Of a stretch of 53,917 bases of DNA, positions 1 through 53,917 are shown one piece after another (positions within the stretch are counted from its first letter, which is position 1; every line of letters starts with the position of its first letter). Made by a program: the position numbers and the translations under genes. Under the pieces are notes generated by a model. That model was not told where the DNA came from, did no database searches, and saw only the letters and a list, made by a program, of their open reading frames with translations. The DNA lies in contig CALVJP010000068.1 of assembly GCA_944332215.1 (NCBI GenBank), positions 1 through 53,917 of the forward strand, given 5' to 3'. This stretch comes from an uncultured Bacilli bacterium (GTDB taxonomy: Bacteria; Bacillota_I; Bacilli_A; RF39; UBA660).

Positions 1-22
1 TTTTATTATTTATATTAAAAAC

Positions 23-50
23 ATTATAAAAAAAAAAAAAAAAAAAACAA
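23..50 (-). promoter_or_regulatory. Putative sigma-A promoter whose 16-bp spacer is entirely a homopolymeric T tract (A20 on the plus strand, 28-47). It fires leftward out of the window.
   Basis: The minus strand reads ATTACCTTG-T20-ATAATG. That gives -35 TTGTTT (45-50), a 16-nt all-T spacer and -10 TATAAT (23-28). The same ATTACCTTG-Tn-TATAATG architecture recurs at 19440-19473. Confidence 0.45.
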
Positions 51-77
51 GGTAATTTTTTTCTTGAATAATTTTTC

Positions 78-107
78 AAAAAAAAGATACCTTATTTTAA
101 GGCATCT
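78..107 (-). terminator. Rho-independent terminator of the infC-rpmI-rplT operon
   Basis: The minus strand reads AGATGCC-TTAAAATAA-GGTATCT followed by T8. The hairpin overlaps the rplT stop codon. Confidence 0.7.
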
Positions 108-646
108 AATAATTCAGCTTTTTTCATCGTAGAATAACCTTCTACGCCTTTTTCTTTGGCTAATTTTTTAAGGTCAGCAACCGTTAATTTAGCCAAATCA
201 TCTTTGGTTTCAGTTTTAGTTTCTTTCTTAGCTACTGTTTTTGTTTCTTCTTTTTTCGCAGCTGTTTTTGGGGCTTCCTTAATTTCTTTACCAGCTAAAG
301 CATCTTTAGCAGTCGCTACTAATCCAGCAAAAACTTGAGGATTGTCAATTGCAATTTCTGAAAGCATTTTTCTATTGATTTCAATCCCTGCTTTTGATAA
401 GCCATTAATAAATCTTGAATAAGAAATATCATTTTGTCTACAAGCAGCATTAATTCTGGTAATCCATAACTTTCTAAAATCTCTTTTTTTCGTTCTTCTA
501 TCTCGATAAGCATACATTAATGAATGTCTTACTTGTTCTTTAGCTGTTTTATATAATTTGTGTTTACTGCCAAAATAACCTTTAGCTTCTTTTAGCGCTT
601 TTTTATGACGGGCACGAGTAATCGTCCCTCCTTTAACTCTTGTCAT
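92..646 (-). CDS. rplT: 50S ribosomal protein L20 with a C-terminal extension of about 65 aa (Lys/Thr/Glu-rich linker plus a Rho_N/SAP-like helix-extended-helix)
   Basis: The N-terminal ~118 aa ([16 protein letters not shown]...[24 protein letters not shown]) are canonical L20. An AGGAGG RBS precedes the start. The tail ends [31 protein letters not shown]. Confidence 0.92.
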
Positions 647-660
647 CTATATGTCCTCCT

Positions 661-861
661 TTATTTATTAATTAATTCTTTAACCCTTTTTAAATCTGTA
701 CTGTGTAGTGCAGAATCTTGATGCCTTCTTCTTCTTGAAGCATTACTTTTATGAGTTAATTTGTGATTTTTATTAGCTGGTTGGTATTTTATAGACCCAC
801 CTTTTCTTACTTTGATAACTTTCGATAAACCTTTATGAGTTTTCTGTGTTTTCTTAGCCAT
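661..861 (-). CDS. rpmI: 50S ribosomal protein L35
   Basis: A 66-aa basic protein (MAKKTQKTHKGLSKVIKVRKGG...) lying between infC and rplT, preceded by an AGGAGG RBS. Confidence 0.9.
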   Translation of the reverse strand: MAKKTQKTHKGLSKVIKVRKGGSIKYQPANKNHKLTHKSNASRRRRHQDSALHSTDLKRVKELINK

Positions 862-873
862 AACATATTCCTC

Positions 874-1404
874 CTATTTTTCCTTAATTGGCGTAAGTAT
901 CATTGTCATAAAACGACCATCTAATTTAGGCTGTTGCTCAATTGTCGCATAGTCTTTAACCGTATCCGCAAAACGTAGTAATACATCTTTACCCAAATGA
1001 TTATGAGCCATTTCTCGCCCTTTAAAACGAATAGTTACCTTGATTTTATGTCCTTTTTGTAAATACTTAGTGGCATTATTAACACGAGTATTGAAATCAT
1101 GAACATCTATCGATACAGACAATCTATATTCTTTCATTTCAAGGTTTGCTTCTCTTTGACGTTTCATATTTTCTTTTTGTTTTTTCTTTTGGTCATATTT
1201 GTAACGGTTATAGTCCATTATTTTACAAACCGGTGGTGTTCCTTTTGGATTGATTAAAACTAAATCAAAACCTGCATATGATGCCAAAGTTAAAGCATCT
1301 TTTAAAGGCTTTATCCCTAATTGCTCACCATTTGGTCCAATTACCATTACTTCTTTTGCTCTTATTTGTTCGTTTATGTACAAATCTTTATCCCTACTTG
1401 CGAT
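874..1404 (-). CDS. infC: Translation initiation factor IF-3, with an inferred non-canonical ATC start
   Basis: INEQIRAKEVMVIGPNGEQLGIKPLKDAL plus the C-terminal domain are typical IF-3. The in-frame ATG at 1419 directly abuts the leader terminator and has no RBS. GGAGGTG lies 6 nt upstream of ATC at 1402-1404, consistent with IF-3 autoregulated non-AUG starts. Confidence 0.85.
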   Translation of the reverse strand: MASRDKDLYINEQIRAKEVMVIGPNGEQLGIKPLKDALTLASYAGFDLVLINPKGTPPVCKIMDYNRYKYDQKKKQKENMKRQREANLEMKEYRLSVSIDVHDFNTRVNNATKYLQKGHKIKVTIRFKGREMAHNHLGKDVLLRFADTVKDYATIEQQPKLDGRFMTMILTPIKEK

Positions 1405-1418
1405 ACCTGACACCTCCA

Positions 1419-1447
1419 TAAAAAAGTGAATACGAACGTATCCACTT
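1419..1447 (-). terminator. Leader (attenuator) terminator immediately upstream of infC
   Basis: The minus strand reads AGTGGATAC-GTTC-GTATTCACT followed by T6. It ends at the infC RBS. Confidence 0.65.
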
Positions 1448-1552
1448 ATGCTTCTTTAGTTATTTAACCTTTAACTTTCAGCGGCATTGACCCATTGCTA
1501 AGCGACAATCGGGTGAGAAGTGGACACTTCTTCTTTCCTTTTTTTCATTTCC
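1420..1552 (-). promoter_or_regulatory. infC-rpmI-rplT 5' leader, probably an L20-leader type attenuator
   Basis: A leader of about 130 nt lies between a consensus promoter and the terminator hairpin upstream of infC. This position and architecture match the Firmicute L20 leader. The fold itself was not verified. Confidence 0.45.
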
Positions 1553-1558
1553 TATACG

Positions 1559-1587
1559 ATTATACAGATTAATTATATGTTTGTCAA
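1559..1587 (-). promoter_or_regulatory. Sigma-A promoter of the infC operon
   Basis: The minus strand reads TTGACA - 17 nt - TATAAT, a perfect consensus. Confidence 0.75.
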
Positions 1588-1671
1588 GCAAAAAATATAC
1601 AAATTAAGAAATCTGCAAAAAAACTAATTAATTGATTGTTTTATTAAAGTAAGCTAGCTTATACTCAAATT

Positions 1672-2391
1672 TTATTTGGGGATAACTCTATCAGAACCCC
1701 ACCAATCAGGTATCAAATCTTTTAATCTAACAGTTTCCTCTGTCTTTTCATTCTTTAATATTTCAATATTTGGGTTATTCCTATCTAATTGCATCAAATA
1801 CTCCCTACAAGCACCGCATGGAGAGCCAACATTTCCACGAGAGTCAACACAAACTAGTTTGGTTATTTCATTTTCCCTATTAGTAATCATATTAGCAATG
1901 GCATTTCTTTCCCCGCACATGCCTAAAGTAGAAGCTATATCAATACATACACCAGTATAAATATTATGATTTCTAGTTAAAATCGCTGCCCCTACTCCGC
2001 CAGCACTTATCATACCAGAAACATCGCGAGGATTTATAACGTTTTTAGCTTTCACGTATAATTCTTCCCATACCGTATTCTCGCTATAAAGATATTCCAG
2101 ATGAATAGCATAAATTTTATTTGACACAATATCATCTTTAATTTGATGAATATTTTGCCTAATATTATCTGTGGAAGATATTATATATCTGGCTCCCTCC
2201 ATGAAAAATAACTCATCTAAAGAAGCATAACAATTTACTTCTTTTACTTTTGTATAAAAAATGCCCAAACTTTGACTATGAAATTCAATAACATCATTTG
2301 ATTTTAAACACCTGTAATCATCCGCGTCAGCATTTTTTGCCCATCTTATTTCAATTCTTTTTGTTTTTGATTGCCAAAGCCTCTTTATCAT
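1672..2391 (-). CDS. Fusion protein: N-terminal ASCH/PUA-like domain plus C-terminal cytidine/deoxycytidylate-type zinc deaminase
   Basis: The C-terminal half carries CGERNAI...PCGACREYL (the C-x-E and PCxxC zinc-ligand motifs of small cytidine or blasticidin-S deaminases). The N-terminal ~110 aa (IEIRWAKNADADDYRCLKSNDVIEFHS...VKEVNCYASLDELF) look like an ASCH beta-barrel. Confidence 0.6.
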   Translation of the reverse strand: MIKRLWQSKTKRIEIRWAKNADADDYRCLKSNDVIEFHSQSLGIFYTKVKEVNCYASLDELFFMEGARYIISSTDNIRQNIHQIKDDIVSNKIYAIHLEYLYSENTVWEELYVKAKNVINPRDVSGMISAGGVGAAILTRNHNIYTGVCIDIASTLGMCGERNAIANMITNRENEITKLVCVDSRGNVGSPCGACREYLMQLDRNNPNIEILKNEKTEETVRLKDLIPDWWGSDRVIPK

Positions 2392-2608
2392 CTATACTTA
2401 ATTTTATTTTCATATCGCACTTCCTTTATATAAAATATTGTTGATAATGCTAAATTAAGTACATAAGATTTAAAATATATTATTTCAAAACCATAAATTT
2501 TAGAGTTGTGACTAATTTAACATTATTTTTTCTTTGTAAATATCGTATAATCACCCTCCTTTTCTCGGGTATTTACAGCAACAATATATCATAATTGTAA
2601 ACCTTATT

Positions 2609-3073
2609 TTATAACAAAGATAAATCAAATTTGTATAGTTTTTCAGTTTCATTTATATTGGCTATCCACTGAGCCCCAAACTTTTCATAATAATTTGTTA
2701 ATGTAGTTTTCAAATAAAGAACCTTAAATTTTCTTTTCAAAGCCTCACATATAAAAGCATCATTTAAGTATTTTGAATAGCCTCTACCTCTATATGCTTT
2801 TTTTACATACATAGTGGCATACCATGGGGTCAAATTTGGATATTCGGCACAATCGTGAGGGAAAAGCGAAATAAAACCAATTAATTCATTATCAGCCAGC
2901 AAAATTAATTTGCAAAAATCATTTCGAGATAAATTTTTTTTGACCTTTTCAATTTTCGCGGTAATTCTACTTTCTCGATCAATTTCCTTATCTTGAGCCC
3001 ACTCATCATGCTCTAGTGTAATAACTTCTCTTAAGAATTCCATTTTATCAACAACATTATATATGTTTAACAT
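2609..3073 (-). CDS. GNAT-family N-acetyltransferase
   Basis: The acetyl-CoA binding segment is YVKKAYRGRGYSKYLNDAFICEA (R/Q-x-x-G-x-G/A type). Length is about 155 aa. The start is taken at the ATG (MLNIYN), not the upstream GTG. Confidence 0.6.
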   Translation of the reverse strand: MLNIYNVVDKMEFLREVITLEHDEWAQDKEIDRESRITAKIEKVKKNLSRNDFCKLILLADNELIGFISLFPHDCAEYPNLTPWYATMYVKKAYRGRGYSKYLNDAFICEALKRKFKVLYLKTTLTNYYEKFGAQWIANINETEKLYKFDLSLL

Positions 3074-3313
3074 AAAACACACTCTTTTCTATAATGTCTT
3101 TTTTTTAGACAGCTAATACAAAAATAGCATGCCGGCGACTTAGAAAGTAACATTCTCCATAAACTTACTTTTTTCGCCGAAGTGTCAATCAATGTAAATA
3201 GACTCATTATAGTCTTTATTAAGACTTTCCTCCTCAAATAATAACTTATCATCTACCTTGATTTTTTCAAAACCTTTTGCAGAAAATATATTATTTAATT
3301 TACTTTTTTTATC

Positions 3314-4366
3314 TTAAGCTTTTTTCTTTTTCGTTAACAAAAGAATAATAACTACAGCCACAACAATTAAAATGGCACCTATTATAGAGATAACCAGCGG
3401 ATAATTTAATGAGGTTATTGGCACAGCTATTTTACCTATGGCCTTAACATTCAAGAAAAATAGCTTTTCAGTTTCAAATTCGTCAGTATATGGTGTTGAC
3501 AAAATTAAATTTGAATATTGGTCATCCAATGTTATATCCATTTTATTAGATGAAAATATCAAGTTTTGATCAATACTTTTATATAAATAAAATTTATCAA
3601 CCACATTTTGCACTTTTATTTTAAACCTAATACTACTGCTATCTATATCATTAGCCGGGATTTTTATTTGAAATTCTTCACCTATATTCAATTCCGTTTT
3701 TTTCTTTCCATTTTTATCAACCACAAAGACACTATCTGGAGCTTTAACAAATTCAATTTTAAACGTCTTAGCAGTTCCCGTATTAACTTTCAAAAATTCT
3801 GATTCATAGTAACGCCCATCTTGTGATAAAGTTAAAGATGTATTATTATTTTCTAAAAAAATTTCTTCTACATAATTAGCTTGATATTCTTTGGCTTCTT
3901 GTACCAATTCATTAATTTTATTAAAAAATTCTATATTATCTGGATCATTAGCCATTTCTTTATAACCGTTCAAAAAATCGGTATAATCACGTTTTAAACC
4001 TTCATCATTACTTTGATTTATATATCCCTCATCAATTAAATATAAAAGTATAGCATACTGCGTAATATTCCAATCGACCAAATCTACACTGGTTATTGCT
4101 TTGTTGGGGTAACCATTAGCTAAAATATAACTTAAACCTGGATCAAGTTCAGCTTTACAGGATAAAGTAAATTCCCCCATAGGAAGATGCCATATAATAT
4201 AACTGTAAATATCGGCTCCATACAAAATAGTTTTATTAACATCCATTAGTAGCTCATTATCCATGCTCAATGTATCACTATAATTAATAGAATCCGGCCT
4301 TGTTGCCGCTTGAACATTTATCAGTGGAACAAATAAAATTATAAATATAACCAAAGCTCTTCTCAT
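3314..4366 (-). CDS. Secreted protein with a C-terminal membrane anchor and a possible thioester-like (TQXA-type) domain
   Basis: The signal peptide is MRRALVIFIILFVPLINVQA. A C-terminal TM segment is followed by KKKKA. SCKAELDPG...GYP...NITQYAILLY resembles the Cys and Gln motifs of thioester domains. No LPXTG motif is present. Confidence 0.4.
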   Translation of the reverse strand: MRRALVIFIILFVPLINVQAATRPDSINYSDTLSMDNELLMDVNKTILYGADIYSYIIWHLPMGEFTLSCKAELDPGLSYILANGYPNKAITSVDLVDWNITQYAILLYLIDEGYINQSNDEGLKRDYTDFLNGYKEMANDPDNIEFFNKINELVQEAKEYQANYVEEIFLENNNTSLTLSQDGRYYESEFLKVNTGTAKTFKIEFVKAPDSVFVVDKNGKKKTELNIGEEFQIKIPANDIDSSSIRFKIKVQNVVDKFYLYKSIDQNLIFSSNKMDITLDDQYSNLILSTPYTDEFETEKLFFLNVKAIGKIAVPITSLNYPLVISIIGAILIVVAVVIILLLTKKKKA

Positions 4367-4461
4367 CCTTAAAATCCCTCCTACTTTAAATTAATTTTAT
4401 CAAAAAAGTAGTCCTTTTTGGGAAGATTTGTAAATATTTTCCACTATCTTTACATCTTTTT

Positions 4462-4486
4462 ACAAAAAAAGCCTTAAATAGGCTTT
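4462..4486 (-). terminator. Rho-independent terminator
   Basis: The minus strand reads AAAGCC-TATTTAA-GGCTTT followed by T7. The hairpin overlaps the stop of the 4485-5444 gene. Confidence 0.6.
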
Positions 4487-5444
4487 ATTTTTTCGGAATA
4501 CTGTTATAAATTTTTCTAAGTAATTCAGCTGATTGTCTAACTTTTTTCTCCATCACTTTAATTTGCTCTTTTAAAGTAATGTTTTCATTATTCAACAACT
4601 GAGATTCCTCTTGAGCTTTATTTAAAGCATTAACACTTTCTAAATTGCGGCGTTTAAGTTCGTCAGCTTCATCTTTCAGTTTTGAAATTTCTTGCTCTAA
4701 TTTGTTTTTTTCAATTTGAGCTTTTTCTAAATCCTCTTGGGCTTTATTTAAACGTTCCTGCGTTTTAGAATATTCATCGACAAAACCAGATACCGCATTA
4801 CTAATATCATCAAATTCATCATCTAAAGTTATATCGGTGGCTACTAAATCATCAAGCTTTTCCTCTGGCAAATTCTCTTCCGCTGGTGATTCTTCCTCAA
4901 TAACTTCCGGTTCAATTTTTTCCTCACCAGTTTCTTTCTCGTCTTGAGCTGGAATATTAAGTTCTTCCATTACATTAGATAAATCTTCAATTTCATCCAA
5001 TAAGCTTTCCGCCTCTTTTGAAGTTAAATTTACCATTTCATCGACAAAATCAGTAGTTTCCGATTCCGCAGTGTCCTCTTTAAACGTATCAATGTATTTA
5101 CCATAAATATTAAGTTCCGTTATTTTACTCATAATATCTTCAATACTTACAGCATATTTATTCATCAAATTACGGATATTTTTATCTTTAGAATACGCCG
5201 CAAAAAAGTCTAAATCATCAGGTATCAATATATTAGCTCGAAAAATTTGTTTTTCTTCTTTTCCTTGCTCCCCTTCACTAAAAGCAATTTCCATACTGTC
5301 GATAACTGATTCGATAAATTCTTCCTTTTCTCTAACGGCATCTTCCATTGTCTCTTTTTCAAATGCCTTAAATAATTTTTCGTTTTCTTTTCTAATATCT
5401 TTAGCTAAGTTTTTAATAGCTAAAAACCTATTTCTTTCTAACAT
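4485..5444 (-). CDS. Hypothetical acidic coiled-coil protein
   Basis: A 319-aa ORF with an RBS. It is very Glu/Asp-rich, with a C-terminal heptad-like region (LNKAQEDLEKAQIEKNKLEQEISKLKDEADELKRRN). No recognisable family. Confidence 0.5.
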   Translation of the reverse strand: MLERNRFLAIKNLAKDIRKENEKLFKAFEKETMEDAVREKEEFIESVIDSMEIAFSEGEQGKEEKQIFRANILIPDDLDFFAAYSKDKNIRNLMNKYAVSIEDIMSKITELNIYGKYIDTFKEDTAESETTDFVDEMVNLTSKEAESLLDEIEDLSNVMEELNIPAQDEKETGEEKIEPEVIEEESPAEENLPEEKLDDLVATDITLDDEFDDISNAVSGFVDEYSKTQERLNKAQEDLEKAQIEKNKLEQEISKLKDEADELKRRNLESVNALNKAQEESQLLNNENITLKEQIKVMEKKVRQSAELLRKIYNSIPKK

Positions 5445-5474
5445 ATTTCCACCTCTTTTTATTCCTTTATATTA

Positions 5475-6032
5475 TTAAGCTCTGGAATCGTATTTGCCAT
5501 CTTTTGTAGAAACAACAATAGTCTCATCTTGATTAATAAATAATGGCACTTTAACAGTTAAGCCATTTTCTAATACAGCATCTTTCGTCGCATTGGTTGC
5601 TGTATTACCTTTAACTGCTGGCTCTGTTGAAGTCACAACATATGAAATTTTCTCTGGCAAAATAATGCCTAATACTTCCCCCTCATAAAATGAAATATCG
5701 ACATTAATGCCTTCTTTTAAATATTTGGCATCTTCACCTAATTGATCCTTCGACAATTCAATTTGTTCATACGTTTCCATATTCATAAAATTATAACTGC
5801 CGCTATTTTCATATAAAAATTGCATTGACATTTTTTGAATATTAGCTTTTTCCAACTTAATATTCGTATTAAAAGTATGTTCAACAGTTGCCCCAGTTCT
5901 TAAGTTTTTAAGCTTAGTTCTTACAAAAGCAGGGCCTTTTCCCGGTTTAACGTGTAAAAATTCAATTATTTGACAGACATTACCATCAACAATAACCGTC
6001 ATTCCATTTTTAATATCGTTAATATTAATCAT
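5475..6032 (-). CDS. efp: Elongation factor P
   Basis: 185 aa. The motif VKPGKGPAFVRTKLKNLRTG is the canonical EF-P loop. Confidence 0.93.
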   Translation of the reverse strand: MININDIKNGMTVIVDGNVCQIIEFLHVKPGKGPAFVRTKLKNLRTGATVEHTFNTNIKLEKANIQKMSMQFLYENSGSYNFMNMETYEQIELSKDQLGEDAKYLKEGINVDISFYEGEVLGIILPEKISYVVTSTEPAVKGNTATNATKDAVLENGLTVKVPLFINQDETIVVSTKDGKYDSRA

Positions 6033-6049
6033 AATTTCCTCCTAGTCGC

Positions 6050-6217
6050 CTATTTCTTTTCCTTATGTAACGTTGTCTTTTGACATTTTGGACAATATTT
6101 CTTTAATTCTAAACGTTCTGGAGTATTTCTTTTATTTTTCTCAGTACGATAACTTTCATTTTTACACACGGTACAAACAAGTGTTGTATTTTCTCTTGCT
6201 TCGCCTTTTTTTGCCAT
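6050..6217 (-). CDS. rpmG: 50S ribosomal protein L33 (too short for the supplied ORF track)
   Basis: Hand translation gives [55 protein letters not shown] (55 aa). It has the CxxC...CxxC zinc ribbon, and AGGAGGGA lies upstream. Confidence 0.85.
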
Positions 6218-6259
6218 AATATCCCTCCTTTTTTACATGTCTATTTACATTATAACAAA

Positions 6260-8383
6260 TTATTGATAAATTTCAAAGTATTTTTTTGAAATTGCTTGGG
6301 CTAAACGCTTATTTACCGATGACTGATAAGAAGTGCGCCCATCGTTTCTTGACACATCAGGTGAAATAATTGTAAAGGTTACCTCTGGATCATCGTAAGG
6401 CGCATAAGCCACAAACGTCGTCGTAATCGTCTCTTTATCAACCACGCCATCATCATCGGTATCAATAAAACTTTGACTAGTTCCCGTTTTACCAGCCGGT
6501 TTATATTCCATATTAATATAACCAGCGCCTGTTCCATACCTTAATACGGCTTCAAACCCTTGATGAACCCGGTCCATATATTCGGCTTTTGTATCGACCT
6601 TGCCTAATTCAGTTGGGGGGGTAGTCGAAGCTAAATGATTTTTAGCTGAGCTATCATATAAACCTTTATATAAAAATGGCTGCATGCGTTTTCCACCCGT
6701 GGCAATAGTTCCAATATACTGGGCCAACTGAATTGGTGTATAGGTATCATACTGTCCAATAGAAAAATCGAGCAAATAACCAGAAGTTGTTTTCGAGCCT
6801 TTATATCCTAAACTTTCAACAGGCAAATCTATTCCCGTTTTAACTCCTAAACCAAATTGTTCAAAAGTAGTGCGGTAAATATCAAAAGCTTCTTTATCAA
6901 CAGATAATGGCTGATTATATTTATAAGTACCATGGCCCACTTTAATCGCTGTATAAAATTGATAAGTATTCGATGAATATGCCAAAGCTCCAATATCGTT
7001 TAAACGGCCTAATTGCTTCCAAGAACATTTTTCTGGGGTCGCCGCAATTTTGATGCATGTATCTTGTCGATATTCCCCAATTTTAAGGGCCCCTGTATTA
7101 TAACCGACAATTTGACTAGCCCCCTTTACGGCGGAGCCCATAACTACTGGTGAAGTCAAGATACCCGGTGTATAATCATAAACTACTTGCTGGCCCTCCT
7201 CTTCTTTAACCTGTTTACCCGCCATAGCTAAGATTTCCCCCGTTTGTGGATCCGTGATAATAACAAAAGAACGATTATAATATTCTGTATTAGCCTCTCT
7301 TTTGGTTTTTAACACTTCCTCTGTTAATATCTCTTCAACCGCTTTTTGTAATTCAATATCGATCGTTAATACAATATCATTACCACGGGATCCTTCCTCT
7401 ATTAATTTATATGATCCATCATTCATAACTTGATACTTATTTTTTTTTCCTTTGAGTAAATCTTCATATTGATATTCTAAATAACTAATACCTACACGAT
7501 CATTTAAACTATACCCATTTTCTAAATAATGGTCTTTAAGTTCTAGGGGAATCCCCGTTTTAGAAGTTGAAACTGTTCCTAAAATGGTTTTAAAAACATC
7601 ACCATATGGATAAACTCGATTCCAATCCAGTTTTACATTTACCCCGCTAAGTTCACTGATATTTTCCGCCACCAAAGCATACTCTTCATCTGTAACATCA
7701 GTATCTTTGATAATTTTTTCGGCATAAGAATAACCCGTATTCATTAAAGTATAAATATAAGCCGCTTTCTTATCATTTTCCGTATAAACACCTAATTCTT
7801 CGGCCGTAATACGCTCTAGTTTCATGGTTTCGATTTCCTCAGTCGTTAATTTTCTTTGCTCAAGTTTATCCCACTCTTCTTCCGTAATTTTCTCTTTACC
7901 CTTTTCTTTATTGTTTTTTAGCCAAAAGACTCTTAAATCATGATTTGTTAATCTACTATAATCAAGATTAATCATGGAAGCCAATTTATAAGCAATTTTC
8001 ATTTCATCTTTCGTCGTTATATTTTTGGGCTTTTGATAATAAATAACTTTATTTGCTTTATTATCAACTACTAAACGACCATGCCGATCATACATTCGGC
8101 CCCGTGGGGCACTGGGACCTTCAACTATTTTTTGGGTTAAAGTTTCCATTTCTGCTTTATAATGCTCATTTTGCACCACTTGTACAAAAAATAATCCCCC
8201 CATTAAAATAACAATAAAGGTGACGACTAAAGCCGTTAAAATATTATATCTTTTTTCAATTTCTTGTTTTATATCTTTATTGACCTTATAACCCGATGAA
8301 TATTGTAAAGGCTTTCTTCTTTTGAGCAAAGGGCCTTTAATCATTGGTTTAATCGGCTTTTCTTTTTTTACCTTTCTTCGCAT
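6260..8383 (-). CDS. Class B penicillin-binding protein (transpeptidase, PBP2/SpoVD-like)
   Basis: There is an N-terminal TM anchor. The transpeptidase motifs are SAVK (SxxK), SSN and KTGTS. Confidence 0.85.
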   Translation of the reverse strand: MRRKVKKEKPIKPMIKGPLLKRRKPLQYSSGYKVNKDIKQEIEKRYNILTALVVTFIVILMGGLFFVQVVQNEHYKAEMETLTQKIVEGPSAPRGRMYDRHGRLVVDNKANKVIYYQKPKNITTKDEMKIAYKLASMINLDYSRLTNHDLRVFWLKNNKEKGKEKITEEEWDKLEQRKLTTEEIETMKLERITAEELGVYTENDKKAAYIYTLMNTGYSYAEKIIKDTDVTDEEYALVAENISELSGVNVKLDWNRVYPYGDVFKTILGTVSTSKTGIPLELKDHYLENGYSLNDRVGISYLEYQYEDLLKGKKNKYQVMNDGSYKLIEEGSRGNDIVLTIDIELQKAVEEILTEEVLKTKREANTEYYNRSFVIITDPQTGEILAMAGKQVKEEEGQQVVYDYTPGILTSPVVMGSAVKGASQIVGYNTGALKIGEYRQDTCIKIAATPEKCSWKQLGRLNDIGALAYSSNTYQFYTAIKVGHGTYKYNQPLSVDKEAFDIYRTTFEQFGLGVKTGIDLPVESLGYKGSKTTSGYLLDFSIGQYDTYTPIQLAQYIGTIATGGKRMQPFLYKGLYDSSAKNHLASTTPPTELGKVDTKAEYMDRVHQGFEAVLRYGTGAGYINMEYKPAGKTGTSQSFIDTDDDGVVDKETITTTFVAYAPYDDPEVTFTIISPDVSRNDGRTSYQSSVNKRLAQAISKKYFEIYQ

Positions 8384-8447
8384 TATCGCACCTCATTTTT
8401 AATAACTTATTTGACTTATTTACATATATTTATATAAAGGGGGAATT

Positions 8448-8711
8448 ATGAATAGTTTAATTAAACAATACATCGATAAACTTACCATTAATAATATAAA
8501 CGATTTTGCCCGAAAAAACAATATCGATTTGAGCAAAAGTGAATTAAACGTACTCTATGATTTAGCTAAAAACCATTATGAAGATTTATTAGCGGGTAAT
8601 GATGCACCAGTGAAAGCCAAATTAAAAGAAACTTTATCACCTGAAAATTATGATAAAGTTATGGCTTTATACGATGAATACCGCAAACGTTATCAAGGTT
8701 ATTTGTGGTAA
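8448..8711 (+). CDS. Small hypothetical protein, possibly YqfT/DUF2624-like
   Basis: 87 aa with a GGGGGA RBS. It sits adjacent to and convergent with nfo, as yqfT does in Bacillus. Sequence similarity was judged only by eye. Confidence 0.4.
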   Translation: MNSLIKQYIDKLTINNINDFARKNNIDLSKSELNVLYDLAKNHYEDLLAGNDAPVKAKLKETLSPENYDKVMALYDEYRKRYQGYLW

Positions 8712-9616
8712 TTTCTGATTTGCTCAATTAAATTAGCATTGAATTTTTGAGCCTTGATCATGGCAATTTCCTGTTTATATGGTGGATAAGTTCGATCCTT
8801 ACTTTCTTCAGTTACTGACACATAAGGAGTCTCTAAAATTTTAGGGACTTCTTTTAATTTTTCATGATAAATCACCTTAAGTAAATTATCAAACCCAATT
8901 GTACCAAATCCAATATTAGCATGTCTATCTTTATGGGCCCCGCACGCATTTTTGCTATCATTAACATGCACGCAGGCTAATTTATCAAGGCCAATAATAT
9001 GATCAAATTCGGCTAAGACATGGTCAAAATTTTTTAAGTCATAACCAGCATCATTAATATGACAAGTATCCAAACAAACCATGATGCGTTTTTGTTCTTT
9101 GATGCCTTTAATAATGGCGGCTAATTCCTCAAATGTCCGGCCAATTTCGGTTCCTTTACCAGCCATTGTTTCCAAGCAGATAATTGGGCCATCTGGGGTA
9201 TCTAAAATTTCGTTTAAACCTTTAATAATATTGGATATTCCAGTCTTAGTTCCTAAACCAACATGACTCCCTGGATGTAAAACAACTTTTTCAATTCCTA
9301 GTTTAGCTGCTCTTTGTAATTCCTGTTTTAAAAAATTTATGGCAAATGAATATTTTTCATGATCTTGATCATTGGCTAAATTAACAATATAAGGAGCGTG
9401 GATAATCACCTCTTTAATATCCAGCCCTAACTCTAGCATTTTGGCCTTAGCTTTTTGAGTCGTTTTTTCATCAATTGGGCCCCTAGTTGTATTTTGTGGT
9501 GCACCAGTATAAAACATAAACGTATTCGCCCCATAACTTAAAGCTTCTTCTAAGCTCCCCATTAAACCATCTTTAGAGCCGTAACTAACATGGCTACCAA
9601 TTATCAACTGATCCAT
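8699..9616 (-). CDS. nfo: Deoxyribonuclease IV (endonuclease IV)
   Basis: HAPYIVNLA, VLHPGSH and CLDTCH are metal-binding motifs of the Nfo TIM barrel. Confidence 0.88.
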   Translation of the reverse strand: MDQLIIGSHVSYGSKDGLMGSLEEALSYGANTFMFYTGAPQNTTRGPIDEKTTQKAKAKMLELGLDIKEVIIHAPYIVNLANDQDHEKYSFAINFLKQELQRAAKLGIEKVVLHPGSHVGLGTKTGISNIIKGLNEILDTPDGPIICLETMAGKGTEIGRTFEELAAIIKGIKEQKRIMVCLDTCHINDAGYDLKNFDHVLAEFDHIIGLDKLACVHVNDSKNACGAHKDRHANIGFGTIGFDNLLKVIYHEKLKEVPKILETPYVSVTEESKDRTYPPYKQEIAMIKAQKFNANLIEQIRNYHK

Positions 9617-9663
9617 AATATCACCTGATTACATCATATCATATTTTCTTATCAGAAAAAAGA

Positions 9664-9993
9664 TTAAGATGCGAGTTTACCTAAAAGTTTAAAACCGCCT
9701 TCCACCACTGATTTCACTCCTTGCTGGGACATTTTAGAAATTTTTAAGCCCATTTTTGATAATGAATTTTGATAATTTTTTTCATTAGTTTTGACATATT
9801 TTTTAATATCAATTGCTTTGCCGGCGGCCACATCAGCCTCAAATTCTTTAATTTGCTTTTCCGTTAAAGCAACTTGTTTACTATTTTCATACTCCACATA
9901 TCCTGTACTTTGAGAAATATAAAGGGCTAAAAAGGTGACGAAACAAACCATAACACTATATCGAAAGACTTTCTTCAAAATTTTACGGTTCAC
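9664..9993 (-). CDS. Small membrane-anchored hypothetical protein, co-transcribed with spoIIP
   Basis: 109 aa with one N-terminal TM segment. It overlaps the spoIIP stop by 11 nt. Confidence 0.5.
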   Translation of the reverse strand: MNRKILKKVFRYSVMVCFVTFLALYISQSTGYVEYENSKQVALTEKQIKEFEADVAAGKAIDIKKYVKTNEKNYQNSLSKMGLKISKMSQQGVKSVVEGGFKLLGKLAS

Positions 9994-10945
9994 TGATAAA
10001 CTCCTTAATTATCGGGGCCAAAAGTTCTAAAGTATTTAAAACTTCGTCAATGGTATTAGCATCGCCCCCGACTTCCATCAAGGTCATTTTGGGACTTAAA
10101 TCTTGATTATAAACCCCATTACTCCCCGCGCCACCTTTAATTAATACGCCCCTTGTTAGGGTTGGGTATTTTTCTTTTATCAAATTATTTAAACTATTCG
10201 TCATGTTTAAATTTTGTTCGTAATTGTCATATTCATTACCTACCACAAAAACAATTTTAGCACATGATTTATTATTAATAACTGTAGTTGATTTTTCTTT
10301 AGAAAGACTATCACGATGTAAATCAATAATTAATTTTAGTGACGGGGTATTTTTAATGGTCTCTTCGGCAAAATAGCGACTAGCTTTATAACTTTGGGCA
10401 TGTTTCATGTTATTTAAATTCAAGTAATCGATTAAATTATCCTCCATTACTAAAGCTTTCACGCCCTCATTCGCTAATTTATCTTGTAAAATATAAGAAG
10501 CCATCATCACGCCTGGAGTAATATTATAAGACTCCAAAGCTTTACCTTGATAGGCTTCAGCCTGATGGGTGTTATAAATAAAAACTGCCGGATCTTCTGA
10601 AGTTTTAGTAACTTTTTCGCCTTTAGGATTACTGACATAACCAGCTACTTCTTCGGAGGTTTTATTAGCTTTAAAATGAAAAGTGTTTTCTAAAATACTA
10701 ACTGGCTCGTTGACATCGAAAAAATAAGTAAAAGCTTTACTCAATAAATTATTGGCTTTTTTTTCATATAGCATATGATAATTAGAATCAGCTAATAAAC
10801 ATTTAATAAAATCCTCGTTAGTATCGGCTAATTTCACATTCATAATGACATTATAAGAAACTTGATAACCACAAAAAACTAAAAAAGCATAGCCTAATAT
10901 ACGAAATTTAAATTTTCTTCTTTTTCTTGTTTTAACTCTTTTCAT
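9983..10945 (-). CDS. spoIIP: Stage II sporulation protein P (SpoIIP amidase/peptidase)
   Basis: There is an N-terminal TM segment. IYNTHQAEAY and IDLHRDS are motifs typical of SpoIIP. The gene shares a locus with gpr and rpsT, as in Bacillus. Confidence 0.8.
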   Translation of the reverse strand: MKRVKTRKRRKFKFRILGYAFLVFCGYQVSYNVIMNVKLADTNEDFIKCLLADSNYHMLYEKKANNLLSKAFTYFFDVNEPVSILENTFHFKANKTSEEVAGYVSNPKGEKVTKTSEDPAVFIYNTHQAEAYQGKALESYNITPGVMMASYILQDKLANEGVKALVMEDNLIDYLNLNNMKHAQSYKASRYFAEETIKNTPSLKLIIDLHRDSLSKEKSTTVINNKSCAKIVFVVGNEYDNYEQNLNMTNSLNNLIKEKYPTLTRGVLIKGGAGSNGVYNQDLSPKMTLMEVGGDANTIDEVLNTLELLAPIIKEFISEP

Positions 10946-11071
10946 GTCCTCACCTACTTTTTACTTATTCACATTATAAAAATTTATGTGTAAATAAAAT
11001 GTAGAAAAAGCGTTTATGACATATTTTACAAAAAAAAATAGACTTTTTATCTATTTTGTGAAAGCTTAGTT

Positions 11072-11704
11072 TTATAATTTTAAAACTTCAACCTTATCAT
11101 CAGTTTTTAAAAAATCTTTGACGATTTTCTCATCACTTTTTTTTATTAAAATCAAAATAAGTTTAATACTTAATAATAAAAGCATCCATACCCCAAAAAC
11201 AATCATTGACATTTCGACCAAAACCAATAAAGTTTTATCGGAATATATTGTCAGTGGCTCATAAATGTTGACCCCTGAGTTTACGATCATATCTAAAGTT
11301 AATAAGGTCAAAAACCAAATTATAAACGTAAAAATAAAATTAATAATTTTCATAAATTTTCTTAAATTTTGACTAAATAAGCTATAAAGTAAAATTCCGG
11401 TGCTAATTAATAAAATAATTACATACGTCACTAAACTAGGAAAAAAGATTTGCATAAAAATATTGTTGATTAAATTATCAAATAACACATATAAATAATC
11501 ATTATAACGAATAACTATAAATAAAACTAAAAAAAGCCATACACCAATCATTAACCCCCTAGTAATTTTTTTATATTTTCGAATACTAATAATCATCAAA
11601 ATTACCATAATCAGGCCAATAATTAAAGTCATGAGAAAAAAAGGTGAGGATAAAATTAAATTACCAATAATTTCTAGCATCTTCCAAAGTGAAAGCTCCT
11701 CCAT
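11072..11704 (-). CDS. Polytopic membrane protein, hypothetical
   Basis: 210 aa with about 6 hydrophobic segments. Its start is 2 nt from the sortase stop. Confidence 0.5.
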   Translation of the reverse strand: MEELSLWKMLEIIGNLILSSPFFLMTLIIGLIMVILMIISIRKYKKITRGLMIGVWLFLVLFIVIRYNDYLYVLFDNLINNIFMQIFFPSLVTYVIILLISTGILLYSLFSQNLRKFMKIINFIFTFIIWFLTLLTLDMIVNSGVNIYEPLTIYSDKTLLVLVEMSMIVFGVWMLLLLSIKLILILIKKSDEKIVKDFLKTDDKVEVLKL

Positions 11705-11705
11705 T

Positions 11706-12356
11706 TTATCCCTCCTTATTTTCCTCTTTACTAATTAATTCTCCGATATAAATTGTTTGTGTCGTATCATCATTTTTGGTGCAAGTAACTAAAGTTATAG
11801 TAGTCACGCGATTATCTCTATATATGGCAATTTCCCCAGTCTTGGGCTGCGTATATATATTGATAACTTTATAAATATATTTTTTTTCTTTATAATAAAC
11901 ATTGATGACATCATTGATTTCTAATTTATATAAATTTTTAAAGTAACTAATCTGACTATTTCCTGAATGTGCGGCAATAATAAAGTTACCTTTATCAACA
12001 TCTGGATAATCTGATGGTTTAATTATTTGTAAGTTAAAATTAACATTGTTTCTTTTAGAGTCTTTGCTGACAAAACCTTTTACCAGATTGATTTTAGGAA
12101 TTTCCAAAAAACCAATATAATCTTCCTTAGCTACGTTTTTTTTGACATCGGCAACCACGGTATCATTTTCAATTTCAACTTCCTGCTCATTAATAATTTC
12201 AGCTGGCGAAGCATTATTATTCAATTGTAAATCCACAGTTTCAAAAGCCAAGTTTTTTTTAGCTACTAAATAATTATATGAAATAATAAAAATTCCTATT
12301 ACTAAGGCTATAAAACAAACTATAATAATAACTGCATTTCGTTTTTTTCTATTCAT
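11706..12356 (-). CDS. Sortase (transpeptidase), small single-TM type
   Basis: It has an N-terminal TM segment, the catalytic His in IIAAHSG, the catalytic Cys in TLVTCT and a downstream Arg region. Confidence 0.8.
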   Translation of the reverse strand: MNRKKRNAVIIIVCFIALVIGIFIISYNYLVAKKNLAFETVDLQLNNNASPAEIINEQEVEIENDTVVADVKKNVAKEDYIGFLEIPKINLVKGFVSKDSKRNNVNFNLQIIKPSDYPDVDKGNFIIAAHSGNSQISYFKNLYKLEINDVINVYYKEKKYIYKVINIYTQPKTGEIAIYRDNRVTTITLVTCTKNDDTTQTIYIGELISKEENKEG

Positions 12357-12685
12357 GATCTTTTACCTCATAGTAATTTTACCACGGTCACCTAGAAAAA
12401 ACAATGAACATGGGCAAAATAAATTTTACTAAGCTGACCTCAGAGTAAACTTTTGCTCTTTCACAGATGTTTTGGCCTTTTCATAAACCACTGTCGAATA
12501 ATCTCGCCTGTTTTATTAGCGCGAAATTTATGAGTTTTAACATTTTGGGGATTACGGGCATATGTTTCTTTAGTTTTTCAAATATGATATATCCTAGGCC
12601 GTATTATACCATTGTTTTGCTAATACATATATGACCTTAATATTTACATGGCCTCTTACATGCATCAGCAAATGTTTCTGCATTT

Positions 12686-12722
12686 TTTATAAAGAAAAAA
12701 CTGCTGATAAAGTGTCAACAGC
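12686..12722 (-). terminator. Rho-independent terminator after the thioester-domain protein gene
   Basis: The minus strand reads GCTGTTGA-CACTTTA-TCAGCAG followed by T6. Confidence 0.55.
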
Positions 12723-12723
12723 T

Positions 12724-14082
12724 CTATTTTTGTTTAGCCTTTTTAAAATAAACAATATAATAACCAGCTATGGCCACTGCCACTAAACCAAGACCTATAA
12801 GGACAATGCGCAGTGACATCTCGGCGGCTGTTTTTGGAACATTGACCTTTTCTGGCGTATAATTAACTTCGACTTCATTAGTTGGCACTGTGGTATCATC
12901 AGTTGTGATTTCAGCTGTATTTGGAATTATATAAGTATCCCCTTCTTGATAAGCTGACATATCATAACCTTTTTTTGTATGAACTGTGATGTTAAATTTA
13001 TAAGTATGTCCGTAAAAATCTTTATCATCTAAATCTTTAGCCGTTAAAGTAATTTCATTTTCTTCAAGTTGATACTCAAATAAATCTGTTACATCCTCAT
13101 CATTTTCATTAGTAACTGTTACTTTTGATACTTCTAAACAATCTTCCAAAATATCAGTAAATATATATTTTTCTAAATAAATGCCACTATCATCTAAATC
13201 AACATGATGAGATATTTGATAATCAAAATCTTTACCTAATTCTATTTTTTCCGTATTCACGCTTTTAACTGGTGTTTCTGGCTTATATTTATCATAAACG
13301 ACTACATTAAAATTAGTTGTAGGGGCGGATGAAAGGGTTAAAAAAGCCGCATTTTGAGTAGAATCTTGATAATAAATAATTGTTGATCCAAGATTTGTTA
13401 AATTTCTAGTTAAAGTTAAATTATCAGTACCGGCTTTTTCTAAAGCCGTAATTTTAAGTTTATTGGCACTAATGGTATAATTAGCTACTCCTTGGCCACT
13501 TATTTTAAAGTTAGCTAAAACATTATTTGTATCGGTAACTTCTAACTCTTTGCCAACACGTAATTTAAAAGTTTTAGAAGCAAATGAAGGATTTTTTTTA
13601 TGTTCGGCAATTAACCTATTAATTTCGTTTTTTTCAGCTTCCACACTTAATGGAGTCCCCGAAGCATTTGAATACCATTCAATTATGTGACTACTAGTAG
13701 GTAAAATAGCTCGCCAAATTAATTCTTGAGCCGCAGCATAATATTTGGCGGTTTGATGACCTGGATAATGATAGCCATAATAACCAATTAGTTGTAATTC
13801 TTCTTTTAATTCGTTACTAAAGCCGGTAACTGACCAGTCGGTCGTTGAATAATAATCGCTTCTTTTAACCGGCATGCCGGGCTCGATACAATAAACTATT
13901 TGACCATCGGCAATAATCCAAGGTTTAGGATCAATTGAATCATAACTTGTAACTACATGACGAATATATAAACCCGGAATATTACTTTCTGTGACGGTCG
14001 CCGCATTGGCTTTAGCTGGCAGCAGGCCAAAAATTAGGACAACTATAGAAAACAATAAAAAAGTTTTTAAAATATTTCTCAT
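12724..14082 (-). CDS. Surface protein with a thioester (TQXA-type) adhesin domain and a VPKTA-type cell-wall sorting signal
   Basis: The signal peptide ends AKANA. VYCIEPG (thioester Cys) and AAQELIW (Gln motif) are present. The C-terminus is VPKTA plus a hydrophobic stretch plus KKAKQK, the classic tripartite sorting signal with an Ala in the last position. Confidence 0.6.
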   Translation of the reverse strand: MRNILKTFLLFSIVVLIFGLLPAKANAATVTESNIPGLYIRHVVTSYDSIDPKPWIIADGQIVYCIEPGMPVKRSDYYSTTDWSVTGFSNELKEELQLIGYYGYHYPGHQTAKYYAAAQELIWRAILPTSSHIIEWYSNASGTPLSVEAEKNEINRLIAEHKKNPSFASKTFKLRVGKELEVTDTNNVLANFKISGQGVANYTISANKLKITALEKAGTDNLTLTRNLTNLGSTIIYYQDSTQNAAFLTLSSAPTTNFNVVVYDKYKPETPVKSVNTEKIELGKDFDYQISHHVDLDDSGIYLEKYIFTDILEDCLEVSKVTVTNENDEDVTDLFEYQLEENEITLTAKDLDDKDFYGHTYKFNITVHTKKGYDMSAYQEGDTYIIPNTAEITTDDTTVPTNEVEVNYTPEKVNVPKTAAEMSLRIVLIGLGLVAVAIAGYYIVYFKKAKQK

Positions 14083-14134
14083 TGATATACCCTCCTTTAT
14101 AATTATAACAAATATAACAAAAAAATGCTATATT

Positions 14135-15157
14135 TTAATTAACTTTAGCCGAATTATTTACTTCAGGGTGTAAAGCAGTGTTAAGACCAGTGCTGATAAC
14201 TTCAGCCAATTTTTGGACTACAAAATCTTCTTCTTTGGGTGTTACCATTAAATTATAACCCACAGGATTTAAAACTTCATAGATCAAAGATTTAACTTCA
14301 CTATCACTCAATGAGCCTACTAAACCAAATAGATTTTTCTTATCATCATCGGCAATATTAACATTCTTTTTTAAGTAGTTAACTTTCACTTTAAGTTTTT
14401 GAGCCGGATTATCCAAGTTTTCTTTCGTATAAGCAAAATGTTTATACATATAATTAATAGTATCACTAACTATCGAGGCCGCGTCTACCACCGTTGGCAC
14501 GCCAATGGCAATAACTGGTATCCCTAAAGTATCATAACTAATTTCTTTGCGTTTATTGCCTACACCACTACCCGGATTAATTCCAGCATCGGTCATTTGA
14601 ATGGTTTTATTAACTCTTTCTATGGAACTTGAAGCTAAAGCATCAACAACGATAGCAAAATCAGGCTTAATCACATCAACCACACCTTTAATTAAATCAC
14701 TCGTTTCCATTCCTGTTTCGCCCATTACCCCAGGCGACAAAGCCCAAACACGGCGAAAACCGGGATCTAATTTCCCATAAACATACAAATGATTGGTTAC
14801 AATGGTCTTTTCGATGACCAAAGGTCCTACGGCATCTGGAGCGGTTTTTTCATTTCCAAGGCCAAGCACTAAACAGGTACTTTGTTCATTAGCTTTGATA
14901 GTTTGCAACATTTTTTGCAATTCTTCGGTAAAAACTGTTGTTATTTTTTCGCGATTATCATAATCTGTAATATCAGGAAATTCGACGGTTACATAAGTCC
15001 CAGCTTTTTTGCCAATCGGTGTGCCTTCTTTATCACTTAAAACAATATTGGTAACTTTTATGGGACCAATTTCCCTAGTATTTATGCCTTTCTTACAAAC
15101 TTCAATAGCTAAATCAGTGCGGACTTGATATTTACCTAAATCTTTTTCTTGACTCAT
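14135..15157 (-). CDS. gpr: Germination protease (GPR endopeptidase)
   Basis: YQVRTDLAIE and VLGLGNEKTAPDAVGP motifs are present. The start is taken at the ATG 5 nt after GGGTGA. Confidence 0.88.
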   Translation of the reverse strand: MSQEKDLGKYQVRTDLAIEVCKKGINTREIGPIKVTNIVLSDKEGTPIGKKAGTYVTVEFPDITDYDNREKITTVFTEELQKMLQTIKANEQSTCLVLGLGNEKTAPDAVGPLVIEKTIVTNHLYVYGKLDPGFRRVWALSPGVMGETGMETSDLIKGVVDVIKPDFAIVVDALASSSIERVNKTIQMTDAGINPGSGVGNKRKEISYDTLGIPVIAIGVPTVVDAASIVSDTINYMYKHFAYTKENLDNPAQKLKVKVNYLKKNVNIADDDKKNLFGLVGSLSDSEVKSLIYEVLNPVGYNLMVTPKEEDFVVQKLAEVISTGLNTALHPEVNNSAKVN

Positions 15158-15174
15158 TTTTATCACCCATTAAC

Positions 15175-15204
15175 TATTTTCCCAAAAAAACAAGTTTTTA
15201 TTGC
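15175..15204 (-). promoter_or_regulatory. Possible forespore (sigma-F/G type) promoter of gpr
   Basis: The minus strand reads GCAATA - 15 nt - GGGAAAATA, which resembles the GCATA-N15-GGnnAnAATA forespore consensus. Confidence 0.35.
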
Positions 15205-15261
15205 TTTTTTCTTGAATTTTTGTTAAAATGTATTTACGAGTTGTGGCTTGGAGGTGAAATT

Positions 15262-15525
15262 ATGGCCAATATGAAAAATGCTGAAAAAAGAATTTTAGTT
15301 AATGCTAAAAAGAATGTTCGTAATAATAATTATACAGCCAGCATGAAAACTGCCGTTAAAAATGTTGAAAAGGCTGTTTTAGCTAAGGAAAAAGACAAAG
15401 CGGAAGAAGCTTTAAAAATAGCAATTAAAAGAATCGACAAAGCAGCAGGTGCCAATGTAGTGGCTAAAAATAAATGTGCCCGTGAAAAGTCAAGATTAAC
15501 TAAAAAAGTAAATCAAATGCAATAA
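15262..15525 (+). CDS. rpsT: 30S ribosomal protein S20
   Basis: MANMKNAEKRILVNAKKNVRNN... is canonical S20. GGAGGTG lies 6 nt upstream of the ATG at 15262. The ORF-track start at 15220 is upstream of the RBS. Confidence 0.9.
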   Translation: MANMKNAEKRILVNAKKNVRNNNYTASMKTAVKNVEKAVLAKEKDKAEEALKIAIKRIDKAAGANVVAKNKCAREKSRLTKKVNQMQ

Positions 15526-15815
15526 TTTGATTTTTTTTATTAAATTTTAATCCCTATAACATTGAGGATGTTGCTTTTTATTTGCATTAATAATAAATCG
15601 ACACATAACCTAAAACAAAAAGCATAACTTATAATACGCATAATTAGAAGCATAATAAAGACTCACTACTACATACTATATAATGTGCCTTAGTAAAATG
15701 TTTATCGAATTTTGAAGAAACCCCAGTAAAAAATGCCAACTCATGATATAATATTTTATAGAAATAGAAAGTTTGGGCCAGATGATGGCTCCATTAAGCA
15801 AAAATAGGTGAAAAA

Positions 15816-16748
15816 ATGAAAAAACATAAATTCTCAATATCAACTGCTATTCTTTTAATATTACTAGTTTGCTGTTTCTTTTATCGAACAGAAATTGTCA
15901 CTTTCATCATGAGTAATGTGACTGAATACACGAAAGTAACGGCGCCTAATCGTAATAATTACTCGACTAATTATGGTTTTGAATTAGTTAAGGAAACTGA
16001 TGACTTTCATGTAAACAGTCGTCAAGATATTTTAAACGTTATTTATACTGTTTTAAATTCTGGCGTTTCTGAATTTACATTTTACTGTGATAAAGATTTT
16101 AAAAACTGTGCTGAAGAATTCAAAAGTGTTTCAGAGGACCAAGCTCTATTATCGGTCATTAATAATTTAATTTCTCCATATAATAGTTATCAAAAGCTTT
16201 TTATTACGACTAATACTTACGGCAAAGCTACCATTGAAATTGATAAACTATATAGTGAAGAGGACATTACAAAGATAAATGAAAAGATTAAGACAATTCA
16301 AACTGAAATTATTCAAGAGAATATGTCCAATCAAGACAAAATTAAAGCTTATCACGACTACTTAATTAACCATGCCACTTATGATGAAGAAAGAGCAATT
16401 CAAATCGAAAAAGGCAATGATCAGACTTATCAATATAATTCCCACAAAGCCCTTGGGCCACTTTTAGAGGGCAAAGCCCTTTGTAGTGGTTACAGTGATG
16501 CGATGAAAATATTTCTCGATGAATTAAAAATTCCTAACTATAAAATTGCTAATGATAATCATATTTGGAATTTAGTTTACTTAGATGGCAATTGGTTACA
16601 TTTAGACCTCACTTGGGATGATCCTGTTACTAATGATCATAGTAATTTATTACTTCATAAGTTTTTCTTGATTGACACCAAAACCCTTTTAAATTTAGAT
16701 GCTACAAATCATACTTTTAATGCAGAATATTATCCTGAATTACAATAA
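15816..16748 (+). CDS. Membrane-anchored transglutaminase-like cysteine protease domain protein
   Basis: There is an N-terminal TM segment. CSGYSDAMKIF...NHIWNLVYLDGNWLHLDLTWDD fits the Cys-His-Asp transglutaminase core. Confidence 0.65.
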   Translation: MKKHKFSISTAILLILLVCCFFYRTEIVTFIMSNVTEYTKVTAPNRNNYSTNYGFELVKETDDFHVNSRQDILNVIYTVLNSGVSEFTFYCDKDFKNCAEEFKSVSEDQALLSVINNLISPYNSYQKLFITTNTYGKATIEIDKLYSEEDITKINEKIKTIQTEIIQENMSNQDKIKAYHDYLINHATYDEERAIQIEKGNDQTYQYNSHKALGPLLEGKALCSGYSDAMKIFLDELKIPNYKIANDNHIWNLVYLDGNWLHLDLTWDDPVTNDHSNLLLHKFFLIDTKTLLNLDATNHTFNAEYYPELQ

Positions 16749-16751
16749 ACC

Positions 16752-16777
16752 CGGTATTTTTTAAATACCGAGTTTTT
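16752..16777 (+). terminator. Rho-independent terminator shared by convergent genes
   Basis: CGGTATTT-TTT-AAATACCG followed by AGTTTTT. Confidence 0.6.
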
Positions 16778-18014
16778 ATTTTAAATTGGCTAATGGTAAC
16801 GAAACTGTAACTAAAGTATAAATTCCATAATCGGATTCATATTTAATATCACCACCATGGGCTTCAATAATTCCTTTGGACAGAGGAACACCTAATCCTG
16901 TGCCTTTAATTTTTGTTGTAAAAAATGGCTCTTCGATTTTTTCTAAAATATCTTTAGGTATTCCTTCCCCATTATCTTTAAAGTAAATATAAATTTTTTT
17001 ATCTATAATTTGACTCCAAATTTCAATTAATGGATTTTCTTTCAAGGCTTCAATACTGTTTTTTATAATATTAACAAATACTTGAATAAGTCGATTATAA
17101 TCACCATCGATATATACTTCATCATCGATTAAATTCACTTTTGTCGTAATTTTTCTATTTTTAAAAATCATATCATATTTATCCAAAGTATCTTCTAATA
17201 ACATGCTAATATCCAAAATATCTTTGTTCAATTTTACGCGGTTTAATGATAAATAATCTTCCAGTAATAATAAAACTGTATCTATTTCCTCTTTCATAAT
17301 GGGAATATATTTTTTGCTATGCTGGGGATTATTAACATCAAACATATCTAAATATCCCTTACAAACTGCAATTGGATTTTTGATTTCATGGGTAATTTGA
17401 AATAAGGTCGTTCTTAGCTGTTTGTCGTGTTCCATTTCCTTTGCCGATTTATGTATTCGCAAAATATCCTCAGCCTTTCTTATTAAATAAACTACTGCTA
17501 TTGATACTAATCCAAAAATAATACCTACAAAGCTTACTTCAAGCAAATGCCCCAATGCATTATTTGATTGATACATATTTGTTGCCAAAATTGATAAAAA
17601 TAAAACTTTTAAAATGGTAAATATAATAATGTACCAATCGATACTGATTCGCTTATTACAAAACAAGTAAATACAATAATATATTATATATTCCATCGTT
17701 AATATTAATAAATAACCTTGATAGAAATTAAAGTAATAAAATATTATGACAATAGAAGCCATAGTTATAGCAATATTGTTTTTTTTCAAGTAAGCAATTA
17801 AAAGTGGTGTATTTACAATTAGCATTGGCATTAAAGGTAGCATTGGATTTCCATATTTAAGTACCATATACATTGACGAAAAAATTGTTAATATAATAGC
17901 TAATTCGGTTTCTCTTTCATCGTCGATTTCTTTATAGGCAATATAAAGGAAATAAACGAGAAAGGGGAAAAGTGTGCATACTATATCTACTAATAAATTG
18001 TCAAATACCGTCAT
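16776..18014 (-). CDS. Orphan polytopic sensor histidine kinase (candidate sporulation kinase)
   Basis: There are about 6 N-terminal TM helices. The H-box is HEIKNPIAVCKGY, with N/G boxes KNSIEAL, DNGEGIP and GTGLGV. No cognate response regulator lies adjacent. Confidence 0.75.
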   Translation of the reverse strand: MTVFDNLLVDIVCTLFPFLVYFLYIAYKEIDDERETELAIILTIFSSMYMVLKYGNPMLPLMPMLIVNTPLLIAYLKKNNIAITMASIVIIFYYFNFYQGYLLILTMEYIIYYCIYLFCNKRISIDWYIIIFTILKVLFLSILATNMYQSNNALGHLLEVSFVGIIFGLVSIAVVYLIRKAEDILRIHKSAKEMEHDKQLRTTLFQITHEIKNPIAVCKGYLDMFDVNNPQHSKKYIPIMKEEIDTVLLLLEDYLSLNRVKLNKDILDISMLLEDTLDKYDMIFKNRKITTKVNLIDDEVYIDGDYNRLIQVFVNIIKNSIEALKENPLIEIWSQIIDKKIYIYFKDNGEGIPKDILEKIEEPFFTTKIKGTGLGVPLSKGIIEAHGGDIKYESDYGIYTLVTVSLPLANLK

Positions 18015-18125
18015 AATTATCACCTCTCGCTAATATTTTAACAAAGTTAAAATGTCATAATTTGTCGAATTAAAGCATAATATGTATATTTGACTAAAAA
18101 TGTGTCAAAAAAAGTTTTTCACAAT

Positions 18126-18154
18126 ATATAAAAACAAATCATAGTGATTTGTTT
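18126..18154 (-). terminator. Rho-independent terminator
   Basis: The minus strand reads AAACAAATC-ACTAT-GATTTGTTT followed by TTAT. Confidence 0.55.
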
Positions 18155-18169
18155 ATAATTATTCATTTA

Positions 18170-19414
18170 TTATATATTATCAGGGATCCCTGATAATATA
18201 TATGGATCATTACTTGTTCCAGATCCAGTCAAACTAAGGTCAGGCCTTAGATAAAGAGCCGGCCGAACACCATCAATAAAAGAAGCATTATAACCATATA
18301 TACATCCATCATAACCAATATTGAACACACCCTGAGAGGAACTATAAATATAGGATGATAGTGTCCATTGATTGCTTGAATTAAATAACCAATTTATATT
18401 TCGACACATTTCATAATTAGTATTATTTAATTCGTAATGGTTACATTGGGAATCATTTGTACTTGCTCTTAAATACTCACTCAAACTTATTAATCCAACC
18501 CATCCATAATATGTATCACTATTTTCATCATTTATGAGCTCAGCTAAATTAGTATGTTCAGAAACTGTACCTACATTCCAATCATGGCCTAAGACAAATT
18601 CTATATCTGTTAGACTATTATAATATTCCTCATTTAAATAGGTATTTAAACTAGCTGGCCTGGTCCAATTATTGATATTAGTACTGTCCCATACCATATC
18701 TCTAACATTTGTATTTTTGACAATTTTTATTGTTCCATCCGCCTGAACTGATAGTATTCGCCATACTTCATTATTGAAAGTTATATAATTATTGGGATTG
18801 GCGCCTTTATAAATATAACCATAATCGTCTTGATATAAGCCATCCCCGCTTGTTACGGTGGTAGCTATTAATTGTTCAGCGGCCGTTTGACTACTACTTC
18901 CACTCCCATCTGCTTGACTATAATCTAAAGTTACAGTTAATTCACCTACTTTATTTACAGGATCACTACTTACATTAATATCATAACTGACTTTAACATT
19001 TAAAGTCGTATTACTTCCCGCATTTAATATATCACCCTCAGTTAAACCTGATGTTTCAAACTTTATAGCTGGATTACTTGTATCACTTAAAGTTATCTTA
19101 TCTAACTTAGCATTTAATGTTCCCGCATTACTTACAGTTATCTCATAAGTAATACTATCTCCAGGACTTACTAAATTAGTATTAAATGTAGCTGTTAAAT
19201 TTTCCCAGCTTGGCTCTTCTTGATTACTGGCACTTCCAACAATATCTTTACTTGTTACATTAGTTATTTTAATATTCCAATTACTAGATATATTAGTTGT
19301 TCCTTGAATATTTAAAACACTACTAAAAGCTGCATAGCCAATGACCATTAATAAGACAATGGTACATAAGCCCCCTATTAACAAACTTTTTTGTTTTTTA
19401 CTCATCCTTTTCAC
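18170..19414 (-). CDS. Secreted or surface protein with an N-terminal anchor/signal, an Ig-like middle region and a C-terminal DUF6273-like domain
   Basis: The N-terminus is KKQKSLLIGGLCTIVLLMVIGYAAFSSVLNIQGT. The C-terminal part has the W-rich motifs EVWRILSV, WVGLISLSEY, NQWTLS and GVRPALYL. The start is GTG at 19414 (6 nt after AGGAGG) or ATG at 19405. Confidence 0.6.
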   Translation of the reverse strand: MKRMSKKQKSLLIGGLCTIVLLMVIGYAAFSSVLNIQGTTNISSNWNIKITNVTSKDIVGSASNQEEPSWENLTATFNTNLVSPGDSITYEITVSNAGTLNAKLDKITLSDTSNPAIKFETSGLTEGDILNAGSNTTLNVKVSYDINVSSDPVNKVGELTVTLDYSQADGSGSSSQTAAEQLIATTVTSGDGLYQDDYGYIYKGANPNNYITFNNEVWRILSVQADGTIKIVKNTNVRDMVWDSTNINNWTRPASLNTYLNEEYYNSLTDIEFVLGHDWNVGTVSEHTNLAELINDENSDTYYGWVGLISLSEYLRASTNDSQCNHYELNNTNYEMCRNINWLFNSSNQWTLSSYIYSSSQGVFNIGYDGCIYGYNASFIDGVRPALYLRPDLSLTGSGTSNDPYILSGIPDNI

Positions 19415-19439
19415 TTTACTCCTCCTATCCTACATTTAC

Positions 19440-19473
19440 ATTATAACCCAAAAAAAAAAAAAAACAAGGTAAT
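19440..19473 (-). promoter_or_regulatory. Putative sigma-A promoter with a T15 homopolymer in the spacer (A15 on the plus strand, 19450-19464)
   Basis: The minus strand reads ATTACCTTG-T15-GGGTTATAATG. That gives -35 TTGTTT (19462-19467), a 16-nt spacer and -10 TATAAT (19440-19445), about 20 nt upstream of the RBS of the surface-protein gene. Confidence 0.5.
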
Positions 19474-19912
19474 ATTTTAGATAAATCAAGCTTTATTTAT
19501 TAGACTAATTACTATTAATAGCCATTTGGAAATTATAAATATAGTAATTATAAGGTTTTGTTTAATTTTTAATGTAGTTTATATTTAGTAAAAAAATATT
19601 TACAACCATTTACAGCTAATTTTAAAAAAACAAGAAAAAAAGAGCGCGAATACCCGAATTTTACAGTTAGGATGTTGTTACACTAATACATGGCCTTTAA
19701 AAACTTATTGCACAGTCAGAATATATAGTGCCACAAGTAATACTGATATAAGACTGTTTTAATAATTCTTTTGTATTTATATATTCATTCAGCTACATTG
19801 GAAAATTAGGCTCTAAAATTTTAAAATATTCTTTAATTTTTTTACTTATATTATCATAATAATTACCCATTTATGTTTTAGTTTAATTATGGCAAAATTG
19901 CCATAATTAGAT

Positions 19913-20885
19913 CTATTCATTTAATTCAAAATTTTTCTTTTCTTCTTCAACAGCACTAATAAATTCTTGCTCTGTTGGCATATGCAATTTATATTCTGAA
20001 GAAAATATTGTTTTGTTATCTTTTGGAAGAGTATATTTTACAACTGTTTCATTTTTATTTGTTGATAATAATATTCCTACTGTTGGATTTTCCTCTTCTT
20101 GTTTAATATCTCTATCATAGTAATTTACATACATTTGCATTTGACCAATATCTTGATGATTTATTTTTCCTATTTTTAAATCAATGATGACAAAGCATTT
20201 TAAAAGTCTGTTATAGAAAACTAGGTTAAAAATGATCTTCTTCTAGTGTTAATCTAACTTGATTGCCTACATAACTAAAACCTTGTCCAAATTCTAGTAA
20301 AAACTCTTTTAAATGTTCTATGATATTTTTTTCTAAATCACTTTCTAAATAATTGGTATTTTTTTATATCTAAAAACTCCAATACAAATGGATCTTTTAC
20401 TAAATCTTTACTTGTCCTTAAAATTTGTCCTTTTTCCGATAATTCTAATATTTTGTCTTTATCAGCAGATAAAGTTAATATGCCTTTGAAGTTCTCTAAC
20501 ACTCCATTTAGAGTTAATAGTTTCTTTAATATAAACTTCCTCTATTTTTAATATTTCTAAATAATGCGACCAACTTAATTGCAACGACACTGTTGTCGCA
20601 ATTGGAAAATAGATATAAAACTTTCTCATTCTCTCTAAATTTCTTTTAGAAAAGCCTTTCCCAAATTCATTAGTTAATTTTTGCGATAATTTTTCTTAAA
20701 CGGCATCGCCATAACTTGCTCTTTCATCACCTTGTTGTATTTCCATAATTGCTTTTCCTATATTCCAATATAAATTCAGTATTTACAGCACTATATACTT
20801 TATTTTTGCTACTAATTATTAGTTCTTTAATATTATCAAATATATTATTGATTCATTATCATTTTTTAATTAATTCATTGTCCAT
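19913..20885 (-). pseudogene. Frameshifted PDDEXK nuclease of the DUF1016/YhcG family
   Basis: Hand translation finds family-typical blocks in three frames, broken by stops. The blocks are ...GKGFSKRNLERMRKFY..., LSWSHYLEIL, WSVRELQRHI, GQGFSYVGNQVRLTLEEDHF, then after a frameshift LVFYNRLLKCFVIIDLKIGKINHQDIGQMQMYVNYYDRD...PTVGILL. A GGAGG RBS lies upstream of the ATG at 20885. Confidence 0.75.
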
Positions 20886-21044
20886 TTATTGCCTCCACTC
20901 TTTAATTTAATCATAGAATTTCTTATGTCTAAATTATACTATAAAGCCTTAAAAAATGATATACTACCATTGTAAAGTTTTTTTGATTTTTAATACACTT
21001 TCATTATATACAAAAAAATGCCAGTAAAATACTGACACTTAAAA

Positions 21045-21410
21045 TTAATTCTTCTGTTTTATAAGTTTATGTGAAACATAGAAAATAGAAATTCCAAGAA
21101 CACATAAAATGCAAGACATTATATCAAATTTATCTTGTGTAATTTGCGTCGAAATCAATGAAAATAACCCATATGCAGCAAAGATAACCCCAAATACTCT
21201 AGCTGCTTTTGGGGCAGCAAAACAAGTAATTCCTGCAATTAAGGCTATAATAGCTAAAACAAAGGCCGCTATTGCAAGAACATATCCAGCAGCTTCATAA
21301 CTTTCAAGAAGTTCATTGGCAGCTCCAACCAAAACTAGGGCTCCAGCTCCAGCGAACAATAAAGCTATAAGTATCATAATTACACCAAAAAATTTTAAAA
21401 CTCCTGACAT
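21045..21410 (-). CDS. Small polytopic membrane protein, hypothetical
   Basis: The start is taken at MSGVLKFFGVIMIL, after GGAGGAGG. There are 4 predicted TM segments. Confidence 0.5.
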   Translation of the reverse strand: MSGVLKFFGVIMILIALLFAGAGALVLVGAANELLESYEAAGYVLAIAAFVLAIIALIAGITCFAAPKAARVFGVIFAAYGLFSLISTQITQDKFDIMSCILCVLGISIFYVSHKLIKQKN

Positions 21411-21680
21411 AAAATATACCTCCTCCAGTTTCATTTTGCCACATAAAAACTTTTCTGTCAAGTTTTGTATAGCCTATTGATAGCGTTTCCAAAGTTGGGA
21501 AATTTATAAAAACAATCATTATCACCAAAGAAAAATGGTTACTACTCACAGCCATTTACAGTTAATATAAATAAAACTACGAAAAAATAGCGAATACTAT
21601 TTATTTTTCGCTTATCAGTTCATTAACAGGTATCACTTTGTTTAATGAGATTTTACTTGTTGGCAATCCACCAAGATATT

Positions 21681-22352
21681 TTATAAAACTTTGCCAATTA
21701 AAACAAGTCTTGAAGTATCATATACATCAGCACAAGTACATAAAGTAATAAGTTTATCTTCAGATTCTATATTTACTTTACTATCTAAAATATTATTTTT
21801 CATAACTTTTTTCAAATACTTTTCTCGCTCATTATCTTCAAAATTAATTGGTAAACTTTCTTTAGAGGCATCAGCTATATAAATCGCAACTATCTCAACT
21901 TCTAATTTATCACTTTCTGTATATATTGTATATTTTTTATGATTTTCATAGTAATCATTTTGCTTATAATTTTCAAGTTCACTAAACATTGTTCCATCAT
22001 TCATATTATGACCATAAATAACTGTATTATCATCATTAAAACCATTATTGCGATAATCTAAATAAATAGAACCCATTTTATTTTTTTCATCATTTGGTAA
22101 ATGACTTAAATAATAATCATTATCCTCACCTTGAACAATTGGATAATTTATATTTGTATCATCAATTTTTATATAACCTTGAATATTTTGATATTTTTCC
22201 ATCATTTCTTCTATATTTACCTCGTTATGCGAAGGAAGAGTACTGTTATAAAAACTAGTACCCTCTTTTTTATTTACGTAATTTATAATTATTTGACGAA
22301 TACATAATAAACAAATAATTAGGCAAATAATCATTGCAATTTTACGCTTCAT
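21681..22352 (-). CDS. Sortase, class-B-like
   Basis: There is an N-terminal TM segment. GYIKIDDTNINYPIVQGEDNDYYL, the His motif IYGHNM and the Cys motif LITLCTC are present. The start (MKRKIAM) overlaps the adhesin stop by 11 nt. Confidence 0.78.
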   Translation of the reverse strand: MKRKIAMIICLIICLLCIRQIIINYVNKKEGTSFYNSTLPSHNEVNIEEMMEKYQNIQGYIKIDDTNINYPIVQGEDNDYYLSHLPNDEKNKMGSIYLDYRNNGFNDDNTVIYGHNMNDGTMFSELENYKQNDYYENHKKYTIYTESDKLEVEIVAIYIADASKESLPINFEDNEREKYLKKVMKNNILDSKVNIESEDKLITLCTCADVYDTSRLVLIGKVL

Positions 22353-25300
22353 TATTTTTCCTTCTATATAAAATGGTAAATATAGTAGCTGATAAAGTTG
22401 CACCTAAACCATAGAAAATTGTATAATCATTTCCTCCAGTTTTTGGAATATAAAGTGTTTTATTTTCTTTTTCTGCTTCTTCTTTATGATTTATGAAAGA
22501 AGCGACCGCACCATTTACATCAATCACACCTTCAGCATTTTCACTAGTAGTAATATAACCATTAGTGTTTGCCTCATTTTCTGTTACTTTATATTTAGTG
22601 CCTTTTGGAAGATTAATAATTGTAATACTATCACCATGTTTTAAAGTAATAATTTCTCCTGATTTTATATTACCAACCCTACTTCCAGCATAATTAAATA
22701 TATCAGTTAAAACATTACCATTTTCATCAGTAAACTCTACTTTAAAATTAAAGTATTGATTTTTATCTCCAGCTCCAGTAACTGTTTTATTAATTGTTAA
22801 AAAGCCTTTTAATACTGGAATTTCAGTTTTATTATTCTCAAAATGTACTGCAGTATTTCCTTTAATAATTGTTCCAGTATTATTTTCACTAGTTGTAATA
22901 TAACCATCGGTATTGGCTTCATTTTCTGTTACTTTATATTTTGTTCCTACTGGTAAATCTTTAATGGTAATACTTTCGCCATGTTTTAAAGTTACCACGC
23001 TTCCTGAGGTAATACTTCCGGTTTTACTTCCCGTATAATTAAAGGTTTCCGTAAGCACATTATCCTCATCATCAAATAATTCTATTTTAAAGGTAAAATC
23101 TCTTGTAAGTTCTCCAGCATTACCACTAACTACTTTATCGATAGTAAGACTTCCCTTAGGAATTTCATTTTTTGTGTTGACAAAACTTACAATTATTCCT
23201 TTATCAGTAACTGTTCCACTAGCGTTAGTAGATGTAGTTGTATAACCACCAGTATTAGCTTCATTTTCTGTTACTTTATATTTTGTTCCTACTGGTAAAT
23301 CTTTAATAGTAATACTTTCTCCATGTTTTAAAGTTACTGTGCTTCCTGAAGTAATACTTCCAGTTTTACTACCAGTATAATTAAAAGTTTCTGTAAGAGC
23401 ATTATCCTCTTCATCAAATAATTCTATTTTAAAGGTAAAATCTCTTGTAAGTTCTCCAGCTGTTCCTAAAACACTTTTACTTAATGTTAAACTACTTTTT
23501 GGTATTTCATTTTTAGTATTTACAAAGTTTACTATTTGCGTATCTTTAGTAATCGTTCCATTATCGTTAGTAGAAGTAGTTGTGTAACCATCAGTATTGG
23601 CTTCATTTTCTGTTACTTTATATTTTGTTCCTACTGGTAAATCTTTAATAGTAATACTTTCTCCATGTTTTAAAGTTACTGTGCTTCCTGAAGTAATGCT
23701 TCCAGTTTTACTACCAGTATAATTAAAAGTTTCTGTAAGAGCATTGTTCTCTTCATCAAATAGCTCTATTTTAAAGGTAAAATCTCTTGTAAGTTCTCCT
23801 GCTGTTCCTAAAACAGTTTTACTTAATGTTAAATCACTAAGCTCTTTATTTTTTGTATTAGTAAATTTAGTACTTTGACTACCAAAATCAATAGTTCCAC
23901 TGTCATTAGTAGAAGTAGTTGTATAACCATCAGTATTGGCTTCATTCTCAGTAACCTTATATTTAGTTCCCAGTGGAAGACCATTAATTGTAATGCTTTC
24001 GCCATGTTTTAAAGTTACCACGTTTCCTGAAGTAATGCTTCCAGTTTTACTTCCCGTATAATTAAAGGTATCCGTAAGAACATTATTCTCATCATCAAAT
24101 AATTCTATTTTAAAGGTAAAATCTCTTGTAAGTTCTCCAGCTGTTCCTGTTACTGTCTTACTTAATGTTAAATTACCTTTAGTTAAAGTATTAGTAATTA
24201 AAACCTTTTTCTGGTTAACACCATCAGTATAATTATAACTAACGCCATAATTTACAGGGACTTCTTCCTCTACTGTATAATTATATAAATTTCCATTATT
24301 ATCATATTTTTCAAGATTCTCAAAACTAGCTTTCCAGTTATTATTTGCATTTAAAACTTTAAATACTTTATTACCACCGTCTAAAACATATTCATTATTT
24401 TGTTTTAAATAAACATTCACATAACTAGGACGGTCTTTATAATTATTATCATCCCAAGTTTTTTGAACATTTATATTTGTTTTAGAATAATTATTATTGA
24501 TATAGAAAGTCCAAGTATCTCTTTTTTGACTAATATAATCAGGATACTCAGTACCATCAGTACCTGGATAAACAAAATATCTCTCTTCATCATCTAGAAT
24601 ATAACCATCATTAGTTTTAGTTTCAACTAATTTATATACGTGGTCATAAGCAATACCACTGTAACTAGCATAACCCGTACTATCAGTAACTAATGTATCT
24701 ACAACTTTTTCTTCGCCAGTTAATCTAAAACTATCGCCTGAGCCTTCATGTTCGCACTCAATTAATTCAAATTCAGCATCTTTCATTGGCATATTCATAA
24801 CACCATCTTTATATTTATAAACATAAATTATTTTACTATCTCCAGTTGAAGTAGCAGAACTTTCTAAAACACCGCCAATAAGTTCATAACCACCTTCAGC
24901 CCACTCATCATCATAGCCATAAATCTTAACATTGTTATAAGCATTTTCACTGGTTAAATCTTCACCTACTGAAAGATTTACTCTTGCTTTATAAGTAATT
25001 GTTAAAGCTTTACTATCAGGAACTGTAATCGTTAAAACTCTTGTATCAGGATCCCAAGTATAATCATTCCATACCTTTCCATTAACTTCCAAAGTTCCCA
25101 TGATGAATGCTAATGCTTTACCCATATGGTCATCTAAAGTAATTGTTTCTGAATCTTTATCTAAATCTAAAGCTCCTTTATTAACTTCAATAGTATAATG
25201 TACATCTGGAGCGGTTAAAGCATTATAAACAGCACTTTTATCAACTAATTTTGTAACCTTACCACTAATAGAGGCACTTACTTCAGGATATTTTTTATCA

Positions 25301-27456
25301 TCAATTGTAATATAAGCTTTATTTACATAAGTTTTTTCACTAAATGCATCAAGTGCTCTACTTTGATAGAAAATTGATACTCCATTATCACCTTGAATTT
25401 GATCCATATAATCAGTAATATCAAATGTTAAAACATTTTCATTTATTGTTGGTTTTAGACTATATGTTGTATAAGGATTTTTATTTAAAACTAATTTAGC
25501 TGAGCCTTCTATATATTCCATACCATCAGGAATAATATCATCAATATAAGCTTTTTCTGTTCCCTCTGGCATTTGATCAATATCAATTTGCCATGATACT
25601 ATGCCAGTTTCATGAGAATTTTCACTTCCCTTATTATCAACATATTTAGTAATGTAATTGCTTTTCTTATTGTATTCATAATAAGCATCATCACTAACAT
25701 TAATACCACCAGTAGCCGTTACAACAGCTTCATTAACAAAAACACTAGAAGAACTATTATCAAAGTTTGTATCATATGAAATATCAAAAACATCGCCTAA
25801 GTTAATATCTCCAAAATCTATTTCAAAACCATATTCAGTTTTAGTAAAGACATAGTTTGTATCGCCAATAAAAACTCCATTAACTTTTACAGATTCTTCA
25901 ATTAATGTTAAACCAGTTCCTAAAATATCTTTAAAAATAACATTTTTAAGACCATTTTCTGGTGCTTTTAAAACACTGTTCCAAGTTAAAATTGCCTCTT
26001 TTTCATTAGCACTACTTAACTCTTTGTTAATAACTGGTGGCCCAATTTGAACTATGGCCTCCTCTTTATAAAATGTATTTCCTAAATTAATAATAGCTGT
26101 ATTTTTTACTTCACCTTCATATTTTCCATTATCAGTAACAATTGTCTGTGTCGCAATAATATAAACTTTTTCCCCAGTTGGATCTGGAGCAAAGGTATAA
26201 CCGTTTGCTAAATCTTCAGGTGTTATTCTCAAAGTTGATAAAACTGGATCACTATCATTTATATCAGTTTCATAAACATATAAATATTTACCAGCAATTA
26301 AAGATGATACATTTATATATTGATTATCCCCTAAAACATCAGTTAAAGTTACACCTTTTTCTCCCGGCATAACATAAATAGTCCAGTTAACAGCACCATT
26401 ATTATAATTCCCATATTTTAGTACTGCTCCTTTACCAGTTTCTACTGTAGTACTATCGTAAAGCCAAGTCGGATTTTCTTTACTCACAACGCCGGCAATA
26501 TTAGTTAAATTCATTAAAGTTTGATATTGATTATTACTATCATTATAATCCCAAATAAAACCTTTTTCATCAACATCAGCTCTATATGTTACGGTAATTA
26601 TATCATCGTTAGCCATTTTATCTATCATAAATATAAATTCAATTGTGTTACTGCCATAAAACTGATCATAATAAATATTAACACTATCAGTAATATCAGT
26701 TCCATTTTTTTCAATTTTAATTGAATTTTTATCTAGGTGCAAATAATCACCTAAATTATCACCAATTATAACCTCAGTATTTTCTTCTACTGATTTAACT
26801 TCTAGTTTGTACTCGTAAGTGTCAGTATCAATTTTTTTATTAATAGTTTTATTTAATGATAAAGAACCTTCTGGCTGCACATATACTGGAAAAGTACCTA
26901 CTCCAGGTATTTCTAAATCAACGCGGCCACCATTTTCACCAGGCGTTGTATCACTAGTAACTTCACCAGAAACATTTAAAGTTCCAATAATATTACTTTG
27001 TTTTACAAAGTCTTCATCAGTATATTTTATTGTAACTTTATTATTATTAATACTATAATATCCAATAATTTCACTACCATCTCTAACTGGTCCATTTTCA
27101 ATATTAGAAAATTTTAAATTAGATGGAAGCTCGTAAATAAATGTATCATTTGTCGTTAGAATAAGTCCAGAATTAGGTAAATTCCAAGCCAAATGAATAT
27201 CAATTAAATCACCATATTCCACTGGAAAAACAGTAGAAGAATTAATTTTTTCACCATTAATCATAACGTAACAATCAGAAATTGTTAAATAGTTTTCCAA
27301 ATTATATTCTCTACCTTCAGTAATTTCACTTCCTACACTAAGTGGAGAAATTGCCATTTCCTTTTTACTACTTTTATTTTGACTACCACCAGTAAAAATA
27401 GCCAGTACCCCTATAGTTACTACTAGTAAAATAAGTAATATTTTCTTCTTATCCAT
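22342..27456 (-). CDS. 1704-aa cell-wall-anchored adhesin with Cna-like collagen-binding, Cna-B and isopeptide (FctA-like) domains and an IPKTG sorting signal
   Basis: It has a signal peptide and N-terminal Cna-A-like modules. A SpaA/Cna-B module reads DAEFELIE...YKLVETKTNDGY, and a Cna-B module reads NINVQKTWDDNNYKDRP...YTVEEE. Five modules of 113-115 aa follow (LTLSKTV.GTAGELTRDFTFKIELFD...GTKYKVTENEANT.GY...F.NTKN). The C-terminus is IPKTG (22435-22449) plus a TM segment plus RRKNNEA. Confidence 0.85.
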   Translation of the reverse strand: MDKKKILLILLVVTIGVLAIFTGGSQNKSSKKEMAISPLSVGSEITEGREYNLENYLTISDCYVMINGEKINSSTVFPVEYGDLIDIHLAWNLPNSGLILTTNDTFIYELPSNLKFSNIENGPVRDGSEIIGYYSINNNKVTIKYTDEDFVKQSNIIGTLNVSGEVTSDTTPGENGGRVDLEIPGVGTFPVYVQPEGSLSLNKTINKKIDTDTYEYKLEVKSVEENTEVIIGDNLGDYLHLDKNSIKIEKNGTDITDSVNIYYDQFYGSNTIEFIFMIDKMANDDIITVTYRADVDEKGFIWDYNDSNNQYQTLMNLTNIAGVVSKENPTWLYDSTTVETGKGAVLKYGNYNNGAVNWTIYVMPGEKGVTLTDVLGDNQYINVSSLIAGKYLYVYETDINDSDPVLSTLRITPEDLANGYTFAPDPTGEKVYIIATQTIVTDNGKYEGEVKNTAIINLGNTFYKEEAIVQIGPPVINKELSSANEKEAILTWNSVLKAPENGLKNVIFKDILGTGLTLIEESVKVNGVFIGDTNYVFTKTEYGFEIDFGDINLGDVFDISYDTNFDNSSSSVFVNEAVVTATGGINVSDDAYYEYNKKSNYITKYVDNKGSENSHETGIVSWQIDIDQMPEGTEKAYIDDIIPDGMEYIEGSAKLVLNKNPYTTYSLKPTINENVLTFDITDYMDQIQGDNGVSIFYQSRALDAFSEKTYVNKAYITIDDKKYPEVSASISGKVTKLVDKSAVYNALTAPDVHYTIEVNKGALDLDKDSETITLDDHMGKALAFIMGTLEVNGKVWNDYTWDPDTRVLTITVPDSKALTITYKARVNLSVGEDLTSENAYNNVKIYGYDDEWAEGGYELIGGVLESSATSTGDSKIIYVYKYKDGVMNMPMKDAEFELIECEHEGSGDSFRLTGEEKVVDTLVTDSTGYASYSGIAYDHVYKLVETKTNDGYILDDEERYFVYPGTDGTEYPDYISQKRDTWTFYINNNYSKTNINVQKTWDDNNYKDRPSYVNVYLKQNNEYVLDGGNKVFKVLNANNNWKASFENLEKYDNNGNLYNYTVEEEVPVNYGVSYNYTDGVNQKKVLITNTLTKGNLTLSKTVTGTAGELTRDFTFKIELFDDENNVLTDTFNYTGSKTGSITSGNVVTLKHGESITINGLPLGTKYKVTENEANTDGYTTTSTNDSGTIDFGSQSTKFTNTKNKELSDLTLSKTVLGTAGELTRDFTFKIELFDEENNALTETFNYTGSKTGSITSGSTVTLKHGESITIKDLPVGTKYKVTENEANTDGYTTTSTNDNGTITKDTQIVNFVNTKNEIPKSSLTLSKSVLGTAGELTRDFTFKIELFDEEDNALTETFNYTGSKTGSITSGSTVTLKHGESITIKDLPVGTKYKVTENEANTGGYTTTSTNASGTVTDKGIIVSFVNTKNEIPKGSLTIDKVVSGNAGELTRDFTFKIELFDDEDNVLTETFNYTGSKTGSITSGSVVTLKHGESITIKDLPVGTKYKVTENEANTDGYITTSENNTGTIIKGNTAVHFENNKTEIPVLKGFLTINKTVTGAGDKNQYFNFKVEFTDENGNVLTDIFNYAGSRVGNIKSGEIITLKHGDSITIINLPKGTKYKVTENEANTNGYITTSENAEGVIDVNGAVASFINHKEEAEKENKTLYIPKTGGNDYTIFYGLGATLSATIFTILYRRKNNEA
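22490..24185 (-). repeat. Five tandem 339-345-bp coding repeats inside the adhesin gene (four near-identical, one diverged)
   Basis: The landmark GCTTCATTTTCTG recurs at 22916, 23258 and 23600, a 342-bp period. Close variants occur at 23939 (GCTTCATTCTCAG) and 22571 (GCCTCATTTTCTG). Confidence 0.9.
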
Positions 27457-27498
27457 AATAAAACCCTCACTCTCTTATAACTCTTATAAAATGCCTCT

Positions 27499-27527
27499 AT
27501 TCTATCATAAAAATATGAGAGAGGCAA
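27499..27527 (-). promoter_or_regulatory. Putative sigma-A promoter of the adhesin-sortase operon
   Basis: The minus strand reads TTGCCT - 17 nt - TAGAAT, with a TG at the extended -10 position. Confidence 0.5.
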
Positions 27528-27573
27528 TAAAAATTTACAAAAAAAATTGTGAAAAAAAGAAAAAGCAAAAATT

Positions 27574-28488
27574 TTATTTCCTTAGATTTTTACTGATCAT
27601 TTCTTCATAATCAGCAAGCTGCTTTATTCGCGAAATAATTCTGCCCGCTTTTACTTCTTCCATACCACTACTAGTTAAAGCCAAATGCTTTTCTAAAGCT
27701 TCTAAATTCAAATTAGACGTAAAAAAGGTTGGTAATTTTTCATCCATGCGGTACTGCAAAAGTGGACATAAAATTTCATCACGAGACCAAGCCGTGGCAT
27801 TTTCAGCGCCTAAATCGTCAATAAGTAATAATGGGACTTTTTTAACCGCATTAAATTTACTAGCAAATTCATTAGTATTAAAAGAAGCTTTTAAATCTCT
27901 TAAATATTCTGGCCAAAAAACAATCGCACTTTTAATTCCTTCTTTAGCTAATTCATTAAACATAGCCGAAATTAAATAAGTTTTCCCACAGCCAAAATTG
28001 CCATATATATATAAACCTTTTTGATGATTATCATTTTTATACTTTTCAATAAAATCAGTCAGCCAAATTATGACTTTATAACGTTTTTTATCCGTTTTAT
28101 ATATTTTAGAAAAACTAGCTTCTAATATTTCTTTAGGCTCATTAAAAACTAAAGTATTTTCATGAAACTTATTTTTCTTATCCAATTTTAATTTATATTT
28201 ACAAGGTCTATAAGAAAATTCTAAATTTCCCTCTTTTACTTTCGGTAAAAAAGCATAACCCCTTATTTTATTTTGACATTCTAAAATATTTTTACAGTCC
28301 TTACAATGACAATACTCTAAAAAACTTTCTTCCAAAGAAGAAGTATATTTTATTAATGTACTTCTTTTTAAGTTTATTTTGCTCACAAACTTCTTAAATT
28401 CTTCATTTTTTAAAGACTCATCAAAATTATTTTCTAAATTAGTTAATAAACTTTTAGGCTTTTGCATTTTATCCATTACTTTTAGCAC
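27574..28488 (-). CDS. dnaI: Primosomal helicase loader DnaI
   Basis: The N-terminal region is Cys-rich (CHCKDCKNILEC). The AAA+ Walker A is GNFGCGKTYL and the Walker B is LLIDDLGAE. The true start may be the ATG at 28476. Confidence 0.8.
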   Translation of the reverse strand: MLKVMDKMQKPKSLLTNLENNFDESLKNEEFKKFVSKINLKRSTLIKYTSSLEESFLEYCHCKDCKNILECQNKIRGYAFLPKVKEGNLEFSYRPCKYKLKLDKKNKFHENTLVFNEPKEILEASFSKIYKTDKKRYKVIIWLTDFIEKYKNDNHQKGLYIYGNFGCGKTYLISAMFNELAKEGIKSAIVFWPEYLRDLKASFNTNEFASKFNAVKKVPLLLIDDLGAENATAWSRDEILCPLLQYRMDEKLPTFFTSNLNLEALEKHLALTSSGMEEVKAGRIISRIKQLADYEEMISKNLRK

Positions 28489-28492
28489 CTTA

Positions 28493-29764
28493 TCACCTAC
28501 CTAACCTAGCTTCTAAAGCTTTAATATCTTCTTCACTGGCCACATCTTCTTCAATGTTTTGATTAAACCATAAAGGTTTTTCTTCTTTTTGTTTAATTGT
28601 TTTTTCTTTTATAATTTTTTTACTTTGATTTTCATTTTTACAAATTTGCATAGCTTCTTCAACGGTTTTAACATTACTGCGTTTCCACTGATCAGCTATT
28701 TTAAGAACAAAATTTTTAGGAAGTTTGTTATTGTTTATTTTTAAAACATAATCAATTAACACATTAATCACACCTGGATTAAATTCATAATCGACAAGTA
28801 AAGTTTCTAAAATATTTAAATCACTTTTATTCGGTTTAACCCCTTTATTGCGTCCCGTTAAAAAATCATAAGGACTAAGTGTTTCAAAAGTGTAAATTAA
28901 TTTACTTTTTTTAGAGGTATCACTAACTTGTTTTCTTAAATATTCTGGCTGTTTTTTATAAACTAAGGTTGGCATACTACCTTTATGTTCAAAAGTATAA
29001 TAATTTTGGCAATTTTTTCTTAATAAGTTTTTATCGACTAAATGTTTTTCATTAATACTACTTCTAATTAATTCAGCCATTTCTTCTTCACTTAAATTAT
29101 AAATAAATGCTAGTTTATATATTAAGGATTTTATTTCTTTAGATATCGCTTTTTTACTTAAAAATTCATCAGGAATACTTGAAAAAATCATATTTAAATC
29201 AATTTTTTGATCAATTAAAATATCTAAACTTTTAACATTACGAATATTTTCTTCTTTGACTTCAGCTAAATCAGTCACGGCAAAAGTATCTTTAAAACTA
29301 GAGGTAATTTCTTCATAACCGGATAAATCAATATGCGGAATAGTAAAGAATTTAATTATTTTTTCATATTCATTTTGACTTATGTTGTTTTTTAAGGTTG
29401 TAAGTAAAATAGGATTAGAAATAAATTCATAAGGAGATAGTGGTGAATAAAGTTCATAAATATAATTATTAATACTACCTTTTTTTAAATATGTTTTTAA
29501 TAAACCAATCGCTTCTAATTTTTCCCTGGCCTCTAATATGGCATCAAGTCTAAGTCCCATATTGCTCATTAAATTATGATGGGTATATTCTGTCCCAATA
29601 ATTTCTAAAGTATCTAAATTACTCCACAAAGTAAAGTATAAATTAACAGCGACACTGCCTATTACTGGCTGATATAGCTTAATTAAAATATTGCGACATT
29701 CATTATTTAAAATCGTAGCATTTTTAACAATATAAGTATCGGCCGGAAGTAAACTTCTATTCAC
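28493..29764 (-). CDS. Replication initiation/membrane attachment protein (DnaB/DnaD-family helicase loader partner)
   Basis: It lies upstream of dnaI, as in Bacillus dnaB-dnaI. The N-terminus NRSLLPADTYIVKN parallels Bacillus DnaB. The start is taken at the GTG 4 nt after GGAGGTGAT, because the ORF-track N-terminal 35 aa lie upstream of the RBS. Confidence 0.65.
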   Translation of the reverse strand: MNRSLLPADTYIVKNATILNNECRNILIKLYQPVIGSVAVNLYFTLWSNLDTLEIIGTEYTHHNLMSNMGLRLDAILEAREKLEAIGLLKTYLKKGSINNYIYELYSPLSPYEFISNPILLTTLKNNISQNEYEKIIKFFTIPHIDLSGYEEITSSFKDTFAVTDLAEVKEENIRNVKSLDILIDQKIDLNMIFSSIPDEFLSKKAISKEIKSLIYKLAFIYNLSEEEMAELIRSSINEKHLVDKNLLRKNCQNYYTFEHKGSMPTLVYKKQPEYLRKQVSDTSKKSKLIYTFETLSPYDFLTGRNKGVKPNKSDLNILETLLVDYEFNPGVINVLIDYVLKINNNKLPKNFVLKIADQWKRSNVKTVEEAMQICKNENQSKKIIKEKTIKQKEEKPLWFNQNIEEDVASEEDIKALEARLGR

Positions 29765-29929
29765 TTTTATCACCTCCATTACTAATAACATTTTAACACA
29801 ATTTATATATAAACAAAAGATATAAAGAAGTTTTATCAAGAAAAAACTGATATAAGTCAATTTAGCCAAATTATCTTTTGGTCCTAATTACAGCATACAA
29901 AAAGTCTGTACAATAGACGTACAGATTTT

Positions 29930-30646
29930 TTAAATTTCTACATTATGATAAACATGCTGAACATCTTCAACTTCATCTAGCATGGTCAATAATTTATTAA
30001 AGGTATCTAAATCTTCACCAGTTAAAGTAACTTTTTCTTTGGCAATATAGGTAATTTCGTCCATATCAAAGTTGACGTTTGGAAGTTTATTAGTAATTGC
30101 TTCTTTGATTTTAAATAAATCACTAGGATCACCATAAATAACGATTTCGTTATTATCAGTTTCAATATCTTCAATATCAAGACCATTTTCAATTAAAGCT
30201 TCTAAGGTTTGCTCTTCATCTAAGCCTTTAAAACTAACAACTGCTAAATGGTCATATAAGTAATTAACACTCCCTTGCGAGCCCATTTTAACGTGACATT
30301 TATTAACAACAGCTCTGATACTACTGACACTTCGATTAACATTATCGGTTAGACAACTAACAATCAAAGTAGAGCCAGCAGGACCAAATAATTCATAATT
30401 AGTTTCAGTATAGGTCTCATCGACCCCACTATTAACTTTATCGATAGCCCGGTTAATAATATCACTTGGCACTTGCTCTTTCTTGGCTTTTTCTACTAAA
30501 CGTTTTAAAGCATGGTTGCTTTCAAATTCAACGCCCCCACTTTTAGCTGCTTGATAAATTTCTTTGGCATACATTGAATATAGTTTTGCTTTGGCAGCTC
30601 CTGTTTTTTGGATACTAGCTTTTCTAACTTCATAAGCTCTCCCCAT
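29930..30646 (-). CDS. YebC/PmpR-family DNA-binding regulator
   Basis: 238 aa. The MGRAYEVRKASIQKTGAAKAKLYS start and overall length fit the YeeN/YebC family. Confidence 0.75.
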   Translation of the reverse strand: MGRAYEVRKASIQKTGAAKAKLYSMYAKEIYQAAKSGGVEFESNHALKRLVEKAKKEQVPSDIINRAIDKVNSGVDETYTETNYELFGPAGSTLIVSCLTDNVNRSVSSIRAVVNKCHVKMGSQGSVNYLYDHLAVVSFKGLDEEQTLEALIENGLDIEDIETDNNEIVIYGDPSDLFKIKEAITNKLPNVNFDMDEITYIAKEKVTLTGEDLDTFNKLLTMLDEVEDVQHVYHNVEI

Positions 30647-30652
30647 TTTTGA

Positions 30653-31315
30653 TCATCCTTTCTGAGCCTTGGCAAGGGCGTCTTTAGCCGCTTCTTGCTC
30701 GGCAGCTTTTTTACTATGGGCCGTTCCTGAGCCATAAACAATATTATCGATCATAACTTCAACCGTAAATTCTTTGTTATGGGCGGGCCCAGTTTCACTG
30801 ACGACTTTATATTCTAAACTGCGCTTATCAGTCTGCACAAATTCTTGAAGGACAGATTTATAATCGGCAAAAAAGTCGACTTCGTGATTTTCAATATAAG
30901 GAATTACATGGGTTAAGAAAAACTTTTGGGCTGTTTCAAACCCTTGGTCAAGATAAATAGCCCCTAAAAATGATTCGAAAATATCGGAAACTACAGCTTT
31001 TCGATACTTTCCTCCACTTTCGGCTTCACCTTTACCCAGTTTTAAATAATTATTAAGACCTAGTTTGGTAGAATATTCATAAAGAGCGGTTTCACAAACA
31101 TAATGAGCTCTTAATTTTGTCATTTCTCCCTCACTTATGTTTTTAGTTTTATATAAATAATCACTCATTAATAATTCTAAAACCGCATCACCTAAATATT
31201 CTAAGCGTTCATAACTTTCAAGGCCGTGTTCATTAGCATATGAAGTATGAGTCATTGCGGTTTCATATAAACTGAAGTTTTTTGGTTTAATATCTAATTT
31301 TTCTAATAGTTCCAT
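30653..31315 (-). CDS. rnc: Ribonuclease III
   Basis: It has the ERLEYLGDAVLEL signature and a C-terminal dsRBD (DYKSVLQEFVQ...HSKKAAEQEAAKDAL). Confidence 0.9.
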   Translation of the reverse strand: MELLEKLDIKPKNFSLYETAMTHTSYANEHGLESYERLEYLGDAVLELLMSDYLYKTKNISEGEMTKLRAHYVCETALYEYSTKLGLNNYLKLGKGEAESGGKYRKAVVSDIFESFLGAIYLDQGFETAQKFFLTHVIPYIENHEVDFFADYKSVLQEFVQTDKRSLEYKVVSETGPAHNKEFTVEVMIDNIVYGSGTAHSKKAAEQEAAKDALAKAQKG

Positions 31316-31410
31316 GTAATCACCTAATACATTATATCACAAAAATATTGTTTTTAGAAGAAATTAAAAACATGCTAGAAATAGTATCTAACATGTTAAT
31401 ATAACCAATT

Positions 31411-32982
31411 TTATAAGCTTCTTCCTTTTATCGTTGGTGGATTTGAATAACTATCATCACCATAAACATCTTCAAAATATTGCAGATCAGCTCTAAACTC
31501 ATTAGGAATATCTTGTTCCATATCTTGCGTGAGCATTTCAGCAGGAATAATATGTAAACTACCAGTTTCGGCGAAATAAGCATCAGCCATGGCTTGCGTT
31601 ATACAATGCCTAGGAACACTTGATAAATCACCGGTTTTTTCAAAATAGCGGTTAGCCATATCGGGTGTGATACAGCGCGATGGCAATGCACTAATGTCAC
31701 CCGTTTTGGCAAAATAAATATCGGCCATTTTTTGAGTAATTAATTTTTTCGGAATATGAATTAGACTTTGTTTTTGATTAAAGTATGTCTGCGCCATTTT
31801 CGGCGTAATACATTGGACCGGTATTGCAGATAAATCACCAGTTTTTTCAAAATATTTATTAGCAATATTTTGAGTAATACAATTTTGCGGAATAGACATG
31901 AAATCACCAGTTTTTTCATAATAACTTTCAGCCATAGCTTGAGTTATATAACCTCTAGGAATGCTGGCTAAATCACTGGTTTTCTCAAAATAAGTATCCG
32001 CCATTTCCTGTGTAACACGCTGGACCGGTATTGCATTTAAATCACCGGTTTTTTCAAAATAAGCATCAGCCATAACTTGGGTAACAAAATCAGCTGGAAG
32101 GCTTTTTAAATCATATGTACTTTGAAAATACATATCGGCAACTTTTTGGGTTAAATGAAAAGCAAGCCCCATCGGTGGATTAGGATTATTTAAAAGATAA
32201 TTAATTAAAAATTCATCGGATAGCATACCTTCAGGAATACTACTAAAGTCCCCCGTTTTATGGGCATAACTTTCGGCCATTTCTCGGGTAATAAATTCAC
32301 GGGGGATCATTGTTAGTTTACCAGTCTTATTAAATAATTGATTATATTTATATTGACCAGGCTGAATATTTAATCTTTGCGAAGCTTCTTCAAAGGGTCT
32401 TGTATCAGCATGATAAGTAAGCATATACTCTTGATAATCTTGTGGCTGATAGCCAGACCTAGTACAAGCATAAGTGACAATGTCAGTTGTTATAAACGAT
32501 TCTGGAATATAAGTAAATAAAGTTTTTTTATCTATATGTTTATCAATGAAAGTTTTAAGTGTATTTGGGGTAATAAAACTCTCAGGTAGTCCCTCTAAAA
32601 AATGAAGAGAATCACTAAAATTCATAGCATAATATTTTATAACTTGGTTAGTCAATAAATCATCGGGAATCCCTTTTAAAGTTTTTTTAGCATCAACATA
32701 TGATTGAACCATGTCAAAATTTTTAAGTTCTTCAGGTAGATTATAAACACTAAAATTATCAGGTAAATTAGCCCACAACTTTTGAGAGCCAAATTGACTG
32801 GCAAAATACTGTATAATCGGACCAGTTAATAAATCAGTGGGAATGCCTTTTAAAGTCCTTTTAATATCAATATAAGCCTTAACCATATCAGTATCTCTAA
32901 AAGATTTGGCTATGGTATTAAAATTGGCATCTCCCGTTATAAGCATTTTTAAAACTATTTCTCTTTTTTTCTTTTCATCCAT
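31411..32982 (-). CDS. Hypothetical cytoplasmic protein built from 23-residue tandem repeats (consensus ITQxMAxxYFEKTGDLxxIPxxx)
   Basis: 523 aa with no signal peptide. Nine contiguous 23-aa units span residues 276-482, with degenerate longer-period copies N-terminally. Confidence 0.7.
   Translation of the reverse strand: MDEKKKREIVLKMLITGDANFNTIAKSFRDTDMVKAYIDIKRTLKGIPTDLLTGPIIQYFASQFGSQKLWANLPDNFSVYNLPEELKNFDMVQSYVDAKKTLKGIPDDLLTNQVIKYYAMNFSDSLHFLEGLPESFITPNTLKTFIDKHIDKKTLFTYIPESFITTDIVTYACTRSGYQPQDYQEYMLTYHADTRPFEEASQRLNIQPGQYKYNQLFNKTGKLTMIPREFITREMAESYAHKTGDFSSIPEGMLSDEFLINYLLNNPNPPMGLAFHLTQKVADMYFQSTYDLKSLPADFVTQVMADAYFEKTGDLNAIPVQRVTQEMADTYFEKTSDLASIPRGYITQAMAESYYEKTGDFMSIPQNCITQNIANKYFEKTGDLSAIPVQCITPKMAQTYFNQKQSLIHIPKKLITQKMADIYFAKTGDISALPSRCITPDMANRYFEKTGDLSSVPRHCITQAMADAYFAETGSLHIIPAEMLTQDMEQDIPNEFRADLQYFEDVYGDDSYSNPPTIKGRSL
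31522..32157 (-). repeat. 69-bp-period coding tandem repeat (at least 9 units)
   Basis: At the protein level, the units VTQVMADAYFEKTGDLNAIPVQR, VTQEMADTYFEKTSDLASIPRGY, ITQAMAESYYEKTGDFMSIPQNC and so on are in perfect 23-aa register. Confidence 0.85.
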
Positions 32983-33035
32983 AAATAGAAAACCTCCAGC
33001 CTCATTATACCTTAAATCAAGTAAATAGGCAAATA

Positions 33036-33088
33036 ATTTATAAAGTTTCGCTTATTTTCCTATGATTTATAAAGTTTCGCTTATTTTC
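33036..33088. repeat. Perfect 24-bp direct repeat (ATTTATAAAGTTTCGCTTATTTTC) x2, separated by 5 bp, in a divergent intergenic region
   Basis: Copies lie at 33036-33059 and 33065-33088. Confidence 0.9.
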
Positions 33089-33188
33089 AATCCCATTTCC
33101 CCTTTTTAATAGTTAATCACTAAAAACTAAAATCCTATGAACATTTACTTTATCAAAAAATTTAGATATAATTTAAAAGGTGATGACA

Positions 33189-34019
33189 ATGTATGGAGCC
33201 ATTATTGGGGATTTGGCCGGATCTCTTTATGAATATTCAGAATTTATAGATGCTAAAAACGGAATTATTAATCTTAAAAGACGTCAAATGGTTAAAGATA
33301 AACCCTTGTTAAATGAAAACTGTTTTTTTAGTGACGACACAATTTTAACAATCGCTGTTTTAGAAAGTATTTTAGCCAAAATCCCTTTCGAAGATAATCT
33401 TAAAAAATATGCTTTACAGTATCAAGATTTAAAACCAGCCACATCAAAATATTTTGCTGGCATGTTTTCCCCCCGCTTTATCAAATGGTGTCATGGTGCC
33501 CTACTTTCCCCAAGTTATGGTAACGGAGCAGCTATGCGGATTAGTCCAGTCGCCTATTTATATAATGATATGAAAACAATTAATAAAATGGTATTACAAG
33601 TAACCAAGCCTTCTCATAATCATAAAGAAGCCTTAAAAGGCGCTCTAGCCTTAGCCGAAGCTATATATTTAGCTCGTTTAAAAACAAAAGCTTCAGATAT
33701 CAAGGTTTATTTAGAAAAGAAATACAAATATGATTTAAATTATGATTTAAGCCAATTACAAGTCAATAATACTTTTGACAGTACAGCAAAAGTCACCGTG
33801 CCACAAAGTTTATTTTTAGCTTTAGAGGCCCATAGTTTTGAAGAAGCTTTAAAAAATGCCTTATCAATCGGGGGAGACAGTGACACAATTGCTTGTATGA
33901 CAGGGGCCTTAGCCGAAGCTTTATTTGAAATTCCTCCGGCTTTATTAAATGAAAGTCAAAAGTTTTTACCCCATGATTTTCAAAAAATCTTAACCCGTGG
34001 TTATAGAATAACAAAATAA
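33189..34019 (+). CDS. ADP-ribosylglycohydrolase family protein
   Basis: GAIIGDLAGSLYE at the N-terminus and GGDSDTIACMTGALAEA near the C-terminus are the two metal-site motifs of the ARH/DraG family. Confidence 0.8.
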   Translation: MYGAIIGDLAGSLYEYSEFIDAKNGIINLKRRQMVKDKPLLNENCFFSDDTILTIAVLESILAKIPFEDNLKKYALQYQDLKPATSKYFAGMFSPRFIKWCHGALLSPSYGNGAAMRISPVAYLYNDMKTINKMVLQVTKPSHNHKEALKGALALAEAIYLARLKTKASDIKVYLEKKYKYDLNYDLSQLQVNNTFDSTAKVTVPQSLFLALEAHSFEEALKNALSIGGDSDTIACMTGALAEALFEIPPALLNESQKFLPHDFQKILTRGYRITK

Positions 34020-34067
34020 TGGTTTTACATTTAAAATCATTTTTAGTATAATATTAATGGTGTCACA

Positions 34068-34292
34068 ATGAAAAAAATATTAATTAGTTTAATTAAAATT
34101 TATCAAGCAATTCCAGGGCCATGGCATAACGCCTGCCGGCATGTACCAACTTGTTCTAATTATGCCATTGAAGCCATTAAAACATATGGAAGCCTTAAAG
34201 GTGGAAAAATGGCTTTAGTGAGAATTATTAAATGTAATCCATGGGGCAGTTCAGGGTATGACCCAGTGGTAAAGGAGGAAAAACATGATTAA
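34068..34292 (+). CDS. yidD: Membrane protein insertion efficiency factor YidD
   Basis: [19 protein letters not shown]...RIIKCNPW is the YidD signature. Confidence 0.85.
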
Positions 34293-35163
34293 AATGAACA
34301 AAATAATAGTTTTTTTAGGAGCACTATCTTTAATAATTTTGCTTACCGGTTGTTCAATTAGACGGGATAATATGGAAGATATTGAGATTTATACCACTAA
34401 TTATCCGATTGAATATATTGTTGATAGATTATATGGGGAACATAGCACAGTCCATAGTATTTATCCTGATGGCGTTAGTGTAGACCAATATAAATTGACA
34501 ACTAAACAAATTAAAGATTATAGCAAAAGTGATTTATTTGTTTTCAATGGTTTAAGTAACGAAAAAGACTATGTTAGTGAAATGCGTGACAACAATAAAA
34601 ATTTAAAAATTATTGATACAACTTTATCAATGGAATACACTAACGGAGTTGAAGAATTATGGTTAGATCCCTCTAATTTTCTAATGATGGCTCAAAATGT
34701 CAAAAAAGGTTTTAAAGAATATATTAATAACTACTATTTAAATAATGATATTAGTAATAATTATGAAGAATTAAAAATCGATGCTTCTAATTTAGATGCC
34801 AAAATTAAACAAACAGTTTCCAATGCTGAAAGTAAAACGATTGTCGTTGCCAGTGACATGTTTAAATACTTGGAAAAATATGGCTTAACCGTCTATTCAC
34901 TGGAGAATAATAGTAACTTAACCAATAAAACAATTACTGAAGTAACCACTTTAATTAATCAGGGTAAAATTTCCTATATATTTACCAAAGAAAATGAAGA
35001 TATTGATAAAGTCGTGCAAGATATAGTCAAACAAACTGGCGTTAAAACGCAAGCTTGGCATACACTAACAAATATTACAGAAACTCAGCGCAATGCCCAT
35101 CAAGACTATTTTGATTTAATGAATGAAAATATTGAAGCTTTAAAAAACGAGTTATATAGTTAG
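34285..35163 (+). CDS. Lipoprotein with a ZnuA/TroA-like (cluster 9) solute-binding fold that appears to lack the usual His metal ligands
   Basis: The lipobox is LLTGC. The fold-typical blocks are [32 protein letters not shown] and [11 protein letters not shown]. The positions normally occupied by DPH and HxW read VDQ and ELW. Confidence 0.5.
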
Positions 35164-35278
35164 CTCGTTTTTACTTGCTATCCATCTAAAGCAAAAAGCA
35201 TAATTAACCATAAACGGGTTATACTAAAAATAAACAATTTTTAAAAATATTTTTTACGTCCATTCGGGTGTCCTGCAA

Positions 35279-35298
35279 ATACATTTATTTGAATGTAT
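35279..35298. promoter_or_regulatory. Inverted repeat ATACATT-N6-AATGTAT upstream of the XRE regulator (candidate operator)
   Basis: 7-bp perfect arms lie about 30 nt upstream of the start codon. Confidence 0.35.
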
Positions 35299-35325
35299 GC
35301 GAAAATAAACATGGATGTGATACCA

Positions 35326-35547
35326 ATGAATATTAACCGGTTAAAAGATTTAAGAGAAGATCATGAATACAACCAAAAAGAAGTTGCTAAAATAATTAAA
35401 ACTACCCAGCAGCAATACTCTAAATATGAAACGGGTATAAGATTAATTCCTATCGATAAACTTGATATGCTGGCTGATTTATATAATACATCGATTGATT
35501 ACATCGTTGGCCGAACCAATGTGGTAAAACCTTATCCAAAAAAATGA
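35326..35547 (+). CDS. XRE-family helix-turn-helix transcriptional regulator
   Basis: LKDLREDHEYNQKEVAKIIKTTQQQYSKYETGIRLIPIDKLDMLADLYNTSIDYIVG is a canonical Cro/C1 HTH. Confidence 0.8.
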   Translation: MNINRLKDLREDHEYNQKEVAKIIKTTQQQYSKYETGIRLIPIDKLDMLADLYNTSIDYIVGRTNVVKPYPKK

Positions 35548-35565
35548 ACTAATATAGCTCATTTT

Positions 35566-37554
35566 TTATTTTTCTTTAATGATTCGTTTACTTGAAAAAT
35601 AAGTAACAAGGAAATAGCCCCCATAAATAACAATAATTAAAATAGCTGTCATCATGACCGAATTTAGCATATCTTCTTTACCGAAAGCGGCTAACATGAT
35701 ATTGGCACATTTAATTCCAAAAATTGAGTGAATAATAGCTAGCAGTAATGGCACTAAGAAGAAAATACCAATTTGTTTAAAGAGTGAACGATTGATCATT
35801 TTTTCATCGGTACCGATTTTGCGCAGAACTTGATAACGTTCTTTATTATCTGAACTTTCCGATAACTCTTTTAAAGCTAAAATGGCCGCTGAAGAAATAA
35901 GGAAAATAATTCCAAGATATAAACCGATAAAAGTTACAATGGTGCCTAGTCCACGACTAGAATCATAAATAACGGTTTTACTCATAACTGATAAATTATT
36001 TGGAAATATAGTCTTTTGAAACTGACTTTCAATTTTTTCATAAGCATTTTCATTATTGGCATTATAATCAGCTAACAGTAGGCGCTGAGATAATAAAGAA
36101 TTATCTAAAGCTTGATCAGGAAAAACAAAAATTCCGGTATTTGCATGATTAGTTGACATTTCCACAAAACCATTAATTATTTGATTATATTTAGGCTCAT
36201 AAATTTGCCCATTTAAAGTAATTTCCACCTCATTTGCTAAAGCCATATTATGATATTTAATCATCTCGTCATAATCGGCGACTACTAAATATTCATTATC
36301 TTTTAAAGTATAAGTCTTATGACCATAAGCTTGAGCAACTTTATTATAATCGGATAATTTCATTAAAGGCTCAGGCATTTGATTACGATATTTAAAGTTT
36401 TCAGCATATTCATTAGCAACTTCCTGACCCAACCCTTTTTCCACGGTTACCTCTTCAGAGCGGTAGTAAGCAACTTCAACAATATTTTTTAAATTTTCAG
36501 TTTGCAAACCACTATTTTCTAAATCAGTTAAAACCGAATTACTTTCTTCATTACTATACTGCAAAGCTTGCAAATCCATTGGGGTTAATTCTTCTAAGTC
36601 TTTACGAATACTTTGATTTAAACTCATAGCACTGGAAAAGATCGTAATGGTAAAGAAAAGTAAAATACAGATAACACTCATAGATAAAACGGTGGTATTA
36701 ATTTTACTATTGATCTGTCTTAAAACAAACATATTTAAATTTTTAAAATATAGTTTTTTATTTAATTGCACCAGTTTTAAAATAAAGCCTGACATCGACC
36801 AGAAAAACATAATTGTCCCAATAATTCCTAAAACAATACACGTAAGGAACATTTTCAAATTTAAACTCAGCATATTCTCCGTAACTTGATAGTAAGCATA
36901 GCCTAAAATGATAAGAGAAATGATAAATATAAGAATAGAAATAAACGGATTTTTTACTTTGATTTTTTCGTTTTTACGCCCACCAGTTAGTAAGTCGATA
37001 AGTTTGTACCTAGAGACGACAAAGACATTTAAAATCATCACAATTAAGTACATAATACTAAAATAAATTATGGTTTTAATTAAAGCACTTTGAGAAAAAG
37101 TAAAAGCATACTCTGTCATGTCAGCGTCAAACATTTTAGCCACCACTAAAGACATAAACTGAGAAGCAAAAACGCCAACTAAAAGACCAACCGCTAAAGA
37201 AATAAGACCAATTAAGAAAGTTTATAAAAGTAAAATTTTAGAAATATGGGCTCTTCCCATACCAAGGGTCATATAAATTCCAAATTCTTTTTTACGTTTT
37301 TTAATTAAAAATTTATTAGCATAGATAATTAAAAAACCTAAAACAAATGAAACAAAGACGGAAACGCCTCCTAAGAGATTATTCATTAAATCTAAGATTT
37401 GTTTTTTCGAATCATTCATTTTCATCATGGCTTCTTGGGAATCCATGGCATTAAATACATAGAAAATAGCCACGCCCAAGATTAAGGTTAAGAAATAGAT
37501 CGCATAATCTTTAAAACTTTTTTTAATGTTTTTTAATGATAACTTAGAGAGCAT
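35566..37554 (-). pseudogene. BceB-type (FtsX-domain, 10-TM) ABC permease interrupted by a single in-frame TAA at 37222-37224
   Basis: The ORFs 37222-37554 and 35566-37155 are in the same frame. The 66 nt between them translate without stops (TFLIGLISLAVGLLVGVFASQF). The stop sits where FtsX domains have a conserved Glu (ISKILLL*TFLIG), consistent with GAA to TAA. Confidence 0.7.
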
Positions 37555-38311
37555 CGTTTAAATCTCCTCCAAGTAAAGTGACAACGTCAATAATTTTATC
37601 AAAAAATTCTTTACGACTATCGTCGCCTTTAATTAACTCATTAAATATTTTACCGTCCTTGATAAAGAGAATCCGATCACAATAACTGGCTGTAAAAGCA
37701 TCATGGGTAACCATTAAAATGGTCGCTTGGAGACTCTTATTTAAATATTCCAGATTTTCGAGTAATTGTCTTGCTGATTTTGAGTCCAAAGCCCCAGTTG
37801 GTTCATCAGCCATAATTAATTTAGGATTGGTAATGATGGCTCTAGCTGAAGCTACTCTTTGCTTTTCACCACCAGATATTTGATATGGATACTTATTTAA
37901 AACATGTGTAATATTTAAAGTTTCAGCAATTTTTTGCACGCGTTTTTCTATTTCACTGGGTTTTACTTTTTGAATAGTTAAAGCTAAAGCAATATTTTCA
38001 TAGGCTGTTAAAGTATCTAAAAGATTAAAATCTTGAAAAATAAAGCCTAAATCTTCACGGCGAAATTTATTTAAGGCATTACCTTTTAAGGTGGTCACAT
38101 CAAGGCCACTAATATAAATATGTCCAGCGGTTACTTTATCAATCGTGGAAATACAATTCAATAAAGTGGTTTTGCCAGAGCCTGAAGCGCCCATAATACC
38201 AACAAATTCTCCGGTGCTGACGTCAAAACTAATATTATCGACAGCTTTGGTTAAATTTCCTTTGTTTCCATAATACTTTTCAACATTATTAATTTTTAAA
38301 ACTTTTTCCAT
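37544..38311 (-). CDS. BceA-type ABC transporter ATP-binding protein
   Basis: The Walker A is GASGSGKTT, the signature is ISGGEKQR and the Walker B is IMADEPT. It overlaps the permease start. Confidence 0.88.
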   Translation of the reverse strand: MEKVLKINNVEKYYGNKGNLTKAVDNISFDVSTGEFVGIMGASGSGKTTLLNCISTIDKVTAGHIYISGLDVTTLKGNALNKFRREDLGFIFQDFNLLDTLTAYENIALALTIQKVKPSEIEKRVQKIAETLNITHVLNKYPYQISGGEKQRVASARAIITNPKLIMADEPTGALDSKSARQLLENLEYLNKSLQATILMVTHDAFTASYCDRILFIKDGKIFNELIKGDDSRKEFFDKIIDVVTLLGGDLNDAL

Positions 38312-38376
38312 TTTTCTTCCCTCCGCTATTAATTATAGATAATGAATTTAATTTTAACAATTTATTTTTATTACAA

Positions 38377-38398
38377 AACCTTACATTTTTGTAAGGTT
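38377..38398. promoter_or_regulatory. Palindrome AACCTTACA-TTTT-TGTAAGGTT, a candidate BceR-type response-regulator box (TNACA-N4-TGTAA) and/or the terminator of the kinase gene
   Basis: It lies between the HK stop and the ABC ATPase start. A TATAAT lies about 35 nt downstream on the minus strand. Confidence 0.45.
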
Positions 38399-39411
38399 TA
38401 TTTGGTATTATTTAATTTGGTATAAGACCCAATTGGAAAAATGAGTTTTACGGTCGTACCATGATTATTATAAATGACGATGTTATGGCCTAATTTATCA
38501 CATAATTGTTTAACTAGATAAAGGCCGATCCCTGTTGAATTATAGCTTTTGCGCCCATTTTGGCCAGTAAAGCCTTTATCAAAAATACGTGGTAAATCAC
38601 TACGCTCAATGCCAATGCCGTTATCTTCTAAATACAAAGTAACCTCTTCTTTATTGGTCTTTGCATAAATTTTAATTTTCGGGTTTTCCTCAACATATTT
38701 AAGACTATTGCTAATAATTTGACCAATAATAAACTCTAACCATTTGGTATCCGTATACACCAAAACATCTAAGTTGCTTAATTCCAGATTGATTTTTTTT
38801 AAAATAAAATCTTGTTTATAACGTAATATAACTTTATTAATAACGGTTTCAAGAGAAACTTTTTTAATTAAATAATCTTTTTCGACATTTTCACTACGCG
38901 CATAGAAAAGAATTTGTTCTACATAATCATTTAACTTTAAAAGTTCTTTTTGTACTTCATGGTTAATATTACTCGGATTATTTTCCATAATGAGGGAAGC
39001 AGAAGCTAAAGGGGTCTTAATTTCATGGACCCACATTTCGATAAATTCTTGAAGATTTTTTTGATGAATTTTGGCTTTGGCAATTTCTTCAATTTTATAT
39101 TTATTGGTTTCGTAAAGAACATCTAAAATGATTTTACCATCGATAAAAGTTGGGTTTATCAGCATTTCATGAATTAGAGCTTTATTATCTATTTCTTTTA
39201 GCACATTTAATAAATCATTATAAAAGTTTTTTCGCCTAATGTAATCGTGTGCTAAAGTAATTGTAAAGGCTAAAATTAATAGAAAACCAACATAAGCCAT
39301 TAAATATAAACTTTTAGTAAAAACATAAATTATAAAGATAATTAACATTGTAACTAGAGAAAACAAAGTAAGAGCAAACGTTTTATCTTTTAAGTAATGT
39401 TTAAAACTCAT
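38398..39411 (-). CDS. BceS-type intramembrane-sensing histidine kinase
   Basis: Two N-terminal TM helices have almost no extracellular loop. The H-box is HEIKTPLASASL, with DNGIGI and GIGLYLV boxes. Confidence 0.85.
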   Translation of the reverse strand: MSFKHYLKDKTFALTLFSLVTMLIIFIIYVFTKSLYLMAYVGFLLILAFTITLAHDYIRRKNFYNDLLNVLKEIDNKALIHEMLINPTFIDGKIILDVLYETNKYKIEEIAKAKIHQKNLQEFIEMWVHEIKTPLASASLIMENNPSNINHEVQKELLKLNDYVEQILFYARSENVEKDYLIKKVSLETVINKVILRYKQDFILKKINLELSNLDVLVYTDTKWLEFIIGQIISNSLKYVEENPKIKIYAKTNKEEVTLYLEDNGIGIERSDLPRIFDKGFTGQNGRKSYNSTGIGLYLVKQLCDKLGHNIVIYNNHGTTVKLIFPIGSYTKLNNTK

Positions 39412-40073
39412 AAAATAATATACCCCTGCCCACGTCTAGTTAGGATGACATTATCAAGGCCAATATCTTCAAGTTTTTTTCTTAATCTAGTTATATTAAC
39501 ACTTAAAGTATTATCATCAACAAAAACTTCGCTATTCCAAAGATAATCCATTAAATCGTATCGTGAAACAATGGTCCCTCTTTTACTTAACAAAAAAGTT
39601 AATATTTTTAATTCGTTTTTTGATAACTCAATTTCCCCATTTTCGGTTTCAATAATGCTTTTTGCTGTGTTAATTTTAATATGCTTATATGTAATGACTT
39701 GGTCAAGCTCGGGTTTAAAACGTTTCAGTACCGCTTCGATATGGGCGAGTAATATTTGGGGATTATATGGTTTTGTAATAAAATCATCGGCTCCATAATT
39801 CATACAAATTAATTCGTCCATTTCGTTGTTACGACTGGTTACAATAATAATGGGGGTATTTTTTTGTTTTCTAATTTCTTTACAAAGATACATTCCATTT
39901 TGGCCAGGAATATTAATATCGAGCAAGATTAAATTGGTATCAGTTTTTAAAATTTCTTCCAAGGTATGGTCAAAATTAATGATAACCTCGGCCCTATAAC
40001 CGTTATTATTAAGATAGTTTTTTAATTCTTCCCTTATTTTTGCCTCATCTTCGACAATGAGAATTTTTTCCAT
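39408..40073 (-). CDS. OmpR-family response regulator (BceR-like)
   Basis: The receiver reads MEKILIVEDE...LLDINIPGQNG. The winged helix ends LTRRGQGYIIL. The start is taken after the GAGGTGG RBS. Confidence 0.88.
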   Translation of the reverse strand: MEKILIVEDEAKIREELKNYLNNNGYRAEVIINFDHTLEEILKTDTNLILLDINIPGQNGMYLCKEIRKQKNTPIIIVTSRNNEMDELICMNYGADDFITKPYNPQILLAHIEAVLKRFKPELDQVITYKHIKINTAKSIIETENGEIELSKNELKILTFLLSKRGTIVSRYDLMDYLWNSEVFVDDNTLSVNITRLRKKLEDIGLDNVILTRRGQGYIIL

Positions 40074-40311
40074 TATTCCACCTCTTGGTATTATTATACC
40101 ATAGTTTGATATTTGAGGATATGTTCTTAATGTGTCCAATTTTTACTTAAATCATTGTTGTTTGTAAATTGTCAAACAAAACTTACAAATTCAAACAAAT
40201 CGTTTGGGCACATTACTGACTTATAAAATTTTGAAAGCCAAATAAATGTTTTAATTTTATTTGGATAATAAATTCATTTTTAAACAGTATAATGTAATAA
40301 GGAGGAAGTTT

Positions 40312-40758
40312 ATGGATTATAAAAAATTAATTAAAGCAATTTTAATTCCCGTTTTAATTGGAATTATTGTAGGTCTAATAATGGGGCCATTTAATGATTA
40401 TAAAAGTTTAGAATTGCCTCCATTAGCACCACCAGGAATTGTTTTTCCAATCGTATGGAGTATTTTATATATTTTAATGGGAGTTTCGGCCTATTTGATT
40501 GAGCAAGATAAAAATTCAAATAATTTAAGCATATATTATTTACAGCTAGGCTTCAATGCTTTATGGAGCATCATTTTCTTTGTTTTCAAATGGCATTTAC
40601 TGGCCTTTATTTGGATAATTATACTTATTATTTTAGTCATTATTATGATTATTCGTTTTTATAAAATCAATAAAACCGCGGCTTGGTTAAATCTTCCCTA
40701 TCTACTATGGCTTATTTTTGCTGCTTATTTAAATTTAGGCGTTTACCTTCTTAATTAA
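40312..40758 (+). CDS. tspO: TspO/MBR family tryptophan-rich sensory protein
   Basis: Five TM segments are present. The motifs are PIVWSILYILMG, NALWSIIFF and LNLPYLLWLIFAAYLN. An AAGGAGGAAG RBS precedes the ATG at 40312. Confidence 0.8.
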   Translation: MDYKKLIKAILIPVLIGIIVGLIMGPFNDYKSLELPPLAPPGIVFPIVWSILYILMGVSAYLIEQDKNSNNLSIYYLQLGFNALWSIIFFVFKWHLLAFIWIIILIILVIIMIIRFYKINKTAAWLNLPYLLWLIFAAYLNLGVYLLN

Positions 40759-40874
40759 TAACAAAATAAATTTTGTCTAGTTTGAAATATGTCAGGTATT
40801 TAATGATAACGTTAGTAAAATCTCAAAAAAAATAAGTAAATTATCTACTTATTTGTCAGCAATCTAAAAATCCA

Positions 40875-41834
40875 TTATTGGATTTTTTTATACAGTAATT
40901 CTTTTTCTTGAGGGGAAATAAAAGCATGATTTAAAGCCATGAGATTTATTTTTTTAAAATCATCCAAGGTAAAATGAAAAGTTTGATAAAGTTTAAAATA
41001 TTCGGCATTAAGACTAATATTAGAAACCGTATTATTATCAGTATTGATACTAATGGGAACTCCTTTTTGATAAAATTTTAAAATAGGATGATTAACATAC
41101 GTATCAACAGCATTTGTTTGAACATTACTGGTTGGGCACAATTCTAAAAGAATATTGTGTTTTTTGATCATATCTAAGGTCTCTTCATCATTGATGGCTT
41201 TAATTCCATGACCAATTCTTTGAGCTCCCATAGCAATAGCTTGTTTAACCGCTTGAGCTTTAAATGTTTCCCCGGCATGAATGGTTAAGGGAATATTCCC
41301 TACTTGTTTCAATAACGTTTGATAGTCTTGCAATGGATATTTTAATTCATCACCTGCAAGATCTAAAGCACAGACGCCTTTTTTAAAATACTTTCGCGCC
41401 GTTTTTAAAGTTGAAAGATTGCTTTCTAAATCAAGACCCCGCATAAAACAAAGAATTAAATTAGTTTTCACCATGGGAACCTCGCTTAAACCGTCCAAAA
41501 CAGCTTCGACTACTTCATCACATGATAGGCCTCCTCTAGTATGAAAAATAGGAGCAAATCTAATTTCGGCATAAATAACATTTTCTTTTTTTAGATTTTC
41601 TCCTAATTCACGAGCAATTAACTTAAGATTATTTTTAGTTTGCATGAGGGATATTGGCAAATCAAACTTAGTTAAATATTCGGTTAAATTAGGACACTTA
41701 TCTCCCGCGACCATTTGTTCTTGGACTTCAGACATAGTTAAATTACTTAGCTTAAGGGCAGTTGATAGTTTAACTGAGCCATCTAAATGTAAGTGTAAAA
41801 CAATTTTAGGCATTTTTTTAATTTCTTCTAGCAT
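40875..41834 (-). CDS. add: Adenosine deaminase
   Basis: HLHLDGS, HAGE and SINTDN are metal and catalytic motifs. Confidence 0.85.
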   Translation of the reverse strand: MLEEIKKMPKIVLHLHLDGSVKLSTALKLSNLTMSEVQEQMVAGDKCPNLTEYLTKFDLPISLMQTKNNLKLIARELGENLKKENVIYAEIRFAPIFHTRGGLSCDEVVEAVLDGLSEVPMVKTNLILCFMRGLDLESNLSTLKTARKYFKKGVCALDLAGDELKYPLQDYQTLLKQVGNIPLTIHAGETFKAQAVKQAIAMGAQRIGHGIKAINDEETLDMIKKHNILLELCPTSNVQTNAVDTYVNHPILKFYQKGVPISINTDNNTVSNISLNAEYFKLYQTFHFTLDDFKKINLMALNHAFISPQEKELLYKKIQ

Positions 41835-41863
41835 GATTAGCCTCCAACTAACTTAGTAATATA

Positions 41864-42868
41864 TTATTTTTTTTGATGAGTGACTGCATATCTATATGCA
41901 TCGCGGCACATATCTTGGATGGTTTTTTCAGCTTTAAAACCTAACTCCTTATAGGCTTTCGTAGGATCTCCAGTATTACGGCCAATGTCCCCGGGTCTAC
42001 GAGAAACAATTTTATAAGGTATATCAACTTGATTAACTTCCATAAAAGCATTAACAATATCTAAAACACTATAACCCGTGCCAGTCCCTAAATTATATAT
42101 ATTGACACCTTTATATTTTTTAAAGCCCTCTAAAGCTTGTAAATGACCTTTAGCTAAGTCAACCACATGGATATAATCACGCACTCCAGTACCATCTTTA
42201 GTATCATAATCATTTCCAAATATATTTAAATGATCCAGCTTACCTGTGGCAACTTGCATAATATAAGGCATGAGATTATTAGGAATCCCTTCTGGATCTT
42301 CTCCAATTAACCCACTTTCATGAGCTCCAGTGGGATTAAAGTATCTTAAAAGCATAATATTCCATTCATTATCAGCCTGGTATAAATCCTTTAATATCCA
42401 CTCATTTATAAGTTTTGTCGTACCATAAGGGTTAGTCGTTCCTAAAGGGAAATTTTCTTGCAACGGTTGGATTTCAGACTCCTTATATACAGTGGCACTT
42501 GACGAAAAAACGATTTGTTTACAATTATGAGCATTCATAACTTCGCATAAAGCTAAAGTTGAATCTATATTATTTTGATAATACATTAGTGGTTTGGCTA
42601 CAGACTCACCGACAGCTTTATAGCCAGCAAAATGAATAACTGCTTCAATATTGTTTTCATCAAAAATTTTATTTAAAAATGCTTTGTCACAAACGTTGCC
42701 CTCATAAAATTTAAAACTTTTTTTAGTGATTTCTTGAATTTTATCCAAGACTTCTCTTTTAGAATTACAAAAATTATCAACAATAATAACTTCATAATTA
42801 TTATTTAATAATTCAACCACGGTGTGGCTACCGATATAACCAGCACCACCAGTTACTAATACTTGCAT
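41864..42868 (-). CDS. galE: UDP-glucose 4-epimerase
   Basis: The Rossmann motif is VTGGAGYIGSH and the catalytic motif is YGTTK. Length is 334 aa. Confidence 0.9.
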   Translation of the reverse strand: MQVLVTGGAGYIGSHTVVELLNNNYEVIIVDNFCNSKREVLDKIQEITKKSFKFYEGNVCDKAFLNKIFDENNIEAVIHFAGYKAVGESVAKPLMYYQNNIDSTLALCEVMNAHNCKQIVFSSSATVYKESEIQPLQENFPLGTTNPYGTTKLINEWILKDLYQADNEWNIMLLRYFNPTGAHESGLIGEDPEGIPNNLMPYIMQVATGKLDHLNIFGNDYDTKDGTGVRDYIHVVDLAKGHLQALEGFKKYKGVNIYNLGTGTGYSVLDIVNAFMEVNQVDIPYKIVSRRPGDIGRNTGDPTKAYKELGFKAEKTIQDMCRDAYRYAVTHQKK

Positions 42869-43135
42869 AGTTTAGCCTCCTCATTTTAATTATAACAGAA
42901 CAAAATAAATTTTACCTAGCTTACCTTGTTTTCTAATGTAACTTTCTTCATAGACCAATATAATCGCTATCCTAATAACTTTTTACTTTCACAAAATTTA
43001 TGCCTTCTTACAGTTGCATATGTTTCTTTAATCTTTTTATGCTGCTACCTCTATAAATATCTTAAAACAAACAAATATTTTTGTAAAGGTTTTTTTGATT
43101 TTTAATAAACTTTCCTTATAAATAAAAAAGGACTT

Positions 43136-44134
43136 TTATGCCCTTTTTAATTGCCCCTTTTTGAGTAAATTAAGAAGTTTTAAATTTTGCCAAGTTGAGC
43201 CTTTGTAATCAGTAATACCATTAGCTAAAGCAATTTTTTGACGATTACCAAGCGAACTATCGACCCCGATTTTTTTAAGAGCATCGACTAGGGAAAGGCC
43301 ATGATAATCAGGTTTGGGGTAATAGGCTACTTGGTAATTACCTTGTAAAGCTTTAAGTAGGTTAATATTTTGAGCTGCAGATCCGGTGTAAGTACCAGTT
43401 AACCCTACTTCACGATATAAATTGGCTCGGCTATTAAATGAACTATCGTACCTCACACTCTTTAAAGCGTCGACAATGGAACTACCATGGTAATTACTTA
43501 AGTTGGGTAAAGATGTAGCTGGATTTTCATTATGACCTTCATTATTGCTGAAAATATCACGATACAAAATGTTCATATCAACATTGCCACTAACTCCGTT
43601 CACTTGACCTGATGAAGTGTACTGCCACATATCATATTTACCTTTATAGGTATTTTGACTATTATATTGGGCTACCCATATAGTGTATTTATCTTCCAAT
43701 TCGGCACTATTTAAATGACTAGTAAGCCAATATTTGTTAGCATATATCCCCGCCCAATAACCAGCTTCTTCGATTTTTTCACAAAAAGCTATACACATAC
43801 TAGTTAAAGTCTCTTTACTTAAAGTTTCTTGACTTTTATCTTCAATATCATAATAAACTGGGAGGTTTAGTTGACGATTATTAAGCCAATTTAAAACAAC
43901 TTCCGCTTCTTTTTTAGCTTCGTCAATATTTAAGGCATAAGAGTATAAGTAAACACCAATTGGTAAAGCATTATTAATCGCACCACTATAGTTAGCTTCA
44001 AATTTGGGATCTTTTTGGTTTTCATACATTCCATAGCCAATTCTCGCGATAACGTACTGAATTCCGCTACCTTTTACTTTGGCATAATCAATATCACCTT
44101 GATATTTAGAAACATCTATTCCTCTATATTCCAT
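43136..44134 (-). CDS. GH25 muramidase (lysozyme) with two C-terminal repeats of about 55 aa, presumed to bind the cell wall; no signal peptide (endolysin/autolysin-like)
   Basis: GIDVSKYQGDIDYAKVKGSGIQYVIARIGYG is the GH25 N-terminal signature. The C-terminal repeats read YHGSSIVDALKSV.YDSSF.SR and YHGLSLVDALKKIGVDSSLGNR. Confidence 0.8.
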   Translation of the reverse strand: MEYRGIDVSKYQGDIDYAKVKGSGIQYVIARIGYGMYENQKDPKFEANYSGAINNALPIGVYLYSYALNIDEAKKEAEVVLNWLNNRQLNLPVYYDIEDKSQETLSKETLTSMCIAFCEKIEEAGYWAGIYANKYWLTSHLNSAELEDKYTIWVAQYNSQNTYKGKYDMWQYTSSGQVNGVSGNVDMNILYRDIFSNNEGHNENPATSLPNLSNYHGSSIVDALKSVRYDSSFNSRANLYREVGLTGTYTGSAAQNINLLKALQGNYQVAYYPKPDYHGLSLVDALKKIGVDSSLGNRQKIALANGITDYKGSTWQNLKLLNLLKKGQLKRA

Positions 44135-44196
44135 ACATACCTTCCTTTCTATTTCTTTATATTCAAAAATTTAAAAATAGAAACTGTATGTACCTA

Positions 44197-44709
44197 TTAT
44201 TTTGTATATTTGACAACTTTAGCGGGAATCCCTACAACGGTCGCTCCTGCTGGGACATCCTCTAACACAACGGCATTGGCTCCAATTTTGGCTCCTTTAC
44301 CAATGGTTATATTGCCTAATATTTTAGCTCCACTACCAATAAGCACATCATCTTCAATGGTTGGATGACGTTTACCTTGCTCTTTACCGGTCCCGCCTAA
44401 AGTCACTCCATGATAGATTAAAACATTATTACCAATGATGGCGGTTTCACCAATAACAACTCCAAGGCCATGATCAATAAAAAGGCCTTTTCCAATGCGC
44501 GCTCCTGGATGAATTTCAATTCCGGTTTTCCGTTTAGCTTTTTCGCTGATATATTTGGCAATTAAAGGATGATGATGCTCATAAAACCATCTAGCTTTTA
44601 AATAGCTTTTTTGAGCTTTGTAACTGGGATATAAAAAAACTTCTAATTTACTTTTTAAAGCGGGATCTTGGGCCTTGATGACTTTTAATTGCGTTTTAAA
44701 GAATTTCAT
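44197..44709 (-). CDS. cysE: Serine O-acetyltransferase
   Basis: It is a left-handed beta-helix with hexapeptide repeats ([44 protein letters not shown]). Confidence 0.85.
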
Positions 44710-44793
44710 TTTATCACCTTATAATTAGTGTATTAGTTAAGGTAATTTGTATATAATGAAAAAGACTATATTGAAAATGTTCCCCAAGAAATA

Positions 44794-45795
44794 TTAATCA
44801 ATTATTTCTAATAATTTTTGAGAAATCATTTCACTGTTGTTAGCTAAATACCGGCATAGTTCAGTCCTTTTTTGACCAAACTCTAATAATTTTAAATCGC
44901 CACTATATAAGTATTCTTTATAACCAAAAGGACTGTTTAAAAGCTGTAGTAAATATATATAAGGCATATATTGCAAATCATACTTATTTAATGGGGAATA
45001 TTTCATGTATTCCTTAATATATAAAATTAGATTTTGAAGATCTAAAACACCGTTTTGGCATTTTTCATCTATATAACTATACGATCTAATAATTTCCCAA
45101 ACTACCGGCAGTGCCGCAGCACCTTCAAAATCTAGTATAGCTTTGATTTCATTATGCTCATAGATAAACTGCATAACACTATAATCCCCATGAGTTTTCT
45201 TAACGGTTACTTTCTCAATATTTTCAAAATCATATTTATGGAGTATTTCTTCAAAAATGTTTAATTTTTCGTTTAAATCTTTAATGATTAAAGGACCATT
45301 AATTTTATCTTGCAAGGCTTTTTGTAAAAGATCAGAATATTGTTCTTTTAAGTTATTTTTAAATAGAAATTTTTTTAAATCACAAAAATAAAAGTCATGA
45401 TAAGGGTAAGTTTCTAGGGCTTGGACAATTAACCCAAGATAACGAGCCGATTCTAAGCATTGCGCTAAATCACCACTATTTTTTTCTTTGGTAATGCCAG
45501 AAATATATTCTTGCAAAGCTACAAGACGATTATTATAAATAAAATAATACTGCTGATTTAAACATTGAAAATATTTAGGGATGTTTAAGTTATATTTGTT
45601 TAGATGATTAATAATATGGAGTTCTTTTTGTAGTTGCTTTTCACTATACTTAGCTTGAAATTGTTTTAAAATATAAATTTTATCATCAGAAAAAATTTTG
45701 TATATATTAGCTTTACCTCGATCAATTTTTTCAATTTTAGTAACTTTAATATTATAATAATAGCCTACTTGTTCAATAATTGTTTGCTCTGACAT
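44794..45795 (-). CDS. Aminoglycoside/choline-kinase-like phosphotransferase (APH fold)
   Basis: The catalytic loop is THGDYSVMQ and the DFE metal motif is ILDFEGA. The start is taken at MSEQTII, after AAGAGGAG. Confidence 0.6.
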   Translation of the reverse strand: MSEQTIIEQVGYYYNIKVTKIEKIDRGKANIYKIFSDDKIYILKQFQAKYSEKQLQKELHIINHLNKYNLNIPKYFQCLNQQYYFIYNNRLVALQEYISGITKEKNSGDLAQCLESARYLGLIVQALETYPYHDFYFCDLKKFLFKNNLKEQYSDLLQKALQDKINGPLIIKDLNEKLNIFEEILHKYDFENIEKVTVKKTHGDYSVMQFIYEHNEIKAILDFEGAAALPVVWEIIRSYSYIDEKCQNGVLDLQNLILYIKEYMKYSPLNKYDLQYMPYIYLLQLLNSPFGYKEYLYSGDLKLLEFGQKRTELCRYLANNSEMISQKLLEIID

Positions 45796-45808
45796 ATAAT
45801 TCAACTCC

Positions 45809-45842
45809 TCTTTATGTTTAATCATTCTTTATGTTTAATCAT
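45809..45842. repeat. Perfect 17-bp tandem duplication (TCTTTATGTTTAATCAT x2) spanning the RBS-proximal 5' region of the kinase-like gene
   Basis: Copies lie at 45809-45825 and 45826-45842. Confidence 0.9.
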
Positions 45843-45901
45843 AAAAATAAGATATATTAAAATCCTTATATTTCAATTGAATATAAGGATTTATTTTCAA
45901 A

Positions 45902-45992
45902 TGGCGGAGTAGGAGGGATTTGAACCCTCGCGCCAGTTGCCCGACCTACACCCTTAGCAGGGGCGCCTCTTCAGCCTCTTGAGTACTACTCC
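45902..45992 (-). tRNA. tRNA-Ser (anticodon GCT), class II with a long variable arm, CCA encoded
   Basis: The minus strand reads GGAGTAG..CTGCTAA..long arm..GAGGGTTCAAATCCCTC CTACTCC G CCA. All four stems pair. Confidence 0.9.
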
Positions 45993-46100
45993 ATTTCTTT
46001 GACTTACGAATATCATTTTACCTTAATTAGGGGCATATGTCAAGATGTATTTTGTCGTTATTTTTCTAATAAATAGGCCAAAATACCATAAGAAAAAGAC

Positions 46101-46271
46101 TTAATTAGCCTTTTTATTTTGTTCTATAATAGTACTGCCCTGGGCAGCCTCTGTAGAAATAACCTCGTGCATTTTTTGAAGTCCTTTAATATTGGCTATC
46201 GTTTTTTCATTTTCATGACAAGGCTTACTATAAGGTGAATTTACCTTACCCTTTTTACTATCATTTTTCAT
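46101..46271 (-). CDS. Small hydrophilic hypothetical protein (56 aa)
   Basis: An AAAGGGGA RBS lies 7 nt before the ATG (MKNDSKKGKVNSPYSK...). Its composition is reminiscent of minor spore SASPs, but no family could be assigned. Confidence 0.35.
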   Translation of the reverse strand: MKNDSKKGKVNSPYSKPCHENEKTIANIKGLQKMHEVISTEAAQGSTIIEQNKKAN

Positions 46272-46306
46272 CTTATTGTCCCCTTTCATTAATATTATGG
46301 ACATAA

Positions 46307-46612
46307 TTAAGCAAAATAATACGGTTTAAAATGTTTATGATAGCTTTTTGCGGTATTGTTTTGTTTATCATTAATAACTTCACCATATATTTGGGCCGCA
46401 TCTTCGTAAGTGATTTCAATATTTAAACTAATGATTTCATTATTAATAGCAAAACTTTTACAAACTAAAATATAATCCTTACTATGTTCTACAACGAATA
46501 TCTCTTCTCCCTCATAAAATCCAAGCTCCTGATAAACTTCACGGTCATGGTAAAAAAGCCAAAATTCGGTAATTTGGAATTTAGTATATGGCGGACATTC
46601 AGATAAATACAT
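46307..46612 (-). CDS. Hypothetical protein, weakly FeoA/SH3-like
   Basis: An AAAGGGGTGA RBS precedes the ATG (MYLSECPPYTKFQITEF...). It lies downstream of aspS. Confidence 0.35.
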   Translation of the reverse strand: MYLSECPPYTKFQITEFWLFYHDREVYQELGFYEGEEIFVVEHSKDYILVCKSFAINNEIISLNIEITYEDAAQIYGEVINDKQNNTAKSYHKHFKPYYFA

Positions 46613-46653
46613 CGATTTCACCCCTTTATATGAAAAAAAGCTCAATTGAACTT

Positions 46654-48402
46654 TTACCTTATTTTAATATGTACTTCCCTTAATTGCTGCTCACTAACTT
46701 CACTTGGCGAGCCCATCATATTATCTTGACCACTGACATTTGGTGGGAAAGCCTGTACTTCTCTTAAGTTGGGCTCATCTCTTAACAACATGATAATGCG
46801 ATCAAGACCAGGTGCCATCCCGGCATGAGGTGGGACACCGTATTGAAATGCAGTATAAAGTGACTGAAATTTATCTTTGACAATCTCTTCAGTATAACCT
46901 ACCAAATTAAAGCCTTTCATTAAAAGGTTAAGATCGTGATTACGAACAGCACCTGAGGACATTTCAAAGCCATTGCAAACAAAATCAAATTGATAAGCTA
47001 AAATATCTTCAATTGGTCCATCGTAAGCTTTGGCTCCGCCTTGAGGCATACTGAATGGATTATGGCCAAAATCGTATTTGCCCTCTTCTTCATTATATTC
47101 AAATAATGGCATATCATTGATAATGCAAAATTCATAAACGTTAGGATCAATTAAATCTAAACGTTTACCTAACTCTGTACGAATTAAACCGGCCTGTTTA
47201 GAGGCAATATCAGGTTTCCTATCAGCAATAAAGAAAACAACCCCGTTAGGCTTTAATGCACAAGTATCGATTAAGTCTTTGCGCTCAGCTTCTGTTAAGA
47301 ATTTATCAATGGGCCCTTTGAAAGTGCCATCTTCGAGGTATGAAAGATAACCAATACCAGGCATACCAATAGTTTTAGCATAATCAACAACTTCATTAAA
47401 CCAAGAATTTGATTTGCCAGCTAAATTATCTACTTTAATAGCTCTGACCGTCGTTCCTTTAAAAGGTTTAAACTCACTTTCTTTAAAAATAGCACTAACA
47501 TCTGTGATGATTAATGGATTTCGAAGATCAGGTTTATCGGTACCATATTTTAACATAGCTTCTTTATAAGCTATCCGCTTAAATGGTTTTGGGGAAACTT
47601 TTCTATCGGAAAAATGCGTAAATAAATCATAGAAAATCTCTTCGCCAATGTTATAAACATCCTCTTCTTCTACAAATGCCATTTCAAAATCTAATTGATA
47701 GAATTCTAAAGTACGATCAGCTCGGCAATCCTCATCGCGAAAACAAGGAGCGATTTGATAATATCGATCAAAACCACCAACCATTAGTAATTCTTTGAAA
47801 ATTTGTGGGGCTTGAGGGAGGGCATAAAATTTACCATGAAATTTACGGGAAGGAACGATAAAATCACGAGCTCCCTCTGGGGAAGAAGCTGTAAGTATTG
47901 GGGTTTGAATTTCTGTAAAATGAAGATCATCCATTTTGTTTCTCAAAAATTTTAAAATTTCGCTTCTAAACTTAATATTATCATGTACTTTTTTATTACG
48001 CATATCTAAATAACGATATTTAAGCCTAACCTCTTCATTCACACTAGTTGAAGTGATAATTTCAAAAGGTAATTCATTTTTGGCTTTACCAAGGACTTCA
48101 ATAGCTTCAATTAAAATTTCAATAGTCCCTGTCAAAATTTTAGAATTATATGTTTCTTCATCACGTTTACGAATAATACCCTCTAAAGTTACTGTCGATT
48201 CTCTTGTTAAGCCATCAAAAATGTGATCATCATTACTGACAACTTGAATAATGCCCGTTTCATCACGAACATCTAGGAAAATAACCCCGCCGTGATCACG
48301 AATATTTTCCACCCAGCCGGCGACTTTAACGGTTTTGCCTAAATCAGCTTCAGTCAGTTTTCCACAATAATGATTACGATATTTATTATTCACTTTTATC
48401 AC
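46654..48402 (-). CDS. aspS: Aspartyl-tRNA synthetase (bacterial type; probably non-discriminating given its context)
   Basis: The OB-fold N-terminus reads VKVAGWVENIRDHGGVIFLDVRDETGIIQVV. Motif 2 is CFRDEDCRADR and motif 3 is GLDRIIMLL. The start overlaps the gatB stop by 4 nt. Confidence 0.9.
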   Translation of the reverse strand: MIKVNNKYRNHYCGKLTEADLGKTVKVAGWVENIRDHGGVIFLDVRDETGIIQVVSNDDHIFDGLTRESTVTLEGIIRKRDEETYNSKILTGTIEILIEAIEVLGKAKNELPFEIITSTSVNEEVRLKYRYLDMRNKKVHDNIKFRSEILKFLRNKMDDLHFTEIQTPILTASSPEGARDFIVPSRKFHGKFYALPQAPQIFKELLMVGGFDRYYQIAPCFRDEDCRADRTLEFYQLDFEMAFVEEEDVYNIGEEIFYDLFTHFSDRKVSPKPFKRIAYKEAMLKYGTDKPDLRNPLIITDVSAIFKESEFKPFKGTTVRAIKVDNLAGKSNSWFNEVVDYAKTIGMPGIGYLSYLEDGTFKGPIDKFLTEAERKDLIDTCALKPNGVVFFIADRKPDIASKQAGLIRTELGKRLDLIDPNVYEFCIINDMPLFEYNEEEGKYDFGHNPFSMPQGGAKAYDGPIEDILAYQFDFVCNGFEMSSGAVRNHDLNLLMKGFNLVGYTEEIVKDKFQSLYTAFQYGVPPHAGMAPGLDRIIMLLRDEPNLREVQAFPPNVSGQDNMMGSPSEVSEQQLREVHIKIR

Positions 48403-49856
48403 CTCTTTGCTATTTCTTCAGCCATAGTACTTCTAGCTATGGTTGGATTAGCTGTACCACGGGTTTTTTTCATAATTTGCCCAACTAAGAAATCAACCAC
48501 GTTGGTACGTCCTTTTTTATATTGCTCAATAACATCAGGATGTTCATCTAAAACTTCGTTAGCGATTCTCACGATTTCACCGGTATCGCTCATTTGGATC
48601 AGGCCTTTTTCTTTCACCACTTCTTTTGGTGTTTGGCCACTAGTTAAACAGTGGGCAAAAACTTCTTTAGCCTGTTTTGAAGAAATTTCTTTAGTATCAA
48701 CCAAATTAATTAATTCAACTAACATGGCTGGGGTTAAAGCGATTTCTTTAATGGTAAGATCTAACTTGTTTAAACTGCCTAGTAAATTAGTGGTGACCCA
48801 ATTAGAAGCACTTTTAGGATCAGCTCCTAAGCTAATTGTTTCCTCATAAAAATCGGCTACGGCTTTTTCTTTTACTAAAATAGTAGCATCATAGTTTGTA
48901 ATTCCATATTCATTGATATAAGTTTCTTTGCGCTCACTAGCTAAAGCTGGAATTTCTTGCCGAATTTGTTCAAGCCAATTTTTATCTAATTTAATTTTTG
49001 GAATATTAGGCTCGACAAAGTATTTATAATCAATAGCATCGACTTTACTACGCATGAAAATAGTCGTGCCGGACTCTTCATCCCATCTTCTGGTATGTTG
49101 CTGCATTTCGGCATATTGACCGTTTTCTTTAAGGTCTGTTTGTCTTTCAATTTCATAATTGATAGCATCACGAACGCCCCCAAAAGAATTGACATTTTTA
49201 ATTTCGATTTTTGTTCCCCAATTAGCTGGATTGGTTTCATCTTGATTACTATCCATAATGGAAACATTAACGTCACACCTAATTTGACCTTTTTTACTAT
49301 CGGCCTCACTAATACCGGCGTACTGATATATTGAGCGCATAGTTTCTAAAAAGGCTACGGCTTCGTCAGCTGTATGTAAATCTGGCTCAGTAACTAATTC
49401 TAGTAATGGGACCCCTGCTCGATTATAGTTAATTTTAGAAATTCGGCCATAATGATCGGCTGAAGCAGCATCTTCTTCTAAATGCAAATTATTAATTCTA
49501 ACTTCTTTTTCTTCACCATTAACGTCAAATTTTAGTTTTCCATAAATACCAACGGGAGCCGGCTTTGTCTCTTGGGTAATCTGAAAACCTTTTGGTAAAT
49601 CAGGATAATAATAATTTTTTCTTTCAAAATAAATATATTCAGGCTGCTGGCAATGTAAAATCATACTAGCCATTAAAGCTTTTTTAACAGCTGCCTTATT
49701 GACAACTGGTAAGGTCCCCGGAAAAGCCATATCGACTGGTCTAATATTCGTATTTGGTTTATCAGTATATTCATTAGGAGCCGAAGAAAAAACTTTCGTA
49801 TTTGTTTCACTAATTTCACAGTGCATTTCCAGACCGATTAATACTTTATATTTCAT
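48399..49856 (-). CDS. gatB: Asp/Glu-tRNA amidotransferase subunit B
   Basis: The motifs are IGLEMHCE, LHLEEDA and a C-terminal YqeY-like tail. Confidence 0.92.
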   Translation of the reverse strand: MKYKVLIGLEMHCEISETNTKVFSSAPNEYTDKPNTNIRPVDMAFPGTLPVVNKAAVKKALMASMILHCQQPEYIYFERKNYYYPDLPKGFQITQETKPAPVGIYGKLKFDVNGEEKEVRINNLHLEEDAASADHYGRISKINYNRAGVPLLELVTEPDLHTADEAVAFLETMRSIYQYAGISEADSKKGQIRCDVNVSIMDSNQDETNPANWGTKIEIKNVNSFGGVRDAINYEIERQTDLKENGQYAEMQQHTRRWDEESGTTIFMRSKVDAIDYKYFVEPNIPKIKLDKNWLEQIRQEIPALASERKETYINEYGITNYDATILVKEKAVADFYEETISLGADPKSASNWVTTNLLGSLNKLDLTIKEIALTPAMLVELINLVDTKEISSKQAKEVFAHCLTSGQTPKEVVKEKGLIQMSDTGEIVRIANEVLDEHPDVIEQYKKGRTNVVDFLVGQIMKKTRGTANPTIARSTMAEEIAKR

Positions 49857-51313
49857 TATTTGACCTCCCCTACGGTTTGACCTTTATAATCCATAGATGC
49901 TTCTAAAGCATAAGCAATATTCAAAACATTAATATCGTCATAACATTTACCGGTGATATTCAAAGCCACGGGTAAATTACTTATAAAGCCATCGGGAATG
50001 GTAATGGAAGGAAAGCCACCAAAATTACCAATTTGCAAATGATCTTCTAAGGCCTGGGTACGTTTATCAAGCATATCCGCGGAGCCTGCTAATGGTTTAG
50101 CAGTTCCACTACCAACAGGTAAAATGACAGCGTCATACGTTTTAAATAATTCGTTCCACTTATCTACCAATAAACGCCTAACTCTTTGGGCATTATGGAA
50201 ATAACGTTCTTTATTTTGAGCTTGCAAAACATAAGAGCCGATTACGAAACGACGTTTAATTAATGGGGAAAAACCTTTAGTACGATAGTTTTTCATCTCT
50301 TCATCATATTTTTCTCCGTCAGCACGTGGTCCAAAGATAAAACCAGTTAAATTGGACATATTTGACGTAGCTTCGGCACAAGAAATAACAACATAAACTG
50401 AGGGCATAGCTTCTAATAATTTATGATCAACAGAAACTTCTTCAATTTTCATTCCCAGATCACGACATTTTTGAAGTACTTGCCTAAAGTTAGCTAGGTG
50501 TTCTTTTAATTCGGGCTTAGCATCAGGATACATGGCAATATCACATATTTCTTTAATATAACAAAGTTTTTTACCTTTGACATCAGCTGATAAAGATTGA
50601 TATAAATTAATGTCCTTAGAATCCCAACTAGTCATATCGTTATGATCCTGACCTTTCATGGCATCGGTCACTAAAGCGGCATCTTCTACACTACGAGCTA
50701 AAACCCCACAATGGTCTAAACTGCTAGCAAAAGGAAATAAACCATACCTAGAAATCATTCCATAGGTTGGCTTATATCCAACAATTCCGCAATAAGCTGC
50801 TGGTTTTCTGATAGAATCACCCGTGTCACTACCAGTGGCATAAGGATAAACTCCAGCTGCTACAGCAGCGGCACTGCCGGCTGATGAGCCTGCACACATT
50901 CTGGAAGTATCCCAAGGGTTTTTGACGATTCCAGTATGACCAGTAGTTCCCGTACCACCCATTCCAAATTCATCTAAAACGGTTTTATTAACCATAACCG
51001 CTCCATGTTTTTGAAGATTACTAATCGCCGTAGCGGTGAAAAATGGCACATAGTCCTTTAAAGTATTGGAAGAGCCTGTACTAAGCACACCTTTCGTACT
51101 ATAATTATCTTTAACACCATAAGGAATACCTGATAAAATGTCATCGGTAACTTCACAAGGTTTAGCTTCGTCTAAAATTGTCACAAAGGCATTACATTTA
51201 TCTTGAAGTTGATGTGATTTTTCAAGTGATTCTTTGATCAGATCAGCACTTGTCACGTTTCCGTTTTTTAAAGCCTCATGAATTTCTTTTAAGCTTTTAT
51301 TCATATATTCCAT
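49856..51313 (-). CDS. gatA: Asp/Glu-tRNA amidotransferase subunit A
   Basis: The amidase signature is GSSAGSAAAVAAG...GSDTGDSIRKPA. The ATG at 51313 lies 1 nt after the gatC stop. Confidence 0.92.
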   Translation of the reverse strand: MEYMNKSLKEIHEALKNGNVTSADLIKESLEKSHQLQDKCNAFVTILDEAKPCEVTDDILSGIPYGVKDNYSTKGVLSTGSSNTLKDYVPFFTATAISNLQKHGAVMVNKTVLDEFGMGGTGTTGHTGIVKNPWDTSRMCAGSSAGSAAAVAAGVYPYATGSDTGDSIRKPAAYCGIVGYKPTYGMISRYGLFPFASSLDHCGVLARSVEDAALVTDAMKGQDHNDMTSWDSKDINLYQSLSADVKGKKLCYIKEICDIAMYPDAKPELKEHLANFRQVLQKCRDLGMKIEEVSVDHKLLEAMPSVYVVISCAEATSNMSNLTGFIFGPRADGEKYDEEMKNYRTKGFSPLIKRRFVIGSYVLQAQNKERYFHNAQRVRRLLVDKWNELFKTYDAVILPVGSGTAKPLAGSADMLDKRTQALEDHLQIGNFGGFPSITIPDGFISNLPVALNITGKCYDDINVLNIAYALEASMDYKGQTVGEVK

Positions 51314-51314
51314 A

Positions 51315-51617
51315 TTATCCCACCATCCTTGGTACTTCAACTTCCTGACCGTCGTTCTCATCACAATTGGCTAGTAGCTCATCGATTGGTATTGACTCTT
51401 CAACCACATCTTCGCGAAAATCACAGATAAAATTATCCAAACAATGAGTCATTGGCTCGACGCTTTCAATGTTTGGAATTTCATTAATTAAATCAATATT
51501 GGTATCGATGATCGCAAATTCATCTAAAACCATTTGATTTTCTTCGGGTGTTAATCCGATTAATAGTTTATCGGCATAATCGTCAACCATTTCTTTAGTA
51601 AATTTTACATTTGCCAT
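51315..51617 (-). CDS. gatC: Asp/Glu-tRNA amidotransferase subunit C
   Basis: A 100-aa acidic protein directly upstream of gatA, with an AAGGAGGA RBS. Confidence 0.85.
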   Translation of the reverse strand: MANVKFTKEMVDDYADKLLIGLTPEENQMVLDEFAIIDTNIDLINEIPNIESVEPMTHCLDNFICDFREDVVEESIPIDELLANCDENDGQEVEVPRMVG

Positions 51618-51634
51618 GAAAATTCCTCCTTATA

Positions 51635-51677
51635 CAAAAAATAGGATAGTAGGAACTATGACCTACGACCCTACTAT
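51635..51677 (-). terminator. Hairpin plus T6 between the tRNA-Asn array and gatC. It looks derived from a decayed tRNA-Asn 3' half.
   Basis: The minus strand reads ATAGTAGG-GTCGTAGGTCATAGTT-CCTACTAT followed by CCTATTTTTT. GGGTCGTAGGT and TCCTAC match the T-arm region of the adjacent tRNA-Asn genes. Confidence 0.4.
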
Positions 51678-51709
51678 ATTAAATGGGCTATCCCATATTA
51701 ATGTTAAAG

Positions 51710-51785
51710 TGGCGCCTGATGTAGGACTCGAACCTACGACCCAACGGTTAACAGCCGTTTGCTCTACCGACTGAGCTAATCAGGC
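51710..51785 (-). tRNA. tRNA-Asn (GTT), copy 1, CCA encoded
   Basis: GCCTGAT TA GCTC AGTCGGTA GAGC A AACGG CTGTTAA CCGTT GGGTC GTAGG TTCGAGT CCTAC ATCAGGC G CCA. Confidence 0.93.
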
Positions 51786-51790
51786 ATAAG

Positions 51791-51866
51791 TGGCGCTCAA
51801 TGTAGGACTCGAACCTACGACCCAACGGTTAACAGCCGTTTGCTCTACCGACTGAGCTAATTGAGC
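51791..51866 (-). tRNA. tRNA-Asn (GTT), copy 2, CCA encoded
   Basis: The body is the same as copy 1, with acceptor stem GCTCAAT/ATTGAGC. A 5-nt spacer (CTTAT on the minus strand) separates the copies. Confidence 0.93.
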
Positions 51867-51871
51867 ATAAG

Positions 51872-51947
51872 TGGCGCCTAATGTAGGACTCGAACCTACG
51901 ACCCAACGGTTAACAGCCGTTTGCTCTACCAACTGAGCTAATTAGGC
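51872..51947 (-). tRNA. tRNA-Asn (GTT), copy 3, CCA encoded
   Basis: The acceptor stem is GCCTAAT/ATTAGGC and the D-loop is AGTTGG. The 5' end lies 8 nt after the T-box terminator T5 run. Confidence 0.93.
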
Positions 51948-52209
51948 AAATAAATAAAAAACAGCCATAACATCCTTATTATAAGGACGAATAACTGTAA
52001 TTCGCGGTACCACCTTATTTGTCATATACATGACCTCTTTATAGTTTCCTTTAAGAAACGTATAATATGGTAACGGATTACAGCCGACTTATCTTACTAT
52101 TATTTCAGATAAATTACTCCGTGGTGTTTTTCATATTAGATTTATTACTAGCTCTCATCATCCTAGCTTGCTTTAAATAAACGCTTAATATTACTCTTCC
52201 ACTTCTCAG
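51948..52209 (-). promoter_or_regulatory. T-box riboswitch leader, specifier most likely AAC (Asn)
   Basis: All elements were read on the minus strand. The K-turn/base is ACTGAGAAGTGG...CCACGGAGT. The AGTA box is AAGAGTA. The 3' side of the specifier loop is GAAA-AAC-A (AAC at 52125-52127) immediately before helix CCAC. The AG bay is AAAGCAAG. The distal loop GATGATGAGAG is closed by CTAG/CTAG. The F-box is CCGTTA. Stem III is GTCAT-GTAT-ATGAC. The T-box is AATAAGGTGGTACCGCGAAT (52002-52015 core). The antiterminator is TAAGG/UGGUACC bulge/GCGAAT-loop-ATTCGT/CCTTA. The competing terminator is CGTCCTTAT-A-ATAAGGATG, extended and followed by T5ATTT. Confidence 0.88.
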
Positions 52210-52238
52210 TATTTATATCAATTATTTTAAAACAATAT

Positions 52239-52315
52239 TTGGTAGTCCGTACGGGATTTGAACCCGTGAGTGCATGCGTGAAAGGCATGTGTGTTAAACC
52301 GCTTCACCAACGGAC
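52239..52315 (-). tRNA. tRNA-Glu (TTC), CCA encoded
   Basis: GGTCCGT..CATGC CTTTCAC GCATG..ACGGG TTCAAAT CCCGT ACGGACT A CCA. Confidence 0.9.
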
Positions 52316-52324
52316 CAAATAAAA

Positions 52325-52401
<77 letters not shown>

Positions 52402-52421
52402 ATCTGACATTTGACTTTATA

Positions 52422-52450
52422 AGTATACCTTATTTTATGAATTTTGACAA
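52422..52450 (-). promoter_or_regulatory. Sigma-A promoter of the tRNA-Ile/tRNA-Glu transcription unit
   Basis: The minus strand reads TTGTCA - 17 nt - TATACT, about 20 nt upstream of the tRNA-Ile 5' end. Confidence 0.6.
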
Positions 52451-52583
52451 GTATTTTGAATAAAAAATTTCACAAAAAATGTAAAATGAGTAATTTCTTT
52501 ATTATTCTAGCATATTTAATTTCGTTATTCAAGTTTTTTATCGCCTATTTATGTGGTATAATTTTCATAAAGGATGTGATTCT

Positions 52584-53237
52584 ATGCCCTCTTGGCCTGT
52601 TCATATAGCCCTAGCAAATAAACTTAATAAAAAATTAAAACTTGGTGATGACTTTATTATTGGTAATGTTATTCCTGATGCCATGAATGGTTTTATTATC
52701 AAAAATGTTTCTAAAGCAGTTGGCCATCAGACTACTCATTATAGCTCAGGAAAAGGTCAAATTGCTCTAACAAGTTTTTTAGCAAATTATCAGGCAAAAA
52801 TGAAAAATCCTATTATTATGGGCTATTTTGTACATTTATTAACAGATGCTTATTTTAACAATTATACTCATGAACAACATATAATTATCAAAGATGATAA
52901 AAAAGGGGCGATTTTAAATGACGGTACGGTCTCTTTCGCGCTGACGCCTTGGCAAATTAAACAGGATGACTTTCATAAATTTGGCGATCAACTTATCTTG
53001 GATAAACGTTTAGGAAATATTGTTAAACTTTCCCAAAAAACCACGGATTATCTACAAGATTTAAATTTTCTCATTACCAATAATGACTTAGAAAAAATAA
53101 TTGCCAAAATTAATGGCTTGATTACCAAAGATGCACAAATGCATAATAATTATAAAATGTTTACTTTGCCGGAATTAGAAGAAGTTTTAGATAATTGTTA
53201 CTACTATATTCTGGACTATTTAGCCAAGATAAAATGA
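52584..53237 (+). CDS. Zinc-dependent phospholipase C / YdjM-like metal hydrolase family protein
   Basis: The N-terminal SWPVHIALA...GNVIPD...HQTTHY...FVHLLTDAYFNNY pattern of His/Asp ligands is present. The start is taken at MPSWPVH. Confidence 0.45.
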   Translation: MPSWPVHIALANKLNKKLKLGDDFIIGNVIPDAMNGFIIKNVSKAVGHQTTHYSSGKGQIALTSFLANYQAKMKNPIIMGYFVHLLTDAYFNNYTHEQHIIIKDDKKGAILNDGTVSFALTPWQIKQDDFHKFGDQLILDKRLGNIVKLSQKTTDYLQDLNFLITNNDLEKIIAKINGLITKDAQMHNNYKMFTLPELEEVLDNCYYYILDYLAKIK

Positions 53238-53651
53238 CTACTTACAGCAGTCATTTTTTTCGTCACGGTCAAATAAGAGGTGTAACATATAGATACTATT
53301 AGCCTCATTAATAACAAGGCATTTTCTAACTGGGCATAGGCCTTTACGATAGCCAATTAAGGTATAAACTCCCGGTTCTAAACCCGTAAATTGATAATTA
53401 CCACAGGTATTGGTGCTTGTCTGGGCAATAATATTACCCCCCTTACATAATTTAATACAAGCTCTGATGGCAATTTTAATACAAGTTTCACAGTCATTAA
53501 TAATAGCTGTGCCAACTATCGTACTATTAGATAAGCTATCATTACTAATAATAAAATGGGCATCTTCATTATTGGTTTGGCAAAATGGTGCATCGCAACC
53601 GATCATTTGCTTGGCACCAGTACCAAGTGGAGTTAATAGGTTATCTTCCAT
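53238..53651 (-). CDS. Cys-rich small protein with a carboxypeptidase-regulatory-like (CarboxypepD_reg) beta-sandwich motif
   Basis: GNYQFTGLEPGVYTLIGYRKG is typical of the fold. There are 13 Cys in 137 aa, including a C-terminal CCK. A GAAAGGAG RBS precedes MEDNLL. Confidence 0.45.
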   Translation of the reverse strand: MEDNLLTPLGTGAKQMIGCDAPFCQTNNEDAHFIISNDSLSNSTIVGTAIINDCETCIKIAIRACIKLCKGGNIIAQTSTNTCGNYQFTGLEPGVYTLIGYRKGLCPVRKCLVINEANSIYMLHLLFDRDEKNDCCK

Positions 53652-53810
53652 AACAAAACTCCTTTCATCATAATATATGTGAGAAATCAAAAATGATATG
53701 TTTTAATGACACAGTATAAAATTGTTTTTGGTGAATTTCAAAAGTAAAATGTAAATTCATCAGAAAAATAAAAAGTGCAAGTTTTAGTTGATAAAATTTG
53801 TACTTTTTTC

Positions 53811-53839
53811 TTGGCAATTTTGAATAAAAGTGGTAATAT
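53811..53839 (+). promoter_or_regulatory. Putative sigma-A promoter reading out of the right end of the window
   Basis: TTGGCA - 17 nt - TAATAT. Confidence 0.4.
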
Positions 53840-53917
53840 AATTATGAAATTGATTAAATTATGACACGCAAAAGAGGTTTTGCCAAAAAACGTGCAAAAC
53901 TAAATTGAGATTATCAT

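Follow-up and report, generated by a model that had tools for sequence, protein, structure and literature searches.

In the 53,917-nucleotide stretch of DNA analyzed here (the window), an asparagine-specific T-box leader lies directly upstream of three tRNA-Asn genes, the genes for its own cognate tRNA, and it probably works as a conditional transcription terminator inside a tRNA operon. This arrangement, which the initial annotation of the window had pointed out, is real and recurs in 79 species-level genomes. Every feature of the unit is on the minus strand, in the order promoter, tRNA-Ile, tRNA-Glu, T-box, three tRNA-Asn genes, a second hairpin with a U-run, and gatC-gatA-gatB-aspS:

52422..52450, minus: sigma-70-like promoter TTGTCA-17-TATACT upstream of tRNA-Ile (scan score 10/12)
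52325..52401, minus: tRNA-Ile(GAT) (ARAGORN; Rfam 76.6 bits)
52240..52316, minus: tRNA-Glu(TTC) (ARAGORN; Rfam 61.6 bits)
51980..52216, minus: Asn-specific T-box leader with Stem I, II, IIA/B, III and antiterminator (Rfam RF00230)
52126..52128, minus: specifier codon AAC, in loop GAAA-AAC-A
52003..52014, minus: T-box sequence GGTGGTACCGCG (= GGUGGUACCGCG) (sequence and Rfam alignment)
51983..52016, minus: antiterminator, AAGG/CCUU plus GCGAA/UUCGU (structure line of the Rfam alignment)
51948..51998, minus: terminator, with a 16-bp hairpin (51998-51961), U6 (51961-51956) and AUUUAUUU up to tRNA +1
51872..51947, minus: tRNA-Asn(GTT) copy 3, first transcribed, acceptor GCCUAAU (ARAGORN and Rfam)
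51791..51866, minus: tRNA-Asn(GTT) copy 2, acceptor GCUCAAU (ARAGORN and Rfam)
51710..51785, minus: tRNA-Asn(GTT) copy 1, acceptor GCCUGAU (ARAGORN and Rfam)
51683..51696, minus: small hairpin AUGGGAUAGCCCAU downstream of the tRNA array, in the spacer before gatC (fold)
51636..51675, minus: terminator-like hairpin followed by U6 (scan and fold)
51315..51617, minus: gatC, with Shine-Dalgarno GGAGG at 51629-51625 (best family TIGR00135 gatC, 38.7 bits, below the cut-off of 47.1)
49856..51364, minus: gatA (TIGR00132, 429.7 bits, below the cut-off of 481)
48399..49856, minus: gatB (NF004012, 575 bits, above cut-off)
46654..48402, minus: aspS, a bacterial-type AspRS with a GAD domain (NF001750, 714 bits; Pfam PF01336, PF02938 and PF00152)

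Anatomy and specificity of the T-box

The covariance-model search suggested in the initial annotation gives a significant match to Rfam family RF00230 at 52216-51980. The match spans the full model (positions 1-219 of 219) with 136.3 bits, above the gathering score of 93, and an E-value of 2.8e-30, and canonical T-box elements that had been read by eye on the minus strand can be located along it. The AGTA box lies at 52195-52192 (read from the sequence and the Rfam alignment), and Stem I has a K-turn base and a specifier loop composed of GAAA (52132-52129), AAC (52128-52126) and A (52125), which adjoins CCAC (52124-52121) in its pairing with GUGG, with the codon and the purine beside this closing helix. 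The F-box CCGTTA is at 52076-52071 and Stem III at 52034-52021. The distal region of Stem I (AG bay and distal loop) aligns to the family with high posterior probability, except that the distal loop is shorter by a 2-nt deletion. In the antiterminator the UGGU bulge (52012-52009) is opposite the G73-CCA end of tRNA-Asn, so that the UGGN/NCCA complementarity is present with a G-U wobble at N. On this sequence evidence the element is confirmed as a genuine Asn T-box, in which binding of the uncharged cognate tRNA would lead to read-through. Elsewhere in the window, an Rfam snR85 match at 13391-13455 scores exactly at threshold, and we take it as spurious because the family is eukaryotic.

Competing helices of the expression platform

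The antiterminator is recovered de novo by RNAalifold (columns 292-332), and the 16-bp terminator is the minimum-free-energy fold, with -23.2 kcal/mol for the 93-nt fold and z = -2.9 compared with shuffled sequences. Since both helices use 51998-51983, they are mutually exclusive, and the window thus has an antiterminator competing with an intrinsic terminator that carries a U-tract. The terminator T-run ends 8 nt upstream of the first tRNA-Asn, copy 3, the same spacing that had been noted at the outset, and the terminator stem is set apart from tRNA +1 by only 14 nt, in which the promoter scan found no promoter-like site on the minus strand, so that the earlier statement that a promoter has no room between terminator and tRNAs stands.

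Two T-box groups occur among the related loci. Window-like loci, with tRNA-Glu upstream and a long terminator, all share the long hairpin and U6-7 after the T-box. Short-hairpin loci, which have no tRNA-Glu, carry only a 6-7 bp hairpin (UUCGUCCC...GGGACGAA), then A-rich or mixed sequence 2-15 nt before tRNA +1; no clean U-tract was found after the T-box hairpin in these related loci, and their hairpin is a putative terminator only. It is mainly for relatives of this kind that control at the level of processing could be proposed, with the leader always co-transcribed and the alternative 3' helices altering access of RNase P or other RNases, or the stability of the precursor. The lack of a U-tract would fit such a scheme, as would the finding that the same genomes do use canonical hairpins with U6-7 as terminators directly after the tRNA array. 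However, the terminator of the window and of the window-like relatives is a textbook one, and the pairings predicted in the short-hairpin group as alternatives, between the 3' part of the T-box and the body of the tRNA, are weak and differ from locus to locus. Control of RNase P cleavage by a T-box is to our knowledge without precedent, and we consider this explanation very unlikely.

In the window a perfect -10 hexamer, TATAAT (51983-51978), occurs within the terminator loop, as also in L018, L027 and L066, and if it acted as a weak promoter, tRNA-Asn would be made constitutively from a transcript that begins without the 5' arm of the terminator, leaving the T-box to affect only those transcripts that read through from upstream. 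The hexamer has, however, neither a -35 match nor a TG extension, which is why the promoter scan does not report it, and most window-like relatives, with loops of only 4-5 nt, lack it, as does the short-hairpin group, in which the near-consensus TTGACA-17-TATAAT is upstream of the T-box. A hidden start within the terminator loop is accordingly a very unlikely source of the tRNA-Asn transcripts.

Position within a tRNA operon

ARAGORN and Rfam agree on three tRNA-Asn copies separated by 5-nt spacers, as first annotated, and copy 3 has G1-C72, G73 and an encoded CCA. On the other side of the T-box, tRNA-Glu ends 23 nt from the T-box match and occupies the same position in 32 related loci. The promoter at 52422..52450 is likely the start of the whole unit, and equivalent TTGTCA-17-TACAAT sites are found upstream of tRNA-Ile in L060, L080, L093 and L118. 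A conserved TATAAAT (52217-52211, with TG at 52220-52219) adjoins Stem I, and it was rejected as a promoter belonging to the T-box itself because a start about 7 nt downstream would cut off the basal 2-bp helix of Stem I. This helix covaries among relatives (AC-GU, GC-GC, GU-AC) and must therefore be transcribed, and with no promoter of its own the T-box would therefore be an internal conditional terminator in the tRNA-Ile/tRNA-Glu operon. Window-like loci in general have no consensus promoter beside the T-box and have tRNA-Ile and tRNA-Glu upstream, and short-hairpin loci have TTGACA-17-TATAAT directly upstream of Stem I.

Conservation among gut Bacilli

A scan with one genome per species, in which relatives are labeled as uncultured Bacilli, Tenericutes or Candidatus Coprosoma, followed the initial suggestion to look for T-boxes with a tRNA as the next feature. 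In 79 of 119 genome loci the T-box core is followed, 38-60 nt later, by 1-4 tRNA-Asn genes, and further cases carry tRNA-Phe (see below). The 79 loci are all from gut Bacilli metagenome-assembled genomes (MAGs), and the layout thus occurs in no fewer than 79 species of uncultured gut Bacilli. The Rfam gathering score is exceeded in each of the 19 related loci that were tested (117-144 bits), and across 74 homologous leaders 28 of the 40 helix pairs show compensatory changes. The specifier region GAA-N-AAC-A shows no change in any of 74-77 aligned leaders, its closing helix covaries, and the bulge is UGGU in 44 loci and UGGC in 34, the latter being a Watson-Crick match to G73; every tRNA-Asn has G73 and an encoded CCA. 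A metagenome scan for C72-G73 tRNA-Asn returned mostly ungated copies from other contexts, and sequences identical to gated tRNA-Asn were found both with and without a T-box, among matches that are not assignable to genomes. Pattern matches in Sphingobacterium, Alloprevotella and proteobacteria were set aside as chance matches or as lacking a T-box, the apparent T-box core in Sphingobacterium and Alloprevotella being the 3' end of a preceding tRNA-Phe.

The downstream spacer and the transamidation genes

The initial annotation placed the tRNAs and the enzymes that charge them on one transcript. Continuity with the enzyme genes is uncertain because a hairpin and U6-8 stand before gatC. Such a hairpin with T6-8 occurs between the last tRNA-Asn and gatC in nearly all relatives, and it may stop most transcripts. 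In the window its core resembles the T-arm of tRNA-Asn (GGGUCGUAGGUCAUAGUUCCUAC compared with GGGUCGUAGGUUCGAGUCCUAC), and at the position of the smaller upstream hairpin L066, L086 and L103 have different sequences that are also hairpin-forming. In about 12 loci the spacer from tRNA-Asn to gatC is only 22-30 nt, so that these have no room for a separate gatC promoter. A candidate spacer promoter in the window, TTAATA-17-TATAGT (51701-51673; 9/12), was rejected as a general feature, being not conserved and facing a spacer of only 22-30 nt in many relatives, and it may yet serve gatC in the window itself. We infer that the tRNA-Asn array is co-transcribed with gatCAB-aspS.

The AspRS and GatCAB genes are on the same strand downstream of the Asn T-box, a layout conserved in relatives; gatC is syntenic in more than 60 loci, and the true start of gatA is probably downstream of the listed GTG. 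No asnS is found in the 54-kb window, and in many relatives asnS is within the same operon. G1 at the start and C72-G73-CCA at the end are common to all 175 tRNA-Asn of the related loci, the three of the window among them, and the gated tRNA-Asn thus does not carry U1-A72, the identity pair of tRNA-Asn for bacterial GatCAB (PMC1635274). In Neisseria meningitidis tRNA-Asn, changing U1-A72 to G1-C72 lowers GatCAB efficiency about 100-fold (PMC1635274), and in the surveyed genomes that have an extra AspRS the tRNA-Asn has U1-A72 (PMC4206432). Charging of the gated tRNA-Asn by the gatCAB/aspS products is for this reason, and given the asnS in the operons of many relatives, only putative.

A tRNA-Phe version and the target of the T-box

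The layout of a T-box followed by its cognate tRNA also exists for phenylalanine. In a Paenibacillus MAG (L064) a T-box with specifier UUC is followed by one tRNA-Phe, which is its only same-strand cargo, since the next gene is on the opposite strand, and in P. filicis (L044) a T-box(UUC) is followed by three tRNA-Phe genes and no synthetase gene. In other MAGs the order is T-box(UUC), tRNA-Phe and pheS-pheT.

The order of the Asn loci is itself variable, and the T-box-then-tRNA arrangement is not obligatory among relatives. tRNA-Asn is upstream of the T-box in L146, L223 and L181 (GatA is 83% identical to that of the window in L146 and 61% in L223), the tRNAs come after asnS in L130 and L174, and L103 has one extra, ungated tRNA-Asn and hence copies on both sides of the T-box. 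That every permutation is seen, with tRNAs before the T-box, between it and the enzymes, or after the enzymes, would be expected if the tRNAs were passengers, brought behind the leader by shuffling of a tightly linked neighborhood of tRNA-Asn, T-box and synthetase genes. The selected target would then be the enzyme operon (gatCAB with aspS and/or asnS), in keeping with the Asn T-box already known before an AspRS and GatCAB operon in Clostridium acetobutylicum, and gating of the tRNAs would be real but incidental, with leaky termination or other copies as a buffer. Against this, the T-box-then-tRNA order is kept in the 79 species-level genomes, in both T-box groups and across GatA identities of 56-83%, and the terminator-like hairpin and U-run after the array make the tRNAs the first and strongest cargo. 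L015 and L038 moreover have the order T-box, tRNA-Asn, second Asn T-box, gatC, with separate T-boxes for the tRNA and for gatCAB, and these second T-boxes, together with the Paenibacillus T-boxes that have tRNA-Phe and no synthetase gene behind them, point to the tRNA as a deliberate T-box target. We therefore hold the passenger explanation to be unlikely, though less so than the two alternatives considered above.

Discussion

In the mechanism that we favor, in which the T-box acts as a conditional terminator, RNA polymerase would start upstream of tRNA-Ile and transcribe tRNA-Ile, tRNA-Glu and then the T-box leader. Uncharged tRNA-Asn would dock on the leader through its anticodon GUU at the specifier AAC and its G73-CCA end at the UGGU bulge, holding the antiterminator so that polymerase reads on into the three tRNA-Asn genes, whose products would be released by RNase P and 3' processing, and a fraction of polymerases would pass the second hairpin and U-run into gatCAB-aspS. 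When tRNA-Asn is aminoacylated, the 16-bp terminator would form instead and transcription would stop 8 nt before the first tRNA-Asn. The initial annotation described this circuit as a feed-forward loop, but its logic is better described as positive autoregulation, with the switch governing synthesis of its own ligand, and negative feedback through charging. A plausible benefit is a supply of tRNA-Asn matched to the high Asn demand of a 31% G+C genome (7.1% of residues are Asn, at a G+C content of 30.7%). If all tRNA-Asn copies of a genome are gated, start-up would rely on basal read-through.

T-boxes are textbook regulators of protein genes, namely those of synthetases, biosynthesis and transporters. 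The leader described here shares with the canonical synthetase T-boxes (tyrS, glyQS and asnS; RF00230) the fold, the motifs, the specifier-anticodon and UGGN-NCCA pairings and the competing helices, but differs from them in that its first cargo is an RNA gene encoding the ligand. The closest known system is that of Saad et al. (2012, J Biol Chem 287:20382), in which a tRNA-Asn-dependent T-box is reported to control the AspRS and GatCAB transamidation operon of Clostridium acetobutylicum, and Saad et al. (2013, PNAS) reportedly dealt with the NT-box; both papers are cited in PMC4206432 (refs 18 and 43). The C. acetobutylicum system and the present one are both cases of an Asn T-box upstream of an AspRS and GatCAB operon in a low-G+C Firmicute. 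Whereas a T-box of the C. acetobutylicum type would stand directly before the first enzyme gene as a single unit, here 1-4 tRNA-Asn genes (three in the window) and then a second hairpin with a U-run (U6 in the window) intervene between the T-box terminator and gatC, and the T-box is itself within a tRNA-Ile/tRNA-Glu operon. The gene order here is gatCAB-aspS, with gatCAB-asnS(-aspS) in many relatives, and the tRNA-Asn has G1-C72 in place of U1-A72.

Two other comparisons help to define the unit. The E. coli thrU-tyrU-glyT-thrT-tufB operon is a mixed tRNA-protein operon, and it similarly has tRNAs that share a transcript with a translation-related protein gene further downstream and are freed by processing, but it has no ligand-sensing leader, whereas here a riboswitch stands between constitutive tRNAs (Ile and Glu) and conditional tRNA-Asn. 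TPP and SAM riboswitches likewise control production of the molecule that they bind, but they are OFF switches giving negative feedback, whereas here the bound, uncharged ligand would turn on more synthesis of the ligand, a positive feedback that is tempered by charging only.

In the accessible reviews and surveys the cargo of T-boxes consists of synthetases, biosynthesis genes and transporters; PMC7778990 makes no mention of tRNA genes among the downstream targets, and no T-boxes upstream of amidotransferase genes are reported in PMC2494555. Our searches of the accessible full-text literature found no published description of a T-box upstream of its own cognate tRNA genes, and the suggestion made at the outset that such a placement is new thus appears to be correct. 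It is a tentative extension, for which we see somewhat less than an even chance, that T-boxes are an unrecognized class of tRNA-gene regulators that set a tRNA pool by its own charging. In a large clade of gut Bacilli with reduced genomes the main or only tRNA-Asn (and in other lineages tRNA-Phe) would then be made only upon antitermination by the uncharged tRNA, and a sub-class without a U-tract would act by a mechanism other than termination, such as precursor processing. The presence of the Phe version in a cultured species, Paenibacillus filicis KACC14197, where it lies at about 62.6-63.2 kb of contig NZ_JBBPCC010000031.1, makes the idea directly testable.

A T-box that has the gene of its own ligand as its immediate cargo adds RNA genes to the T-box regulon, and tRNA cargo would escape any annotation pipeline that considers only protein-coding genes when it gives a T-box its "downstream gene". 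The G1-C72 pair on the linked tRNA-Asn raises a question about the specificity of GatCAB, and the natural T-box-tRNA cassettes are available for synthetic biology. The circuit differs from known T-boxes in coupling positive autoregulation of the ligand to negative feedback based on charging, and it is broad, with the Asn version in at least 79 species and the Phe version in others. It implies that the abundance of bacterial tRNAs may be tunable one species at a time through charging status, which would be the opposite of what is usually assumed, namely that uncharged tRNA shuts down the synthesis of stable RNA.

Asparagine T-box and tRNA genes of the window

The T-box leader matches the Rfam model over its full length (136.3 bits, E 2.8e-30, gathering score 93), which bears out the Asn T-box of the initial annotation, and the T-box motifs that it had named are found on the minus strand where it had been placed. 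The locus lies in a complete 53,917-bp MAG contig with a G+C content of 30.7%, and ARAGORN and Rfam agree on each of the tRNA genes below.

Features of the T-box-tRNA-Asn locus
52401-52325, minus strand: tRNA-Ile(GAT)
52316-52240, minus strand: tRNA-Glu(UUC)
52216-51980, minus strand: full-length T-box leader (Rfam), between tRNA-Glu and the first tRNA-Asn
52016-51983, minus strand: antiterminator (structure line of the Rfam alignment)
51998-51961, minus strand: terminator hairpin of 16 bp (minimum-free-energy fold), then U6 and AUUUAUUU
51947-51872, minus strand: tRNA-Asn(GUU), first of the array
51866-51791, minus strand: tRNA-Asn(GUU), second of the array
51785-51710, minus strand: tRNA-Asn(GUU), third of the array
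51675-51640, minus strand: terminator-like hairpin before gatC, with U6 ending at 51636 (fold and comparison of relatives)

The antiterminator and terminator have 51998-51983 in common and are therefore mutually exclusive. The AAC specifier complements the GUU anticodon of tRNA-Asn, and the UGGU bulge is opposite G73-CCA, which is encoded in all three tRNA-Asn genes; in fold and mechanism the leader is like a standard transcriptional T-box. Only 14 nt separate the end of the terminator stem from the first tRNA-Asn, and a consensus scan of this gap gave no minus-strand promoter match, in agreement with the earlier remark that there is no room for a promoter before the tRNAs. We consider it likely that the T-box gates transcription of tRNA-Asn in the window.

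The array is followed on the minus strand by a 92-nt spacer, gatC, gatA, gatB, and an aspS of the bacterial type, and then by two small ORFs and a tRNA-Ser. These ORFs (46101-46645; 112 and 67 amino acids) have no match in NCBIfam, and gene calls on the Logan contig L120 include them too. A hit to the eukaryotic snoRNA snR85 at 13391-13455 (Rfam, 37.1 with a threshold of 37) is almost certainly spurious.

Transcription start and the hairpin before gatC

The sole good promoter match, TTGTCA-17-TATACT (52450-52422, minus strand), is located 5' of tRNA-Ile. A TATAAAT at 52211-52217 abuts Stem I and, as UAUAAAU, shows strong conservation at this place, 3' of tRNA-Glu, in window-like relatives, but it was rejected as a promoter for the T-box, since a start about 7 nt on would delete the covarying base of Stem I. 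The 2-bp helix at that base is AC-GU, GC-GC, or GU-AC in different relatives, and because it covaries it must be transcribed. The conserved UAUAAAU may be a processing site, and we infer that the window T-box is an internal, conditional terminator of a tRNA operon. A perfect TATAAT also occurs in the terminator loop (51978-51983), with neither a -35 nor a TG motif, and most relatives lack this hexamer.

In almost every locus a hairpin followed by T6-8 separates the gatC ribosome-binding site from the last tRNA-Asn. For about 12 loci this spacer has a total length of only 22-30 nt (TCTTTTTTTTG...GGAGG), too short for gatC to have a separate promoter there. The genes 3' of the array vary, being gatCAB-aspS in the window and gatCAB-asnS(-aspS) or asnS alone elsewhere. 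The tRNAs would be the primary cargo, with the enzymes expressed by partial read-through past the second hairpin. The window hairpin (51636-51675) contains a near-copy of the tRNA-Asn T-arm at its core, as if a fourth tRNA copy had decayed and come to serve as a hairpin; similar T-arm-like hairpins are also found in the related loci L031, L113, and L009. In another, L105, a 1.2-kb insertion with an ORF splits the array from gatC.

Conservation and two architectures

A scan of one genome per species for a tRNA D-arm lying 45-75 nt 3' of a T-box core matched at least 119 loci, and in at least 79 of them an array of one to four tRNA-Asn comes next, extending to related genomes the order noted in the window. 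Among the matches listed, these are all gut or rumen MAGs, labeled mostly as Bacilli, Tenericutes, Erysipelotrichaceae, or Candidatus Coprosoma. Of the related loci, 19 were tested with Rfam, and each of them passed the gathering score, with 117-144 bits. Across 74 distinct leaders that were aligned, the GAA-N-AAC-A motif is invariant, and RNAalifold recovers Stems I, II, and III and the antiterminator, with compensatory changes in 28 of 40 pairs. Among the matches listed, 44 loci have a UGGU bulge and 34 have UGGC, and both fit G73.

Two architectures are found. The window-like group has tRNA-Ile and tRNA-Glu immediately 5' of the T-box, no promoter adjoining it, one to four tRNA-Asn, and a long terminator with U6-7, the folded platform segment having -15 to -25 kcal/mol. 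The short-hairpin group (L002:155-397, L025, L057, L075, and L112, for example, all of which pass the Rfam gathering score) has a near-consensus TTGACA-17-TATAAT right 5' of Stem I, mostly a UGGC bulge, and one or two tRNA-Asn. The T-box hairpin of this group is only 6-7 bp, lies 2-15 nt 5' of tRNA +1, and is followed by A-rich sequence (an A-tract in five loci) with no clean U-tract; the same genomes use canonical hairpin and U6-7 terminators elsewhere, right after the tRNA-Asn array.

Other gene orders and charging of the tRNA

Metagenome contigs also hold other orders: tRNA-Asn, tRNA-Ile, tRNA-Glu, T-box, gatC (L146); three tRNA-Asn, T-box, gatCAB (L223); tRNA-Asn, T-box, asnS (L181); and T-box, asnS, three tRNA-Asn (L130 and L174). 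In a distant group with GatA about 56% identical (L121, L161, L185, L229, L226, and L160), gatB is directly followed by a single tRNA-Asn, and the close relative L103, with GatA 83% identical, carries an additional, ungated tRNA-Asn. The varied orders and this extra copy temper the case for tRNA control and indicate that tight linkage is general and that gating is one stable outcome.

Among the matches listed, all 175 tRNA-Asn genes of related loci, including those of the window (51710-51947), have G1-C72, whereas all 49 bacterial tRNA-Asn compared by Bailly et al. (PMC1635274) have U1-A72; in the same study GatCAB was about 100-fold less efficient with a G1-C72 variant. Charging of the gated tRNA-Asn by the downstream enzymes is therefore putative. 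These organisms either rely on AsnRS or have a differing GatCAB; asnS is in the operon of many relatives, and none is found within the 54-kb window. Other gut metagenome contigs likewise often carry tRNA-Asn with C72-G73.

Acceptor-stem positions 2-5 differ among array copies with compensating changes (GCCUAAU, GCUCAAU, and GCCUGAU, in the window and other arrays), and different species share the variants and their order, GCUCAAU being followed by GCCUGAU in at least 22 loci. Such sequences suggest that the copies are maintained isodecoders, not homogenized repeats.

tRNA genes as probable T-box targets

Two loci, L015:3340-3914 and L038:7038-7617, have a T-box, a single tRNA-Asn, and then, before gatC, another Asn T-box that has a terminator of its own. 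A T-box with a UUC specifier is directly 5' of tRNA-Phe(GAA) in at least 10 loci (L019, L024, L034, L044, L046, L052, L064, L065, L067, and L107). These double T-boxes and tRNA-Phe loci are evidence that control of tRNA is no accident.

A terminator lies between the UUC T-box and tRNA-Phe in L019, L024, L034, L046, L052, L065, L067, and L107; seven of the eight T-boxes score 57-88 bits, below the gathering score, with the full model matched at E 1e-10 to 1e-18, and that of L052 scores 105 bits, above it. In L024, L034, and L065 tRNA-Phe is directly followed by pheS-pheT, and in L107 a 167-amino acid ORF intervenes. In L052 and L046 a 372-387-amino acid protein (MKHLT.EQLKKDLE.RDLSD..QGEH...), encoded 286-1449 and 787-1905 nt 3' of the T-box core, respectively, replaces pheS-pheT and may be a PheRS-like enzyme of a single chain.

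In Paenibacillus filicis KACC14197 (NZ_JBBPCC010000031.1; L044:6608-7201), a promoter, a UUC T-box of 109.5 bits, and a terminator precede three tRNA-Phe, and no synthetase gene follows; a second, divergent T-box is at 6346-6085. A Paenibacillus MAG (L064:6496-6137, minus strand) has a UUC T-box and one tRNA-Phe, the next gene being on the opposite strand. In a MAG labeled Ruminococcus (L029:4834-5173), a T-box of 90.1 bits with an apparent GCU (Ala) specifier is followed by a tRNA-like element of 97 nt (Rfam tRNA, 42.5 bits; no ARAGORN match) and then alaS.

Relation to known systems

The interpretation in the initial annotation, that the riboswitch gates its own ligand, is largely right, but it had to be corrected as to the T-box promoter, the hairpin before gatC, the other gene orders, and G1-C72. 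The closest known system is that of Clostridium acetobutylicum, where an Asn T-box, reportedly described by Saad in 2012 and cited in PMC4206432, is said to lie 5' of the AspRS and GatCAB operon. Full-text literature searches, together with a review of T-boxes, an in-silico survey, and TBDB, gave no case in which tRNA genes are named as the cargo of a T-box, and an earlier mention in subscription papers is possible. A T-box with tRNA as its only cargo is open to experiment in P. filicis, a cultured species. What appears to be new here is that the cargo of the T-box is the genes of its own ligand, that the T-box would be positioned inside a tRNA operon, and that positive autoregulation would result.
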